A DNA stretch of 62,866 nt, filler included. It is 7 parts of 7 records of this genome, joined end to end, with 100 filler letters (N's around TTAATTAATTAA, not from the genome) between each part and the next. Parts side by side here need not be neighbours in the genome. Positions count along the whole stretch, not along the records: positions 50,378 to 57,181 come from SRR31147125_17597; 6 more parts are not named here. One strand, 5' to 3'. Made by a program: the position numbers and the translations under genes. Under the pieces are notes generated by a model. That model ran no database searches and was not told where the DNA came from. It saw only the letters and a program-made list of their open reading frames with translations. Positions 1-62,866 of this stretch are shown piece after piece; the stretch's first letter is position 1; each line of letters opens with the position of its first letter.

Positions 1-164
1 TTTTTGTACGTCAAATACATATATTGGATCCTTTCCATTTATAAAGTATTGACATAAAAAGTCTTTATAAATATAATAGACTACGATGTCCTTAAATATT
101 TCTTTAAGGACTTTTTTTATGTCATATTATATTAGACAGTAAGATTAGTTTTTACTTTTCAAAA

Positions 165-195
165 AATAAAAAAGGCTAAAATAGCCTTATTTTTT
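165..195 (-). terminator. Intrinsic terminator after rnj
   Basis: Minus strand AAGGCTA-TTT-TAGCCTT followed by a T-run, just past the rnj stop. Confidence 0.6.
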
Positions 196-1867
196 AGATT
201 TCAGTTGAAATTATCACAGGAATTGTAATAGGATTTCGTTTAATTTCTTGGTATATATAACGATTTACATTACTTCTAACGTCTCTTTTATATTCATTCC
301 AATTAATATATTTACCTTTCATGTGTTTTTCACTTGTTTTATAAAATATATTTTTTACTTGTTCTAGTAATTCTTCTGATTCTTTAACATAAACAAAACC
401 TTTTGTAATGATTTCAACATTACCTAAGATTTTTTTATTTTTAGGACTCACGTGAGCAATAATTAATAAAGCACCATCTTCAGCAAGCAATTCACGGTCT
501 TTCATAACATAATCATTTACATCGCCTACAGCTGTACCATCAATAAGTATTTCACCAACATTTATATCATTTCTACTGACATAGACATCATTGTTTTTAA
601 AATTAAGAACATCACCATTATCCAATAAGAAGACTTGTTCATCTGTATAATTTAAGTCTTTCGCAAGTTTTCTAACACCATATTGATGACGATATTCACC
701 AATAGTTGGTACAATATATTTTGGTTTCAATAGATTAATCATCATTTTTAATTCTTCACCAGTTGCATGAGCTGCTGTGAGTAATCGTTTATCAACAACT
801 TGTACATCAGCATCAGAACGATATAAAATATCGAGTGTTCTAGCTGCCATTTTTTCTGTTCCAGGTATTGGTGCTGTCATTAAAACAATCGTATCAGAAT
901 CATCGATTTGAATAAGTCTATCGACTTTTTTACACATTCTTTGAAGCATAAAGAATGGTTCATGTCTATTTCCCGTTACAAGTGCAACGATATTTGGATC
1001 ATTATTTTTATTATTTTCATCAATAAATCTTAAATTGATCAATGATTTTTTAGGAATTTCTAAATATCCTTCTGCTATCGCAATATCAACAATTCTTTGT
1101 GCTCTACGCCCGATAATTGCAATTTTTTTACCATGTTTTAAACTGATATCAATGGCTCTTTGAATTTTTCTTAAATCAGACGAAAATAGAGAAATAATAA
1201 TTCTACCAGTAGCATTCGCAAAAATTGAATTTAATCGATGATCTAGCTGTTGATTCACCCCGCCATTTAATATAAGTGTGGAACCAAGTGACTCAGGTAA
1301 TAACATGAGCACCTTTTTTTCTGCAAGTTCATTAATCTTTTTAAAATCAGTTTGATATTTTGCGTCACCACTTTGATCAAATGTGAAGTCACTGGTATAA
1401 ACAATGACACCTTCTGTTGTATGGATAGCAATACCAATTGACTCAGGTATTGAATGTGTGGTATTAAAAAATGATACACGAACATGTCCAAACTTAATAA
1501 TTGAGTTTTGACTAATTGTGTTTAATGTATAGTTTTCAGGTTTAAATTTTGAATCTTTTAACATATCTTTTACAATTTCCATTGTAAATTTAGTTGCATA
1601 AACTGGTACATTTAAATCATTGATTAAATGTGGTATCGCTGCAATATGATCTTCATGAGCATGTGATAAAAATATACCTTTAATACGATCTTTTGCACGG
1701 ATTAAAATACGGTAATCAGGAATAATCTCATCCACACCGTATAATTCTGAACTTGGGTATTTAATCCCAGCATCTAATATAAATAAACTGCGGTCTACTT
1801 CCACCACATACATGTTTTTACCATTTTCACCAAGTCCCCCTAGTGAAAAAAATCTAATATCACTCAT
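194..1867 (-). CDS. rnj: Ribonuclease J (metallo-beta-lactamase/beta-CASP), possibly J2-like
   Basis: LGGLGENGKNM, HAHEDH and HSIPE motifs; likely start MSDIRFF at 1867. Confidence 0.92.
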   Translation of the reverse strand: MSDIRFFSLGGLGENGKNMYVVEVDRSLFILDAGIKYPSSELYGVDEIIPDYRILIRAKDRIKGIFLSHAHEDHIAAIPHLINDLNVPVYATKFTMEIVKDMLKDSKFKPENYTLNTISQNSIIKFGHVRVSFFNTTHSIPESIGIAIHTTEGVIVYTSDFTFDQSGDAKYQTDFKKINELAEKKVLMLLPESLGSTLILNGGVNQQLDHRLNSIFANATGRIIISLFSSDLRKIQRAIDISLKHGKKIAIIGRRAQRIVDIAIAEGYLEIPKKSLINLRFIDENNKNNDPNIVALVTGNRHEPFFMLQRMCKKVDRLIQIDDSDTIVLMTAPIPGTEKMAARTLDILYRSDADVQVVDKRLLTAAHATGEELKMMINLLKPKYIVPTIGEYRHQYGVRKLAKDLNYTDEQVFLLDNGDVLNFKNNDVYVSRNDINVGEILIDGTAVGDVNDYVMKDRELLAEDGALLIIAHVSPKNKKILGNVEIITKGFVYVKESEELLEQVKNIFYKTSEKHMKGKYINWNEYKRDVRSNVNRYIYQEIKRNPITIPVIISTEI

Positions 1868-1983
1868 TATAACACTTCCTTCATATTGTATCGAGTATTT
1901 ATTCACAATTATTATATCATGTTTTCATAATTTAACAATGTTTTTGTTTTGGTATATGGTATCATAAAAATAGGTGATAAACA

Positions 1984-2562
1984 ATGATAAAATATCCAAT
2001 AAAACGTCAAGCACAAGTAAAAACAACAAATTATGCAAATCTTGGCATGACTCTTGAATCAGATATTGCACTAAGTAATCAATATTATCTTGATCATAAC
2101 ATTGCAATTATCCATAAAAAGCCTACACCTATTCAAGTAGTCAACGTGTCTTATCCTGCGAGAAATAAAGCGAAAATTACTGAAGCTTATTACAAAACAC
2201 CTTCTACTACAGATTTTAATGGTGTTTATAAAGGCAAATATATTGATTTTGATGCAAAAGAAACCAATTCAAAAACTTCAATGCCACTTAAAAATGTTCA
2301 TCCCCATCAAATCTCTCATTTAAGAGCTGTTGAATATCATGGTGGTATTGCTTTTTTAATTGTACATTTTAAGTATTATAACGAATATTATCTATTACCA
2401 TTTCATGTATTATCTACATTTTGGGATACACAGCATGAAAAAACGGGACGAAAATCCATCCCGTATAAAACTTTTAAAGAAAAAGCTTATTTAATTCCAT
2501 TTGGTTATCAACCACGACTCGACTATCTTAAAATTATCGATCAGCTACTGTCTCAGGAATGA
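1984..2562 (+). CDS. recU: Holliday junction resolvase RecU
   Basis: GMTLE, IHKKPTPIQVV, PSTTDFNGVYKGKYIDFDAKET motifs. Confidence 0.95.
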   Translation: MIKYPIKRQAQVKTTNYANLGMTLESDIALSNQYYLDHNIAIIHKKPTPIQVVNVSYPARNKAKITEAYYKTPSTTDFNGVYKGKYIDFDAKETNSKTSMPLKNVHPHQISHLRAVEYHGGIAFLIVHFKYYNEYYLLPFHVLSTFWDTQHEKTGRKSIPYKTFKEKAYLIPFGYQPRLDYLKIIDQLLSQE

Positions 2563-3244
2563 AGTCTTGTGATTTATCATAAATTCTATCATGAGTTTTC
2601 CAAAGTATAAGTGTAACTATGATAGCTGATGATAAGATATACAGTAAGTTATAAGTTAGGCTGTACAACCAAATATTACCACCAAAGAAATCATATACAT
2701 CTACAATAAACTTACCAAGTGGCATATTAGCTTCACTTGGATTAGACTTCAGCCATTCAATACTATCTCCCCAAATAAGAACACCACTTAAGGTAGATGA
2801 GATTAGACGAATAACATTTGTTAAGATGATTGCTTTAAATACAGCTGATAATTGATTAAATGACTTGCTGAATAATCCAGATAATCCGAATCCAGCAAAT
2901 GGTATTATGTAATCAAAAACAATGATCATCATCCAATCACCAAAACTAAAACCAGAATCAGTGAATAACGCTATAAGTTCGTTTATTGTCGCAAGCGTTA
3001 TGATATAATCAGCACTAAAATTATATAAAGCAAAAACAAAACTACCAATAATACCATATGATAATCCGCAAATGAGGCCGATTAATATAAGTGGTAAAAT
3101 TGAAATTCCAAAAAACTTGCCTCCAAAAGGCATACTAAAATTTAAACCTGGTATTGCACCTATGATTATATCTAGTACAATAGCCATTGTTACTAATGAT
3201 GCTGTCAAAAGCATTTTTCTCAATTTTTTTTGAGATTCATTCAT
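2534..3244 (-). CDS. thiT: ECF-type thiamine transporter S component
   Basis: Multi-TM protein with PFGG and DYIIPF motifs, downstream of a TPP riboswitch. Confidence 0.85.
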   Translation of the reverse strand: MNESQKKLRKMLLTASLVTMAIVLDIIIGAIPGLNFSMPFGGKFFGISILPLILIGLICGLSYGIIGSFVFALYNFSADYIITLATINELIALFTDSGFSFGDWMMIIVFDYIIPFAGFGLSGLFSKSFNQLSAVFKAIILTNVIRLISSTLSGVLIWGDSIEWLKSNPSEANMPLGKFIVDVYDFFGGNIWLYSLTYNLLYILSSAIIVTLILWKTHDRIYDKSQDFIPETVADR

Positions 3245-3265
3245 TTCTTTTCCTCCTTAGAAAAT

Positions 3266-3294
3266 AAAAATTTCTATGGATTCTCCAAAGAAAT
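3266..3294 (-). terminator. Terminator in the TPP riboswitch expression platform
   Basis: Minus strand ATTTCTTTGGA-GAA-TCCATAGAAAT-TTTT between the aptamer and thiT. Confidence 0.65.
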
Positions 3295-3321
3295 AGATAG
3301 TGAATATAACAAAATTGTTAT

Positions 3322-3403
3322 CGACTATCCCTCCGCTGGTATCATCCAGATCAGGTTCATCGGGTCGACTCTCGTCCTCTCAGCTTACGCTCCCCGTAGT
3401 GAT
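3322..3403 (-). ncRNA. TPP (thi-box) riboswitch
   Basis: Minus strand GGGGAGC..GCTGAGAG..GACCC.ATGAACCTGATCTGGATGATACCAGCGGAGGGA matches the TPP aptamer consensus; upstream of thiT. Confidence 0.95.
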
Positions 3404-3456
3404 CACTCATAATATAACATAGATTATCATATTTTACAATAAAGGAGATTTAACAA

Positions 3457-3899
3457 ATGACAGAATTCGAAATAGCGATTAGCATGTTATCAATATTATT
3501 GATAATCATTTTATTGCCTTCGCTTAAAATCGTTAAAATCAATGAACGTCTACTCATTGAAAGACTAGGAAAATATAATAAAACCATTGAAACACCTGGT
3601 ATATACTTTATCATTCCACTTGTAGATAGAGTAATAACCAAAATACCTGTTGATGCCTTTTTTGTGAGTAAAAAAGAAAGACAAATCATGTCGTCAACAT
3701 TCACACATATAAAATTGAAGTCTTTGATATCATGCTTTATACTTACCAAGCCTTAGATCCTATTAATGATATTCATCAGTTCATTTCAAAAGCACTAGAT
3801 GAAGGTCGCATACTTTCTGATATCGAATTTTTACTTGAAGGTTATACACAACAATTTGGTATCAATGTTTTATCCATAACCATTGATAATATAAAATAA
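3457..3899 (+). CDS. Short, divergent SPFH/band-7-like protein (frameshift near 3670-3680)
   Basis: N-terminal TM plus IERLGKY..PGIYFIIPLVDRV; another frame continues YKIEVFD...QFGINVLSITIDNIK* to 3899. Confidence 0.65.
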
Positions 3900-3965
3900 T
3901 TTTATGTAATTTTATTGCATAATCTATAATATGGTGCTATAATATAGTCAAAGGAGTGATGTTTA

Positions 3966-4340
3966 ATGAATATTACATGGTTCAATGAGAAACCAAAAGA
4001 TTGTATTGTAACAATCGGAAATGGTAGTATCACTTTAAACAAACCAGCAGTTATGTTTTTTGAAAACGCATATTCTGTCATGCTAGGTTCAAATATGGAT
4101 GAAAAGCTTATCATTATTAAGCCTTTAAATAAAGAGCGTGCTTTAATGCATGATATCCCAGATAATAGTAAGTATAGAATTACAATTCGTTCATCTTATG
4201 GTAGAATAACTAATAAAGCGTTTTTAAAAGAGATCGTTGATTGGTTTAATATTGATGTCTTAAATGATGTCATCAAATTCAAAGCCAATTGGGATCATAA
4301 AAACGAAATCTTACTGGTAGATTTAAAGGAGGTTATTTAA
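3966..4340 (+). CDS. Hypothetical protein
   Basis: 124-aa ORF with AAGGAG RBS; stop overlaps the next start. Confidence 0.75.
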   Translation: MNITWFNEKPKDCIVTIGNGSITLNKPAVMFFENAYSVMLGSNMDEKLIIIKPLNKERALMHDIPDNSKYRITIRSSYGRITNKAFLKEIVDWFNIDVLNDVIKFKANWDHKNEILLVDLKEVI

Positions 4341-4765
4341 TGGAGTGGTTAGAATGGGTATGGCTAGGTATATTTATTGGTGCCTTACTATTTGAGTTTG
4401 CAACTGCAGACATGGTGAGTATTTGGTTTTCACTAGGTGCGATTCCAAGTTATATTATTGCACTATTTGGTGGTAATCCTATATTACAAATTGTATTATT
4501 CTTTGTGATTACTGCAGTATTACTGTATTTTACAAGACCTGTAGTACTTAAGTATTTTAAAACCAACGAGATTAAAACAAACGTTGACTCAGTCATTGGA
4601 CAAAAAGCACTGTGCATTGAAAGAATTTCAGAAGACGCTATTGGAGAAGTTAAATTAAAAACTCAAATATGGTCTGCCGTATCAAAAGAAACAATTGAAG
4701 TTAATGAACACGTTCGCATCCTTGATGTTGAAGGTGTTAAGTTGATCGTAGAAAAAATAGATTAA
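4340..4765 (+). CDS. NfeD-family membrane protein
   Basis: TM N-terminus, OB-like C-terminus (GEVK..WSA..VRILDVEGVKLIV), next to SPFH gene. Confidence 0.88.
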   Translation: MEWLEWVWLGIFIGALLFEFATADMVSIWFSLGAIPSYIIALFGGNPILQIVLFFVITAVLLYFTRPVVLKYFKTNEIKTNVDSVIGQKALCIERISEDAIGEVKLKTQIWSAVSKETIEVNEHVRILDVEGVKLIVEKID

Positions 4766-4790
4766 ATAAAAAAAGAAAGAGGTACAAATT

Positions 4791-5738
4791 ATGTTAGAAT
4801 TATTATTACCGAATATTGGTATCAGTTCAGGTGGTATTGTCGCTATTGTTGCTGTGATTGCATTTTTACTTATTTTATTCGCATCAAGCTTTAGACTTGT
4901 CACACAAACTAAAAAATATGTCATTGAACGTTTAGGTGGTTATCATACAACTCTAGGCGTTGGTGTTCACTTTATTGTTCCAATTATTGATCGTGTAGCA
5001 AATGTTGTTTCACTTAAAGAACAAGTTAAAGACTTTGCACCACAACCCGTAATTACAAAAGATAATGTAACGATGCAAATTGATACAGTTGTCTTCTTCT
5101 CAATAACTGATCCTAAAGCATTTACATATGGGACAGAACGTCCGATGTTAGCGATAGAAAAAATATCTGCAACAACATTACGTAATATTATTGGGGATTT
5201 AGATTTAGACCAAACATTAACATCAAGAGATTTAATCAATACGAATATGAGAAAAATCTTAGATGATGCAACTGACCCATGGGGTATTAAAGTTAACCGT
5301 GTTGAAGTTAAAAACATTTTGCCACCTAAAGATATCCGTGATTCAATGGAAAAACAAATGCGTGCTGAACGTGAAAGACGTCAAACCATTCTTATCGCTG
5401 AAGGTGAAAAACGTGCTGCTATCTTACGTGCTGAAGGTGAAAAAAAATATGTTGTATTAAGAGCCGATGCATATCGTCAAGAAAAAATTCTTCACGCTGA
5501 AGGTGAAGCAGATGCTATTAGAAAAATGAAAGAAGCTGAAGCATTAGGTATTGAACTTATTAAAAATGCTAAAGCAGATGATGCTGTACTTAAAATTAAA
5601 GCTTATGAAGCACTTGCTAAAGTTGCTGATGGTCAATCAACTAAATTAGTTGTTCCAACAAACATTACTGACTTAGCATCAAGTGTAATGATGGCTGCAG
5701 AGTTTGCAAAATCTGACAAAGCTGCTCCTAAAAAATAA
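4791..5738 (+). CDS. SPFH/stomatin (QmcA-like) protein
   Basis: VITKDNV, WGIKVNRVEVKNI, MEKQMRAERERR motifs. Confidence 0.93.
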   Translation: MLELLLPNIGISSGGIVAIVAVIAFLLILFASSFRLVTQTKKYVIERLGGYHTTLGVGVHFIVPIIDRVANVVSLKEQVKDFAPQPVITKDNVTMQIDTVVFFSITDPKAFTYGTERPMLAIEKISATTLRNIIGDLDLDQTLTSRDLINTNMRKILDDATDPWGIKVNRVEVKNILPPKDIRDSMEKQMRAERERRQTILIAEGEKRAAILRAEGEKKYVVLRADAYRQEKILHAEGEADAIRKMKEAEALGIELIKNAKADDAVLKIKAYEALAKVADGQSTKLVVPTNITDLASSVMMAAEFAKSDKAAPKK

Positions 5739-5751
5739 TTTAAAACATAGA

Positions 5752-5783
5752 AATAGCGATGAAAAATCATCGCTATTTTTTTT
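5752..5783. terminator. Hairpin terminator between convergent genes
   Basis: AATAGCGATGA-AAAA-TCATCGCTATT followed by a T-run. Confidence 0.7.
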
Positions 5784-6882
5784 TATATATAATGAGTGGA
5801 ACTTCCATTTCTGCTTTTGTCAAACCTGCATGATGTCCTTTGTAAATGGCATTTTTTTTAAATTTTAGGTAGCTATCTGAAATAGCAATACCTACAAAAT
5901 CTCCAATAAAACTATCGAGCATGGGATGCTTAACACCACGACCAATGAGTCCACTTTCAATGAATTCATGTTTGGATAATAAATCATATCGTGTTTCATA
6001 CATTTTTTTAAACATCATTCTGAATTCATGTTTTTTATCTTCTTTAACAAAAAAAGTTGGTGTGCGCGGTTCTATTGAAGGTAATTTATCAAGCATATTA
6101 TACAGATATTGATTTTCCATAAATTCAATAGGTTTAACTGCTAATTGTCCATGATCTGCAATCACTATGATGATTGAATCGTTTGATAATTGCTTGCACA
6201 TATCTTCCATGTGTTTTGATAATTGCTTAAGTTCAGTTTTAACAATTTTGCTAAATGGTCCATGTTTATGTTCTAGATCATCTGGATTTGTCCAGTATAC
6301 ATAAGAGAACGTCTTTGCATCCATCTGACTAATTTCAATAACTCTCTGCATTTGATCGCTAAATGTTTTATAGCCACCCTTTACAAAATCAGGATATAAT
6401 TCATAGGTTTTTACATCACCACGGTTTTTAGCAATGCGTTCTAAGATTGTGTCATGCTTTAAATATTTCGTTTTAAGATTTTCTTTAATCACTTTATCTT
6501 TATCATAATAGTCTTTATTTAAGAAAATGATATCATAGACATCTTCTTTAGGGAAATATTGACTCCAACCTAAATAGCCACTTTCATAAGGTGGTTTTGC
6601 ATATAATACGGCATGGGTTGCTGCGACAGTGGTTGGTGGATAAATAGATGTGATTTTATCAACCATATGCTTTCTTAAAAAATCTTTTTTAGAAAGATAT
6701 TTTTTAATGATATTTGTCCCCATACCATCTAATAAAACAAGAAACACATGTTTGAAATTTTCATCAAGTGCTTCTTGTAATTTTTGTATATAATTTCTAT
6801 TTGTTTTGATACCGTAGTGCTGTAAGATGGTATGACTAACATTCAGTATTGACCGGTGATAATCAGGTTCCATCAATTTCAT
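5773..6882 (-). CDS. Alkaline phosphatase superfamily (nucleotide pyrophosphatase-like) protein
   Basis: LLDGMG, PPTTVAAT, D..H.HG, ADHG, GHHAG metal-ligand motifs. Confidence 0.85.
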   Translation of the reverse strand: MKLMEPDYHRSILNVSHTILQHYGIKTNRNYIQKLQEALDENFKHVFLVLLDGMGTNIIKKYLSKKDFLRKHMVDKITSIYPPTTVAATHAVLYAKPPYESGYLGWSQYFPKEDVYDIIFLNKDYYDKDKVIKENLKTKYLKHDTILERIAKNRGDVKTYELYPDFVKGGYKTFSDQMQRVIEISQMDAKTFSYVYWTNPDDLEHKHGPFSKIVKTELKQLSKHMEDMCKQLSNDSIIIVIADHGQLAVKPIEFMENQYLYNMLDKLPSIEPRTPTFFVKEDKKHEFRMMFKKMYETRYDLLSKHEFIESGLIGRGVKHPMLDSFIGDFVGIAISDSYLKFKKNAIYKGHHAGLTKAEMEVPLIIYKKK

Positions 6883-8174
6883 TTAACAATACCTCGAATA
6901 AGTGATTGCTCAACCTTTGAATCACCAAATGATAATGCATCTAATATAAGTTTTTTTGCATCTTCAATGCCTTTATCATTCACATATAGGGTTGCAATCA
7001 CATCACCTTTATGCACATAATCACCAATTTTTTTATGAAGGTCAATGCCTACACTTGGATCAATCATATCTTGTTTAGTTGCACGTCCTGCACCTAATAA
7101 CATCGCTGCTTTACCAATAGATAATGCATCCATATCTACTAAATAGCCATCTTGAGTTGATTTAACGTCAACCAACTGATTAGAGATATAATCATCAAAA
7201 TGATCAAGTACAGTGATATCGCCACCTTGAGCTTGAATAAAAGCCTTAAATGTGTCATAAGCTTTACCAGATGCAATACTTTGATTGATTAGATGAATGG
7301 CATCATCCTCATCTTTTGCAATTTGTGCATCAATTAATAATCTAGTTGCAATGGTTTCTACCACTTCCATCAAATCGCGAGGACCATTACCCTTAAGTGC
7401 TTCTATTGCTTCACTTACTTCTAGTGCATTACCAATTTTATGTCCGAGTGGTTGATTCATGTTCGTTAAAATAGCAGTAACTTTTTTACCTGCAAGTTTA
7501 CCCATATCTACCATCAGTTGTGCCAGTGTCTTTGCATCTTCTAATGTTTTCATAAATGCACCATGGCCAACCTTAACATCTAGACATATTGCATCAGCAC
7601 CACTTGCTAATTTTTTAGACATAATTGATGACGCAATCAATGGGATAATATCAACGGTAGCCGTTACATCTCTTAATGCATATAGTTTTTTATCAGCAGG
7701 TGCAATATCACCACTTTGTCCAATGACTGATATACCTATATCTTTGACTTGTTGAATAAAGTCATTTGGACTTAACTCCACATGAAACCCTTTAATGCTT
7801 TCTAGCTTATCAATTGTTCCGCCAGTATGACCTAATCCACGGCCACTCATTTTGGCTACTTTTGCACCTAAACTTGCAACTATAGGGGCAAGTACCAGTG
7901 TTACCTTATCACCTACACCACCAGTTGAATGCTTATCAACCTTAATACCTTTAATATTTGATAAATCCATGACATCACCAGAATCACGCATAGCCAATGC
8001 TAAATGTGTGGCTTCTTCATGATTCATGCCATTAAAGTAAATAGCCATAAGCATGGCACTCATCTGATAATCAGGAATATCACCGGCAGTATATGCGGTA
8101 ATAAAATAGTGTATTTCTTCTTTTGTTAATGCTTGATTGTCTCGTTTTTTTGTAATCAAATCTATAAATCTCAT
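6879..8174 (-). CDS. pdp: Pyrimidine-nucleoside/thymidine phosphorylase
   Basis: DKHSTGGVGDK, KMSGRGLGHTGGTIDKLE, SIMSKK motifs. Confidence 0.95.
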   Translation of the reverse strand: MRFIDLITKKRDNQALTKEEIHYFITAYTAGDIPDYQMSAMLMAIYFNGMNHEEATHLALAMRDSGDVMDLSNIKGIKVDKHSTGGVGDKVTLVLAPIVASLGAKVAKMSGRGLGHTGGTIDKLESIKGFHVELSPNDFIQQVKDIGISVIGQSGDIAPADKKLYALRDVTATVDIIPLIASSIMSKKLASGADAICLDVKVGHGAFMKTLEDAKTLAQLMVDMGKLAGKKVTAILTNMNQPLGHKIGNALEVSEAIEALKGNGPRDLMEVVETIATRLLIDAQIAKDEDDAIHLINQSIASGKAYDTFKAFIQAQGGDITVLDHFDDYISNQLVDVKSTQDGYLVDMDALSIGKAAMLLGAGRATKQDMIDPSVGIDLHKKIGDYVHKGDVIATLYVNDKGIEDAKKLILDALSFGDSKVEQSLIRGIVK

Positions 8175-8243
8175 AAGATCACTCCTTACATACATTTTAC
8201 CATAAAACCTTTACAATATGTTATAATAACAACGGTGATAAAC

Positions 8244-8837
8244 ATGATAAAATTAGCAATGGTTAGACACGGGCAAACAAACTATAATTTAAATCGTCTC
8301 GTGCAAGGAAGAATAGATAATCCACTAAATGAAAATGGAAGACAACAAGCTTATATACTCGCAGAACATTTAAAAGAAGCCAATCAAACATTTGATGTTA
8401 TTCTTAGTTCTCCATTATCAAGAGCATTACAAACAGCATCTATATTACGACAAAAATTAAACGAAAAACAGCCTATAGAAATTGTTCAACATTTCGTAGA
8501 AAGAAATTTTAATGCACTCGATGGTATGTCAGTTGATGAAGTCATGCCACTTGTCAGAACAAAAGGTTATACACATCCAGGATATGAAAATGATGAAATG
8601 CTTGTACAAAGAGTGGTTTCTGCTGCATTTGATTTATTAAAAAAACATGATGGACAAACACTTTTATGTGTTGCACATTCCCATGTACTAAAAGCATTAT
8701 TAGTCTATAGTCAACCTAAAAAATTTTCTTTTGCAAATTATTTTTTAACAAATGGTGATATTATATATTTTGAAATATACCCAAATAACATCAAGTTCAT
8801 CAAACACACTAGACATCCTCAAGGTGACATGAAATAA
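8244..8837 (+). CDS. Histidine phosphatase (phosphoglycerate mutase family)
   Basis: VRHGQT..N, SSPLSRA, VAH motifs; start MIKLAMV at 8244. Confidence 0.9.
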   Translation: MIKLAMVRHGQTNYNLNRLVQGRIDNPLNENGRQQAYILAEHLKEANQTFDVILSSPLSRALQTASILRQKLNEKQPIEIVQHFVERNFNALDGMSVDEVMPLVRTKGYTHPGYENDEMLVQRVVSAAFDLLKKHDGQTLLCVAHSHVLKALLVYSQPKKFSFANYFLTNGDIIYFEIYPNNIKFIKHTRHPQGDMK

Positions 8838-8934
8838 GAGTTGATTAATAACTCTTTTTTTTATGTCAATTTAATTGTATATTTATATTGCTTATATCCT
8901 AAATATTTTTACAAAAAAACACCTAAAAAGGTGT

Positions 8935-9717
8935 TTATAATGGTTGATTAATAATTTGATAAACTTTGTGTGCCACTTCTGTTGAATTCATGTCTTTAAT
9001 TGATTCAAATTTAACAACAGGATGAACAATGACATGAACATGTGTTCTTTTCCATGGCCACATATATTTTACTTCTCGCATATGTTTAATGGAGATAAGT
9101 AACAAGTCAGTTTCAGCTTTTAAAGCAATTTTATAAGCACCTGGTCTCATATCAACCATTTGATCAGTGATACGAGATTTAATGCCACCTTCAGGAAAAA
9201 CAATAAAATTCATACCTTTTCTGGCAAGTTTAACTGCATTTACCATGCTTTTTGCAGTATTTCTTGTACTGGATCGATCAATAGGCATCGCACCTGTATA
9301 TTTTAAGAATTTACCTAAAAATGGAAATTTTAAAACTGAAGACTTTGGCGTGAAACTTGTCGGTCTTGGCATAACTGCCAGAATGGCCATAGGATCAATT
9401 TGCGATTTATGATTGGCAAAAGTTGTAATTTTCCCATCTAAGGGTATATGTTCTAATCCTTCATAGGTAAGTTTAACACGAATAACATAACGCGCTAACC
9501 ATATCGCAATAGATCTTGCAAAATAGGTTTTCATTTTATGCATCGTTGATGTATATGCCATCCAAATAAAATTAAGATATAAAAATAAGATGGTGCATAA
9601 AATAGCAAACACATAGCCTGAAATTATCCATATAGGTATCAAAATCAATGATTCAACCCATAGACTCATTAAAATGACATATGTAGCATATGCAATAAGA
9701 AATACTAAGGAAACCAT
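8935..9717 (-). CDS. plsC: 1-acyl-sn-glycerol-3-phosphate acyltransferase
   Basis: NHKSQID and FPEG motifs; N-terminal TMs. Confidence 0.88.
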   Translation of the reverse strand: MVSLVFLIAYATYVILMSLWVESLILIPIWIISGYVFAILCTILFLYLNFIWMAYTSTMHKMKTYFARSIAIWLARYVIRVKLTYEGLEHIPLDGKITTFANHKSQIDPMAILAVMPRPTSFTPKSSVLKFPFLGKFLKYTGAMPIDRSSTRNTAKSMVNAVKLARKGMNFIVFPEGGIKSRITDQMVDMRPGAYKIALKAETDLLLISIKHMREVKYMWPWKRTHVHVIVHPVVKFESIKDMNSTEVAHKVYQIINQPL

Positions 9718-9718
9718 A

Positions 9719-10186
9719 TTATATCCTTTCGTAAGTTGTAAATATGAGTGAAGGACGTAATGACTTTTCAATCACTTTAAACTTAGATAAATCAAATTTA
9801 GGAAAATAGACATCACCTTGATGTGTATTTAAAACATATGTAATGTATAAGCGATGAGCATAAGGCAAGGCAAGTGTATAGATTGTTTTTCCACCAATCA
9901 CCCATATATCTTCATCAACTTTTTCTAAAAATTTAAAAATATCTTTAACAAGTGTTGCATCTTCATACGCTTTATCTTCTAAATTACAAACATATATTTT
10001 TTTATAAGGTAGAGGTTTATTTTTATAATAACTCTTTAATGATTGATATGTCAAATCACCCATTAATACCACTTGATCATTGACTTTTTCTTTAAAGTAC
10101 AATAAATCTGCTTTATAGTGCCAAGGCAGACGATTACCATCACCAATCAACCAGTTTTCATCCATAGCCCATATCATTGAAATCAT
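9719..10186 (-). CDS. folA: Dihydrofolate reductase
   Basis: IG..N.LPW...DL.YFK, VIGG..IY, GDVYFP; coupled to thyA. Confidence 0.93.
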
Positions 10187-11049
10187 ACGGCTACCTTCCC
10201 TTTTATCGCAGGATAAGGATCATAATTTTCTAATGAAAAATCTTCATATTTAAAATCAAACAATGATTTTACATCTGGATTAATGACCATTTTTGGACGT
10301 TTTTTGGGTTCTCTTGTTAACTGTAGTTTAATTTGTTCTAAATGATTTGCATAAATATGTGCATCACCAAGTGTATGCACAAACTCACCAACTTCAAAAC
10401 CACTGACTTGAGCAACCATCATAAGCAACAATGCATATGATGCGATATTAAAAGGTACCCCTAAAAATATATCTGCACTTCTTTGATAAAGTTGTAGTGA
10501 TAGCTTATGATCTGCGACATAAAACTGAATAAGTGTGTGACATGGTGGTAATGCCATGTTTTTTATTTCTGCTGGATTCCAAGCAGATAGAATCATACGT
10601 CTAGACATAGGATTGTTTTTTAATTCATCTAATATATATGCTAGTTGATCAACACCATTAAATTCGCGCCATTGAGCACCATAAACTGGACCAAGATCTC
10701 CATATTTTTTAGCAAATTCATCATCAACTTTGATTTTTTCTGCAAATTCTTTTATAGACTCACCTTGAAAATCTGCACTTGATTTAAATGTTTGATATGG
10801 CCAATCATTCCAAATACGAACACCATGGTCAACTAAATATTTGATATTGGTGTCTCCTTTGATAAACCATAACAATTCATGAATAATTGATTTTAAATGC
10901 ACTTTTTTTGTTGTTAACAAAGGAAATCCTTCAGATAAATCATAGCGCATTTGGTATCCAAATACACTATAGGTTCCCGTTTTTGTTCGATCCATTTTAA
11001 ATGTACCGTGTGATAAAACATGTTGACACAAATCTAGATATGGTTTCAT
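10183..11049 (-). CDS. thyA: Thymidylate synthase
   Basis: [31 protein letters not shown] motifs. Confidence 0.97.
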
Positions 11050-11059
11050 AGGAACCTCC

Positions 11060-12448
11060 TTATTTAGCTAATTCGTAGAGTGCTTCTGTATAGATAACAA
11101 TGGCTTTAAAGAAATCATCTAAATCGATAAATTCATTTTTTTGATGTATAAATGTTGGTTTATCTAAAAAATGTGGTCCAAAAGCTACTGTATTTTTCAT
11201 AGCTCTTGCAAATGTACCTCCACCAATTGTAATTGGTTTTGCATGTTTATCATGTGTATGTTTACGGTAAACATCCATTAATGTTTTTACAAGTTCACTT
11301 TCTGGGTCTTGATACAATAATTTTTGATGGTGATCAACATCTACAGATGCGAAATAAGGTGCAACCTTATCTGCAATTTGCTTAACTGCATCATCAAAAT
11401 CAACACCATGTGGATAACGAAGATTTAAACTCATTTGGTATGTGTCATTGATTGTTTTAATGACACCAAAATTAATCGTTAAGTCACCCATTTCATCATC
11501 TTTATAATTGACACCCAGTTTTTTTCCTAGATAATCATCAACAAGTAAATCATTCACTAATGAGACAACATTTTCATCACTAACTTCTTCTTTTAAAAAC
11601 TTAAATAATAAATCAATGGCATTAATTCCATGTTCTGGAGTTGATCCATGAGCTGATTTACCGACAATTTTAATATAGTCTAGACCGTCTTCTGAACGAC
11701 TTTCTCCTTGATAGTTGTTAGCTTCTAAAAATAAAGCAAATTTACCTGCATAATCTTTATTAGGTTTTAATTTAGCTTCTGCAAAATCAGGAACCATATT
11801 ATCTCTAAAGCCACCGTTTACATAAACTAAATCACTTGCAGATAATACACCTTTAACATAAACTCTCGCAATACCTTTTTCCGCATAGATTAACGGAAAA
11901 TCAGCATCTGGAATAAATCCACTAACTGGCATTTGAGGAAATTGTTGGAAATATTTTGATACGCCTCTCCATGCCGTTTCTTCATCAGTACCTAAAACCA
12001 TTTTTATTCTTTTACTTAATTTAACATCCAATTCTTTTAAGATTTTCATCGCATAATATGCAGCAATCGTAGGTCCTTTATCATCTTCAGTGCCTCGACC
12101 ATACATTTGTCCATCATGGACTTCTGCCCCATAGGGTGGGTATGTCCAGTCATTACCTGCTGGTACAACATCTAAATGTCCAATCATACCTACATAATCA
12201 CTTTGGTCACCTAACTCAATATGACCAGCATATCCGTCTAAATCAAATGTTTTAAATCCATCTTTTTTTCCTAATGCTAACATAAAATCTAGCGCTTCTT
12301 TTATACCTTCTCCAAAAGGTGCACCCGCACGTGTTGGATCATATGATGTCAACTCTGAATTAATTTGAATTAGAGCTGTTAAATCATCTAAAATTTGTTG
12401 TTTTCTATTTTCTACTTCTTTTTTAAAATTATAACTCATTGAAATCAT
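11060..12448 (-). CDS. pepV: M20 dipeptidase PepV
   Basis: [28 protein letters not shown] motifs. Confidence 0.92.
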
Positions 12449-12503
12449 CTCCTTAAATTATTTTAACATAATTTCAGTAGTAAATTAAATAAAAAAGTTC
12501 AGA

Positions 12504-12860
12504 CTACTGAACTTTTCTTTCAATTTCTTGTTCTTGTTTTTGAGATGAAGATAAAAATGTCACACGTTCTCCAATTACCTCTAACATATTTATTTTCTTT
12601 TCATCCTCTAATTCAAGTTTATATGTTTGCAATCGCGCTTTAACAGCAATCATAACACCCTTCTTACAATAATTCTCTACGGCTGTTGCTAACCCTTCCC
12701 ATAACGATACTTTAATAAAATCTGTCTCATACTGTCCTTCAATGTTTTTATATGATCGTTGAACTGCAAGTGAAATATCACAAACTTTTCGACCATCAGT
12801 TAATTTTTTGATTTCAGGATCATGTGTTAATCTACCGATTAGTATTAATTGATTCAACAT
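12504..12860 (-). CDS. ssb: Single-stranded DNA-binding protein (short form)
   Basis: LNQLILIGRLTHDPE..ETDFI...W OB-fold; no acidic DDDxPF tail. Confidence 0.88.
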   Translation of the reverse strand: MLNQLILIGRLTHDPEIKKLTDGRKVCDISLAVQRSYKNIEGQYETDFIKVSLWEGLATAVENYCKKGVMIAVKARLQTYKLELEDEKKINMLEVIGERVTFLSSSQKQEQEIERKVQ

Positions 12861-13007
12861 CCTATCAACTCCTTTTTTCTTATTATAGAGTGAATAGAAA
12901 AATATCTTAAATACCCAATTTATAAATCAAAATATGTATCTCATACTTTTTATCATCAAATTTTAATTGTATATAAGCATGAAATGAATGACACGATTGT
13001 TTTATAA

Positions 13008-13032
13008 AAAAAAGGCTGATTTTAGCCTTTTT
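13008..13032. terminator. Hairpin terminator after M16 peptidase
   Basis: AAAAAGGCTGA-TT-TTAGCCTTTTT. Confidence 0.6.
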
Positions 13033-14293
13033 TATAAATAACTGTACTATGTGGTAAATGAATAAATTTCTGATGATATGCACGTAAATCATCATATGTA
13101 ATTGATTGAATAATATCAATTAAATCATATAAATAAACACCTTTATGGAAATATCTAGCATATAAATATGCTTTATGTTCTACTTGATTAAGTGCAAAAA
13201 TAAGATGTCCCATATAAGTTTTTAGATATCTATTAAAATCATTTTCGTTAAATAATTTATCCATATCACTATGGAATCTTTTTGTCATAAAGGATTTTAA
13301 TGTTTCTGGTGATTTAGTATCCCCAAATATCATAAAATGTCCAAATTGTTTGCCAAATGTTGATTGTGTATAGAAATTTCTATTGATGAGATGTTGATCT
13401 AACAAATCATAATAAAGATTTGAAGTTGTTCCAATTAATAGATTAAATAATATGGTATAAGTTAATTCTTCTTTCACATACTCAATACCATGTGCATGAA
13501 CCAATGGGATTTTATAGCCAATCGCCAGTTTGCTCATCGATACATCTTTCTCTTTGATTAACATTGATTCTTTAACATCAGCATCTTCATCAGCTATCAT
13601 CATATCTACTGTTTGATCAATTGCTGATTGCTCATCATATGCGCTCAAAAAAGATTGAATCTCTTCTACATCCATACGACCTGCAATCACTAACAATCGA
13701 TTTGAAGGTTGATAAAACTTTTGATGTATATCATTTAATACATCTTGATCAATCTCTTTAATTGATTCAAGTGTACCACCAATGTCATGTTTAAAAGGAT
13801 GTTGGAAAAATATTTGACGCATAAGATCTTGATAAATTTCTTGTTCTATATCATCTTGATACATTTTTAATTCTTCAGCAATAATTTTTTCTTCTGCGAT
13901 AATATTCTCTTTTGTAAAATATGTATGATCGAGCATTTCAAGTAATAACTTTAATGCTGGTAATACATGATTTGTTGCATGAAATAAATATGAAGTCTGT
14001 GCATAAGATGTCATGGCATTTGCATCAACACCTAATTTAGAAAACTCTAAAAATGCATCTCCATCTTCCATCGCAAATATCTTATGTTCCATGAAATGCG
14101 CACTACCAGGCGGATAAGTCACTATTTTATCGTTTTCCTTATAGGCTAAGTCATTCGATCCAAAAGGTAAACTGCATTCTACATAAGTTGAAAAATATGG
14201 ATCATCTTTCGGTAACAAATGAACTTGCATACCATTTTTTAATGTAATGATATGAACGGTTTCATTAAATCTTTTATCTATTTTAGTTTTCAT
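13022..14293 (-). CDS. M16 zinc peptidase (YmfH-like, catalytic subunit)
   Basis: Inverted zinc motif HFMEH and NAMTS. Confidence 0.88.
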   Translation of the reverse strand: MKTKIDKRFNETVHIITLKNGMQVHLLPKDDPYFSTYVECSLPFGSNDLAYKENDKIVTYPPGSAHFMEHKIFAMEDGDAFLEFSKLGVDANAMTSYAQTSYLFHATNHVLPALKLLLEMLDHTYFTKENIIAEEKIIAEELKMYQDDIEQEIYQDLMRQIFFQHPFKHDIGGTLESIKEIDQDVLNDIHQKFYQPSNRLLVIAGRMDVEEIQSFLSAYDEQSAIDQTVDMMIADEDADVKESMLIKEKDVSMSKLAIGYKIPLVHAHGIEYVKEELTYTILFNLLIGTTSNLYYDLLDQHLINRNFYTQSTFGKQFGHFMIFGDTKSPETLKSFMTKRFHSDMDKLFNENDFNRYLKTYMGHLIFALNQVEHKAYLYARYFHKGVYLYDLIDIIQSITYDDLRAYHQKFIHLPHSTVIYKKG

Positions 14294-15493
14294 TTTTATC
14301 ACCTGATATCACATAAGTCACTTGATGTTTTAGCATTTGGTAAACATGAAGCACATCGTCAAATGTCACATTTTCTATCATCTTTATTTTTTCGTCCAAT
14401 GTATATGACTCTTTATATAACATATCAAAAAATGCACGTAATGTCATACTTCCTTGATTATCATAACTTGATTTTAATTGATGGATAATACTTGCTTTTG
14501 CTGAAATTAGTGCTTCTTTATTTAGACCATAAGACACTAAATCATCAAACACAGCTTTAAATGCAAGGAGCGCTTCTTTTTTCTTTTTAGATCAACACCA
14601 CTTTTCACAATAAATGTGCCTTGAAGTGGGTCATATTGACTTCTTACATCATAACAAAATCCTTGTTTTTCTCTAATCTCTTTAAACAAGATACTTTCAG
14701 CATAACCACCAACCATCATATTAAAGCACAAAGCCGCATCATATAATGGATGATTTCTTAGTACTGGTAAATGATATCCAAGATAAATCACAGCTTGCTG
14801 CATTTCTAAATATTCAAAAACTTCATGATAAGTTGAAGATTTTAAGACTTCAAGTGATAAATCAATTTGAAGTTGATTTTCAAATGCTTTCAAAGGTGCT
14901 TCAATCATATGTTTATCATCTTTAACATATCCATTGACAATAATTTCAATTTGATTTGATTTTAAAACTTCAAAGTAATATGTACGCAAATCTTCTAATT
15001 GTATTGCTTTGATGTCTTCAAGTGTACCGCTCATTGGATAACCAAAAGGATGGTCTTTAAAAAAATGTTTATTAAATTGCAATTTAGCATATAATCCTTT
15101 TTGATCTTTTAGCGACTCCCATTGCTCAATGAGCATACGTTTCTCATGTTCAAATATTTGTGCACTAAAAAAACTTCTCTCAAATAGCATATCTTTAAAC
15201 AATGTCATCATCTGATCGAAAAGTGATTGATCACTTACGATCTTAGGGTTGACCATGACAAACCCTATATGCATCACATTTAATTTCCCAATTTGACTTG
15301 TTCTACCTGATAATGAAGCGCCATATAAATCTTGAAGATGTGTTTGTAACTGTTGTTTAGTTTGATGTCTATTTGTATGCGTCGATAACATTTTAGACAA
15401 TAAAAAACGATACGCGCGTTTTTTAACATCATCTTTTTCAATCATGTGAAAACTGACTTGTATCGTTTTATAATCAGAATGTATGAAATGCAT
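14283..15493 (-). CDS. M16 peptidase partner (YmfF-like), frameshift at A-run ~14577-14582
   Basis: SILFKEIREKQGFCY motif; adding one A to the A6 run joins the 318-aa and 89-aa ORFs. Confidence 0.8.
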
Positions 15494-16203
15494 TATAAAC
15501 TATTTAACGCAACTTCCATCATATGTGTAAATGCTTCTTGTCTTTCTTTAGCAGTAGTTGCTTCATTTGTAGCAAATGAATCAGACACTGTTAATAAACA
15601 AGCAGCTTGTTTACCACATGCTTTTGCATTCGCAAATAATGCAAAAGACTCCATTTCGACTGCATCGACTTTATAAGTTTTTACTAAACGTATGTAATCA
15701 TCTGCATCAAGACGATAAAACACATCTGATGAATGAATAATTGCAGGATTAACCTTAATATTTAATGCTTTTCCAGCTTCATAAATTTTATCATTTAATG
15801 CTTGACTACTTTCTAAAATGTGTGCATCAGATACACCCATTGTTGCAGCATAACTTGATTCTGAATAAGCATGTTCTGCTAATAAAACATCATATAACTT
15901 AAATTTAGGATTATAAGCACCACATGAACCAATTCTAATGATGTTTTCTACACCATAAAATTTATAGAGCTCATATGAATAAATACCTATACTTGGCATA
16001 CCCATACCTGAACCCATAACAGTAACTTTTTTTCCTTTATATGTTCCTGTATAACCAAACATATTACGTACTTGATTAATTTGAACAACATCTTCTAAAA
16101 AAGTTTCTGCAATAAATTTCGCACGCAATGGATCACCTGGCATTAAAACAGTTTTTGCAATTAAATCTTTATTTTCTAACTCAATATGTGCTGTTGGAAT
16201 CAT
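15493..16203 (-). CDS. deoD: Purine nucleoside phosphorylase
   Basis: MPGDPLRAK, GSGMGMPS, VEMES motifs. Confidence 0.96.
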   Translation of the reverse strand: MIPTAHIELENKDLIAKTVLMPGDPLRAKFIAETFLEDVVQINQVRNMFGYTGTYKGKKVTVMGSGMGMPSIGIYSYELYKFYGVENIIRIGSCGAYNPKFKLYDVLLAEHAYSESSYAATMGVSDAHILESSQALNDKIYEAGKALNIKVNPAIIHSSDVFYRLDADDYIRLVKTYKVDAVEMESFALFANAKACGKQAACLLTVSDSFATNEATTAKERQEAFTHMMEVALNSL

Positions 16204-16855
16204 CTTGTTTTACCTCTTTTTCCATAATTTGGACACCATTTGAAGTACCTAAACGTGTCGCACCTGCTTCAATCATCGCCATCGCTTGGTCATACGTTCT
16301 TACACCACCGCTAGCTTTAACTTCTGCATTTTCTTTTACAGTTTCTTTCATTAATTTAACGTGTGCTATGGTTGCACCATTTGTTCCAAATCCTGTAGAT
16401 GTTTTTACAAAATTTGCACCCGCTTGTACTGATAATTCACAAGCTTTTACAATTTCTTCATCGGACAAATAACATGTTTCTAATATCACTTTAACAACAC
16501 GCCCATCTGCAGCTTCCACAACACCTTTGATTTCACTTAATATTTTGTGATAATCTTTTTGATGCATGGCTGCAACATTCATGACAACATCTAATTCTTC
16601 TGCACCATCTAATACAGCTTGTTCTGCTTCATATTTTTTAACATTAGGTTCATGTGTTCCATGTGGGAAACCAATCACTGTACATGTTAATACGGTTGTT
16701 CTTTTTAGTTTATGTCGTACATATTTAACCCATATTGGATTAACACATACACTTTTAAAATCATAAGTTTTCGCTTCATTTAATAATTGATCAATTTGAG
16801 CTTTAGATACATTTGCACCTAATTTAGTATGATCAATATGCTTATTTAATAACAT
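16181..16855 (-). CDS. deoC: Deoxyribose-phosphate aldolase
   Basis: IDHT.L, VIGFPHG, VKTSTGF, VKASGG, RLGTS motifs. Confidence 0.96.
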   Translation of the reverse strand: MLLNKHIDHTKLGANVSKAQIDQLLNEAKTYDFKSVCVNPIWVKYVRHKLKRTTVLTCTVIGFPHGTHEPNVKKYEAEQAVLDGAEELDVVMNVAAMHQKDYHKILSEIKGVVEAADGRVVKVILETCYLSDEEIVKACELSVQAGANFVKTSTGFGTNGATIAHVKLMKETVKENAEVKASGGVRTYDQAMAMIEAGATRLGTSNGVQIMEKEVKQDDSNSTY

Positions 16856-16860
16856 GATTT

Positions 16861-17505
16861 TTATCTCCTTATTTTAGATTTTATTTTTATAATATGTTTT
16901 GAAAAATATTTAACAATAACACCAGTAAACAACGTGAGAACAACAGTGAAAATTCCAATTTGTTCCAACATATCTCCATAAATATATCCTAATATAAGTG
17001 CAACGATTAAATATGATCCATCGATTAATACTTTTGTTATGGATATATTATTAATTCTTTTGTCAAGCACCAATAAGAGACTTTCAAAAGGCGATGGTGG
17101 ATAGCCTGTATTCACAGTTAAAGCAACTCCAACTCCTAAAATCAATATACCAATACTTGCAAGTAAAAATCTAGATGTAAAGCTTATGAACCAAGTATCT
17201 GGCACAAATCCAAATAAATAAATCCATATATCAATAAAATTACCCACAATAAATATAAAAATAAAACTAATGAGTACTTTATAATCCTTTGAGAGGATAT
17301 AACTTAATATAACTGCAAATAAACCATTAAGTATTGCAACCCGTCCAACAGTGAAAAATGGATGATTTTTACTTATGATTTCTGATAAGTAATAATTGAA
17401 TGCATCCATAGGACCTGCACCCAGTTGTGCTGTTAACACGAAAACAATACCTAGGGAAATAAGAATAAATCCAAAGATGTGTTCAAAAATTTTCATATAT
17501 TTCAC
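16861..17505 (-). CDS. YczE/YyaS/YitT-family membrane protein
   Basis: Six TMs; LGAGPMD and IGIFT motifs. Confidence 0.7.
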   Translation of the reverse strand: MKYMKIFEHIFGFILISLGIVFVLTAQLGAGPMDAFNYYLSEIISKNHPFFTVGRVAILNGLFAVILSYILSKDYKVLISFIFIFIVGNFIDIWIYLFGFVPDTWFISFTSRFLLASIGILILGVGVALTVNTGYPPSPFESLLLVLDKRINNISITKVLIDGSYLIVALILGYIYGDMLEQIGIFTVVLTLFTGVIVKYFSKHIIKIKSKIRR

Positions 17506-18359
17506 GAATCAATCATAAAACGTAATTCTGCACGTTGAAATTGATCACTTAATTCCTTTAACTTAGATTTTTTAATTATTTTATGTACTTTTTTACATAC
17601 TTTTTTCGGTATAACCTTTGTCCCTTTAATAAAACCAGGTACATCAATTAAATACTTATCAATCACGTCAAATACATCTTGTGCATCATAGACTTTAATT
17701 GATTCTCCGATACGATAGAAAACATAATCGATTTCTGTTGGAAAAACAGTCAACGTCTGTTCTTTCCATTCAATACCCATACCGATTCTTTTATTGTTTG
17801 TTGTTAAAAAATGGTATCGAGGAACATACGTATCAAGTTCTTTGTAATAATCTTGTAACTGCATATGATCATCTAAATAACGATATATCGATGATAAACG
17901 ATCTGTTGGTAAATAATAGTAGTCATTTAAAATAATTGGATTTTTTTCCATATAAGCATCTTTTAACATCGTAAATACTTTCATGACTGTATCCATTTTA
18001 AACGCTAAAACATTTTCAAACATCTCATTATATATGGCAAAATTAAATCGATCACAAATTTTCTTTGCAATGTCAAAAACTTGTCTTGCCACGTAATTTG
18101 GTGTGAGTATTGGCATTTCCAAATGGAAATTTAAATCTAAAAATTTAGGATTTAATCGATAAATATCAGGTACTTGTGATTTTGGAGTAATGACAAATAA
18201 AACTTTATATGAAAGCCTTGGGTGTACATAGAAAAACCTAACACTCGCTTCGTCCATTTCAACTTTGAATCCATCAATACTTTCAAAGAACACAATGAGT
18301 TGTTCTAAATCAATTTTACGACTTTTTTCTTTAAAAAAATGTATATTAAATTTCGCCAT
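17502..18359 (-). CDS. Hypothetical protein
   Basis: 285-aa ORF with GGTGG RBS, in operon. Confidence 0.75.
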   Translation of the reverse strand: MAKFNIHFFKEKSRKIDLEQLIVFFESIDGFKVEMDEASVRFFYVHPRLSYKVLFVITPKSQVPDIYRLNPKFLDLNFHLEMPILTPNYVARQVFDIAKKICDRFNFAIYNEMFENVLAFKMDTVMKVFTMLKDAYMEKNPIILNDYYYLPTDRLSSIYRYLDDHMQLQDYYKELDTYVPRYHFLTTNNKRIGMGIEWKEQTLTVFPTEIDYVFYRIGESIKVYDAQDVFDVIDKYLIDVPGFIKGTKVIPKKVCKKVHKIIKKSKLKELSDQFQRAELRFMIDS

Positions 18360-18416
18360 TATGTCACCACCATTTCTACGTTTATTCTACCATAGATCAA
18401 AGATATCTACAATTGA

Positions 18417-19148
18417 TTAAGGATTTAACATTTTTTCAATTCTTTTGTAATTTGTACGATCAAATTGCAAAGGTGTAATTGAAATATAGCCTTCTTCATA
18501 TGCAAGATAATCTGAATCTAGATGTTCTTGATAATTTACTATACTATGCTTAACATGAAAGATATCTGGCTTTTCACTTGGTACATATTGAGCCATTTGA
18601 TATCTTAGGCCTTGTCGTGTCACTTTTACACCGACAGGCTTTTTAAAACTTGTTTTAGGGAAATTAATATTAAGAATTCCATCACCTTCATATACTTTTG
18701 TTTCAATGATTTCATCGAAAAGTTTCATGGTTTCATCAAAAAGATAATCCGTTTTTATTTGTGGTGCAGAAATTGCTATCGCATTAACACCAAGTGCTTT
18801 TGCTTCAAGCGCAGCTGCAACCGTACCAGAATAAAAGACATCTTTTGCTAAATTCACACCATGATTTATTCCAGAGACCACTAAATCGAAATCAACATTA
18901 AATAGTTTTAGTCCAAGACGTGTTGCATCTGCTGGTGTACCATCAACAACAAGAGTTTCTTTTGCTCCTAAAACTGAATCAGTTCTAAATGTTTCAATTT
19001 TTGTAAAAATCGTAATCGCATGACTTTTCGCACTTTGATGTGTTTTAGGTGATGAGACATAGATATTCGCAAAAGGTAATAAAGCTTTAACAAGTAGTTG
19101 AAGCCCTTCAGCTTGATATCCATCATCATTAACAACTAAAATATTCAT
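18417..19148 (-). CDS. surE: 5'/3'-nucleotidase SurE
   Basis: NDDG, GTPAD, VVSGIN.G.N, YSGTVAAA motifs. Confidence 0.94.
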   Translation of the reverse strand: MNILVVNDDGYQAEGLQLLVKALLPFANIYVSSPKTHQSAKSHAITIFTKIETFRTDSVLGAKETLVVDGTPADATRLGLKLFNVDFDLVVSGINHGVNLAKDVFYSGTVAAALEAKALGVNAIAISAPQIKTDYLFDETMKLFDEIIETKVYEGDGILNINFPKTSFKKPVGVKVTRQGLRYQMAQYVPSEKPDIFHVKHSIVNYQEHLDSDYLAYEEGYISITPLQFDRTNYKRIEKMLNP

Positions 19149-19150
19149 AT

Positions 19151-20472
19151 TTATTCTCCCTTATTTAAAATATCATGACAACGATCACATGTACCATCTT
19201 CATGGACATGGTCAACAATGTTCCAACATCTTGCACACGTTTCTCCCGTAGCTTTTTTAACATTAACGCGTAGTTGATCAGAGACACTTAAATTAACTTT
19301 TGAAACTATGAGTACTTGATGTAAATTCATATCAAGTAAATCAATGGCATCTTTTTGTGTTTGTGTCACACTAAGATCTAGTTCTGCTTGTAGTGATTTA
19401 CCAATTATTTTTTCAGCTCTTGCTTGTTCCAGCGTTTTAAGTACGACACCTCTTACTTCTAAAAATAGGTCAAATGCTTTTAATAAATCTTGATTACCTA
19501 ATTCAGATTTTTTAGGCATATCTTCTAAATAAACATTTTCATATTGATGTTTAGGTAGATATAGATATGCTTCATGCGTTGTATGTGGCATAATTGGTGT
19601 TAATAGTTTTAATAATCCTAGTAATATATCATATAATGTTGATTGAATACTTTGTCTTTCAAAATCATCTTGTGCATGAATATATAAAATATCTTTTGTA
19701 TAGTCAAGATAATAAGCAGATAATTCATTGACCATAAATGGCACAACAGAGCGATAAACTTTATCAAATGCATAATTTTCGTATGCATCAACAACTTCAT
19801 TTTTCACTTGCATGTATTTAAGTGTCATCACACGGTTTAATTGTCCTCTCATTGAAAAACCAATATAATCTTTTTCAGGGTCAAAATCTTTAAGATTACC
19901 GAGTACAAATCTAAATGTGTTTCTAATCTTACGATAACTCTCAGAGATTTGTTTCATCATCTCATTTGAATTTTTAACATCTGATTGATAATCAACATAT
20001 GAAACCCATAATCTTAGTAAATCTGCACCTTGTTGCTTCATCACTTTGATTGGATCGACTGCATTACCTAATGACTTACTCATTTTTCTACCCTTAGGAT
20101 CAAGTGTAAATCCGTGAGAAACCACACGTTTATATGGCGCGCTGCCATTAACTGCAACACCTGTGATTAATGATGAATTAAACCAACCTCTATATTGATC
20201 TGAACCTTCTAAATAAAGATCAGCAGGATATGGCATGTCATTTGCTTCTAACAATGTGTGTGAAGATCCTGAATCAAACCAAACATCCATAATATCTGTT
20301 TCTTTTTTAAATGTGTTATTAGGAGATCCTGGATGTGTAAATCCTTCTGGTAATAAATCTTTTGCTTCTCTTTCATACCAAACATTAGAACCATGCTTAC
20401 CAAATAAATCACTGACATGTGCTAAAACTTTTTGATCAAGAATGGCATCACCATTTTCAGCATAGAAAATAG
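19151..20472 (-). CDS. ileS: Isoleucyl-tRNA synthetase, 5'-truncated by contig end
   Basis: DVWFDSG, EGSDQYRGWF, KMSKS, C-terminal C..C/C..C zinc finger; frame open up to the gap. Confidence 0.95.
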
Positions 20473-20572
20473 NNNNNNNNNNNNNNNNNNNNNNNNNNNN
20501 NNNNNNNNNNNNNNNNTTAATTAATTAANNNNNNNNNNNNNNNNNNNNNNNNNNNNNNNNNNNNNNNNNNNN
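20473..20572. other. Contig-joining spacer
   Basis: N-run, TTAATTAATTAA (stops in all frames), N-run. Confidence 0.98.
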
Positions 20573-20775
20573 GCCCCGGGAATCCTCCCGGGGTGTAAAA
20601 TGGTTTTTGGGCATGTGCCCCAACCAGATTTGAAAAAGGGAAAAAACCGTTGTTGTGAAAGCAAAACCAGCATTGTTTTTGGGTGACATTGCTATGGCAG
20701 TCCAGCTGGGAGCCCATGCCCCAATGTATTTCCTACCCGGGGATGGAATCCCCGAGCGATCAGAGGACCTTTTAT

Positions 20776-20805
20776 AGTGAAATGACACAGTCATTTCACT
20801 CCAAA
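20776..20805. repeat. Palindromic repeat, copy 1
   Basis: AGTGAAATGAC-ACA-GTCATTTCACT-CCAAA; 28 nt identical to 23718-23745. Confidence 0.85.
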
Positions 20806-20964
20806 ACAGGAGTAGATAAAATTATTACATATTTTCAATTGCTTTTTGGCTTTCAGATATTCATATTACAGTTTTATTAAATCGTTCCGGATAATAGAAA
20901 AAGGTCGTAACTTTTATTGCACAAATAATATGCTATTCAGTCAACTAAAATCAGGGAGAATTGA

Positions 20965-22461
20965 ATGGGCAAGTACATTTTATCATTGGATCAGGGAACA
21001 ACCAGTTCGCGGGCCATTCTGTTTGATCATTTAGGTTCTATTTTAACGATGGCGCAACAGGATTTTACACAACATTTTCCGAAACCAGGATGGGTTGAAC
21101 ATAATGCATCTGATATCTGGCAATCTCAATTAAATGTCGCCACCAAAGCCATAAAACAATTTGGTATTACCGGTAAAGACATTGATGCCATCGGAATTAC
21201 CAATCAGCGTGAGACAACCGTTGTTTGGGACCGGGAGACAGGTGAACCTGTTCATAATGCCATTGTATGGCAGGACCGAAGAACATCTGATTTTTGTAAA
21301 AAATTATCCGAAAACGGTTATGTGGATACATTTAAAAAGAAAACCGGCCTTGTTATTGATGCCTATTTTTCCGGGACAAAGATAAAATGGATCCTGGATA
21401 ATGTTAAAGGAGCCCGTGAAAAGGCAGACAAAGGTCAGCTTGCCTTTGGAACTATTGACAGTTGGCTTGTCTGGAATCTGACCGGTGGGAAAAAACATAT
21501 TACGGATGTGACCAATGCCAGCCGTACACTTTTATATAATATCCATACACTTGAATGGGACGACGAGTTGTTGGACATCCTGGACATTCCCGGATCCATG
21601 TTGCCGGAAGTACATTCCTCTAGCGAGCAATATGCTGTGACAACAAAAGATCTTTTTGATTCTGAAATTCCCATAGCCGGTATTGCCGGCGATCAACAGG
21701 CTGCTCTTTTTGGCCAAATGTGTGTCGAACCGGGCATGATTAAAAATACCTATGGCACAGGCGCATTTATCATCATAAATACCGGGACTGAGCCTGTTGA
21801 ATCTCAAAATAATCTGTTAACCACCATTGCCTGGCAGTTTAATAATCAGACGACATACGCCCTGGAAGGCAGCGTCTTTGTTGCCGGTGCAGTGGTGCAA
21901 TGGCTTCGCGATGAATTAGGGCTGATAAAATCCGCACCGGATATAGAAAAGCTCGCTGCCAAAGTAACTGATAATGGTGGTGTTTATCTTGTCCCTGCTT
22001 TTGTTGGTCTTGGGGCTCCTTATTGGGATCAATTTGCCCGGGGAACGATTGTCGGGTTAACCAGAGGCTCCAATTCCGGTCATATCGCGCGTGCGGCACT
22101 GGAAGCAATCGCATATCAATCAAAAGATGTGCTGGATGCCATGCAAGCTGATTCCGGTATTCAATTTAAAGAACTGCGTGTTGATGGTGGTGCGACTGCC
22201 AATAATCTTTTACTGCAGTTTCAGGCAGATATATTAAATATACCCATAATACGTCCAAAAATCCTGGAGACCACAGCTTTGGGTGCTGCCTACCTGGCCG
22301 GATTGGCCACAGGGTACTGGAAAGATGTGGACGATATAAAAGATCAATGGCAAGTTGATACAAAATTTAACCCGCAAATGGATCAAGCCACTTCCACTAA
22401 ACTTGTTAGTACGTGGAAAAAAGCTGTTGGACGATCGCATGAATGGATTCAATCTGAATAG
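20965..22461 (+). CDS. glpK: Glycerol kinase
   Basis: [30 protein letters not shown] motifs. Confidence 0.97.
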
Positions 22462-22491
22462 TATTTGACAGTATGATAAGGAGGTAACCTG

Positions 22492-23205
22492 ATGTCTGAA
22501 TTTGTCGCGGAAATTATTGGAACAGCTATTTTAATCATATTAGGTGGAGGTGTTTGCGCGAATGTATTGTTGAAAAATACAAAAGCAAACAACAGCGGAT
22601 GGATTGTGGTCACGTTTGGATGGGCTATGGGTGTTTTTGTTGCTGTCTTTACAGTATCACAATTTAGCGGTGCGCATATAAATCCTGCTGTTACAATTGG
22701 TCTCGCTGTCGCTCACAAATTTGCCTGGGCAAATGTACCAAAGTATCTTTTAGCTCAGTTAATTGGTGGTTGCATCGGAGCGTTTATTGTCTGGGTTCAC
22801 TATAGACAACACTTTGAAATTACGGAAGATAAAGAGGCCAAGCTCTGTGTGTTTTGTACAACACCACAGGAGAGAAATTATCTGGATAATGTTCTATCTG
22901 AAATAATCGGTACCTTTATTCTGGTTTTTGGCGTTATTTACATGGCTGCTCCTAATGTCGGCCTGGGAGCCATACAGGCATTGCCTGTCGGATTATTAGT
23001 GTTTGCTATTGGTTTATCTCTCGGCGGGACAACAGGATATGCTATCAATCCGGCACGTGATTTGGCTCCCCGGATCATGCATGCCATTCTGCCATTCTCG
23101 CATAAGGGAAGTAGTGACTGGAAATATGCCTGGGTTCCGGTTATAGGACCTGTTGTCGGAGGTTCCTTAGCTGGTTTACTATACCTTTTGCTGCAAAAGT
23201 CATGA
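22492..23205 (+). CDS. glpF: Glycerol uptake facilitator (aquaglyceroporin)
   Basis: SGAHINPAV and AINPARD NPA motifs; follows glpK. Confidence 0.95.
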   Translation: MSEFVAEIIGTAILIILGGGVCANVLLKNTKANNSGWIVVTFGWAMGVFVAVFTVSQFSGAHINPAVTIGLAVAHKFAWANVPKYLLAQLIGGCIGAFIVWVHYRQHFEITEDKEAKLCVFCTTPQERNYLDNVLSEIIGTFILVFGVIYMAAPNVGLGAIQALPVGLLVFAIGLSLGGTTGYAINPARDLAPRIMHAILPFSHKGSSDWKYAWVPVIGPVVGGSLAGLLYLLLQKS

Positions 23206-23216
23206 GAATTGCTTTT

Positions 23217-23243
23217 AAAAGCCCGGTTTAGCCGGGCTTTTTC
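23217..23243 (+). terminator. Terminator after glpF
   Basis: AAAAGCCCGG-TTTAG-CCGGGCTTTTT. Confidence 0.8.
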
Positions 23244-23717
23244 TATTCGAAAGGGGATACTTTAGGGGGAATGTGATATTTTTTATTGATGGATTAATGT
23301 AATTTTCGATTACTTTTAAATTATTTTGTCGAAAATAATTTGGATTTTTTACCGGATGTGAGTTTATATTTTTTCTTAATTTCTTCCAACTCTTTATCCT
23401 CAAGAGTGGGATCAGCATGATAGCGCTTTGCCATATTCTCTCTGATTTCTCTCATTAATTTGACGGAATCAAAAATTTTTAGAATCATTTTTCATCTATA
23501 ACACCATTCCCGGTGCTGCCTCTATTTATAAAAGCCGGATATTAGAGGATAATGATTTTTTCACGTTTAACAAACTGTTCCAGAAGTTGCATTGACCATT
23601 TTAAAATTTCTCGTTACAACATCAGCATAGAAATGATGTGTTATTGTATATTTTGGTTTTCAATAATATATCATTCACTTTTAATATAACATAAATCTAT
23701 ATAAAAATATTAAAAAA

Positions 23718-23745
23718 TGAAATGACACAGTCATTTCACTCCAAA
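23718..23745. repeat. Palindromic repeat, copy 2
   Basis: TGAAATGACACAGTCATTTCACTCCAAA, direct repeat of 20778-20805. Confidence 0.85.
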
Positions 23746-23764
23746 GAAGAGACTTTATGTAGTA

Positions 23765-23797
23765 CAAGCCCTGAGAATTTTCCCAGGGCTTGAAAAT
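23765..23797 (-). terminator. Hairpin after SPFH gene
   Basis: CAAGCCCTG-AGAATTTTCC-CAGGGCTTG inverted repeat just past the stop. Confidence 0.6.
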
Positions 23798-23805
23798 ATG
23801 ACTTG

Positions 23806-24747
23806 TCAGGATTTTTTCGGTTGGTTTGCTTGCTTGGCATGCTCCAGAACGGACATGACCGTGGCAACGGTTGCGGAAATGTCGCCCATATTGGACGGGA
23901 TGATCATGGTGTTATTCTCTTTGGCCAATTTGCCAAATTCCGCAACGTATTTTTCAGCAACTCTCAGATTGGCTGCAGTTTCTCCGCCAGCCATGTCTAA
24001 AGATTCGGCTATTTTTTTAATACCTTCGGCTGTTGCTTTGGCAACCAGTTCGATCTCCTTTGCCTGTCCTTCCGCTTCATTGATTCGTTTTTGTTTCTCA
24101 CCTTCGGATACCTGAATAGCCTCATTTTTTAGACCTTCTGCGCGATTGATGCGTGATTGTCTGTCGCCTTCGGATGTAGCTATTGCCGCACGTTTTTCCC
24201 GCTCCGCTTTCATCTGTTTTTCCATGGCGTCCATAACACTTTGTGGTGGGGTGATATCCTTGATTTCATATCGCAGTACCTTCACGCCCCAGTTTTGTGC
24301 GGCTTCATCAATGGCTAAAACGACCTGCTGGTTTAAATTTTCGCGTTCCTCAAAAGTCCGGTCCAGTTCAATTTTACCTATCACAGAACGAAGAGAGGTT
24401 TGTGCCAGCTGGCCTGCGGCAACTTTATAGTTGTCAATGCCATAGGCAGAGAGTTTACTGTCCATGACCTGTATATACAGGATTCCATCAACAGATACAG
24501 ATACATTGTCCGTAGTAATACAATCCTGGGATGGGATATCCATAACCTCTTCTTTGAGTGAACGCTTGTAGGCAACTTTTTCAAGAAACGGGATGAGTAC
24601 ATGGAAACCTGCGCTGAGAGTTTTGCTGTATTTCCCCAGTCGTTCAACAATGTATTCGGACCTTTGTGGTACAACGACGGCTGTTTTGAGTAATAAAATG
24701 ATGACGATAAAAGCTAATACACCTAGTACAAATAATGAATCTGTCAT
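23806..24747 (-). CDS. SPFH/paraslipin protein
   Basis: ITTDNV, WGVKVLRYEIKDI, MEKQMKAEREKRA motifs. Confidence 0.93.
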   Translation of the reverse strand: MTDSLFVLGVLAFIVIILLLKTAVVVPQRSEYIVERLGKYSKTLSAGFHVLIPFLEKVAYKRSLKEEVMDIPSQDCITTDNVSVSVDGILYIQVMDSKLSAYGIDNYKVAAGQLAQTSLRSVIGKIELDRTFEERENLNQQVVLAIDEAAQNWGVKVLRYEIKDITPPQSVMDAMEKQMKAEREKRAAIATSEGDRQSRINRAEGLKNEAIQVSEGEKQKRINEAEGQAKEIELVAKATAEGIKKIAESLDMAGGETAANLRVAEKYVAEFGKLAKENNTMIIPSNMGDISATVATVMSVLEHAKQANQPKKS

Positions 24748-24757
24748 GTCGTCCTCC

Positions 24758-25206
24758 TTATAACGGTTTCACCTTGAAAGTAAGTCCATCCTGGGATTCC
24801 TGATGTTCAACCCGAACGGTTTGCCCTTCTTTAATTTCTGTATCAGCAACAGCTCTCCAAAAACTGCCCATGACCTTTATTTCACCGGGCAAATTAGGTG
24901 TTATTGTTTTCGTGACGATACCGGTTTTGCCGATTTTTGAATCGGCATAATTATCATCAATGTCATCACGAACCGATCCTTTAAACGTTTTTAAACCATA
25001 TCGTCGCAAAGAAAAAGAAGAGTTAACGACGAAATAATAAAGATGATAAACTCGCCTGTCAAGTTGATGTTGAATAACCATGTAGCCAGGGCGGCAATCC
25101 AACATCCGGCTGTAAAGAAAATGAGAATAAAGCCAGGTAAAAGCAATTCGGCGATGAGAAAGACAACACCGACGATAAACCATATTAAAGCTGGTGACAG
25201 AAGCAT
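24758..25206 (-). CDS. NfeD-family protein, frameshift near 25010
   Basis: Hydrophobic N-terminus (24991-25206) and OB C-terminus (GEIKVMGSFWRA) in different frames, joined at a T-rich run. Confidence 0.8.
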
Positions 25207-25654
25207 TGTTTCCTCCTGAGAATTATTAATAAATCCTTTCTTTTACGATTTAACCGATTCAGATTTATTTGTGGCAGTCAGAATGCTATGATTTTATTAT
25301 GTTTACTTGGAATTTTCAGAAAAAAACTATTCTAAAGAAATATTTCTTGCTAAATTTAGGATATATCTATTATATGTAGGACATTCGCAATTGGAAAAAT
25401 TACAAATTTAAATATCGTGTGAAAAAACAGAGATGGCGAATAGTTATAGTGCTCCCCAACCCATAACGTTAAAGGTCATTTTTATTATTAATAATTTTAT
25501 TAAAATAAGAGGAGAGATGCAAGAGAATTATTATTCGAATAGAGATTTGCTAAACATAGTGAGATAGCGGAAAAAGGAATATTCAGAATTATGCAGGGTT
25601 ATATCATGTCTGATTTATGGGACGAATTATAAGCCTCCGGAATGGCAAAGGATA

Positions 25655-25683
25655 TTGATTTATAAACAATTATTCGATATAAT
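25655..25683 (+). promoter_or_regulatory. Putative sigma70 promoter for the FAD oxidoreductase
   Basis: TTGATT-17 nt-TATAAT. Confidence 0.55.
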
Positions 25684-25796
25684 ATAAATAATATTTTCTT
25701 TGGTTTCGCATGTCTGAAAGACTATTCGGCTGAGTTGCATTTCGCAAAAGGGCGAAAAGCTTACGCGAACCAGGGAATGAAAACTGGAGGAATGGC

Positions 25797-27614
25797 ATGA
25801 CTAACATGATAGCATTAGTTCAGGTAGTTTTTCTTATAGTAGCTATGACATGCTACGGAGGATCTGTGTTGGTTGAAGCCGAGAGTTTTGATAATCATGG
25901 TGGCTGGCAACTGGACACACAGTTTATTCAAATTATGGGATCTTCCTATCTGTTGGCTCACGGCTTGGGAAAACCAGTGCAAGACGCAACAACAAAAATT
26001 ACATTTCCGGCCATCGGTCAATACCGCGTGTGGGTTCGCACAAAGGATTGGGTCGCGCGTTGGAACGCTAAGGGCCAGCCTGGCCGCTTCCAGCTTTTCA
26101 TCAACAATGAGCCCTGCGTGGAAACATTCGGTACAAAAGGCGCGGAATGGTTCTGGCAAAACAGGGGGATTGTGGACATCAAGGACCGGGAAGTAAAACT
26201 CGCGTTACACGACCTGACCGGTTTCGACGGACGCTGTGACGCGATTTATTTCAGCACCGATCTGGATAAAAGTCCGCCTTCTGATGGGAAAATCCTATCT
26301 AAATGGCGGTGCGACCTGCTTGGACTGCCGGAGGAGCCGAAAACCGAAGGACCGTATGACCTTGTGGTTATTGGAGGTGGATATGCAGGAACGTGTTCTG
26401 CTATCAGCGCTGCACGAATGGGCTGCCGTGTCGCGTTAATCCAGGATCGCCCGGTACTCGGTGGTAATGGCTCACAGGAGATTCGGGTCTCCGCACATCT
26501 TCGACCCTGGTTGATGAAAATCGGAAAATATCCACATCTTGGAGAAATTGTGGAAGAGTTGATCGACCATACCCGTCATACTCAACCAAAAGGGACATTC
26601 GAGGAGGCTGACGACAGAAGGTTGAATGTGGTTAAAGCGGAAAAGAATATCGATCTATTCCTTAATCATCATGCCTATGCGGTTGAGAAAGAGGACAAGT
26701 CTATAGCAGCTGTCATCGCACTGGATACGCGGACGAATGCCCGGCGTCGTTTCACAGGTCAACTTTTTGCCGACTGCACCGGGCATGGTACCGTCGGCGC
26801 TCTTGCAGGTGCAGATTATGATATGAGCGTGAAAGGACATTCCGGTACAACGAATAAATGGACATGGCGACGAGTGGGTGGCCTTCAGGTGTTTCCTGAT
26901 ACACCGTGGGCGCTGGACCTTGAGATGAGTGACTTTCCATATCCTGATGGAGGTGGCGGATGGAATTGGCAAACAGGTTTCGACAAACATCCAATCAATG
27001 AGCTGGAGTATATCCGTGACTGGAATCTTCGCGCCATATTTGGTGCATGGAATGCAATGAAAAATAAGAGTGGAGCAGAAGAGCATCGTAATGCTGTGCT
27101 CGAATGGGTGGCATTCATCGCCGGACCACGCGAGTCCCGACGGCTGCTGGGTGACATCGTTCTTACCGAGCAACATATCAAAACAAATCATGAATTTTCG
27201 GATGGCCTGGTTCCTGCCGCCTGGTTCATCGACCTGCACGGCCCGGACAGAAGATATGGAAAACCATATCCAAACGATCCGTTTATTGGCCACGGACTGC
27301 GTGAGAGAGAGTATGTCAAGCCTCCCTATCATGTGCCCTATCGTTGCCTTTATAGTCGTAACGTGGAAAATCTTTTTATGGCCGGGCGAGATATCTCAGT
27401 CACATATGAAGCACATGGCTTGATTCGTGTGATGCAAACCGGCGGGATGATGGGAGAAGTTGTGGGAAAGGCTGCCTCGATCTGTGCCCAGCATGGTTGC
27501 AGCCCAAAACAAGTGTACATGAAATATCTGGAAGAGCTGAAGCAGCTGGCAAAACGTCCGGGTCATACGAGAATAAAACCAGTGTCGGGGCTACCCGAGA
27601 TGTCAGAGAAGTGA
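25797..27614 (+). CDS. Exported FAD-dependent oxidoreductase with N-terminal beta-sandwich domain
   Basis: Signal-like N-terminus; VIGGGYAG Rossmann motif, LGGNGS, DCTG, RESRR, PYRCLYS; GGAGG RBS. Confidence 0.85.
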   Translation: MTNMIALVQVVFLIVAMTCYGGSVLVEAESFDNHGGWQLDTQFIQIMGSSYLLAHGLGKPVQDATTKITFPAIGQYRVWVRTKDWVARWNAKGQPGRFQLFINNEPCVETFGTKGAEWFWQNRGIVDIKDREVKLALHDLTGFDGRCDAIYFSTDLDKSPPSDGKILSKWRCDLLGLPEEPKTEGPYDLVVIGGGYAGTCSAISAARMGCRVALIQDRPVLGGNGSQEIRVSAHLRPWLMKIGKYPHLGEIVEELIDHTRHTQPKGTFEEADDRRLNVVKAEKNIDLFLNHHAYAVEKEDKSIAAVIALDTRTNARRRFTGQLFADCTGHGTVGALAGADYDMSVKGHSGTTNKWTWRRVGGLQVFPDTPWALDLEMSDFPYPDGGGGWNWQTGFDKHPINELEYIRDWNLRAIFGAWNAMKNKSGAEEHRNAVLEWVAFIAGPRESRRLLGDIVLTEQHIKTNHEFSDGLVPAAWFIDLHGPDRRYGKPYPNDPFIGHGLREREYVKPPYHVPYRCLYSRNVENLFMAGRDISVTYEAHGLIRVMQTGGMMGEVVGKAASICAQHGCSPKQVYMKYLEELKQLAKRPGHTRIKPVSGLPEMSEK

Positions 27615-28016
27615 TGCTGTATTGGAGTCGGATTTATTGGATTGAGGCAAAAAAAAGATGTGGAACGTATAAATCAAAAATTTAATTATGAAATTTTTAT
27701 CATCAGCGCATTTTTTAAAACCATGTACCGTTTTTTAAAAATTAGTATAGACTTCCTGAAACGTCCAGAGATAAGCAGTATTTTGTAAAGCAGATAAGTG
27801 CTTGTATTTTATTGGGTGCGGATATAGATTATATTTTAAAAATCCTTTTCAAAAAATATCAATCCGTTCTAATCTCATATACATTGGTTGTGGCAATCAG
27901 ATAAACCGGTTTTGTCGCCGGACCGTTCGGACGGTACACATAAGGACCGGCTGAGCTTGCCGAGATATTTGGTGTTTTTGCTAAGAGTTGCCCTGTTTTC
28001 GCACTTTTCCCCACTT

Positions 28017-28047
28017 GTTATTCCCGCATGTTCCGGGCGGGAATCCA
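28017..28047. repeat. REP-like palindrome at contig end
   Basis: GTTATTCCCGC-ATGTTCCGG-GCGGGAATCCA. Confidence 0.6.
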
Positions 28048-28054
28048 TTCATTC

Positions 28055-28154
28055 NNNNNNNNNNNNNNNNNNNNNNNNNNNNNNNNNNNNNNNNNNNNTT
28101 AATTAATTAANNNNNNNNNNNNNNNNNNNNNNNNNNNNNNNNNNNNNNNNNNNN
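28055..28154. other. Contig-joining spacer
   Basis: N-run, TTAATTAATTAA, N-run. Confidence 0.98.
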
Positions 28155-28187
28155 TTTTCATTTTTTCTTCCTTTTTTCATTTTTCTA

Positions 28188-28239
28188 GAAAACAAAGTAA
28201 CGCAAGCACAAAACGCTTAACGTTACTTTGTTTTTTTTT
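28188..28239. terminator. Hairpin terminator downstream of zur
   Basis: AAAACAAAGTAACG...CGTTACTTTGTTTT followed by a T-run. Confidence 0.65.
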
Positions 28240-28314
28240 GCATTTTCAATTCTTAAGTCAGTCAGCCCTTCGCCGTGACCGCAAACTCCCCGCAAAACTA
28301 AAAGCCGAAATATA

Positions 28315-28752
28315 TCACTGTGAATCATGCTTGTCCCGGCACTCGGGGCAATAGCCGTAAATGTCGAGCCGGTGGCCGGAAATAAGGTAATTCGTCTTTT
28401 CGGCCAGTGATTTCTCATAGTCCTCCAGAGGGCAGTATTCAATAGCCTGCATCTTTTTACATTCCAGGCAGACAAGATAATGCTTGTGCACCTGCCGGTT
28501 CAGTTCATACAGGGCCCTGTTGTCGCCGGAAACCTTCACCTTTGTGGCAAGCCCTTTGTCCGCAAGCGTCTCGAGTGTCCGATAGACGGTAGACAGGTTG
28601 ACCGTCACACCGTGATCCTTCAGATTCAGAAATATTTCTTCAGCCGGGATAGGCTGCGCGCTCTTGTCAAGAATATCGAGAATTTCGGTCCGGTGCCTCG
28701 TATTTTTCAGCCCGATCGTCGCCAGCTCTTTCTTAAAATCCTTTTTCGCCAC
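28315..28752 (-). CDS. zur: Fur-family regulator, Zur-like
   Basis: STVYRTL helix, HKHYLVCLEC and CPEC; last gene of a metal ABC operon. Confidence 0.8.
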   Translation of the reverse strand: MAKKDFKKELATIGLKNTRHRTEILDILDKSAQPIPAEEIFLNLKDHGVTVNLSTVYRTLETLADKGLATKVKVSGDNRALYELNRQVHKHYLVCLECKKMQAIEYCPLEDYEKSLAEKTNYLISGHRLDIYGYCPECRDKHDSQ

Positions 28753-28797
28753 TATATATCACTCCTGACGCTATTTATTGACGCACGCCGCTTGCTT

Positions 28798-29625
28798 TTA
28801 AGCAGCTTTTTTCTTTGTTTTTGACCGCGCTGTGTCAATGGCCATCACAATAAGATAGCAGACAACGGACAGCATCACAATACACGCGCCGGACGAGATA
28901 TTGAGCCCATAAGACAGCCAAAGACCCGCGATACAAAAAACGATACCAAAAACGCCGGCAAGGGCCATACGCTTTTTAAGGTCACGTGTAATAATGCCGG
29001 CTGTCGCGGCAGGCGCCGTCAGCAGGGCCAGCACAAGAATGATCCCAACAACACGAATGAGGACAACGACGGTCATCGCAACGAGCACAAGCAGCAGGTA
29101 TTCCAGAAAAGCTGTGCGGATACCAAGGACAAAGGCAAACTCCTGGTCAAACAGATACGCCTTCCAGTCGTTATAGAATATAACAATCATTAAAAGCACA
29201 ACGACGGTTAGGATGATCATCAACAGCAGGTCCGTACGTGTGACGGACAGGATGCTGCCGAAGAGATAGGAGCTGAGGTCCGGCGGATATCCTTTCATAA
29301 AGGCAATGAATAAAATGCCCATTGCCATACCAAAGGACCAGAACAGCGCAATAACCACATCCGACCGACCGCCGCCCTTCCGGCTGATGCGGCCGACGCC
29401 GAGCGCGGCGAGCACGGAAAACAGAAACGCGCCGATAATCGGCTCAAACCCCAGTAAGTATCCAAGCCCGACACCGCCGTATGCGGTGTGGGCGATGCCG
29501 CCGCTCATCATGACGAGCTTTTTTTCCACAATAATAACACCGATTACCCCGCAGACTATGCTGGCAAGAATGCCGGATACGAGGGCGTTTTGAAGAAAGT
29601 GATATTCAAATAAAGCGCTTAGCAT
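28798..29625 (-). CDS. znuB: Zn/Mn ABC transporter permease
   Basis: GIAHTAYGG, YLFGSIL, VGIILVLALL.AP motifs. Confidence 0.88.
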   Translation of the reverse strand: MLSALFEYHFLQNALVSGILASIVCGVIGVIIVEKKLVMMSGGIAHTAYGGVGLGYLLGFEPIIGAFLFSVLAALGVGRISRKGGGRSDVVIALFWSFGMAMGILFIAFMKGYPPDLSSYLFGSILSVTRTDLLLMIILTVVVLLMIVIFYNDWKAYLFDQEFAFVLGIRTAFLEYLLLVLVAMTVVVLIRVVGIILVLALLTAPAATAGIITRDLKKRMALAGVFGIVFCIAGLWLSYGLNISSGACIVMLSVVCYLIVMAIDTARSKTKKKAA

Positions 29626-30395
29626 CCCTCGTTACCTCCATGCTCGTGCTCTTTGAGCACGCGGTGCGGCACACCGTGGGCAATGAGATCAACCGGGCAG
29701 CCATAAAGGCTCGAGACAACGTCTTCCGTCAGCTCCGGCTGACCGTGATAAACGAGCGTCCTGTTCAGGCATGCCAGCTCATGCACATGCGTGGATACCG
29801 CCAGCAGGTCGTGCGTGACGAGCACGATCGTAATGTCCTTATTAAATTCACGGAGCAGGTCGAATATCTGCTCGCGCGACATAGCGTCCACACTGGCCGT
29901 CGGCTCGTCCAGCAGCAGGAGCCGCGGCTTTGCAATAAGCGCTCGTGCTACGAGCATTTTTTGAAATTCTCCGCCGGATAGCGCCGAGATCTGCCGGCCG
30001 GCCAGATCGTGGAGGCCAACCTTACCCAGCAGCGCAAAGGCTTCCTCCCGGTCCTTCGGCGTGAACCTGAAAAACGGAGACAGGCCCGGCCTCATTTTTC
30101 CTGTTAACACAACCTCCAGGACTGATATCGGAAATTTCCGGTCGATAGCGCCGAATTGCGGGACGTACCCAACCGACGCGCCTTCCCCCGGCTTTTTACC
30201 GAAAACCTCAATGCTGCCTTCATGGATCGGTATAAGGCCCAGCATCGCCTTTAAAAGCGTTGATTTTCCGCCGCCGTTCGGCCCGATTATACCCAGAAAA
30301 GAGCCCTCGGACACATCAAGGCAGACACCCGCCAAAGCGGGTGTCTGCCCATAATATACAGACAGGTCGTTTACATGGACTGCTGTTTCACTCAC
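29619..30395 (-). CDS. znuC: Zn/Mn ABC transporter ATPase
   Basis: GPNGGGKS, LSGGE, LLLDEP motifs; His-rich tail. Confidence 0.9.
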   Translation of the reverse strand: MSETAVHVNDLSVYYGQTPALAGVCLDVSEGSFLGIIGPNGGGKSTLLKAMLGLIPIHEGSIEVFGKKPGEGASVGYVPQFGAIDRKFPISVLEVVLTGKMRPGLSPFFRFTPKDREEAFALLGKVGLHDLAGRQISALSGGEFQKMLVARALIAKPRLLLLDEPTASVDAMSREQIFDLLREFNKDITIVLVTHDLLAVSTHVHELACLNRTLVYHGQPELTEDVVSSLYGCPVDLIAHGVPHRVLKEHEHGGNEGC

Positions 30396-31267
30396 TGCAT
30401 AACCTCCGCCATGAGACTGGCCATGGCTTTTAAATTCTCTATATAATCAGGGGATAGCGGTTCAAGCTGCATGGTCTCGCCGCCGATTTCCTCGGCAAAT
30501 GCCTGGGACTGGCTGCTGTCGATCTCGGCCTGGTAAAATATCACCTTGGCGTTATCCGCCTTGGCAATATCAATGACTTCCTGAAGGCGCTCGGCGGTGG
30601 CCTCCTTGCCTTCCTCCTCCAGCGCGTACATCGTCAGTCCATAGTCATCGGCAAAGTATCCGAAAGCGGGATGATAGACGATAAACGACTTATTCTTAAC
30701 GCCGGCCAGCGCCTCATTAATTTGCGCGTCGACCTCGTCAAGCTGTGCCTTATAGGTATCAGCGTTTTTATTATACGCCTCGGCGTTTTCCGGGTCAAGC
30801 GCGGCCATTTCCTGCGCAATAACATCAATAATGACCTTGACACGCATTGGCGACAGCCAGATGTGCGGGTCTCTTTCTCCTTCTTCAAACGTCCGGTCCG
30901 GGTAGACCTTAGCCACCTCGTCCTGCAGTGCCACCACCTTGACGTCTTCGACATTGGGCAGGATGTTTGCTTCTTCGGTGGGCACGCCGATTGCAAAATA
31001 GACAGACGCGTCGCTGAATTTTTGCATCTCGGCCGGCGTGGGCTCATAGTTCTCAGGGCTGCTGCCGGGCGGTATCATCGTTACAACCTCCACAGCATCG
31101 CCGCAGATGGCCTCCACAAATGTCTTTTCCGGTACGATCGACACAGCGACAATCGGCTTGGCGCTCGTATCGTCCTGCGGTGTTTTATCACCGCACGCGG
31201 TCAGCCCGAGCAGGCCGGCTATAACTGCGAGGACCATCAGTATGCTTATTACACCCTTCTTGTTCAT
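30392..31267 (-). CDS. znuA: Zn/Mn ABC substrate-binding lipoprotein
   Basis: Lipobox LTAC, DPHIWL, YHPAFGYF motifs. Confidence 0.88.
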   Translation of the reverse strand: MNKKGVISILMVLAVIAGLLGLTACGDKTPQDDTSAKPIVAVSIVPEKTFVEAICGDAVEVVTMIPPGSSPENYEPTPAEMQKFSDASVYFAIGVPTEEANILPNVEDVKVVALQDEVAKVYPDRTFEEGERDPHIWLSPMRVKVIIDVIAQEMAALDPENAEAYNKNADTYKAQLDEVDAQINEALAGVKNKSFIVYHPAFGYFADDYGLTMYALEEEGKEATAERLQEVIDIAKADNAKVIFYQAEIDSSQSQAFAEEIGGETMQLEPLSPDYIENLKAMASLMAEVMQ

Positions 31268-31297
31268 AAAACATCCGCCTCTCGTGTATGTAAACGC

Positions 31298-31349
31298 AAT
31301 TGAGAATGGTTTGCATTTGCATTATATATCCACAAAACAGCGTTGTCAA
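31298..31349 (-). promoter_or_regulatory. Consensus sigmaA promoter with adjacent Fur/Zur-type box
   Basis: Minus strand TTGACA (31349-31344)-17 nt-TATAAT (31326-31321), then imperfect palindrome AAATGCAAACCATTCTCAATT. Confidence 0.8.
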
Positions 31350-31494
31350 TATGCGGTAAATATTTTTTAGATTTATTATAACCGCTTTCCGGCGATGGTA
31401 AAAAGCTTACAGTTATTACGATTTTTTTATAGCCATGTTCTGCTGGGCACTCTATTAACCCAATGTAGCAAACGCCGCCTGTGATCTTCAGCAA

Positions 31495-31530
31495 TAGAAC
31501 GAAAAGCCGCAAATGCGGCTTTTCGTTCTA
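31495..31530. terminator. Long hairpin terminator after esterase genes
   Basis: TAGAACGAAAAGCCGCA-AA-TGCGGCTTTTCGTTCTA. Confidence 0.85.
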
Positions 31531-31552
31531 CTCAGCAGGAGGCGGGAGCAGT

Positions 31553-32470
31553 TCAGATATAAAGCTTTTTACCGGGTCTTAAATACTTATCCAAAAAGAC
31601 AAATACCCGGTCGACAATCGGCTTGTCGTTCCAACGGAGATCATCGCCGCCGTGGCCGAAGCCTTGCAGGATATCCATCTCCACGCGCTCCGGTCCGCAA
31701 ACTGTACGGACCTTTTCCTCCAGGAGATACGCTTGGATAACAGGGACAACGTTGTCGTCCGTGCCGTGCAGAATCAGTACCGGCGGGAAAGCCGGCGTAA
31801 CGAACCGGATCGGGTTTGTAAAATGCATAAGGCCGCTGATTTGGCTCGAATGCGCGCCGAGCATCAGCTTATCAATATCCGGCATGTTGGGATCTTCCAG
31901 GCCGTACTTCGCCACTTCCCTGTCCTGCGTTTCAATGTCAAACACACCAAACAAGCTGACAACGGTACAGACCCGGCTGGAATACGCGGCGTTGCCCTGA
32001 GATAAGTCTTCAAACGCCGGGTTTTCTTGTGTGGCGGCCGCCATGACGGCATAATAGCCGCCGGCGCTGTCGCCGAAGGCCGCAAACCGGTCGCCGTCAA
32101 GGCCATACGCGGAGGCGTTGGCCCGCAGGAAACGGATAGCCGCTTTGACATCAAACAGCGCGGCGGGAAACTGCGCTTCAAAGCCCAGCCGATACTCGAC
32201 AGAGACAACGGCATAGCCTCGGTTGATCCCCTCGAGGGCCTGCAGGAGCTGGACGTCCCGCTTGTCACCAAAGATAAACGCGCCGCCGTGGATGAAAATA
32301 ATCGTCGGAAACGGGCCGTCACCGTCGGACGGCAGATAAATATCAAGCTTCTGGCTCGGCGACTGGGCAGCGTACGAAATATCGAGGAATTTTCGCTTAA
32401 TGGCACTCACATCGATCTGCGGGTCTTCCAAAGAGCCTTCCGGCTGTTCAATAATGGACCATGTATCCAT
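31553..32470 (-). CDS. Alpha/beta hydrolase (HSL-family esterase), paralog 1
   Basis: HGGA oxyanion motif, GDSAG nucleophile, HGT.D..VP, His in GFGHG. Confidence 0.9.
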   Translation of the reverse strand: MDTWSIIEQPEGSLEDPQIDVSAIKRKFLDISYAAQSPSQKLDIYLPSDGDGPFPTIIFIHGGAFIFGDKRDVQLLQALEGINRGYAVVSVEYRLGFEAQFPAALFDVKAAIRFLRANASAYGLDGDRFAAFGDSAGGYYAVMAAATQENPAFEDLSQGNAAYSSRVCTVVSLFGVFDIETQDREVAKYGLEDPNMPDIDKLMLGAHSSQISGLMHFTNPIRFVTPAFPPVLILHGTDDNVVPVIQAYLLEEKVRTVCGPERVEMDILQGFGHGGDDLRWNDKPIVDRVFVFLDKYLRPGKKLYI

Positions 32471-32548
32471 GCTGCTTCCTCCTGTATTTCATTTAATCTT
32501 ATTCCCGACACGACGAGCGGGAATAATTTGTCCGTTCATGGCGGCACA

Positions 32549-33451
32549 TCAGGCTTTCAGGTGCTTGTCAAAAAAGGCAAACATGTCGTTGTTGACATCC
32601 GGCTCGTTCCAGCGCAGGTCAATGCCGCCGTGATTATAGCCGTCTCGCAGCAACAGCTCGGCATGGCCGTCGCCGCAGACGGCACGCACCTTCTCTTCAA
32701 GCAGCTGCGAGTGGATCACTGGCACGATCATATCGGCTGTGCCGTGCTCTATAAATACTGGCGGAAAGTCCTTCGTTATAAAATTGAGCGGATTAGTAAA
32801 ATAGAGCAGCCCGCCGATATCCTCGGAATGCGCGCCTAAAAGATGCATTTCGATATCGGGAAAATACGGGTCTGCCGCCGGCGGGTCCCGGCGCGCCATT
32901 TCGCTTTCCAACGCGAAGTCGTACGGACCGAAACGGCTGGCAACAGCCTGCACCACGCTGGAATACGTGGCATGGCCCTGTGATAAGTCCTCAAATGCGG
33001 AATTCTCCTGCGTGGCGGCGGCCATCACAATATAGTGTCCGCCGGCGCTGTCGCCGCACAGTCCGAAGCGTTCCCCGTCCAGCTGATATTTGGCGGCGTT
33101 GGCGCGAAGAAAACGGACAGCGGCTTTAACGTCAAAAACAGCGGCGGGGTATTTAGCCTCAAAGGCCAGACGGTACTCAACCGACACGACGGCATAGCCG
33201 CGATCGATACCGTCAATAGCCTGAAGAAACTGATCATCCCGTTTTTCGCCCAGTATAAAGGCCCCGCCATGGACAAATATGATCGTCGGGAACGGTCCGT
33301 CGCCCTCCGGCGGCAGATAAATATCGAGCTTTTGATTCGGCGATTGTTCCGCGTACGCAATGTCGAGATATTTGCGCTTGATATGGCCAACCTCAAGAAT
33401 CGGCTTTTCCATTGAGCCGTCAAATGGATTGAAATCGGCATAGAGATCCAT
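32549..33451 (-). CDS. Alpha/beta hydrolase (HSL-family esterase), paralog 2
   Basis: Same motifs, strongly similar to the adjacent gene. Confidence 0.9.
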   Translation of the reverse strand: MDLYADFNPFDGSMEKPILEVGHIKRKYLDIAYAEQSPNQKLDIYLPPEGDGPFPTIIFVHGGAFILGEKRDDQFLQAIDGIDRGYAVVSVEYRLAFEAKYPAAVFDVKAAVRFLRANAAKYQLDGERFGLCGDSAGGHYIVMAAATQENSAFEDLSQGHATYSSVVQAVASRFGPYDFALESEMARRDPPAADPYFPDIEMHLLGAHSEDIGGLLYFTNPLNFITKDFPPVFIEHGTADMIVPVIHSQLLEEKVRAVCGDGHAELLLRDGYNHGGIDLRWNEPDVNNDMFAFFDKHLKA

Positions 33452-33516
33452 AATACCGCCTCCTGTAATTAGATTTTTACTAATAAGTATCGACGAAAAC
33501 GCTGCCCTGCCAAACT

Positions 33517-33682
33517 TTCCTCAGTCAGCTGTGCTGACAGCTTCCTCATGGAGGCCGCCTTTCAAGCCTTCCCCATGAGGAAGGTGGCGCGGCGCCAGCC
33601 GTGACGGATGAAGGCCCTGTTTATTTTGCTATTTTACCCTCATCAGTCAGCTTAGCTGACAGCTGCCCCCAAGGGAAGCCTC
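33517..33682. repeat. Composite palindromic intergenic repeat (REP/MITE-like)
   Basis: Two TCAGTCAGCT..GCTGACAGCT hairpin units flanking an inverted-type unit GAGGAAGGTGGCGCGG..GTGACGGATGAAGG. Confidence 0.7.
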
Positions 33683-33741
33683 ATGAAGCAGGGTAATTGG
33701 GATAACCCCCTATTTCTTTAGAGAGCGGCAGGTGGATTAGA

Positions 33742-34506
33742 TCAGGGATTTTTGGCTTTCTCGGCGAGGTCTTTGAGTATCCCGGCAAACTCATCGTAAT
33801 ACTGCTGCTTGCTCTCGTGGGAGGACAGATGGTGCTCCATACGCGTAAGATTTGTCAAAACCGTCGGGATCCACGTATGCGGTATGCTGATGAGCAGTGT
33901 GTCGGACGGCCAGAGCTCACGGCCGCGCGGGCCGTGGACAAGCGCGGGGACAGTGAAATTGACCTCGTGCGTCTTATACGGATATAAAAGGAACCACGCA
34001 CAGCCCATAACGGGCGTGCAGGACGATTTATACATTTCACCTGTGGAGTACGTCACAGCGCGCAAAACGATCTCCGCTTGCTCGGGCGGCGCGCTGATGA
34101 CCAGCACGTCCGGCTCAAAATTAAGCTGGTCGGCTGGTGAGAACGACACGTAATTCGTGACATTCCGGTCCAGCTTCGGGACGAACTGATAAAAATGCTC
34201 GTTGGCGCGCGCCTCCTCGAAGACGCCGAGCCGCTCGCCGATGTTCCCGCTCTCGGCAAAGGGAGCCATGTCCTCCATGCCCAAAAGGATCTTGCCTACG
34301 CACGTTTCCTTATGGTCCTTGGAGAAATAAAAAGGACGATTTTCAAGCTGAGACGTCCGAAGTATCTCGCACAGTGACAGCTCGGCGGTCTCCTCAAGCG
34401 GCGGAATACCTTCCGGCCGGAAGAAGCTGAACTTGACGCCGACCGGCGGGTCCTTCAGCCCTATGTCCCGAAGCGGCGCGTAGTCGTTGCGCAGTGTATT
34501 AAACAT
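33742..34506 (-). CDS. DUF169-family protein
   Basis: PPVGVKF, LCE, C..G...LG, EPDVLVI...PEQ pattern; likely start MFNTLR after AAGGAG. Confidence 0.75.
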   Translation of the reverse strand: MFNTLRNDYAPLRDIGLKDPPVGVKFSFFRPEGIPPLEETAELSLCEILRTSQLENRPFYFSKDHKETCVGKILLGMEDMAPFAESGNIGERLGVFEEARANEHFYQFVPKLDRNVTNYVSFSPADQLNFEPDVLVISAPPEQAEIVLRAVTYSTGEMYKSSCTPVMGCAWFLLYPYKTHEVNFTVPALVHGPRGRELWPSDTLLISIPHTWIPTVLTNLTRMEHHLSSHESKQQYYDEFAGILKDLAEKAKNP

Positions 34507-34664
34507 GAAATCGTCTCCTTTTATGTATTCAGGCTTAAATAGCCCCGCAGAATTTCCGTCGCGCACGTCAGAAATTAAGTTAAATCAATTATTTTCGGGG
34601 AATGCGCATCGAAAATGACACTTATCATGGCGGTTACGGCAGAGCAGCCATCATGCAAACTTCC

Positions 34665-34725
34665 TGTTGACAAAGCTCATAGAGCTCCGTCAACAGCCTG
34701 AACAGCCCGCGTACGCGGGGCTGTT
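34665..34725. other. Two tandem hairpins just downstream of the CLec gene
   Basis: CTGTTGAC..AGCTC-ATA-GAGCT..GTCAACAG and AACAGCCC-GCGTACGC-GGGGCTGTT; no U-tract. Confidence 0.65.
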
Positions 34726-34740
34726 AAAAGCTTTATGAGA

Positions 34741-35850
34741 CTATAAATTAACATACGCGGCACGAAAACCGACGTCGGGGAATATCCAGGTGCGCGCGTC
34801 GCGGATATAAAGCTCCCACAAGCCGGCGCTGTTGCCGTCAAGCCAGGAGCCGCCGCGCAGGGCGATATGCTCGCCGTAATTGCGGACAAAAAGGCGGTCG
34901 GGCGAATCGGCAACGGGATACAGGCCAAGCTCCAGCAGCTTCTGGTGGACGGGGATGCCGTCTTCAGCCGTCAGCTCTCCCATCGGCATCATCGTCCAGC
35001 TGTGAAAGCTGCTGCCATCGTCGCCGGTATACAGGGGCTTTGTAATCTCCGTGCTCAGACGGACACCGCCCTGAACGAGCGCGGCGTCGCTGTCGGCGTT
35101 GCCCTCCTCGATACCGTCATATTTATAGGTGCCGACGCTTCCCGGCTCAACATAGCTTCCGCTTGTATCGACGGCTTTCCACAGCGTACTAGACGCACTC
35201 TCGTCAACGTTCAGAGCACTGTCGTTATCGGGGATAACCTGCAGCTCGCCGTCCATGATGCGAAGACCCGCCACGAAGTCCCAGACGTTTCCGGCGAGAT
35301 CGAAAATGCCGGCCGATGTCCCGTCGTGCGACCAGTCGTCCGGACCACTGCCGGTGAGTGTGCGCCCCTCCTTATAGGGCCCCATCGGGATGCCGGAGGG
35401 TAGCGTTTTCACGCCGCGCCGGTGCGGCGCGGCAATATCGCAGCCATACTGATTGTTGCTGCGCGGCAGCGTGCCGTTTTTGCGGCTCCAGAAAGCAATC
35501 GCCATCCATTCCGCGTTCGTCATCAGATGCCAGCCGGGACCCTTTTGGGCGCAGGCCTGCCGCGCCTCGTCAATAGACAGCGTGTGCGCCGGCTCCCGAT
35601 TTGGCAACGAGTAGGCACGGCCCCGCTCGACGATATTGAGATATTTACTGATATAAATACAATCCTTCACCTCGCCGCTGACGACAAACGCCGAGCACGG
35701 CTCGTCCGCGCCGCCGTCCATTACGTCCGACCAGTTGAAGCGCGGTATGCGCACCATGACAGAAGGCATACCCACCTCGTCCAGAATCAGTGTATTCTTA
35801 CCGCCGGTTGCGGCCTCAAGCGCGAAACGCGCCTCATCAAATCGTGCCAT
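34741..35850 (-). CDS. FGE-sulfatase/CLec-fold protein resembling phage DGR-target (Mtd-like) proteins
   Basis: GWHLMTNAEW, HDGT..GIFDLAGNVWD, C-terminal RGGSW...GFRAAY. Confidence 0.8.
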   Translation of the reverse strand: MARFDEARFALEAATGGKNTLILDEVGMPSVMVRIPRFNWSDVMDGGADEPCSAFVVSGEVKDCIYISKYLNIVERGRAYSLPNREPAHTLSIDEARQACAQKGPGWHLMTNAEWMAIAFWSRKNGTLPRSNNQYGCDIAAPHRRGVKTLPSGIPMGPYKEGRTLTGSGPDDWSHDGTSAGIFDLAGNVWDFVAGLRIMDGELQVIPDNDSALNVDESASSTLWKAVDTSGSYVEPGSVGTYKYDGIEEGNADSDAALVQGGVRLSTEITKPLYTGDDGSSFHSWTMMPMGELTAEDGIPVHQKLLELGLYPVADSPDRLFVRNYGEHIALRGGSWLDGNSAGLWELYIRDARTWIFPDVGFRAAYVNL

Positions 35851-35853
35851 ATG

Positions 35854-36180
35854 TTACACCTCCAATGCCCAGAGCGTTAGCTTAACGGCATCTGTCTCGA
35901 TCGGTTTTGCAGCCTTGCTCAGCTGTGGGAATCCGAAATCGTCCGGCATGCCGGCTGTAATCTCGTACGCACGGGGCGGAATATCAAGCTCGGCGACATA
36001 CCGGTCCGCCGGACCCAAAACAAGCGCGCCCGTTTCGTCGGCGCTGATATCCAGATGGACGGGAAAATCCCGCTCAAACGCCGCCAGATTGAGCGTCAGT
36101 GCGCCGTCATTAAGATGGAGCTTTGTACCATCGAGCGTATAGGGCATATAAATACCTTTGTTCTTCTCAGTTACAATCAT
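35854..36180 (-). CDS. Phage-type hypothetical protein
   Basis: 108 aa from MIVTEKN after GGAGG; ends VKLTLWALEV; coupled to both neighbours. Confidence 0.7.
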   Translation of the reverse strand: MIVTEKNKGIYMPYTLDGTKLHLNDGALTLNLAAFERDFPVHLDISADETGALVLGPADRYVAELDIPPRAYEITAGMPDDFGFPQLSKAAKPIETDAVKLTLWALEV

Positions 36181-36442
36181 GGCAATCCCCTCCGATGACG
36201 CTGTACAGGATAACCGCGTGTGACGCCGAGCCGGTAAACGCCAGCTTAAACCCGTTTCTCGCCTTGCCGAAAACAATAACGTCGCCTATTTCGCCCGACG
36301 ATTCGGCGACCTCCGTCAGGACATCATACCGGCACGTATCCAGCGAGGCCGCCAGCGCGATCGTTGTAACCGAGTCGTTAAACGGATATGGCTTTGTATT
36401 CGTGAGTGTTACAAGACCCGCAAGCGTTTTTTGATCATTCAT
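36167..36442 (-). CDS. Phage tail-associated small protein
   Basis: VTLTNT.PYPFNDS and GDV...K..NGFKLAFTGSA pattern; GGAGGAGG RBS. Confidence 0.65.
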   Translation of the reverse strand: MNDQKTLAGLVTLTNTKPYPFNDSVTTIALAASLDTCRYDVLTEVAESSGEIGDVIVFGKARNGFKLAFTGSASHAVILYSVIGGDCHDCN

Positions 36443-36605
36443 GGGTTGTCCTCCTCCCCCGTTATAAACCTGTTAAATAGTTTATCTTATGAGACTAAAA
36501 CCGTCAACCAATATTCACCGTTCTTTCCATAAAACAGGTCACGGCCTTAATTAATTTGCCCAAGCAGCGCGCGTATATTGAAAAAACTGCTGTGTATTAT
36601 ATCGA

Positions 36606-36657
36606 TTGACTTCGCCGGGACCACGCTTTATAATACATATGAACACTTATTCATATG
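36606..36657 (+). promoter_or_regulatory. Promoter with ArsR/SmtB operator
   Basis: TTGACT-17 nt-TATAAT followed by inverted repeat CATATGAA-CACTTA-TTCATATG. Confidence 0.85.
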
Positions 36658-36673
36658 ATAGGATGATGCTACA

Positions 36674-37024
36674 ATGGGTGATCAACCACAGACACCGCTT
36701 TCTATGTGCTGCGAGGGCGCGGAAATGGCCGGTGAGGCGATGCCGGACGACGAGATTTTATACGATTTGGCGGAGCTGTTTCGGATCTTCGGCGATTCGA
36801 CACGGATTAAAATTTTATATGTCCTGCTTCAGGCGGAAATGTGCGTGGGAGACGTGGCCCAGCTTCTGGGTATGAGCCAGTCGGCCATCTCCCACCAGCT
36901 GCGCGTTTTAAAGCAGAGCAAGCTCGTTAAATACCGCCGCGAAGGTAAAACCATTCTGTATTCCCTGGCAGACGGGCACGTACGGGCGATTATTGACCAG
37001 GGTATGGAGCATATCTCAGAGTAA
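36674..37024 (+). CDS. ArsR/SmtB-family metal-sensing repressor
   Basis: LFRIFGDSTRIKIL, EMCVGD, SQSAISHQLRVL, D.H..EH alpha5 site. Confidence 0.92.
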   Translation: MGDQPQTPLSMCCEGAEMAGEAMPDDEILYDLAELFRIFGDSTRIKILYVLLQAEMCVGDVAQLLGMSQSAISHQLRVLKQSKLVKYRREGKTILYSLADGHVRAIIDQGMEHISE

Positions 37025-37036
37025 ACGGAGGCAACT

Positions 37037-37255
37037 ATGACAAAAAAATATACGCTCAAGGGGCTCGGCTGCGCTACCTGCGCGGCCAAGATGGAAACGG
37101 CCATCAAAAAAATCAAGGGCGTTAACGACGCTTCGATCAGCTTTTTGACACAGCGGCTGATGCTGGACGCGGACGACGAGCGCCTGGATGAGATTCTGGC
37201 GAGAGCGGCGGCTGCCTGCCGGCGCATCGAGCCGGACTGTGAGCTGAAATACTAA
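37037..37255 (+). CDS. Heavy-metal-associated (HMA) domain protein
   Basis: GLGCATCAAK CxxC motif. Confidence 0.88.
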   Translation: MTKKYTLKGLGCATCAAKMETAIKKIKGVNDASISFLTQRLMLDADDERLDEILARAAAACRRIEPDCELKY

Positions 37256-37273
37256 CAGGAAGAGTAAACAGAT

Positions 37274-38329
37274 ATGAGCAACGCACAAAAAAGGACACTG
37301 TACCGTATACTTGCCGGCGCCGTTCTTTATGCCGCCGCGATCATAATACCGGCCAATAACCAACTGAAACTGATCTTATATCTTATCCCCTACGCCGTCG
37401 TCGGTGCGGATATTTTATGGTCGGCCCTGCGCAATATCATGCGCGGTCAGGTTTTTGACGAAAATCTTCTGATGAGTCTGGCCTCCGTCGGCGCTTTTTG
37501 TATCGGCGAATACCCGGAGGCCGTGGCCGTCATGCTGTTTTATCAGGTTGGCGAGCTGTTTCAGGACTATGCCGTAGACCGTGCGCGCCGGTCCATCACG
37601 GATTTGATGGACATACGTCCGGACTATGCCGTTATTGAAAAGGACGGCGCGCTCACACGCGTGGACCCGGAGGACATCGCCATTGGCGACGTTATCGTTG
37701 TCAAGGCCGGCGAACGCGTCCCCCTTGACGGCGTCGTGATCGACGGCCACGCAGCGCTGGACACCGCCGCGCTGACGGGCGAGTCCGTACCCCGCGAGGT
37801 TATCGTCGGCGACGATATTGTCAGCGGCGTCATCAACATTAACGGTCTTTTACGCATCCGCGTCACAAAGACCTTCGACGACTCTACCGTTATGCGCATA
37901 CTGGAGCTCGTGGAGGAATCGGCTGCTAAGAAGGCGAAGGCCGAAAGCTTCATTACCCGCTTTGCGCGCTTTTATACGCCGGTTGTTGTCATTGGCGCGC
38001 TCCTTCTGGCCGTGCTCCCGCCTCTGTTTTTTCACGGCATCTGGAGCGACTGGATACAGCGGGCGCTGATTTTCCTCGTCATCTCCTGCCCGTGCGCGCT
38101 GGTAATCTCCGTCCCGCTGAGCTTTTTCGGCGGCATCGGCGGCGCGTCCAAATGCGGCATCCTCATTAAGGGCGGCAATTACCTGGAGGCGCTGGCGCGG
38201 ACAGAAACAGTTGTTTTTGACAAAACAGGCACGCTGACGAAGGGAACGTTTCGCGTCACGGCCGTTCATCCGGAGGCTATATCGGAGCTGGAGCTGCTGG
38301 AGCTGGCCGCTCACGCCGAGAGCTTTTCG
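37274..38329 (+). CDS. cadA: Heavy-metal P1B-type ATPase (Cd/Zn), 3'-truncated
   Basis: LTGES, SCPCAL, FDKTGTLT motifs. Confidence 0.9.
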
Positions 38330-38429
38330 NNNNNNNNNNNNNNNNNNNNNNNNNNNNNNNNNNNNNNNNNNNNTTAATTAATTAANNNNNNNNNNNNNNN
38401 NNNNNNNNNNNNNNNNNNNNNNNNNNNNN
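38330..38429. other. Contig-joining spacer
   Basis: N-run, TTAATTAATTAA, N-run. Confidence 0.98.
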
Positions 38430-39072
38430 CGAAGCCGGACATGCTACAATTAGTTGGTTATTAGAGCATGCTCACCCTCTTGTAAAAGTAACTATTGTTC
38501 CGCGTGGGAAAGCTCTTGGTGCAGCATGGTATTTGCCTGAAGAACGATCAATTACAACGAAGGAGCAGTTGCTCGATGAAATGTGTTCTGCACTTGGTGG
38601 AAGAGCAGCTGAACAGCTTACTTTTGGTACTATTTCAACTGGTGCGCAAAATGATTTGGAGAAAATAACCAAGCAAGCTTATGCGATGATTAGCATTTTT
38701 GGAATGAGCGATACCGTTGGAAATGTTAGTTTTTATGATTCGACGGGACAGAGTGATTATGCATTCTCAAAACCTTACAGCGAAAAAACAGCTGAACTAA
38801 TTGATGAAGAATCAAAAAAAATAATTGACAATCAATATGAACGTGCCCTGAAAGTTTTGAGTGACAATATGGAAGGTCATAAAAAACTGGCTGCTAAATT
38901 ATTGGAAAAAGAAGTTATTTTTGGAGAAGATCTTGAAGAAATATTTGGGAAACGGCCATGGCACAAAGAGATGCTTAGCGAACCAAATGGCGAAAGCAAA
39001 GATAATGCGATAACTGAAACAGATACAAAAACAGATAATAACGAGGAAGCAACCGAAGCAACAACTACCTAA
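38430..39072 (+). CDS. ftsH: FtsH protease, C-terminal part (5'-truncated)
   Basis: (H)EAGHA at contig start, LGGRAAE, STGAQNDLE motifs. Confidence 0.93.
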
Positions 39073-39704
39073 TGGGAGCACGTGAAAATATTCTCGGAAG
39101 ATTAAAGCAAGCCAGTGATAGGCGTGGGGTAATTGAACAAAGTCAGCCGGATTGGGAAACATCTGTTTATTTGGAGCAAGGACAAGATCTGGCTGAGAAT
39201 TTCAAGACGAATCTGGAGATTGTTGCAGGTGAAGTTATCCGTACAAAGAGTTTGGAAACAGCGACTGATGAATTAAAATTATTGCTAGCCAAACTAAATG
39301 TTGAAAAGCCTTTTTGTCTTGATTTAAAACTCAAAAAGGCTTTTAAGGATAAGGTTAATTTCACTTCTTCTAAAAAGGATTTTGAGAGCTTGCAGGTAGG
39401 GATTACTCCGTGTGAGTTCCTGGTAGCCCATTTAGGTTCTGTGTTAATTAGCTCAGCTGGTGCTTCTGGTCGGAGACTTCATGTATATCCCGAAACGCAT
39501 ATTGTCGTTGCTCACGAGAAACAATTGGTTCGTTTTCTTGATGATGGGATTGATAAGCTTCAACAAAAATATAAGGACAATTTTCCATCGATGGTTACTA
39601 ATATTACTGGTCCGAGTCGTACCGCTGATATTGAAAAAACATTGGTTATGGGAATGCATGGTCCACGAAAATTAGTTGTACTTTTATGTGAAGAACCATT
39701 TTAA
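39072..39704 (+). CDS. LutC/YkgG (LUD-domain) protein
   Basis: ITGPSRTADIE..LV.G.HGP motif. Confidence 0.9.
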   Translation: MGARENILGRLKQASDRRGVIEQSQPDWETSVYLEQGQDLAENFKTNLEIVAGEVIRTKSLETATDELKLLLAKLNVEKPFCLDLKLKKAFKDKVNFTSSKKDFESLQVGITPCEFLVAHLGSVLISSAGASGRRLHVYPETHIVVAHEKQLVRFLDDGIDKLQQKYKDNFPSMVTNITGPSRTADIEKTLVMGMHGPRKLVVLLCEEPF

Positions 39705-39713
39705 AGAATCTCA

Positions 39714-39923
39714 ATGGAAAAAGATTTTGAACTTGTATATTCAACCGGTCAGGAATACCAGGCCGAAATTGCACGTGAACTGTTGGAAGATAATGATATT
39801 CTATCTGTTGTTCTAAATCAAAAAGATTCCATGTATCAGTTAAATCATGGGAATATTGAAGTTTATGTGCATAAAAACAATATTGAAAAAGCAGAAGAAA
39901 TCCTTAAAAAGTTAAAAAGTTGA
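39714..39923 (+). CDS. DUF2007-like small protein
   Basis: AEIARELLEDNDI..VV...IEVYV....EKA pattern. Confidence 0.7.
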   Translation: MEKDFELVYSTGQEYQAEIARELLEDNDILSVVLNQKDSMYQLNHGNIEVYVHKNNIEKAEEILKKLKS

Positions 39924-40731
39924 AGAACCTGCTAACTCGTTCGCTTACCGGCGTTGTTTTTGTAACCGTTATTATAGCTTGTATTTGGTTTGGGAAGTAT
40001 AGTTTTCTCGTTCTGTTTCTGGCTTTAATGTTAGTTGGAATGTATGAGTTCATACAATTATTTAAAGGTTCTTCAATTAAGCTAGCACGCATTCCTGTAT
40101 TTCTGTCTGCTATTGTTGTTTTTACAATAACTGCACTAGTTTCTACAGGCATGCTTCAATCCAGCATTTATTTATTACTTATACCTATTCCAATCCTTAT
40201 TTGTATAATTGAACTTTATCGAAATAAAGAAACACCAATCGAAAATATAGCCATTTCGCTTTTTAGCATTATATATGTGGCAGTGCCATTTAGCTTAATT
40301 AGTTTACTTGTTTTCCCTGGCTCAGGTGTATACAATCCGAACTTGCTTATTGGTTTATTTATTATTATCTGGCTATATGATTCTTTCGCATATCTTTTTG
40401 GGGTATCTTTTGGCAGGCATCGATTGTTTGAGCGTATTTCTCCCAAAAATCATGGGAAGGAGCAATTGGTGGAGCTATGTCTACAATTGTAATCGTTTAT
40501 TTTTTGGCACAGTTTGCTCCTGAAATTGATCAGTTAAATTGGATGATAATTACTTTATTTGTGATTTTATTTTCAACTTTTGGAGATTTGACTGAATCTT
40601 TGTTTAAGCGTCAATTTGAATTGAAAGACAGCAGTAGTATTTTCCCGGGGCACGGTGGAGTTCTAGATCGCTTTGATTCACTTTTGTTTGCAGTCCCGAT
40701 TGTTGTTTTATATATCAAGCTTATTCTTTGA
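39920..40731 (+). CDS. cdsA: Phosphatidate cytidylyltransferase, frameshift at A-run ~40445
   Basis: ISPK(K)SWEG split by frameshift; GDLTESLFKR, PGHGGVLDRFDS motifs. Confidence 0.88.
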
Positions 40732-40819
40732 TAGGATCTTCTTCAATTTTTTCCAGATAACACGGCTTTGACTGCTGAAAAATATTTACATTTGCCACGG
40801 ACTAATTAAACTATTCACA

Positions 40820-41473
40820 ATGTTTCATCCTGCTGGCTATCGAATTATTCGTAATGTATTACTATTCTTGGTTTTTATTAATCTAATCTGTTGGTTTTTT
40901 GTTTCCATTACATTGTTAAATGGTTTGTTATCGTTTTCAAGTCTAATAATTCTTGTGTTGGTTTTGCAGTTTTTCCGCTACCCAAAACGATTTGTTGTCC
41001 TTAATGAGAAACATGTTCTAGCACCTTCTGATGGAAAGATTTGTGTAATTGAAGAAGCTGAGGAAAAAGAATTTCTGAAACAAAAATGTTTAAAGGTTTC
41101 CATTTTTATGTCACCCTTAAATGTGCATATTAATTGGGTTCCTGTTCCAGGAAAAGTTGTTTATTGTGAGCATAAACCCGGCGAATTTTATGCCGCTTTT
41201 AAAGATAAATCGGCCGAAGAAAATGAACGTTTTACAACTGCAATTGAACTTGCAGATGGGCGACAAATTGTAGCCAAACAAGTTGCTGGTGCAGTTGCCA
41301 GGCGAATTTTAAACTTTTTGAAACTTGGTGAAGAAGTTACTCAGGATGTTGAAATGGGTTTTATTCGTTTTGGTTCACGCGTTGATTTGTACATGCCTCT
41401 CGATACAAAGTTGAATATTGAACTTGGACAGAAAGTGACCGGTTCTCAAACAATTATTGGAGAACTAAGCTAA
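40820..41473 (+). CDS. psd: Phosphatidylserine decarboxylase
   Basis: IFMSPLNVH and FGSRVD self-cleavage motif. Confidence 0.92.
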   Translation: MFHPAGYRIIRNVLLFLVFINLICWFFVSITLLNGLLSFSSLIILVLVLQFFRYPKRFVVLNEKHVLAPSDGKICVIEEAEEKEFLKQKCLKVSIFMSPLNVHINWVPVPGKVVYCEHKPGEFYAAFKDKSAEENERFTTAIELADGRQIVAKQVAGAVARRILNFLKLGEEVTQDVEMGFIRFGSRVDLYMPLDTKLNIELGQKVTGSQTIIGELS

Positions 41474-42219
41474 TGAGCAACATTAGGAGTATATTTTTCT
41501 GGGTGCCCAATTTCATTACTTCCTTGAATTTGGCTGCAGGTAGTTTAGCTGTGTTTTTTGGTATTGAAGGTCAGCTGGGGTGGGCTGCTATTTTTATTTT
41601 TGCTGCGGCTGTATTTGATTTTCTTGATGGTTTGGCCGCAAGATTATTAAATGCTTACTCCGAAATCGGCAAACAATTGGATTCTCTGGCAGACCTTATT
41701 TCATTTGGATTAGCTCCGGGCGCAATGCTTTTTACCATGCTCGAGCTAAGCATGTTTAAAATGAACCAGCCTATTTTTGAAATTGAAGCTACGCCACTGC
41801 AATGGGTGTTTCTTTTTTCAGTGTTAATTGTTCCAATAGCTGGTGCATTCCGCCTTGCCAAATTTAATATTGATGATCGGCAAACAGACAGTTTTCTGGG
41901 GTTGCCAATTCCTGCAAATGCTATTTTTTATGCTTCACTAGGGCTGCTTCTTGAATTAGGTTCAAAAACTGAAATTAATGCAATTATCCTGAATCGCTTT
42001 AATTTAATGACATCCATTGTCTTATTATCCGCATTAATGATTTCAGAAGTTCCAATGTTCTCCTTCAAATTCAAGAATCTGAGTTGGAAAGATAATCAGC
42101 TTCGGTTCTTATTTATCTTGTTGGTTATTGTGTTGGCAGTTTTTCTGAAGCTTTATGCTATTCCGCTTGTGATTATAAGTTATGTCCTTACATCACTCAT
42201 TCAAAAAGTTATTTCATAA
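41473..42219 (+). CDS. pssA: Phosphatidylserine synthase (CDP-alcohol phosphotransferase)
   Basis: DFLDGLAAR..GKQLDSLADLISFG and RLAKFN motifs. Confidence 0.92.
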   Translation: MSNIRSIFFWVPNFITSLNLAAGSLAVFFGIEGQLGWAAIFIFAAAVFDFLDGLAARLLNAYSEIGKQLDSLADLISFGLAPGAMLFTMLELSMFKMNQPIFEIEATPLQWVFLFSVLIVPIAGAFRLAKFNIDDRQTDSFLGLPIPANAIFYASLGLLLELGSKTEINAIILNRFNLMTSIVLLSALMISEVPMFSFKFKNLSWKDNQLRFLFILLVIVLAVFLKLYAIPLVIISYVLTSLIQKVIS

Positions 42220-42799
42220 ATAGCTGCAGCGGATTCCATCCGCTATTTTTTAGTGAATAGAATTTGTTTCATCAAGAAATAAAATCTTCCCCCAAGATAG
42301 CTCTCGAGTGTAAAAAAACTTTTGTTAACTTGTGTTGCTAAAATCGAACTCAGGTTATTAGTAAACAGGAAAAATTCTCACAATGATATAAATTGAGTCT
42401 CTTGGTTTACTTTGGCAATACTATTGATGTTGATTGATTTTAGGAAATCAATTAAGTATTGGTATTTATTGTTGTTATTTTTTGTAATTAGATTCGTTGA
42501 TTATATATAAAACACGATAACAATGACATATCCTAATACTCAATTGATAAAATCTCATATTTTCAAAAATAATTTATATTTCAATTGGAGTGCTACGTTA
42601 TATCACACCGTTTCCGTTTTATTAATGTTTATATCATTAAAGAATATTATCACTCCCTCGCATACTGGATTGAGATTAAGACAGAATGACAAATCAATCA
42701 AATTTCACGGATTTCAATTAGGTGATAATTTTCAATTTTATTTCGGTTTTCTCACAATAATAATATCAGGAATTAATGGATTTGTCTATGCCTTGATTA

Positions 42800-42885
42800 G
42801 AGAGAAGTGGCAGTTTGGTTTTTCCTGTGATTGCTCACTGCACCGTAATCACCAACTTCGCATATTGCCACGGGTGTAAAACATT
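42800..42885. repeat. Degenerate attC-like half site
   Basis: Ends CCAACTTCGCATATTGCCAC-GGGTGTAAAACAT immediately before a compact gene. Confidence 0.45.
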
Positions 42886-42925
42886 TTGACTTACTATTTT
42901 ACGATTAAATAAAAATAAATATAAA

Positions 42926-43543
42926 ATGAAAAATCTAATTTTAACATTAACATTAACTCTTGGTTCATTCGCATTACAAGCTCAGGAAAAATTTGAACTT
43001 AAGGCTGATTACGACTATGCAGAAGATAAGGAAGTAAGGAATTTGAATGATTTTCAGGGAATTGAAAAAATGAAATTTGTTCTGAAAAACCCGGATAGCT
43101 TAATTGGCAAAAATTACAAACTGATTATCAAGGAATTTATAAAAGGAGAATTGGCGAATGAAATAACGGTTTTAGACACTGACAAAGAAGGATTACCAAA
43201 AATAGACAGCATGTTTCAATTTTCATTGTTTGCTCAACACATCGTTAATAAAGAAAGAATCGGTTTCTATTTCTCTAGATTTCTAAATAAACAAACATTT
43301 GAAACAAAAAACGAGTTTAGAGATGGTGATTTCCGGCTTAGGAAAATAAACGTTATGACAGAAAGTCTCGAATTCGAGTTAGGAAAGACATTTCAAATTG
43401 CTTTGATTACTCCTCCGAACAAAAATCCGAGTAAAGGTCATCTTGGATATTGTCAGGTTTCTCAAGGAGGGATTGACGTAAAAAACTGGTATGACAAATA
43501 TGAAATACCCCAATTTTTCCTAGTCTATATGGAAATTAAATAA
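42926..43543 (+). CDS. Exported hypothetical protein (cassette-like gene)
   Basis: 205 aa with signal peptide, bounded by attC-like sequences. Confidence 0.75.
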   Translation: MKNLILTLTLTLGSFALQAQEKFELKADYDYAEDKEVRNLNDFQGIEKMKFVLKNPDSLIGKNYKLIIKEFIKGELANEITVLDTDKEGLPKIDSMFQFSLFAQHIVNKERIGFYFSRFLNKQTFETKNEFRDGDFRLRKINVMTESLEFELGKTFQIALITPPNKNPSKGHLGYCQVSQGGIDVKNWYDKYEIPQFFLVYMEIK

Positions 43544-43545
43544 TA

Positions 43546-43732
43546 ACGTTTTACAGCAATGTATAAAAGTAATTGCGTTTTTGTGGGGATTCGAGCGATA
43601 GTAGTTCTAATCAGCACGCCAAATCTGCCGAATTGATTATTAAGATAAGGTGTAACTCTGGTTACTTATAAACTCGACACGAAACCGCATTTAATGCCGC
43701 TACATGCTCATATTATTAACGTTAGGGCACAT
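43546..43732. repeat. Bacteroidota attC-like intergenic element
   Basis: Starts ACGTTTTACAGCAATGTATAAAAGTAATTGCG two nt after a stop and ends CCGCTACATGCTCATATTATTAAC-GTTAGGGCACAT (GTTRRR core). Confidence 0.6.
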
Positions 43733-43759
43733 ACACGGGAAACAGTACAACAATATGAA

Positions 43760-44464
43760 ATGAGAGAATCAAAAATAGATAAAGAACAACTTGTTGAACA
43801 ATTCGGAGATAAGATTTCAAGATTATCACATCGAATGATTTGGGATAAAGAATTGGCAAAAGAAGCAGCCCAAGAAGTGTGGTATGAGATTTTAAAAAGC
43901 CTTGATAACTTTCGTGCCGTTTCAAACATATCAACTTGGATTTATACAATTTCCAAAAGGACAATTTTTAAATATGCTCAAAATGAGAAGATTCTAGAAT
44001 CAACGGATTTGGATACACATTTTAATCTTGAAAGTATAAATTATTATGGAGAGGAACAGGACAAAAAGGATTGGGTTAAAGAGAAATGTGATTATTGTTT
44101 GACAGCTTTCTGTCATTGTTTAACTAATGATGCCAGATTAATTTTCCTCTTTCGTGATATAGCAGAACTGACAGATTCTGAGATTGCCCAAATCATGGAT
44201 TTTAAAGAGGAGAATGTAAGACAAATCGCATTTCGTTCAAGAGAAAAGGTTAAAAGTTTTATGCAAAAAGACTGTGCATTGATAAATCCTCAAGGCAATT
44301 GCAGATGCAGGATAATTAAACATGTTAAATGTGTTGAGCTTGACAAAGAATATAGCAAACTTTCAAAAGCAGCGGGATTGATTGAAGTTTATAAAAAATT
44401 TGATAAAGAATTGCCCAGAAAGAATTATTGGGAAAAAATAATCCATGAAGTTGTCACAGGGTAA
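43760..44464 (+). CDS. ECF sigma factor with Cys-rich C-terminal extension
   Basis: AKEAAQEVW, FRAVSNISTWIYTI, EIAQIM..EENVR; CDYC..CHC and C..INP...CRC; start MRESK at 43760. Confidence 0.85.
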   Translation: MRESKIDKEQLVEQFGDKISRLSHRMIWDKELAKEAAQEVWYEILKSLDNFRAVSNISTWIYTISKRTIFKYAQNEKILESTDLDTHFNLESINYYGEEQDKKDWVKEKCDYCLTAFCHCLTNDARLIFLFRDIAELTDSEIAQIMDFKEENVRQIAFRSREKVKSFMQKDCALINPQGNCRCRIIKHVKCVELDKEYSKLSKAAGLIEVYKKFDKELPRKNYWEKIIHEVVTG

Positions 44465-44497
44465 TTATTTTCTCCACTAAACAGGTATATGTTTAAT

Positions 44498-44597
44498 NNN
44501 NNNNNNNNNNNNNNNNNNNNNNNNNNNNNNNNNNNNNNNNNTTAATTAATTAANNNNNNNNNNNNNNNNNNNNNNNNNNNNNNNNNNNNNNNNNNNN
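44498..44597. other. Contig-joining spacer
   Basis: N-run, TTAATTAATTAA, N-run. Confidence 0.98.
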
Positions 44598-44674
44598 TTT
44601 CAGCAAGTTCTTGTTTTATTGTATTTTCAGCGCTCATTACGAAGCTCTAACGCATAATCCGGGTTAAAATTTTG

Positions 44675-44755
44675 CGCCATGCTTTAGCTTGGCGATAAAT
44701 GGAATGAATAAGATTGGCTTTAGCCTTTAAATGGTAAGGTTAAAGGCTAAAGCCA
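44675..44755. repeat. REP-like palindromes
   Basis: CGCCATGCTTTAGCTTGGCG and GGCTTTAGCCTTTAA...TTAAAGGCTAAAGCC. Confidence 0.55.
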
Positions 44756-44793
44756 CGGTGCAAAAACAAGAAAAACTAATTTTAATAACCGAT

Positions 44794-46293
44794 ATGAAAA
44801 TCGCAATTTTATTTACTGCAGTTTTATTATTCAGTTTAACCTCATGCAAGGTTAAAACAAAGGAAGAGTTTAAACAACCCAATATCCTGTTCTGCATTGC
44901 CGACGATGCATCGATGAAAAGTTTTGGCGCTTATGGCTGCGACTGGATTAAAACTCCTGCCGTAGACCGACTTGCAAAAGAGGGAGCCGTTTTTACCAAT
45001 GCTTACAATTGTAATCCGAAATGTGCACCGGCGCGTGCTTGTTTGGTTACCGGAAAATACAGCTGGCAGTTAAAACAAGCTTGTAACCACTGGCCACATT
45101 TCCCGGCAGAATTTAAGTTTTACCCACATTTATTAATGGATGCCGGCTACCATGTTGGACTTACCGGAAAAGGGTGGGGGCCCGGAAGTTACGAAACAGA
45201 ACATAACCCTGCGGGGCCTGCCTACAGCGAAATAAGAGTTAAACCTCCGTACAAAGGAATTAATTCAGTTGATTACGCATCTAACTTTGACGTATTTCTG
45301 GATAAAAATACCGATGAAAAACCATTTTGTTTTTGGCTGGGAGCATACGAACCGCACCGCTTTTACGAAAAAGATTCGTGGAAAAAAGAGAATAAAATTT
45401 TAGAAGAAGCTGAAGTTCCCGGGTTTTACCCGGATAATGAAACCATTCGTGGCGATTTGCAGGATTATGCCATTGAAGTAGAATGGTACGATACCCACAT
45501 TGGCAGAGCAATAAAAGCACTAGAAGATAGAGGATTATTGGAAAACACGCTGGTTTTAATTACTTCCGATCACGGAATGCCATTTCCGCGTGTAAAAGGA
45601 CAAATTTACGAAGAGGGATTTCATGTGCCGTTAATTGCATATTGGAAAGGAGTAATTCAGCCCGGTCGTAAAATTGATGATTTTGTGAGTTTCCCCGATG
45701 TGGCTCCAACTATTATGGAAGCTGCCGGATTAAAACCACACGAGCAAATGACGGGTAATAGTTTCCTCGATTTATTGAAATCGGAAAAATCGGGAAGAGT
45801 AGATGAAAGTCGCGACCACGTTTTACTGGGCAAAGAACGCCACGATACAGGCCGTGCAAACGAAGATGGTGTTGATTTATCTTATCCAGTTCGGGCTATT
45901 CGTAACGATAAATTTTTATACGCACACAACATAAAACCTGAGCGCTGGCCTGTTGGAAATCCTGAATATGGTTACAGAAACTGCGATGGTTCGCCAACAA
46001 AATCTTACTTATTGGATATCGAAGAAAGTGACGATGAATATAAATACCGAGAAATGAGCTTTGGTATGCGTCAGGAGGAAGAATTGTACAACATTCAGGA
46101 CGATCCGGATTGTATGAAAAATCTGGCTGCTTTCCCCGAATATGCTGAAGTAAAAGCAAAACTTCGTAAGCAAATGGAAGCTGAACTTACTGCCCAAGGC
46201 GACCCACGAACTATGGGTAATGGCGATGTTTTTGATAAATATCCGTATGTGGGTAAACAGTTGGATTATAGTAAGAAATTGATTCACAAATAG
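44794..46293 (+). CDS. Sulfatase (lipoprotein)
   Basis: PNILFCIADD, CAPAR (CxPxR), TSDHG; lipobox LTSC. Confidence 0.92.
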   Translation: MKIAILFTAVLLFSLTSCKVKTKEEFKQPNILFCIADDASMKSFGAYGCDWIKTPAVDRLAKEGAVFTNAYNCNPKCAPARACLVTGKYSWQLKQACNHWPHFPAEFKFYPHLLMDAGYHVGLTGKGWGPGSYETEHNPAGPAYSEIRVKPPYKGINSVDYASNFDVFLDKNTDEKPFCFWLGAYEPHRFYEKDSWKKENKILEEAEVPGFYPDNETIRGDLQDYAIEVEWYDTHIGRAIKALEDRGLLENTLVLITSDHGMPFPRVKGQIYEEGFHVPLIAYWKGVIQPGRKIDDFVSFPDVAPTIMEAAGLKPHEQMTGNSFLDLLKSEKSGRVDESRDHVLLGKERHDTGRANEDGVDLSYPVRAIRNDKFLYAHNIKPERWPVGNPEYGYRNCDGSPTKSYLLDIEESDDEYKYREMSFGMRQEEELYNIQDDPDCMKNLAAFPEYAEVKAKLRKQMEAELTAQGDPRTMGNGDVFDKYPYVGKQLDYSKKLIHK

Positions 46294-46372
46294 AAAAAAA
46301 ACACACAATAGGCAGAATAGAACACATTAGAACTATTGTGACCTAATGTGTCTACAATCTAAAAAAATAGAA

Positions 46373-47782
46373 ATGAAAATAACACTTTTAATCGCAATCA
46401 TAGCTATTCTTTTTACAAGTTGTTCAACAAAATCAAGCAATAAGAATCAAGAATCTAATAATCAGGAAAGACCAAACATTCTTTTCCTTTTAGCCGATGA
46501 TATGGGCTACGGAGAATTGGGCTGCTACGGACAGGAAGTAATACAAACGCCAGTTTTGGACAATTTTGCCAAAGAAGGAATTCGTTTTACAAATTTCTAC
46601 GCGGGTAACCCGGTTTGTTCGCCGTCGCGCGCTATTTTAATGACAGGAATTAGCTCCTCGCACAATACAATTCGTGGTAATAAAGGTTGGGATGTAGAAC
46701 ATCAACGTTACGACCGAATTCCATTAAAAAAGACAGAAATTACCATTGCCGAAATGCTGAAAAAAGCCGATTATCAAACTGCTTTTGTTGGCAAGTGGCA
46801 CATGGAAGACCCCAACGATATGAGTACCTGGGCCTACGCTCGCGGATTTGATTATGCAGTGCAAGAACAATGGGGCAGCCCCTATGAAGGTATTAAATAC
46901 GACGAGCAAATGCATTGGGTGAATGCCAAAGAAGATTCGATGTATTACGTTGAAACAGAGTGGGATTGTAAAGATGAATTTCGCACTGAAATTGCGTTTG
47001 ATTGGTTAGATACTCAAATGGATAAGGGAAAGCCTTTCTTCTTATTTATGTCGTACCGCGCACCACATGCCCACGAATATTACATTAATAATAAAGAATT
47101 GTATGCCGACCGTGGTTGGCCCAAAGAAGAGCGCCGGCATGCTGCAAAAATTACCTTGCTCGATAAACAAATTGGTCGCATGCTGAAGAAACTGGAGGAA
47201 ATGGGCGAACTGGATAACACGCTAATTTTCTTTACCAGCGACAACGGTCCAACCGGCGAAGGAGGCCACGATTACGAATTCTTTAACAGCAACGGCGATT
47301 TACGAGGTTACAAACGCGACACCTACGAAGGTGGAATACGTGTACCGGCAATGGCATATTGGAAAGGAAAAATTAAAGGCGGTCAGATTTCTGACTACAT
47401 TGGCTGTGGTTTCGATTTTATGGCTACCATTTCCGATGCTGTAGGAATTGATGTTCCAAAGCAATCGAATGGCGTTTCGTTTTTGCCAATTCTTACCGGC
47501 GAAACAGCCGAAAAACGCGACTTCCTGAATTGGGAGTTTCAGAGAAACGGACAAAATCCTGAAGCTTTCCGCCAGGCATGCCGAATTGGAAATATGAAAG
47601 GAGTTCGTTACGGAATTAACAATCCGACTGAAATTTACGATTTAAGCAAAGACATTTCAGAAACAAATAATATTGCCGAGCAACATCCTGAATTGGCAAA
47701 ACAAATGGAAAAGATTTTCGAGGAAGAACGGACTGATAATCCGCATTATCCTTACGGTGGTGGTAATCCGAAAGAGAAATAA
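46373..47782 (+). CDS. Arylsulfatase (lipoprotein)
   Basis: PNILFLLADDMG, CSPSR, GKWH, SDNG, YEGGIRVP motifs. Confidence 0.93.
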   Translation: MKITLLIAIIAILFTSCSTKSSNKNQESNNQERPNILFLLADDMGYGELGCYGQEVIQTPVLDNFAKEGIRFTNFYAGNPVCSPSRAILMTGISSSHNTIRGNKGWDVEHQRYDRIPLKKTEITIAEMLKKADYQTAFVGKWHMEDPNDMSTWAYARGFDYAVQEQWGSPYEGIKYDEQMHWVNAKEDSMYYVETEWDCKDEFRTEIAFDWLDTQMDKGKPFFLFMSYRAPHAHEYYINNKELYADRGWPKEERRHAAKITLLDKQIGRMLKKLEEMGELDNTLIFFTSDNGPTGEGGHDYEFFNSNGDLRGYKRDTYEGGIRVPAMAYWKGKIKGGQISDYIGCGFDFMATISDAVGIDVPKQSNGVSFLPILTGETAEKRDFLNWEFQRNGQNPEAFRQACRIGNMKGVRYGINNPTEIYDLSKDISETNNIAEQHPELAKQMEKIFEEERTDNPHYPYGGGNPKEK

Positions 47783-47793
47783 AATTGTTACGA

Positions 47794-47836
47794 GTCGTCA
47801 CTCCACTATTTTTTAAAATTATAGTGGGGTGACGAT
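47794..47836. terminator. Hairpin after sulfatases
   Basis: TCGTCACTCCACTAT...ATAGTGGGGTGACGA. Confidence 0.6.
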
Positions 47837-47925
47837 TATCCTAAAATTGATTTTCAAATTGTGTTAATAAGGCGTTGGAACCGGGCAGAATTATTTTTAA
47901 ATTTGGTTGAAACTAAAACTAAACC

Positions 47926-48672
47926 ATGAAAAAACTTCACCTATTTAGCTTTCTTATTGTTTCATTTTTCTTTGGCTTTGTGGTAGGAGCAAATGCACAA
48001 AGTAGTGTTTCGTTACGTTCGCAATGGCTCGATCCAACCAACTTATTTACCGAAGATACACCAACTATCGAATTTACTAGCGATGTGGCCATTGGTGGTC
48101 CCTTTAATCTTCATTTTTATTATGCGCATGATATCGACAATCGTGTTCCTATTTATTTAATTGGTGGGATAAATTACAATCTTTTATCCAAGTCGATTGA
48201 TAGTTTAGTGGTGAATAATAGTGTGGAGAAATTTCCGAAAATGTCTACCGACCTGATGTTAACCTACCAGTATTTTCATACGCTCGACCAGCTATCAGCA
48301 ATTCAACCGGTATTTACGGTAAACCGGTATTTCGTTCGAAAATCTTCAACTTCTGTTCATACATTAATGGCCGAGTTTTCGCCATGGATGTCGATAGACA
48401 GGGAAGAATGGTACCAGGATGGATATTATTTAACCACAAAATACAATTATGCAAAATTCATAAAAAAATGGAAATTTGATACCAATTTATCGGCCATTGC
48501 AGTTCAGGTTATTGAAGAAGACTGGGATGCTTTTGTACTTGGTGCAGTATTGGGTGTTTCTGCAAAATTTCTTCCTTTAAAAACTTCGCTCGATATTGTT
48601 TTGAACAAACCTTTAATTACCGACGACGAAGATGATATGGATTTTACAATTGGGATTACAAAGGAATTCTAA
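47926..48672 (+). CDS. Putative outer-membrane beta-barrel protein
   Basis: Signal peptide, amphipathic strands, C-terminal Phe (IGITKEF). Confidence 0.6.
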   Translation: MKKLHLFSFLIVSFFFGFVVGANAQSSVSLRSQWLDPTNLFTEDTPTIEFTSDVAIGGPFNLHFYYAHDIDNRVPIYLIGGINYNLLSKSIDSLVVNNSVEKFPKMSTDLMLTYQYFHTLDQLSAIQPVFTVNRYFVRKSSTSVHTLMAEFSPWMSIDREEWYQDGYYLTTKYNYAKFIKKWKFDTNLSAIAVQVIEEDWDAFVLGAVLGVSAKFLPLKTSLDIVLNKPLITDDEDDMDFTIGITKEF

Positions 48673-48796
48673 TCCGTTTTTAAAACTTATTTTTGGTTCG
48701 TTCCCATTCTTGTCTGTTCTGTTGTTTTATACGCCAAAGTGGTTATTCTAAAAAAATAAACACTATTTTTAGCGGCCTAAATCATTTTTTACCGTA

Positions 48797-49757
48797 ATGA
48801 AGAAGATATTATTTGTTCTGGCAGCAGTAATGCTGTTTGCTTTTAGTTCGGAAGCAAAAAAAATTAAAGTTTTAATTATTGATGGGCAAAACAACCACGC
48901 TGTGTGGCCCAAGGCAACAATAATGATGAAACAATACCTGTAAGAAACAGGGATGTTTAAAGTAGATATTGCCCGTACAAAATTTACCCAAGGGTGAGCG
49001 CGAAGCCGAATGGTTACCATTGGCAGGTGTGGGAGAAACGCAAGACTTGAAAGAGCCAAAAACAGATCCCGATTTCGCGCCAAAATTTAAAAAGTACGAT
49101 GTTGTTGTAAATAACTTTGGGTGGAAAGCTGCTCCCTGGCCAGAAACTACGCAGAAAGCTTTTGAAGCCTACATGAAAAATGGCGGTGGTATGGTAGTAA
49201 TTCATGCTGCCGATAATTCGTGGGGCGAGTGGGACGAATACAATAAAATGATTGGACTTGGTGGTTGGGGCGATCGTGATGAAAAACATGGTCCGTATGT
49301 GTATTACACCAACGAAGGCAAATTGGTTCGAGACAATTCTCCTGGGAAAGCTGGTTCGCATGGAGCACAAGATGAAATTAAAATGGTGACACGTGTAAAA
49401 GATCACCCGATTACCAAAGGAATACCAACCAATTGGTTGAGTGGCAAAGACGAGTGTTATGCAAAATTGCGTGGACCTGCCGAAAATATGACAATTTTGG
49501 TTACCGGAAAAGACCAAACAGAAAGAGCTCCAACCGACCGCCACGAGCCTATGTTAATGGTTTTGGATTACGGGAAAGGCCGCATTTTTCATGATGCGCT
49601 GGGGCACGACGATTACTCATACGAAAATGTAGGTTTTATCTCTACATTTATTCGCGGCACAGAATGGGCAGCAACCGGGGAAGTAACAATTCCGGTACCG
49701 GATGATTTTCCTACAGCTTCTGACAATACAACACGAAAGTTTGAATTGAAAAAGTAA
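48797..49757 (+). pseudogene. ThuA-domain protein, disrupted
   Basis: MKKILF..KVLIIDGQNNH start, in-frame TAA at 48941-48943 and a frameshift near 48990, then GGGMVVIHAA and GKGRIFH..LGH. Confidence 0.75.
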
Positions 49758-49775
49758 TATCAAACAATTTAATAC

Positions 49776-49812
49776 AAAAAATCCTTTCCTGATTTTGGGA
49801 AGGATTTTTTTT
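49776..49812 (+). terminator. Intrinsic terminator
   Basis: AAAAAATCCTTTCC-TGATTTT-GGGAAGGATTTTTTTT. Confidence 0.75.
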
Positions 49813-49864
49813 CAATATAGATTATTGTATACAGTATTCTTAAATTTATAATATCTAAATTAAC

Positions 49865-50277
49865 ATGACTAATTTAAAACAAACTTCAATTTTAATTATT
49901 CTTATTGTTTCTTGTGTTTTCACAGTTAATGCTCAAAAGAAAAAAGGATTCGAAAAACTATTTAATGGTAAAAACCTCGATGGCTGGTACCTAAAAATTA
50001 GAAGCGGAGATGAGGAGCTTGCAAAAAAGGTGTACGCTGTTGATAAAGGCACCATTCATGTTTTCAAAGACTTCCCGGAAGAATACGAGCTTAATACAGG
50101 CAAAAATGCTACGCATGGTTTATTTTATACCAACAAAAAATACAGCAAATTTATTTTCAAATTCGAATATAAATGGGGAAAAGGAATAGCCAATAATTTT
50201 AATCAGTTTCAATACGATGCTGGAATGTATTATCATGTGGTAGACGATAAAATATGGCCTAAAGGAATTGAATACCA
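49865..50277 (+). CDS. DUF1080 (3-keto-disaccharide hydrolase-like) protein, 3'-truncated
   Basis: LFNGKNLDGW, FEYKW, WP.GIEY motifs. Confidence 0.8.
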
Positions 50278-50377
50278 NNNNNNNNNNNNNNNNNNNNNNN
50301 NNNNNNNNNNNNNNNNNNNNNTTAATTAATTAANNNNNNNNNNNNNNNNNNNNNNNNNNNNNNNNNNNNNNNNNNNN
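50278..50377. other. Contig-joining spacer
   Basis: N-run, TTAATTAATTAA, N-run. Confidence 0.98.
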
Positions 50378-50378
50378 A

Positions 50379-50609
50379 AAAAGTGAAACAAGAGAAGCTT
50401 TTTACAACTTTATAGGAAAAAGTTCATCACGCATGAAATCAATATGGATGAAAAGAATGCTGTCAGGAGAGGGCGATCCTCCGGAGGCCTTACCGTCTTT
50501 GAATGAGATGTTAAAAAAAGTGGCATCGACTCCAGGCGCAATCGGGTTTATTAACCATAATAACGTCAACGAGGAAGTGAAAACACTCATGCTCATAGAT
50601 GTAAAGTGA
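50379..50609 (+). CDS. C-terminal part of a small PBP-like (PstS-fold) protein, not in the ORF track
   Basis: Manual translation KSETREAFY..W.KRMLSGEGDPP..KKVASTPGAIGFI..VK*. Confidence 0.65.
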   Translation, partial: KSETREAFYNFIGKSSSRMKSIWMKRMLSGEGDPPEALPSLNEMLKKVASTPGAIGFINHNNVNEEVKTLMLIDVK

Positions 50610-50660
50610 GTAAACCTGTGATTAGAAAAAAAACAATCAGAATGAATTTTAAGGGATAAT

Positions 50661-52389
50661 ATGTATTTTAAAGATTTTAAGCTGGGTACAAAGCAGAAAA
50701 TCGGCTTTGGGTTCATTCTTTTCATTATGACAGGAGCAAATTTTTTTTCAATTAATAGAATGAAATCAATCAAAGCTGAATTTGCAACAGTGACAACAAA
50801 CTGGCTGCCAAGAGCCATTGCTGTTTCCGATATTAATCTATACACCTCTGACCTGCGCCTCAATCAATTGCAGCACGCCTTCGCAACTGACGAGGCAAGT
50901 AAGCAGTCTCAAGTTGAAAAAATGATCTTATTGATCGATAATATTAATGAGAATCTTGACATCTATGATTCTCTTAAAACAGACTCTGAACAACGCCATC
51001 TTTATTCCGTCATAGAGCGCCAGCTTTTTTCCGAGTTTGATCAAAAGTGGGATGATTATCAAGCTTTAAGTATTATGTTTTTTAAATTTTCACGTGAAAA
51101 TGAACGTCAAAAAGCTGTGGAACTCTTGAATGGGGAAGCGAAAAACGTATTTAATGATATTAGTGAGATCCTGGTAAAGATTGTCAATAATTATGAAAAA
51201 GATGTGTTTACGTCTACCAGCCGTGTTGACAATGCTTTTAAAACGACCCGGCTCGTAGCTCTGGGTCTGTTGATCACGACTGTAGCGTTATCATTTTTTC
51301 TCATTCGTACTAATCCGATGGATAACAGTACCTATTCATCAATTAGAAAAAGCAGCAAAAAAGGTAGCAGAAGGAAATTTGAATGTGGAATTAGACATCC
51401 TTAGTAAAGATGAGATCGGAAATCTATCCAGATCCTTTAACAGTATGACATCCTCTCTTAAAAAAGCAACGGAAAAACTAAAAAGCCAGGCCGATCGATT
51501 AAAAAAGCAAGCGGTCAATTTAAAAGCCACTAACAAAGAATTAAAAGATAAATCTGTTCTCCTTGAAAAACAAAAAACTGAAATAATCCAAAAAAATCTG
51601 GCTCTTTATTCAACAATGGAGGAATTAGAATCGACGCAGGAGCAATTATTAATGAAGGAAAAAATGGCTTCTTTGGGAGATTTGGTTGCCGGAGTAGCCC
51701 ACGAGATTAATAATCCGATTGGCGTCGTAATCAGCTCCCAGAATGTTTCTGAGCGCTGTATTTATAAAATAGAACTTTTATTAGACAAAAGTTCAACAAT
51801 TGATGAATTAAAAAAAGACGAGGGCCTTGCAAAATCATTAAATATCCTCAAAGACTCTTCAAGCGTTATTCTAACGGCAAGTAACCGAATTGTTACCATT
51901 GTAAAAAGCCTGAAAAATTTTGCCAGATTAGATGAGGCGGAATATCAGCTGGTAAATATACACGAAGGCATCAACAGTAGTTTGACACTTTTGGGAACAG
52001 AGATTCAGCAACGCATTTCCGTGGTCAAAGAATATAGTGACATTCCAAAATTTGAATGCAATCCCGGTCAATTGAACCAGGTATTCATTAACGTGCTGAA
52101 AAACGCTGCACAAGCCATTGAAGAACAAGGTGTAATTCACATAAAAACATTTTTAAAGAACAGCAAAATTTATGTTCAGATCTCCGATACAGGCAAAGGT
52201 ATTCCCACCGACAAATTGAAGAAAATTTTTGACTTTAGTTTTTCCGCCGAAGACAAACGTGTAAAGTTGGGATCAGGCTTGGCAACAGCTTATAATATCG
52301 TACAAAAGCACAAAGGAGAAATTCTTGTAGAAAGTGAAATCGGGAAAGGATCTACGGTTTCAGTTATTTTGCCGAAGGAGCAGGATTAA
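50661..52389 (+). CDS. Sensor histidine kinase (four-helix sensor, HAMP, HisKA, HATPase), frameshift ~51295
   Basis: TM-4HB-TM, DEIGNLSRSFN HAMP, GVAHEINNP H-box, N/G boxes; frames join at a T-run. Confidence 0.88.
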
Positions 52390-52579
52390 ATAAATTCTCC
52401 TCTTCCTGTTTTTCCTCATTTGTCAAACCTTCTTTGTAATTAAGTTTGCTAATTACCTCCTGAATGATATGTGACGTCGTGTCAAAATTTAGATCTTAGA
52501 AGTATAAATTGAGTTTGACAAGTATATAATTATCTGTAACCTAAGTCCGGCCATCTTGTTGAAAAATCATCAAAAAACA

Positions 52580-52652
52580 AAATAACCAAATAACCCAAAT
52601 GATCAAAGCACCAAATCACCTGTAGATGATTGTCCGGGACGAACGGCACGAA
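52580..52652 (-). repeat. Shared 3' element, copy B (VR end plus IMH-like tail)
   Basis: 67/73 nt identical to 54653-54725, including non-coding ~8-nt GGTTATTT-like tandem repeats. Confidence 0.9.
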
Positions 52653-54599
52653 CACAATTATCAAACCGACGTAAGGAGAAGCAATCACCACTGTCAAAGT
52701 TGACAACCCAGGTGATAGGCACGTCGCCATCCTTCAACAAATCCCCGGTCCAAATCCACCTCTGCCTGTTGTCAAACACCGGATCAATGTAAAGATCCTT
52801 ATTCTCCTTCTTTGGCTCCACCAAACTCATGGCCTCCTCAAGCGTCGGCAGCCGCCAGTCTGAGTATCCCGCATATTTTTTCAAATTCATATTATTTATA
52901 TATTCCTGTGCTCTATTAAATAACATTACATCTTCAGATCCCCCCTGCTGCCACATCAAACCCGTGGCTAAATCCATTATAATTTTATCATACGAAATTT
53001 CATGAGGAATATATATATGTGTTATGCCTTCTCCTTTTTTATTATAATTCCTATCATATAAATCATGTTTTTTCAGCATGGTTTTTGTTTGTTTTTCAGA
53101 TAAATTCGATATTTTTGTTGCTCTAAAAAATCTGGGCTTTATTGCACCAGTTATAAAATCAATGACTCTCTGAGGAATATCAAAGTTGATTCCCACTATT
53201 TTGGTCGATTTATTGACAAGTGCATCAATAATAAACCGAGCTGCAAAGTATTCGGCAAAAGAACGATGCGAAAAACCATAATTCCCTTTATCGTCTCTAA
53301 CTAAAAATGTGCGCGTTCGAACTTCAGCAATTCTTTTATTTAATTCTTCTAATGAATTTTGCTTATCTAAAAATCTTTTCAGCTCTGATTGCTCCACATC
53401 TTGTTTTTCAACAAGAGACAACAACTCATTTTGTATTTTTTCGTAAGACAACATGTCTGGTCCGCCACAGCAAATAATATGAAATCCCCACAAAGACATC
53501 ACTTCTATCGCAATGTGTTTGAGTATGAAATCTGCAGGACCTTTCTCATTCTCTCTAGGCAAAACATGATCTACAATCTGTGTATAGATCTCCCAATTAT
53601 TTAATTCAGCTCCCTTTTGTTTCAGACTTTGAATAGATTTTAAGATATCGATGTCATTTAAATAATTTAAGATAACAATACGCCTCGAAATATCGATAAA
53701 ATTGGGATATTTTTCTATAATCTTCCAATAACTCCTCCATCTAAACGGATGGCTCAATTTCAAAAAATACTTTATTTGCTCTTGTGTAAAATAGGAAATA
53801 TATCGAGTGGTTAAATAAGGTTCAGCTTCTGCAGAAACAAAAAATGGGTTCGACTGGTAATAATCACCTTGTAATAATTAGATGTGAGATCCATTATTTC
53901 TTGAAATTCTTCTTTAGAAGGACCCCGCTTTTTATATTCATCATAAGCGTCTAAAAATAGAATGGTCTTTTCACGGTTTTTAGTTTTGGTTTCATTTAAT
54001 TTTTGCTCTAAATCAAGATCTTCCTTACCTAATTCAATTACTTCAACTTCCATTGAGAGCATTGTGGTAACAATCTCATGTGCCATATAAAAACAAAAAG
54101 TGGTTTTCCCTGTCCCAAAGTCTCCTAAAAGCAATAAATAGCTTTTTCTGTACTGGCTTGGGTCAAACAACCAATCCCACATTTTTTTTCTGAGTGATTC
54201 ACGTGTTGGATCCCGGGCAATATCTTCAATCGGATTAATATCTTGACAGTTAATATCCACATAATGTTTGGGTAACTGCTCAGTAAAATCCTTTTTTATT
54301 TTAATCGATCTCTCAGATTCTTTTTCAGGAGGGAATGCAGTAAAATAAAGGGAAATAAGCGCCACCAATAAAGCCAGAAGTGAAATGATAAAATTTTTAT
54401 CAGTATGTTCAATTTTTTCGTTGTTTATAAGCAAGTCTATAAATTCAGTTCCAAACAGCCAAACTAAATACGCGCTGATGATAAAAATAAATCCAGGGAC
54501 AATGTGACGTTTATTTTTTTTATTACGCTTCTGCTTTCTAAGCTCTCTTTCTGGTTTACTGACTGGATAACGTTTATTTTTGTATTTTTTCCAATTCAA
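52603..54599 (-). CDS. 2TM-NACHT/STAND NTPase-DUF1566 (Lcl/CLec) protein, frameshift ~53840; putative DGR target
   Basis: GDFGTGKT Walker A, LFLDAYDE Walker B, FSHRSFAEYFAA winged-helix motif, TGLMWQQ..GYSDWRLPTLEE..VRAVR; one extra T joins the two ORFs; likely TTG start at 54599. Confidence 0.82.
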
Positions 54600-54652
54600 G
54601 ACATCTTTCCAGATAATAACATTAAGAACAAGCAGAATTAAAATATATCTAG

Positions 54653-54725
54653 AAATAACCAAATAACCCAAATGATCAAAACACCAAATCACCTATAGAA
54701 GATTATCCGCTACGAACGGCACGAA
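54653..54725 (-). repeat. Shared 3' element, copy A (VR end plus IMH-like tail)
   Basis: Direct repeat of 52580-52652. Confidence 0.9.
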
Positions 54726-55631
54726 TATAAGAATCACTAATGTCGAGGCTGACATGGTTGCAATCACCATCGCTAAAGTAGACAATCCAGGCGCCAGATC
54801 GGTTTCCCTCCCTACACCTGTCCCCTGTATAAATATACCTTTGCATCTCATCAAACACCGGATCAATGTAAAGATTATTATATCTCTTCTCCCGCTCCAT
54901 TAAACTCATTGCCTCCTCTAATGTCGGCAGTCTCCAGTCTGAAAAACCTGCAAATCCTTTCCTATTCAAATTATTTAAATATTCCGGCGCTTTCTCGAAA
55001 GCTATATAATCCTCCGATCCCCCTGCTGCCACATCAATCCGGAAGCACTATCAACAATCACCTTATCCCCTCTTATAACTTGCTCTTCATATTCATGAAT
55101 AAAACCCTGTCCCTCAGGATTTCTATTTATCTCATAAAGATTATGGCCTCTAAGCATCTCTATAACTTCTGCTGTTGATAACTCTTTTAGCTGAGCCCGT
55201 AATACAAGCGATTCAGGGTTAATTGCCTTTAAAATATTTTTAATACCATTTTTATATTCTGTATCAGGAAACAGATCTACCCAGTGTCTTGAACGTAATT
55301 TTTTATTAAGAACTCTGCACTCCTCAAGTCTGACAGGTATTAAAAAAATGTGGCCTTCAGGATAATAATCTAATAAATCTAAAGCCTTTTTAGACTCTTT
55401 TTGAACATAACCTTTCTTATTTATAGAATTATTTGATAGCAATGCTATGAAAAATGAACAATTTTCAATAGCATTTTCGATCTCGAACTCCCAATCTTGT
55501 CCTGCTTTAAGATCAACCTGATCAAACCAAATATCTAAATTACAACGTCTAAGATCCTCATAAATCTTTTTTGCCAGACCAATATCTTCATGGGCATAGC
55601 TAAGAAATATTTTACTCTTCTCTCTTTTCAT
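54703..55631 (-). CDS. TIR-DUF1566 (Lcl/CLec) protein, frameshift at G-run ~55019-55023; putative DGR target
   Basis: IFLSYAHED..IWFD..GQDW..YVQKE TIR; SGLMWQQ(GG)SED..GFSDWRLPTLEE..IRAVR; the paralog has G6 where this gene has G5. Confidence 0.85.
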
Positions 55632-55799
55632 CAAACCTATCTCCGATTCTTAATTGGGGAATAAGAAGTCTTGTCAACAGAACATCTATTATAAAAAACA
55701 TAAATAGTCCAGCCAACCCAAGCCGCTCATCCCTTAACAAATTACCTCCAATATGTTTTATTCACGGATTTGTTTGATGGTCTATTTTATAAAAAACAC

Positions 55800-57104
55800 T
55801 CACCACCTGGGTAAAACTCGCTTCCAATTCGGATTCACATGCTTTTGCATCTCTGCTTCGTCGTCTCGTTTTCGATAGGGTATTTTTACATATCGCTCTT
55901 TGCCACGGGCGAGCTGATCGTAATCCAGGTCGACACCGAGTCCGGGATTATCGGGGATTTTTACACATCCATTTTCAATAGGAACTCGTCCTCCATTAAC
56001 GACTTCGTCCTTTTCCGACTGCCATGGGTAATGAGTATCGCAGGCGTATGTCAGGTGAGGTGTTGCGGCTGCCACGTGAGCCATACCCATAAGCGACACG
56101 CCCAGATGACTGTTCGAATGCATGGACAGACCGATGCCAAATACTTTAGCCAGTTTTGCAAGATGCTGTACCTGCCGCATACCACCCCAGTAATGGTGGT
56201 CACAGAGTATAATTTGCACGGAATCCAGTTTCACGGATTGGGGAATATGATCAAAAGAAGTGACAGCGACATTGCTGGCTAAGGGAACATCAATACCTTC
56301 AGCCAGGAGTTGTTTCCGCACCATCGACATGTTTTCCAGTCCTGCTGTTGGGTCCTCCAGGTAACCGCCATTGGAAAGTTCCAGAGCCAGATTTTTGCCA
56401 ACCTGAACGGATGTTTCCACCGTCCATGCCGAATTGGGATCGATGCGCAGCGGAACGTTGGGACCGAATTCCCGGTACATTTGTTTTACTGTTTGGACTT
56501 CAATATCCGGATCAAGCACGCCACCCTTGAATTTAATAGAGCCGAAACCATATTTGTTAATCATTTGTTTAACCTGTGAAACCAGGGATTCGGGAGTCAG
56601 AGCCTCACCATATTCATCTTCGCGGACATCATCACCTTCGCCACCACCACCGGCATGTTTATAAAAAGGATAAGCAGAAAAAGGAACCTCGTCACGAACC
56701 CGGCCGCCAATTAAATCGCAAACAGGCTGCCCAACAGATTTGCCAATGAGATCGAGACAGGCTACCTCGATAGCGGCAAAGGTGCGAGTGGATACGTCAA
56801 GGGGATTTTCACCGGGAACAAGAAATGTCTGCGACCGCTCCAGACCACCCTCTCCTCCTTCGAGCATGGGTGCCAATAGCCCGGTAAGACGGTAAGGATT
56901 GGCACCAATAATTTGTGGTTTCAGGGATTCCAAAGCTTGTGCCGGCCCATCACCACCATAAGTTTCGTTAATGCCAATGATACCATCTTCACTTTCGAGC
57001 TCTAAAATCGTTCGAAGTGCATAAGGTGCGTGTAAGCCGTAGGAGCTGAGTAAGGGTGGATCAGCAATCGCGATGGAATGTATTCGCATGTCTTTAATTT
57101 TCAT
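55800..57104 (-). CDS. Glucarate dehydratase-like enolase-superfamily enzyme
   Basis: IKFKGG, LRIDPN..W, YLEDP, SMHSNSHLG, ACDTHYPW motifs. Confidence 0.85.
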   Translation of the reverse strand: MKIKDMRIHSIAIADPPLLSSYGLHAPYALRTILELESEDGIIGINETYGGDGPAQALESLKPQIIGANPYRLTGLLAPMLEGGEGGLERSQTFLVPGENPLDVSTRTFAAIEVACLDLIGKSVGQPVCDLIGGRVRDEVPFSAYPFYKHAGGGGEGDDVREDEYGEALTPESLVSQVKQMINKYGFGSIKFKGGVLDPDIEVQTVKQMYREFGPNVPLRIDPNSAWTVETSVQVGKNLALELSNGGYLEDPTAGLENMSMVRKQLLAEGIDVPLASNVAVTSFDHIPQSVKLDSVQIILCDHHYWGGMRQVQHLAKLAKVFGIGLSMHSNSHLGVSLMGMAHVAAATPHLTYACDTHYPWQSEKDEVVNGGRVPIENGCVKIPDNPGLGVDLDYDQLARGKERYVKIPYRKRDDEAEMQKHVNPNWKRVLPRW

Positions 57105-57153
57105 GTAACCTCCCAATTAAATTATCGATACACTATACAGTAACCTCCCCGCC

Positions 57154-57181
57154 CTGGATTCCCGATACGAACACTCGGGAA
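57154..57181. repeat. REP-like palindrome at contig end
   Basis: CTGGATTCCCGA-TACGAACAC-TCGGGAA. Confidence 0.55.
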
Positions 57182-57281
57182 NNNNNNNNNNNNNNNNNNN
57201 NNNNNNNNNNNNNNNNNNNNNNNNNTTAATTAATTAANNNNNNNNNNNNNNNNNNNNNNNNNNNNNNNNNNNNNNNNNNNN
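57182..57281. other. Contig-joining spacer
   Basis: N-run, TTAATTAATTAA, N-run. Confidence 0.98.
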
Positions 57282-57548
57282 GTTGAATAATATTATTATT
57301 CAACAATCCCTCATTATGTTTTTTCCATAATCTGCTTCATAAATTATTATATCATCATATTTATAAAACTTCTATATATTTGTACAATTTTTTTGTACGT
57401 TAATTTATTTTAATTACTATAGTGTTTACACATTAATTTACCATATGATATAATATTTAATTATGATGCTTATTATTTATAGTATTTGTTCCAATTTACA
57501 TGGAGTAGATAACATACAGAATATTAAGGGTTGGTATGGGAGAGGATT

Positions 57549-58826
57549 ATGTTAATAGATGCACATTGCCACTTTTTTACAAACAAAGTACTAGTGGAAA
57601 GATTACAGAAAGATACCAAAAGCTTATTAAGACTATCAAAACATTTAAATACAAACGATAATTTAATAGTTCAGGGTGCTACACAGTTTTTATCGACTAG
57701 TGCGAATAATACACCTAATGATATGTATAATTATATGAAAAATTGTTATGGGTGCGATTTTATCGCTGTTCCCTTAATGATGGATTTAACCTATGCATTT
57801 GTTGCTCCTGAACACAAAAAGAAGCAAAAAGCGCAAATTAAAAAAGAGTTGGAAAAAGAGAAAGGTTCTGGTTGGACAAAATACTTTGCATCCATTGAAG
57901 ATAAACTTAATACCTTTGAACGTTCGGCTTTAGGATTTACAGTATTTAAAAACTCTTATCAGCAACAGATTGAAGAATTGGTGAATTTAAAAAACTTAAT
58001 GCCAAAACGGGTTTATCCCTTCTTTAGTATTGATCCAAGACGAAACAATCAGTTTGAAGGAGGAATATTATCAGAGATTAAAAGATACGTAGGTAAAGAC
58101 AAACCATTTTTAGGGGTAAAACTATACTCTTCTTTAGGGTACTCCCCTACTCACCCTGCACTATACGACAATAGTGAAAGTGAAAGTGTATATGGTTATT
58201 GTCAAAAACACAAAATTCCTATAACTGTCCATGCATCAATAGAAGGATTTTCACATTTCTTAGATAAAACACACATTGAAGGCGATGTGTATTATCCTGA
58301 CGCCGGCAGATGTGTTCCAGCCGAGGTTTTATATAAAGAAGGTATCGTAAAATATGATAAAAATATACCTACAATAAACTTTGACGATGTAACCAGAGAA
58401 CGGCTAATATTGCTGAATCACCCTGTTTTATGGCGAAAAGTGTTGAATAAATATCCCAAGCTAAAAATTAATTTTGCACATTTTGGTGGAGTTATTCAAA
58501 TGTACAAATATTCAAACCATGATAAAAGTGCCTTCTGGCCAAAATATATTGAAGAGATGCTTAATGATTTCCCAAATGTATATACAGATCTGTCTTGCTA
58601 TTATGAGCAAGATAATAATACTGATTATATGAAATTAATCTATGAAAATATGTATAAGAAATTATCAAATAAAGCAAGAAGGAAAGTAATGTTTGGTTCG
58701 GATTATTATATGCTTGCACTTTATAATACTTCACCTGAAAAATATATTAAAAATTTTAGAGACGCATTTGGTAAAGAGTTTAGAAATATATCCGAAAAGA
58801 ATCCTAGAAGATTTTTGAGAATCTAA
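57549..58826 (+). CDS. Amidohydrolase_2 family protein
   Basis: IDAHCH, GVKLY, PITVH, FAHFGG, YTDLS, FGSDY motifs. Confidence 0.88.
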   Translation: MLIDAHCHFFTNKVLVERLQKDTKSLLRLSKHLNTNDNLIVQGATQFLSTSANNTPNDMYNYMKNCYGCDFIAVPLMMDLTYAFVAPEHKKKQKAQIKKELEKEKGSGWTKYFASIEDKLNTFERSALGFTVFKNSYQQQIEELVNLKNLMPKRVYPFFSIDPRRNNQFEGGILSEIKRYVGKDKPFLGVKLYSSLGYSPTHPALYDNSESESVYGYCQKHKIPITVHASIEGFSHFLDKTHIEGDVYYPDAGRCVPAEVLYKEGIVKYDKNIPTINFDDVTRERLILLNHPVLWRKVLNKYPKLKINFAHFGGVIQMYKYSNHDKSAFWPKYIEEMLNDFPNVYTDLSCYYEQDNNTDYMKLIYENMYKKLSNKARRKVMFGSDYYMLALYNTSPEKYIKNFRDAFGKEFRNISEKNPRRFLRI

Positions 58827-58914
58827 TAGTTTATATTAAATTATATATTTTGCATAGTGACTCTACTATGATAAGCTAACTTCATACAACATAAAAAAAG
58901 GATAAACAAAAAAT

Positions 58915-59613
58915 ATGGAAGCCAAAGAATTATATAAGACAAAGGAACCAGCGACTACATCAGAATACAATTACAAAAGACTATTTGGACTTTTATTATT
59001 TGTAGTTACTTTAACGTCCTGTCTATTTCTTGCAAGTACCATTATAGAATCTACTATGAACTACAATTCAGAAAGAGCACACATTCTTTCTTACTTTACA
59101 ATTCAATCGAATATTATTGTAACTATATGGATGATAGCCTTAGCTCTATACATTTTAACAAACAAGAAAATATATAAATTTTCTATGGATTCAAATTTTT
59201 CTGCATCAGTTACTACTTACATATTAGTAACTGGATTTATTTATTGGCTTGTATTAGTTCCAATATACTATTCACCTGATGCAGCATGGTTATTCTCAAC
59301 GTCAAACATATGGTTACATACGCTTACACCCATTACATCAGTAATAATGCTCACCTTTATTAAATCTAAAACTGCAACAAAACCTAAGCCAAAATTTATA
59401 ATATTCTTTTTTTATCCAATCTTATATATTATCTTTGGTATTATCAATGCAATAAACAATGTATTTTTATATCCTATGTTTAATCCTAATCTTTTGGATG
59501 GATGGATAGGAGTTGGAATATGTTTAGCAGCAATATGTGCTATATTTACTGTGTTGTACTTATTTTTACTATACGGTATAAAAAGGCATGATGTGAGACC
59601 TACCAAAAAATAA
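58915..59613 (+). CDS. Pr6Pr-family membrane protein
   Basis: SYFTIQSN, LH.LTP, YP.F pattern; multi-TM. Confidence 0.75.
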   Translation: MEAKELYKTKEPATTSEYNYKRLFGLLLFVVTLTSCLFLASTIIESTMNYNSERAHILSYFTIQSNIIVTIWMIALALYILTNKKIYKFSMDSNFSASVTTYILVTGFIYWLVLVPIYYSPDAAWLFSTSNIWLHTLTPITSVIMLTFIKSKTATKPKPKFIIFFFYPILYIIFGIINAINNVFLYPMFNPNLLDGWIGVGICLAAICAIFTVLYLFLLYGIKRHDVRPTKK

Positions 59614-59646
59614 TTAATATATTTTGTACAAATAAAACTTGGCTTT

Positions 59647-60028
59647 TTACATTATATTTCTGATTACTAAAGATAAGCCTGTAAGCATAAGCAAAATAAT
59701 TACAACTTTTTTTACTATATTATCGCTGATTCTTTTTGATACTAGTATTCCAACGCCTAGACGAAAAAGCATAAATGGCATTAGCTTTATGCTAGTTAAA
59801 AGAATAGATTTGTTTATTATGCCGTTAATAGAATATAAAATAAGTCTGAACACATTTTCTATTAAGAATACAGCACATATATTTCCACGAAATTCTGCTT
59901 GAGTATCTGTAGTCCTGCCTATATATGCAACTAAAAAAGCTCCTATTCCAAATATCCCGCATAATACACCCGATACAATACCAATAGTTCTTTATGGCTG
60001 CGGTGTTATTGAGAAGCAAAGGATACAT
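59647..60028 (-). pseudogene. TauE/SafE (TSUP) membrane protein, fragmentary
   Basis: Broken frames giving GILCGIFGIGAF..AYI.R..FRGN.C.VF..ENVFRL..Y..GI; no intact 5' end. Confidence 0.55.
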
Positions 60029-60031
60029 AAA

Positions 60032-60274
60032 AATTGTGTTTCAATAGGAATGTTTACTAATCCAAAATATCGCAAACTTGATGTAGCCAGAACCATATTG
60101 ATTAATCTGAAAAATTGGGCGTATCAAAACCATTTCAGGGTGTTGGTATTATAATACTCTTTCACGTAAAAGTCTAGAGTCATCTGGTATGATAGTTGTT
60201 TCGATAAGTTATTACGCAAAATCATTAAAAAAGAACAAACTTCCCAAAAGGACAGTAAGCCACGAGGTATATTA
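60032..60274 (+). pseudogene. GNAT acetyltransferase C-terminal remnant
   Basis: Manual translation SIGMFTNPKYRK..ARTIL, then shifted frame GCWYYNTLSRKSLESSGM. Confidence 0.55.
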
Positions 60275-60405
60275 GTTGATTAATATTATGTGCAAAAAAA
60301 CTATGTTCAATTTACGTTTAAAAGTAAAGACAAGCTAATTAATAGATATACAAGCTCAGTTAAAATAATATTGTTAAAAATTATGTTATTTTGTATAATA
60401 ATTAT

Positions 60406-62649
60406 ATGATTGAAAATATAAGGACAGAATTACTCTCCCCTGCTGGCTCATATGAAGCTCTTGAGCAAGCAATTCACAACGGTGCAGATGCGATCTATCT
60501 AGGCGGAACACATTTTGGCGCAAGAGCTTATGCAAACAATTTTTATAATGATGAACTTAAAGAAGCTATTGATTATGCACACCTCTATAGTGTCAAAGTA
60601 TATGTTACAGTGAACACATTAATTTACGAAAGTGAAATAACTTCATTTAAAGAATATATAAAATATCTTGTTTCTATAGGTGTTGACGCTTTAATAATGC
60701 AGGATATTGGTATGGCAAATTGGGTGATTAATTCATTTGATATTCCTGTCCATTCTTCAACACAAATGCATAATTATTCCCAAAGCAATATAGAGTATTT
60801 AAAAACTAATGGTTATGATAGAGCTATTTTGGCAAGAGAAACACATATAGATGATATATCAAAAATGAATAAAATAATAGATACTGAAATATTTGGACAC
60901 GGGGCATTATGTGTTTGCTATTCAGGACAATGTCTTTTTAGTGCAATAGAACACAACAGAAGTGGTAATAGAGGCAAATGTGCACAGGCATGCAGAATGA
61001 AGTATTCTTTATATATGGATGATAGTTTACTAATTGAGAATAAATATCTGCTTAGTCCAAAAGATCTAGCATTACTTGAAGATATAAATGAAGTGATAAA
61101 AATTGGTGTAAGCTCTGTTAAATTAGAAGGAAGAATGAAACCTCCTGAATATGTAGGCTTTATTACGAAAATCTATAGAAAAATAATAGATAATTATTAT
61201 TCGGATCAACTAAATAATGTTAGTAAAAATGATAGGTTCACATTAAAACGCCTTTTTAACAGAGGTTTTACTAAAGGATATATATTCGGATTAGATAACA
61301 AAGCATTGATGACTATAGATCGACCTAATCATGCAGGCGTACACATTGGTGATGTTATTTCTATTTCAAAGGACTATATAACAATAAAGCTTAACAAAAC
61401 TCTACATCAAGGTGATGGTATAAAATTTGATGAAGCAGATAAAGGTTTTGTTTGTAATAAAATATACTATAAACGCAACCTTACTGCAAAAGGTGAATCT
61501 GGTCAAACAATACAATTAAATAATAAACTTAATCTGAGAAAAAAAGATAAATTATTACTTACCAAAGACACACAGCTTTTAAAAAAGTTAAGTAAATATG
61601 AAAACAAGAAAATTAAGGTGCAAATTTACGGAAAGTTCTTATTAGCCCAACCATCTGAAATAACAATTACAGACATCTCAGGTAATTCATCAACCAAGCA
61701 AGGAGCTATAGTAGCACAAAGCAAAAACGCTCCAATAAGCAAAAGCAACATAATAAATAGTCTATCAAAACTTGGAGATACACCATATATTACAAATAAT
61801 GTAATCATAGAAAAAGATGATAATATTTTCATAAGTAAAAGCAACATCAACAAATTAAGACGTGATGCTGTAGAAGAATTAAACAACAAAAGAATTAGTA
61901 TAAATAAATATCAGGAAAAAGACCTGCAAATAGATTATTATGCTCCCCTCCCCCAGCCATTTTCTATTAATTGCGTAGTTTCAAATGAAGCACAGCTGAA
62001 AAAAGTACTAGAATACAAACTAGGAAAAGTATATGTAAGAGATTATTCTCTTTATAACAAATATAAATTAAAATCAAATAATGTATGTTATTTTATGGAA
62101 GCTCTTAGCGAAAATAAAGTCAATTTTATAGGTGAGCGCTTGGTTATACGTGACACTGGAGGAATTAAATACGCTGAAAACAATACAGTAATTAGTGATT
62201 ATATGCTTAATGTTTCAAATAGCTATAGCCTTGTTCATCTCCATATGAACAAACTGCAAAGTGTATGCGTGTCGATAGAACTTGACAACGATAATATTAA
62301 GTCTTTACTCTATAATTATCAACAATCTTTTGGTAATTTGCCTAATGTTGAAATGCTTATATATGGACGAATCCAGTTGATGGTGATGAAACATTGTATC
62401 ATTGATAGACATATCAACTGCGGAAAATGCAAAGACAAAAAATTTTATATAAAAGATATTAAAGGAAATAGCTTCCCATTAATAATTGATAGCAAATGTA
62501 ATAATTATATTTATTCTAAAGATGTTATAGACAAAATTTATGAAGTTCCATATCTAAAATCTATTGGAATAAACGGTTTTAGATTGGATTTTCTTTATGA
62601 AACAGAAAATGATATTGAAAACATAATTACAAAAATAGTAAATTTATAA
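60406..62649 (+). CDS. U32 peptidase-family protein with DUF3656-like region (RlhA-like RNA hydroxylation protein)
   Basis: ELLSPAG, GADAIYLG, HGALCVCYSGQC..NRGKCAQACR Fe-S Cys cluster, KLEGRMK. Confidence 0.88.
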   Translation: MIENIRTELLSPAGSYEALEQAIHNGADAIYLGGTHFGARAYANNFYNDELKEAIDYAHLYSVKVYVTVNTLIYESEITSFKEYIKYLVSIGVDALIMQDIGMANWVINSFDIPVHSSTQMHNYSQSNIEYLKTNGYDRAILARETHIDDISKMNKIIDTEIFGHGALCVCYSGQCLFSAIEHNRSGNRGKCAQACRMKYSLYMDDSLLIENKYLLSPKDLALLEDINEVIKIGVSSVKLEGRMKPPEYVGFITKIYRKIIDNYYSDQLNNVSKNDRFTLKRLFNRGFTKGYIFGLDNKALMTIDRPNHAGVHIGDVISISKDYITIKLNKTLHQGDGIKFDEADKGFVCNKIYYKRNLTAKGESGQTIQLNNKLNLRKKDKLLLTKDTQLLKKLSKYENKKIKVQIYGKFLLAQPSEITITDISGNSSTKQGAIVAQSKNAPISKSNIINSLSKLGDTPYITNNVIIEKDDNIFISKSNINKLRRDAVEELNNKRISINKYQEKDLQIDYYAPLPQPFSINCVVSNEAQLKKVLEYKLGKVYVRDYSLYNKYKLKSNNVCYFMEALSENKVNFIGERLVIRDTGGIKYAENNTVISDYMLNVSNSYSLVHLHMNKLQSVCVSIELDNDNIKSLLYNYQQSFGNLPNVEMLIYGRIQLMVMKHCIIDRHINCGKCKDKKFYIKDIKGNSFPLIIDSKCNNYIYSKDVIDKIYEVPYLKSIGINGFRLDFLYETENDIENIITKIVNL

Positions 62650-62725
62650 TCTGCAAATAATTTTGCATATATTATAATCTTATAGTATACTAGGTATCGC
62701 AAAAAAACATAGAAAGTGAAAACAT

Positions 62726-62866
62726 ATGAATTATAGATATATATTGTTTGATTTAGACGGCACAATAATTGATTCTAAAGAAGGTATAGTATCTGCCGCA
62801 AGATTTGCACTAGATAAAATGGGAGTTCCTGAAACTCAAATTGTAAACCTAGATAGAATAATAGGC
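62726..62866 (+). CDS. HAD-family hydrolase, 3'-truncated
   Basis: MNYRYILFDLDGTIIDS (DxDGT motif). Confidence 0.8.
   Translation, partial: MNYRYILFDLDGTIIDSKEGIVSAARFALDKMGVPETQIVNLDRIIG

What the first reader, a model, noticed from the sequence alone, without database searches (positions are those of the whole stretch)
52580..55631. Tandem TIR-lectin and NACHT-lectin genes that look like DGR-diversified immune/conflict receptors
Seen: two adjacent minus-strand genes carry different N-termini (TIR; 2TM plus NACHT/STAND ATPase) fused to the same ~170-aa C-terminal module (linker plus DUF1566/Lcl). Their DNA is most alike at the extreme 3' end and beyond the stops. Known: DUF1566 is a C-type-lectin-fold domain commonly targeted by diversity-generating retroelements, and TIR and STAND domains are core signalling/effector modules of bacterial antiphage and innate-immune-like systems. 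Inference: this is a receptor pair whose ligand-binding tips are hypermutated in trans by a DGR elsewhere in the genome, coupling variable recognition to TIR or NTPase signalling.
Basis: partly seen in the sequence, partly recalled or inferred. Interest (0 to 1): 0.88.

Follow-up and report, generated by a model that had tools for sequence, protein, structure and literature searches.

The report
Retroelement-type variable tips on two immune genes
Two neighbouring bacterial immune-type genes end in the same lectin-like binding domain whose tip carries the marks of a retroelement that rewrites such tips in related bacteria, but the rewriting machinery itself could not be looked for in this genome.

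Summary
Two adjacent minus-strand genes, TIR + Lcl_C (55634-54703) and hydrophobic N-terminus + P-loop STAND-like NTPase + Lcl_C (54692-52603), share a ~390-nt 3' module (74% identical). Its last ~78 nt are 86% identical. Both frameshifts are assembly errors: an independent contig of the probable source run has one extra base at each break.

The DGR reading is supported by comparison, not shown in this genome. In related loci the same gene types flank bAvd-TR-RT cassettes, and 13 of 76 loci hold a ~100-nt template whose mismatches to the gene tips lie almost only at template adenines. The "most alike 3' end" is a family-wide DNA signal, GACAATC followed by TTTG words every 8-9 nt. All 13 templates differ from it at one base.

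The window's tips show replacement changes at codon positions 1 and 2 (17/10/4 against 16/16/29 upstream, p 0.0011) and adenine depletion. No RT or template lies in the 62.9 kb, which is seven concatenated contigs, and no whole genome is held. One complete relative has eight modules and no RT, so orphaned targets exist.

Verdict: a new member of a known kind. DGR-target class about 0.9; currently rewritten in trans about 0.5.

The parts
54703..55634 (-). TIR + linker + Lcl_C gene. It is intact in the source reads; the window lacks one base in a G run near 55018.
   Evidence: ORFs. Pfam TIR_2 and Lcl_C. Extra base after 55018 in the X1 contig. Full-length homologues of about 310 aa, e.g. P0034 at 54% identity over the TIR half.
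55236..55610 (-). TIR domain (residues 9-133 of the 210-aa ORF).
   Evidence: PF13676, E 6.2e-28. Domain-level hits to TIR parts of defence systems in PADLOC.
54712..55008 (-). Lcl_C (DUF1566) lectin-fold domain of the TIR gene.
   Evidence: PF07603, E 6e-15.
54724..54804 (-). Variable-repeat-like tip of the TIR gene (27 codons).
   Evidence: Differences from the other copy fall at codon positions 1 and 2. The lowest-adenine 90-nt stretch of the gene lies here.
54648..54725 (-). 3' target-end element of the TIR gene. The invariant VRAVR-coding end is followed by GATAATC (T where VR ends usually have C; this T makes the stop codon) and then TTTG words.
52603..54692 (-). Gene with a hydrophobic N-terminus, a P-loop STAND-like NTPase and Lcl_C. 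It is intact in the source reads; the window lacks one base in a T run near 53838. The true start codon is uncertain, because the listed GTG lies inside the upstream 3' element.
   Evidence: ORFs. Pfam. Extra base after 53838 in the X1 contig. Homologue P0036 (668 aa) matches both halves at 44-47% identity.
54333..54503 (-). Two hydrophobic stretches (about residues 64-84 and 101-120 of the listed ORF), read as two membrane helices.
   Evidence: Read from the translation. No membrane-helix predictor was run.
53838..54146 (-). P-loop NTPase core, with Walker A GTGKT and Walker B LFLDAYDE read in the translation.
   Evidence: NPHP3_N, AAA and nSTAND3 hits. Translation printed.
52639..52983 (-). 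Lcl_C (DUF1566) lectin-fold domain of the NTPase gene.
   Evidence: PF07603, E 1.4e-19. Model pLDDT 85, best match Legionella Lcl C-terminal domain 8q4e (Z 10.1).
52651..52725 (-). Variable-repeat-like tip of the NTPase gene (25 codons).
   Evidence: Adenine fraction 0.16 against 0.34 for the whole gene.
52575..52652 (-). 3' target-end element of the NTPase gene. The invariant VRAVR-coding end is followed by GACAATC and about five TTTG words at 8-9-nt spacing, running past the stop codon.

Best explanation
Both genes are intact members of a large family in which an effector or switch (TIR, STAND NTPase, caspase and others) is fused to a C-terminal Lcl_C/DUF1566 lectin-fold sensor. The last ~25-30 codons of that sensor form a variable repeat of the kind a diversity-generating retroelement (DGR) rewrites.

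Shown here: the domains, the lectin fold, the family-wide VR-end DNA signal (GACAATC plus TTTG words every 8-9 nt), the codon-position and adenine-depletion marks in the window's two tips, and true template-VR pairs in relatives, both beside the cassette and in trans.

Inferred: the window's tips were written by such an element, with odds of about 0.9. They are still rewritten in trans by a bAvd-TR-RT cassette elsewhere in the source genome, with odds of about 0.5, which is the figure given as confidence. Binding of an invader molecule by the variable face then switches on the TIR domain (NAD cleavage) or the NTPase with its membrane-spanning N-terminus, which stops the infected cell.

The NTPase copy has the canonical target end. 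The TIR copy has a template-like T at the distinguishing base and may be a poorer target or a locked one.
For: Domains and fold.
- Pfam hits as above. The module model has pLDDT 85. Its best match is the Legionella Lcl C-terminal domain (Z 10.1, rmsd 3.1, 114 residues aligned), followed only by C-type-lectin-like domains.

Family.
- 1105 proteins at E <= 1e-3 among 1311 candidates, with TIR_2, Peptidase_C14, nSTAND3, KAP and other N-termini.
- In the alignment the first two thirds of Lcl_C are conserved. The tip is hypervariable on a fixed scaffold, with a loop of variable length, and ends in VRAVR(SGQSS).

Relatives.
- 394 loci in genome contigs encode a relative; 76 were kept.
- 13 of the 76 hold a ~100-nt second copy whose mismatches to the tip lie at its adenines. 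Examples: L020 16 of 16, L045 11 of 11, L048 12 of 12, L002 17 of 18.
- L020 reads NTPase-Lcl_C / bAvd / TR / RT / TIR-Lcl_C. L002 reads NACHT-LRR-Lcl_C / bAvd / TR / RT / Lcl_C.

Action in trans in relatives.
- VRs on other contigs match a template with adenine-specific mismatches: L038 15 of 17, L068 11 of 12, L025 17 of 18, L009 10 of 12 and 14 of 16, L031 17 of 18. L031 is a cassette-less NTPase + TIR pair like the window's.

The 3' signal.
- Of 98 VR-type ends, 55 have GACAATC within 16 nt after the VRAVR codons.
- 66 of 98 have three or more TTTG words downstream, against 0.69 expected in shuffles. The spacing is mostly 8-9 nt.
- All 13 templates have A, T or G at the C position.
- The signal is kept whether or not it is translated, since many genes stop just before it.

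The window's own marks.
- Differences between the two tips: codon positions 1/2/3 = 17/10/4 in 25 codons, against 16/16/29 in the 73 codons upstream (Fisher p 0.0011).
- The 90-nt stretch with the least adenine is the last one in both genes, 0.16 and 0.19 against 0.34 and 0.33 for the whole genes.
- The partly non-coding 3' tail is 86% identical (67 of 78), against 72% (158 of 219) for the coding part upstream.
Against: - No template-like third copy and no RT-like ORF by a YxDD motif scan in the 62.9 kb. No whole genome is held, so the defining template-VR pair is untested here.
- Three pattern scans of public contigs for the window's 3' element found nothing usable: searches gave 0 hits, and one search gave 3 unrelated GC-rich hits (sequence printed).
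- The two tips differ by a two-codon indel and at 33 of 90 aligned positions. That is more than the cassette-flanking pairs of relatives show, e.g. 25 mismatches over 251 nt in L020. They cannot both be fresh copies of one template.
- The TIR copy has T at the VR/TR-distinguishing base.
- A complete 6.3-Mb relative chromosome (G001) has 8 module matches but no RT, either with the L020 RT protein or with PF00078. Two of its four module ends examined still carry the signal. The signal therefore outlives the element.
- Only contigs, not reads, could be laid, so polymorphism in the tips could not be seen.
- No function of the TIR or the NTPase was tested.
Confidence: 0.5

Rival explanations
1. Orphaned targets. 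The tips were written by a DGR in the past, but the cassette has been lost from this lineage. The two genes are now fixed-specificity sensors that drift by ordinary mutation.
For: - No RT or template in the window.
- Cassette decay is common in relatives. RT scraps of 47-75 aa lie between the two target genes in L013, L023 and L029, and nothing is left in L031 and L071.
- G001 has 8 module matches and no RT.
- G005 has a template but only weak RT matches, best E 5e-8. In its locus L036 an unrelated 180-aa ORF lies where the RT usually sits; I read it by eye as transposase-like and did not scan it.
- The window's tips are more diverged than the active pairs of relatives and differ in length.
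- The TIR copy's signal is altered.
Against: - The partly non-coding 3' signal is better kept (86%) than the coding part upstream (72%), which suggests it is still under constraint.
- Third codon positions in the tips are nearly identical (4 differences in 25 codons), against 29 in 73 upstream.
- 3 of the 5 relative genomes searched hold a strong match to the L020 RT, E 2e-143 or better.
- Of 32 loci with at least 5 kb on both sides, only 7 have a template nearby, so lacking a cassette next door is the rule, not a sign of loss.
Confidence: 0.35
2. Static paralogues from ordinary duplication and domain shuffling that no retroelement ever touched. The alike 3' end would be a shared terminator or a leftover of the duplication.
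For: - No RT or template in the available sequence.
- DNA similarity runs through the whole 390-nt module, as expected of a duplicated segment.
Against: - The 3' element is not private to this pair. It recurs behind Lcl_C genes of many unrelated genomes and behind proven VRs.
- It does not fold: z-scores +0.71 and -0.26 against shuffles, so it is not a terminator hairpin.
- The codon-position switch and the adenine depletion are not expected of plain paralogues.
- Homologous gene pairs flank cassettes in relatives.
Confidence: 0.07

Closest known systems
DGR target category 'd' / CLec2 variable repeats (DUF1566, DUF823, Fib_succ_major), exemplified by Legionella LdtA (Wu et al. 2018, PMC5758913; passages read)
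   Same: - A C-terminal DUF1566-type lectin-fold domain carries the VR.
- A conserved IMH-like end marks the VR.
- Remote and multiple targets, indels opposite AAC codons, and RTs with a MutS_I-like tail are all described there.
   Different: - Per the passages read, the described CLec2 targets are exemplified by a surface lipoprotein. Here the partners are TIR and a P-loop NTPase, and I read no signal peptide in the translation.
- The VR end is followed by TTTG words rather than a GC-rich inverted repeat.
- The supplementary tables of that paper could not be seen and may list such architectures.
DGR-diversified putative antigen sensors of multicellular bacteria (Dore et al. 2024, PMC10907252; passages read) and the DGR-linked conflict systems of Kaur et al. 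2020 (PMC7159879; passages read)
   Same: - STAND NTPase, TIR or peptidase parts are fused or linked to a C-terminal lectin-fold VR.
- Incomplete loci are diversified in trans.
- The proposed role is recognition of invaders.
   Different: - Those papers describe CLec / FGS (formylglycine-enzyme-type) domains. 'DUF1566', 'Lcl' and 'PF07603' occur 0 times in the main text of the first, and 'DUF1566' 0 times in the second.
- The relatives found here carry KSB1, Calditrichia and Scalindua record titles.
- Whether the RT here belongs to their clades was not tested.
Bordetella phage BPP-1 DGR (Mtd, IMH / IMH*, cruciform), as summarised in PMC5758913
   Same: - A VR at the 3' end of a lectin-fold gene.
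- The template end differs from the VR end at a few bases, which sets the direction of transfer.
- Mutagenesis is specific to adenines.
   Different: - No GC-rich IMH and no hairpin directly behind the VR.
- The VR/TR difference is a single base in GACAATC.
- The targets are cytoplasmic immune-type proteins, not a phage tail fibre.
Earlier finding e1-4049142 of this scan (TIR part fused to a binding part beside a DGR template)
   Same: The same protein family and the same kind of evidence. Its '14 differences all at A' equals what I counted for the TIR-Lcl_C gene of L020 (14 of 14).
   Different: That locus has the template next door; the window has none.

Membership tests
DGR target (variable protein) gene | Variable region lies in a C-type-lectin-fold domain at the 3' end of the gene | tested here: met
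   PF07603 hits. The model matches Lcl C-terminal domain 8q4e at Z 10.1, then C-type lectins at Z 7-8.7. By Foldseek alone the best E-value is only 7e-3.
DGR target (variable protein) gene | A template repeat in the same genome matches the VR, with mismatches at template adenines | tested here: inconclusive
   No third copy in the 62.9-kb window, and none of the 13 relatives' templates matches the window's tips. The source genome is not held.
DGR target (variable protein) gene | A DGR-type RT (and usually Avd) in the same genome | tested here: inconclusive
   No YxDD-bearing RT-like ORF in the window. No genome is held. Not all ORFs of the window were scanned against Pfam.
DGR target (variable protein) gene | A conserved VR end (IMH-like) that differs from the template end | tested here: met
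   The NTPase copy has GACAATC plus TTTG words, as do 55 of 98 (GACAATC) and 66 of 98 (three or more words) VR-type ends of relatives. All 13 templates have a non-C base there. The TIR copy has T, so it is met for one copy and doubtful for the other.
DGR target (variable protein) gene | Replacement-biased variation (NNC/NNT codons) and adenine depletion in the VR | tested here: met
   17/10/4 against 16/16/29 differences by codon position, p 0.0011. Adenine fraction 0.16 and 0.19 against 0.34 and 0.33.
DGR target (variable protein) gene | Read-level or population-level variation confined to the VR | not testable with these tools
   Only assembled contigs of runs X1-X3 could be laid. They show no other letters, but contigs drop rare variants.
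TIR-domain NAD-cleaving immune effector | TIR fold with the conserved glutamate | tested here: inconclusive
   TIR_2 at E 6e-28. A glutamate in the KGYVQKE stretch lines up with a glutamate kept in all 11 TIR rows of alignment A1. That this is the catalytic residue is recalled, not tested, and no assay was done.
STAND NTPase (NACHT) | NACHT-type P-loop with Walker A and B and a match to the NACHT family model | tested here: not met
   Walker A and B can be read in the translation, and NPHP3_N and AAA hits pass their cut-offs. There is no PF05729 hit, and nSTAND3 is below its cut-off at 25.7 against 27.2 bits. Best called STAND-like.
Known anti-phage defence systems (PADLOC) | Whole-protein match to a catalogued defence protein | tested here: not met
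   Only domain-level TIR hits (best E 2e-13), a weak IetA hit (E 6e-4) and no hit for the C-terminal half.

The most novel reading that the evidence does not exclude
GACAATC followed by three to six TTTG words at 8-9-nt spacing is this DGR lineage's own target-site signal. It would replace the GC-rich IMH and cruciform of the Bordetella phage element and let one cassette rewrite many dispersed immune-sensor genes in trans. The five relative genomes searched gave 8 to 32 matches to the module alignment each, counting templates and fragments.

The single C-versus-non-C base would set the direction from template to target. A C-to-T change, as in the window's TIR gene, would lock a sensor's specificity. 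The signal could then be used to list the whole set of DGR targets of a genome without knowing its template.
Probability: 0.35. Interest if true: 0.65.

Novelty: new member of a known kind. Interest (0 to 1): 0.45.

Why it matters
DGR-rewritten lectin-fold sensors joined to TIR, STAND or caspase parts are the nearest bacterial analogue of an anticipatory receptor repertoire. They have been described for the FGS/CLec type (PMC10907252 and PMC7159879, passages read).

This window adds the Lcl_C/DUF1566 type, in a cassette-less TIR + NTPase gene pair. The comparison made here shows three things.
- The family is very large: 1105 proteins at E <= 1e-3 and 394 loci.
- It is mostly remote from any cassette.
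- It is marked by a simple DNA signal behind the VR, which I did not find mentioned in the passages I read.

If that signal is the homing site, it gives a direct bench test of how targets are chosen in trans.

Tried and rejected
- Whole-genome search for RT, Avd and template: impossible, because no genome is held.
- Earlier notes of this scan on this genome: none.
- Exact-pattern scans for the window's 3' element: 0 hits in genome contigs and 0 in metagenome contigs.
- A looser VR/TR-end pattern in metagenome contigs gave 3 hits (L089-L091). All are GC-rich unrelated sequence, that is, chance matches.
- Laying runs: only contigs were available. No other letters appear in the tips, which says nothing about rare variants. 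Run X3 laid nothing. Run X2, a marine sediment metagenome, holds two identical 151-nt pieces of the NTPase at depth 2; this is too little to say anything about the tips.
- One window copy acting as template for the other: rejected. Of 33 differing positions, the NTPase copy has A at 8 and the TIR copy at 12, so there is no adenine specificity. Both copies are adenine-poor (0.13 and 0.18 in the last 90 nt), whereas the templates recovered as module ends score 0.26-0.33.
- A hairpin or cruciform in the 3' element: not found.
- PADLOC: no whole-protein defence family.
- Literature: 0 papers hold DUF1566 + TIR + reverse transcriptase. The one paper listed for DGR + KSB1 does not deal with these targets.
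Full report
WHAT IS THERE

The window is not one piece of DNA. It is seven contigs joined by linkers of 44 N, TTAATTAATTAA and 44 N, and their G+C ranges from 0.29 to 0.54. The finding lies on the 6,804-nt contig 50378-57181 (G+C 0.38). No whole genome is held for the window.

On the minus strand, four ORFs make two genes.
- 55634-55002 hits TIR_2 (E 6e-28). It overlaps 55032-54703, which hits Lcl_C/DUF1566 (E 6e-15).
- 54692-53811 has two hydrophobic stretches and a P-loop. Its hits are NPHP3_N and AAA above their cut-offs and nSTAND3 just below; there is no NACHT model hit. It is followed by 53763-52603, which ends in Lcl_C (E 1.4e-19).

Both breaks sit in homopolymer runs. An independently assembled 10,995-nt contig of run X1, the probable source of this DNA, covers 52400-55800 without any other difference. 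It has one extra base after 53838 and one after 55018. Both genes are therefore intact and the frameshifts are assembly errors.

Full-length relatives exist for both architectures. TIR-Lcl_C proteins run to about 310 aa (P0034, 54% identity over the TIR half). NTPase-Lcl_C proteins run to 620-670 aa (P0036, 44-47% identity).

THE REPEAT

52580-52962 and 54653-55040 are 74% identical over 390 columns, and no third copy exists in the window. The last 78 nt are 86% identical (67 of 78), against 72% in the coding part upstream.

Part of the likeness 'beyond the stop' has a plain cause. The TIR copy reads TAA where the NTPase copy reads CAA, so its stop falls 11 codons before the TGA that both copies share. 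Only 23 identical nt lie after that TGA.

WHAT THE MODULE IS

A model of the 172-aa module, built from 24 aligned sequences, has pLDDT 85. Its best structural match is the C-terminal domain of Legionella Lcl (8q4e: Z 10.1, rmsd 3.1, 114 residues). A long list of C-type-lectin-like domains follows at Z 7-8.7. By Foldseek alone the best E-value is only 7e-3.

The module family is very large. There are 1105 proteins at E <= 1e-3 among 1311 candidates of 212-676 aa. Their N-termini include TIR_2, caspase-like Peptidase_C14, nSTAND3, KAP NTPase, pentapeptide and LRR repeats.

In the alignment the first two thirds of Lcl_C are almost invariant. The tip is hypervariable on a fixed scaffold (W.V.F..G.C, then a loop of variable length, then VRAVR, often followed by SGQSS).

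RELATIVES ARE TRUE DGR TARGETS

A scan of one genome per species found 394 loci that encode a relative, and 76 were kept. Most record titles name candidate division KSB1, Calditrichia, Scalindua or Deltaproteobacteria MAGs.

Comparing each gene tip with its own locus gave the following.
- In 13 of 76 loci there is a second ~100-nt copy whose mismatches lie almost only at its own adenines: L002 17 of 18, L011 12 of 14, L015 11 of 13, L018 13 of 14, L020 16 of 16, L022 12 of 13, L026 13 of 13, L036 17 of 18, L041 11 of 11, L045 11 of 11, L048 12 of 12, L049 18 of 20, L055 14 of 15.
- Pfam confirms the cassette. L020 reads NTPase-like-Lcl_C, bAvd, template, RT with a MutS_I-like tail, TIR-Lcl_C. 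L002 reads NNH1-NACHT-LRR-Lcl_C, bAvd, template, RT, Lcl_C.
- The window's two gene types are therefore the very pair that flanks the cassette in L020 and L022, and they follow it in L048.
- Templates also match tips on other contigs of the same genomes, again with adenine-specific mismatches: L038 15 of 17, L068 11 of 12, L025 17 of 18, L009 10 of 12 and 14 of 16, L031 17 of 18 with a one-codon gap. L031 is an NTPase + TIR pair with no cassette beside it, like the window's.
- One-codon gaps between a template and an otherwise clean VR occur in four more pairs. Such indels are described in PMC5758913 (passages).

THE 3' ELEMENT

- Among 98 VR-type ends, 55 have GACAATC, 3 have T and 1 has A at the C position. 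The other 39 have a near variant or none.
- 66 of 98 have three or more TTTG words in the next 67 nt, against 0.69 in shuffles.
- Successive words lie 8 nt (98 cases) or 9 nt (63 cases) apart.
- The signal is kept whether it is translated (as SGQSS) or lies behind a stop codon, so it is a DNA constraint.
- All 13 templates have A (8), T (3) or G (2) at the C position, and they lose the likeness just after AATC. This fits the IMH / IMH* logic of known DGRs (PMC5758913, passages).
- It does not fold into a hairpin. The z-scores are +0.71 and -0.26 for the window's two copies.

The window's NTPase copy has the canonical C. The TIR copy has T, and that is the same change that creates its early stop.

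MARKS IN THE WINDOW'S OWN TIPS

Between the two copies, the 25 aligned tip codons differ at positions 1/2/3 in 17/10/4 cases. The 73 codons upstream differ in 16/16/29 cases (Fisher p 0.0011). Nearly all variable codons are of the NNC or NNT form.

In both genes the 90-nt stretch poorest in adenine is the last one, 0.16 and 0.19 against gene means of 0.34 and 0.33.

WHAT IS NOT SHOWN, AND WHAT SPEAKS AGAINST

No RT-like ORF and no template lie in the 62.9 kb. The genome cannot be searched. Public contigs hold neither this element nor a cognate template. Only assembled contigs of the runs could be laid, so variation in the tips cannot be seen.

The two tips differ by a two-codon indel and at 33 of 90 positions. 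That is more than the active pairs in relatives show.

Cassettes decay often. RT scraps remain in L013, L023 and L029, and nothing is left in L031 and L071. Of 32 loci with at least 5 kb on both sides, only 7 have a template and 6 a full RT.

One complete 6.3-Mb chromosome (G001) gives 8 module matches but no RT, with either an RT protein or PF00078 as the query. Yet two of its four module ends examined keep the signal. The signal alone therefore does not prove present activity.

MECHANISM

Shown: the architecture, the fold, the signal and the marks of adenine mutagenesis.

Inferred: a template RNA from a cassette elsewhere is reverse-transcribed with errors at adenines, and the cDNA replaces the tip, using the VRAVR-GACAATC end as its 3' anchor. 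The variable face of the lectin fold binds an invader molecule. Binding then activates the TIR domain (NAD cleavage) or the NTPase with its two-helix membrane N-terminus.

From the translation I read both proteins as cytoplasmic. The TIR protein has no signal peptide, and the N-terminus of the NTPase before its first hydrophobic stretch is rich in lysine and arginine. No predictor was run for either point.

COMPARISON WITH WHAT IS KNOWN

- DUF1566-type VRs are category 'd' / CLec2 of Wu et al. 2018. That paper also describes remote targets, indels opposite AAC codons and MutS_I-like RT tails (PMC5758913, passages).
- DGR-diversified STAND, TIR and peptidase sensors that are also rewritten in trans are described by Dore et al. 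2024 (PMC10907252, passages) and Kaur et al. 2020 (PMC7159879, passages). Both deal with CLec/FGS domains, and the word DUF1566 occurs in neither main text.
- No paper in the library holds DUF1566, TIR and reverse transcriptase together.
- Supplementary tables were closed and may list such architectures.
- An earlier finding of this scan (e1-4049142) covers the same family beside a template.

VERDICT

The genes belong to a DGR-target class with odds of about 0.9. Rewriting in trans at present has odds of about 0.5, the orphan reading about 0.35, and the reading that no retroelement ever touched them about 0.07. This is a new member of a known kind. The TTTG-word target signal and its single distinguishing base are the part most worth a bench test.

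Noticed in passing
window 20473-20572, 28055-28154, 38330-38429, 44498-44597, 50278-50377, 57182-57281: The window is seven contigs joined by linkers of 44 N, TTAATTAATTAA and 44 N. The contigs range from 0.29 to 0.54 G+C, so they may not all come from one organism. Linking a feature on one contig to a feature on another is unsafe.
   Followed up: partly
window 50661-51404 and 51379-52389 (+): Two overlapping plus-strand ORFs (247 and 336 aa) look like the front and back halves of one sensor histidine kinase. This may be a third homopolymer frameshift of the assembly.
   Followed up: no
window 55800-57116 (-): The 438-aa ORF just upstream of the TIR gene lies in a stretch of G+C 0.50. Its neighbours have 0.32-0.39.
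   Followed up: no
L020:11354-12877, L002:3815-5479: The DGR reverse transcriptases of these relatives carry a C-terminal MutS_I-like domain (E 4e-6 and 7e-9). Wu et al. 2018 note this for three RTs.
   Followed up: partly
L013:10549-10776, L023:10681-10821, L029:5943-6158: Short RT remnants of 47-75 aa lie between two Lcl_C target genes, where intact cassettes sit in L020 and L022. These are snapshots of cassette loss.
   Followed up: partly
G001 (genome of L010 and L065): A complete 6.3-Mb chromosome gives 8 module matches and no reverse transcriptase with either of two queries. Two of its four module ends examined keep the GACAATC + TTTG signal.
   Followed up: partly
L036:11101-11272: Here the template copy is followed by the same TTTG words as the VRs; other templates lose the likeness after AATC. 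An unrelated 180-aa ORF lies where the RT usually sits. I read it by eye as transposase-like and did not scan it.
   Followed up: no
L033 module end at 2695, L051 at 11353, L076 at 10468: The three VR-type ends with T instead of C in GACAATC each have at least one sibling target gene with C in the same locus. The window's TIR (T) and NTPase (C) pair shows the same arrangement.
   Followed up: no
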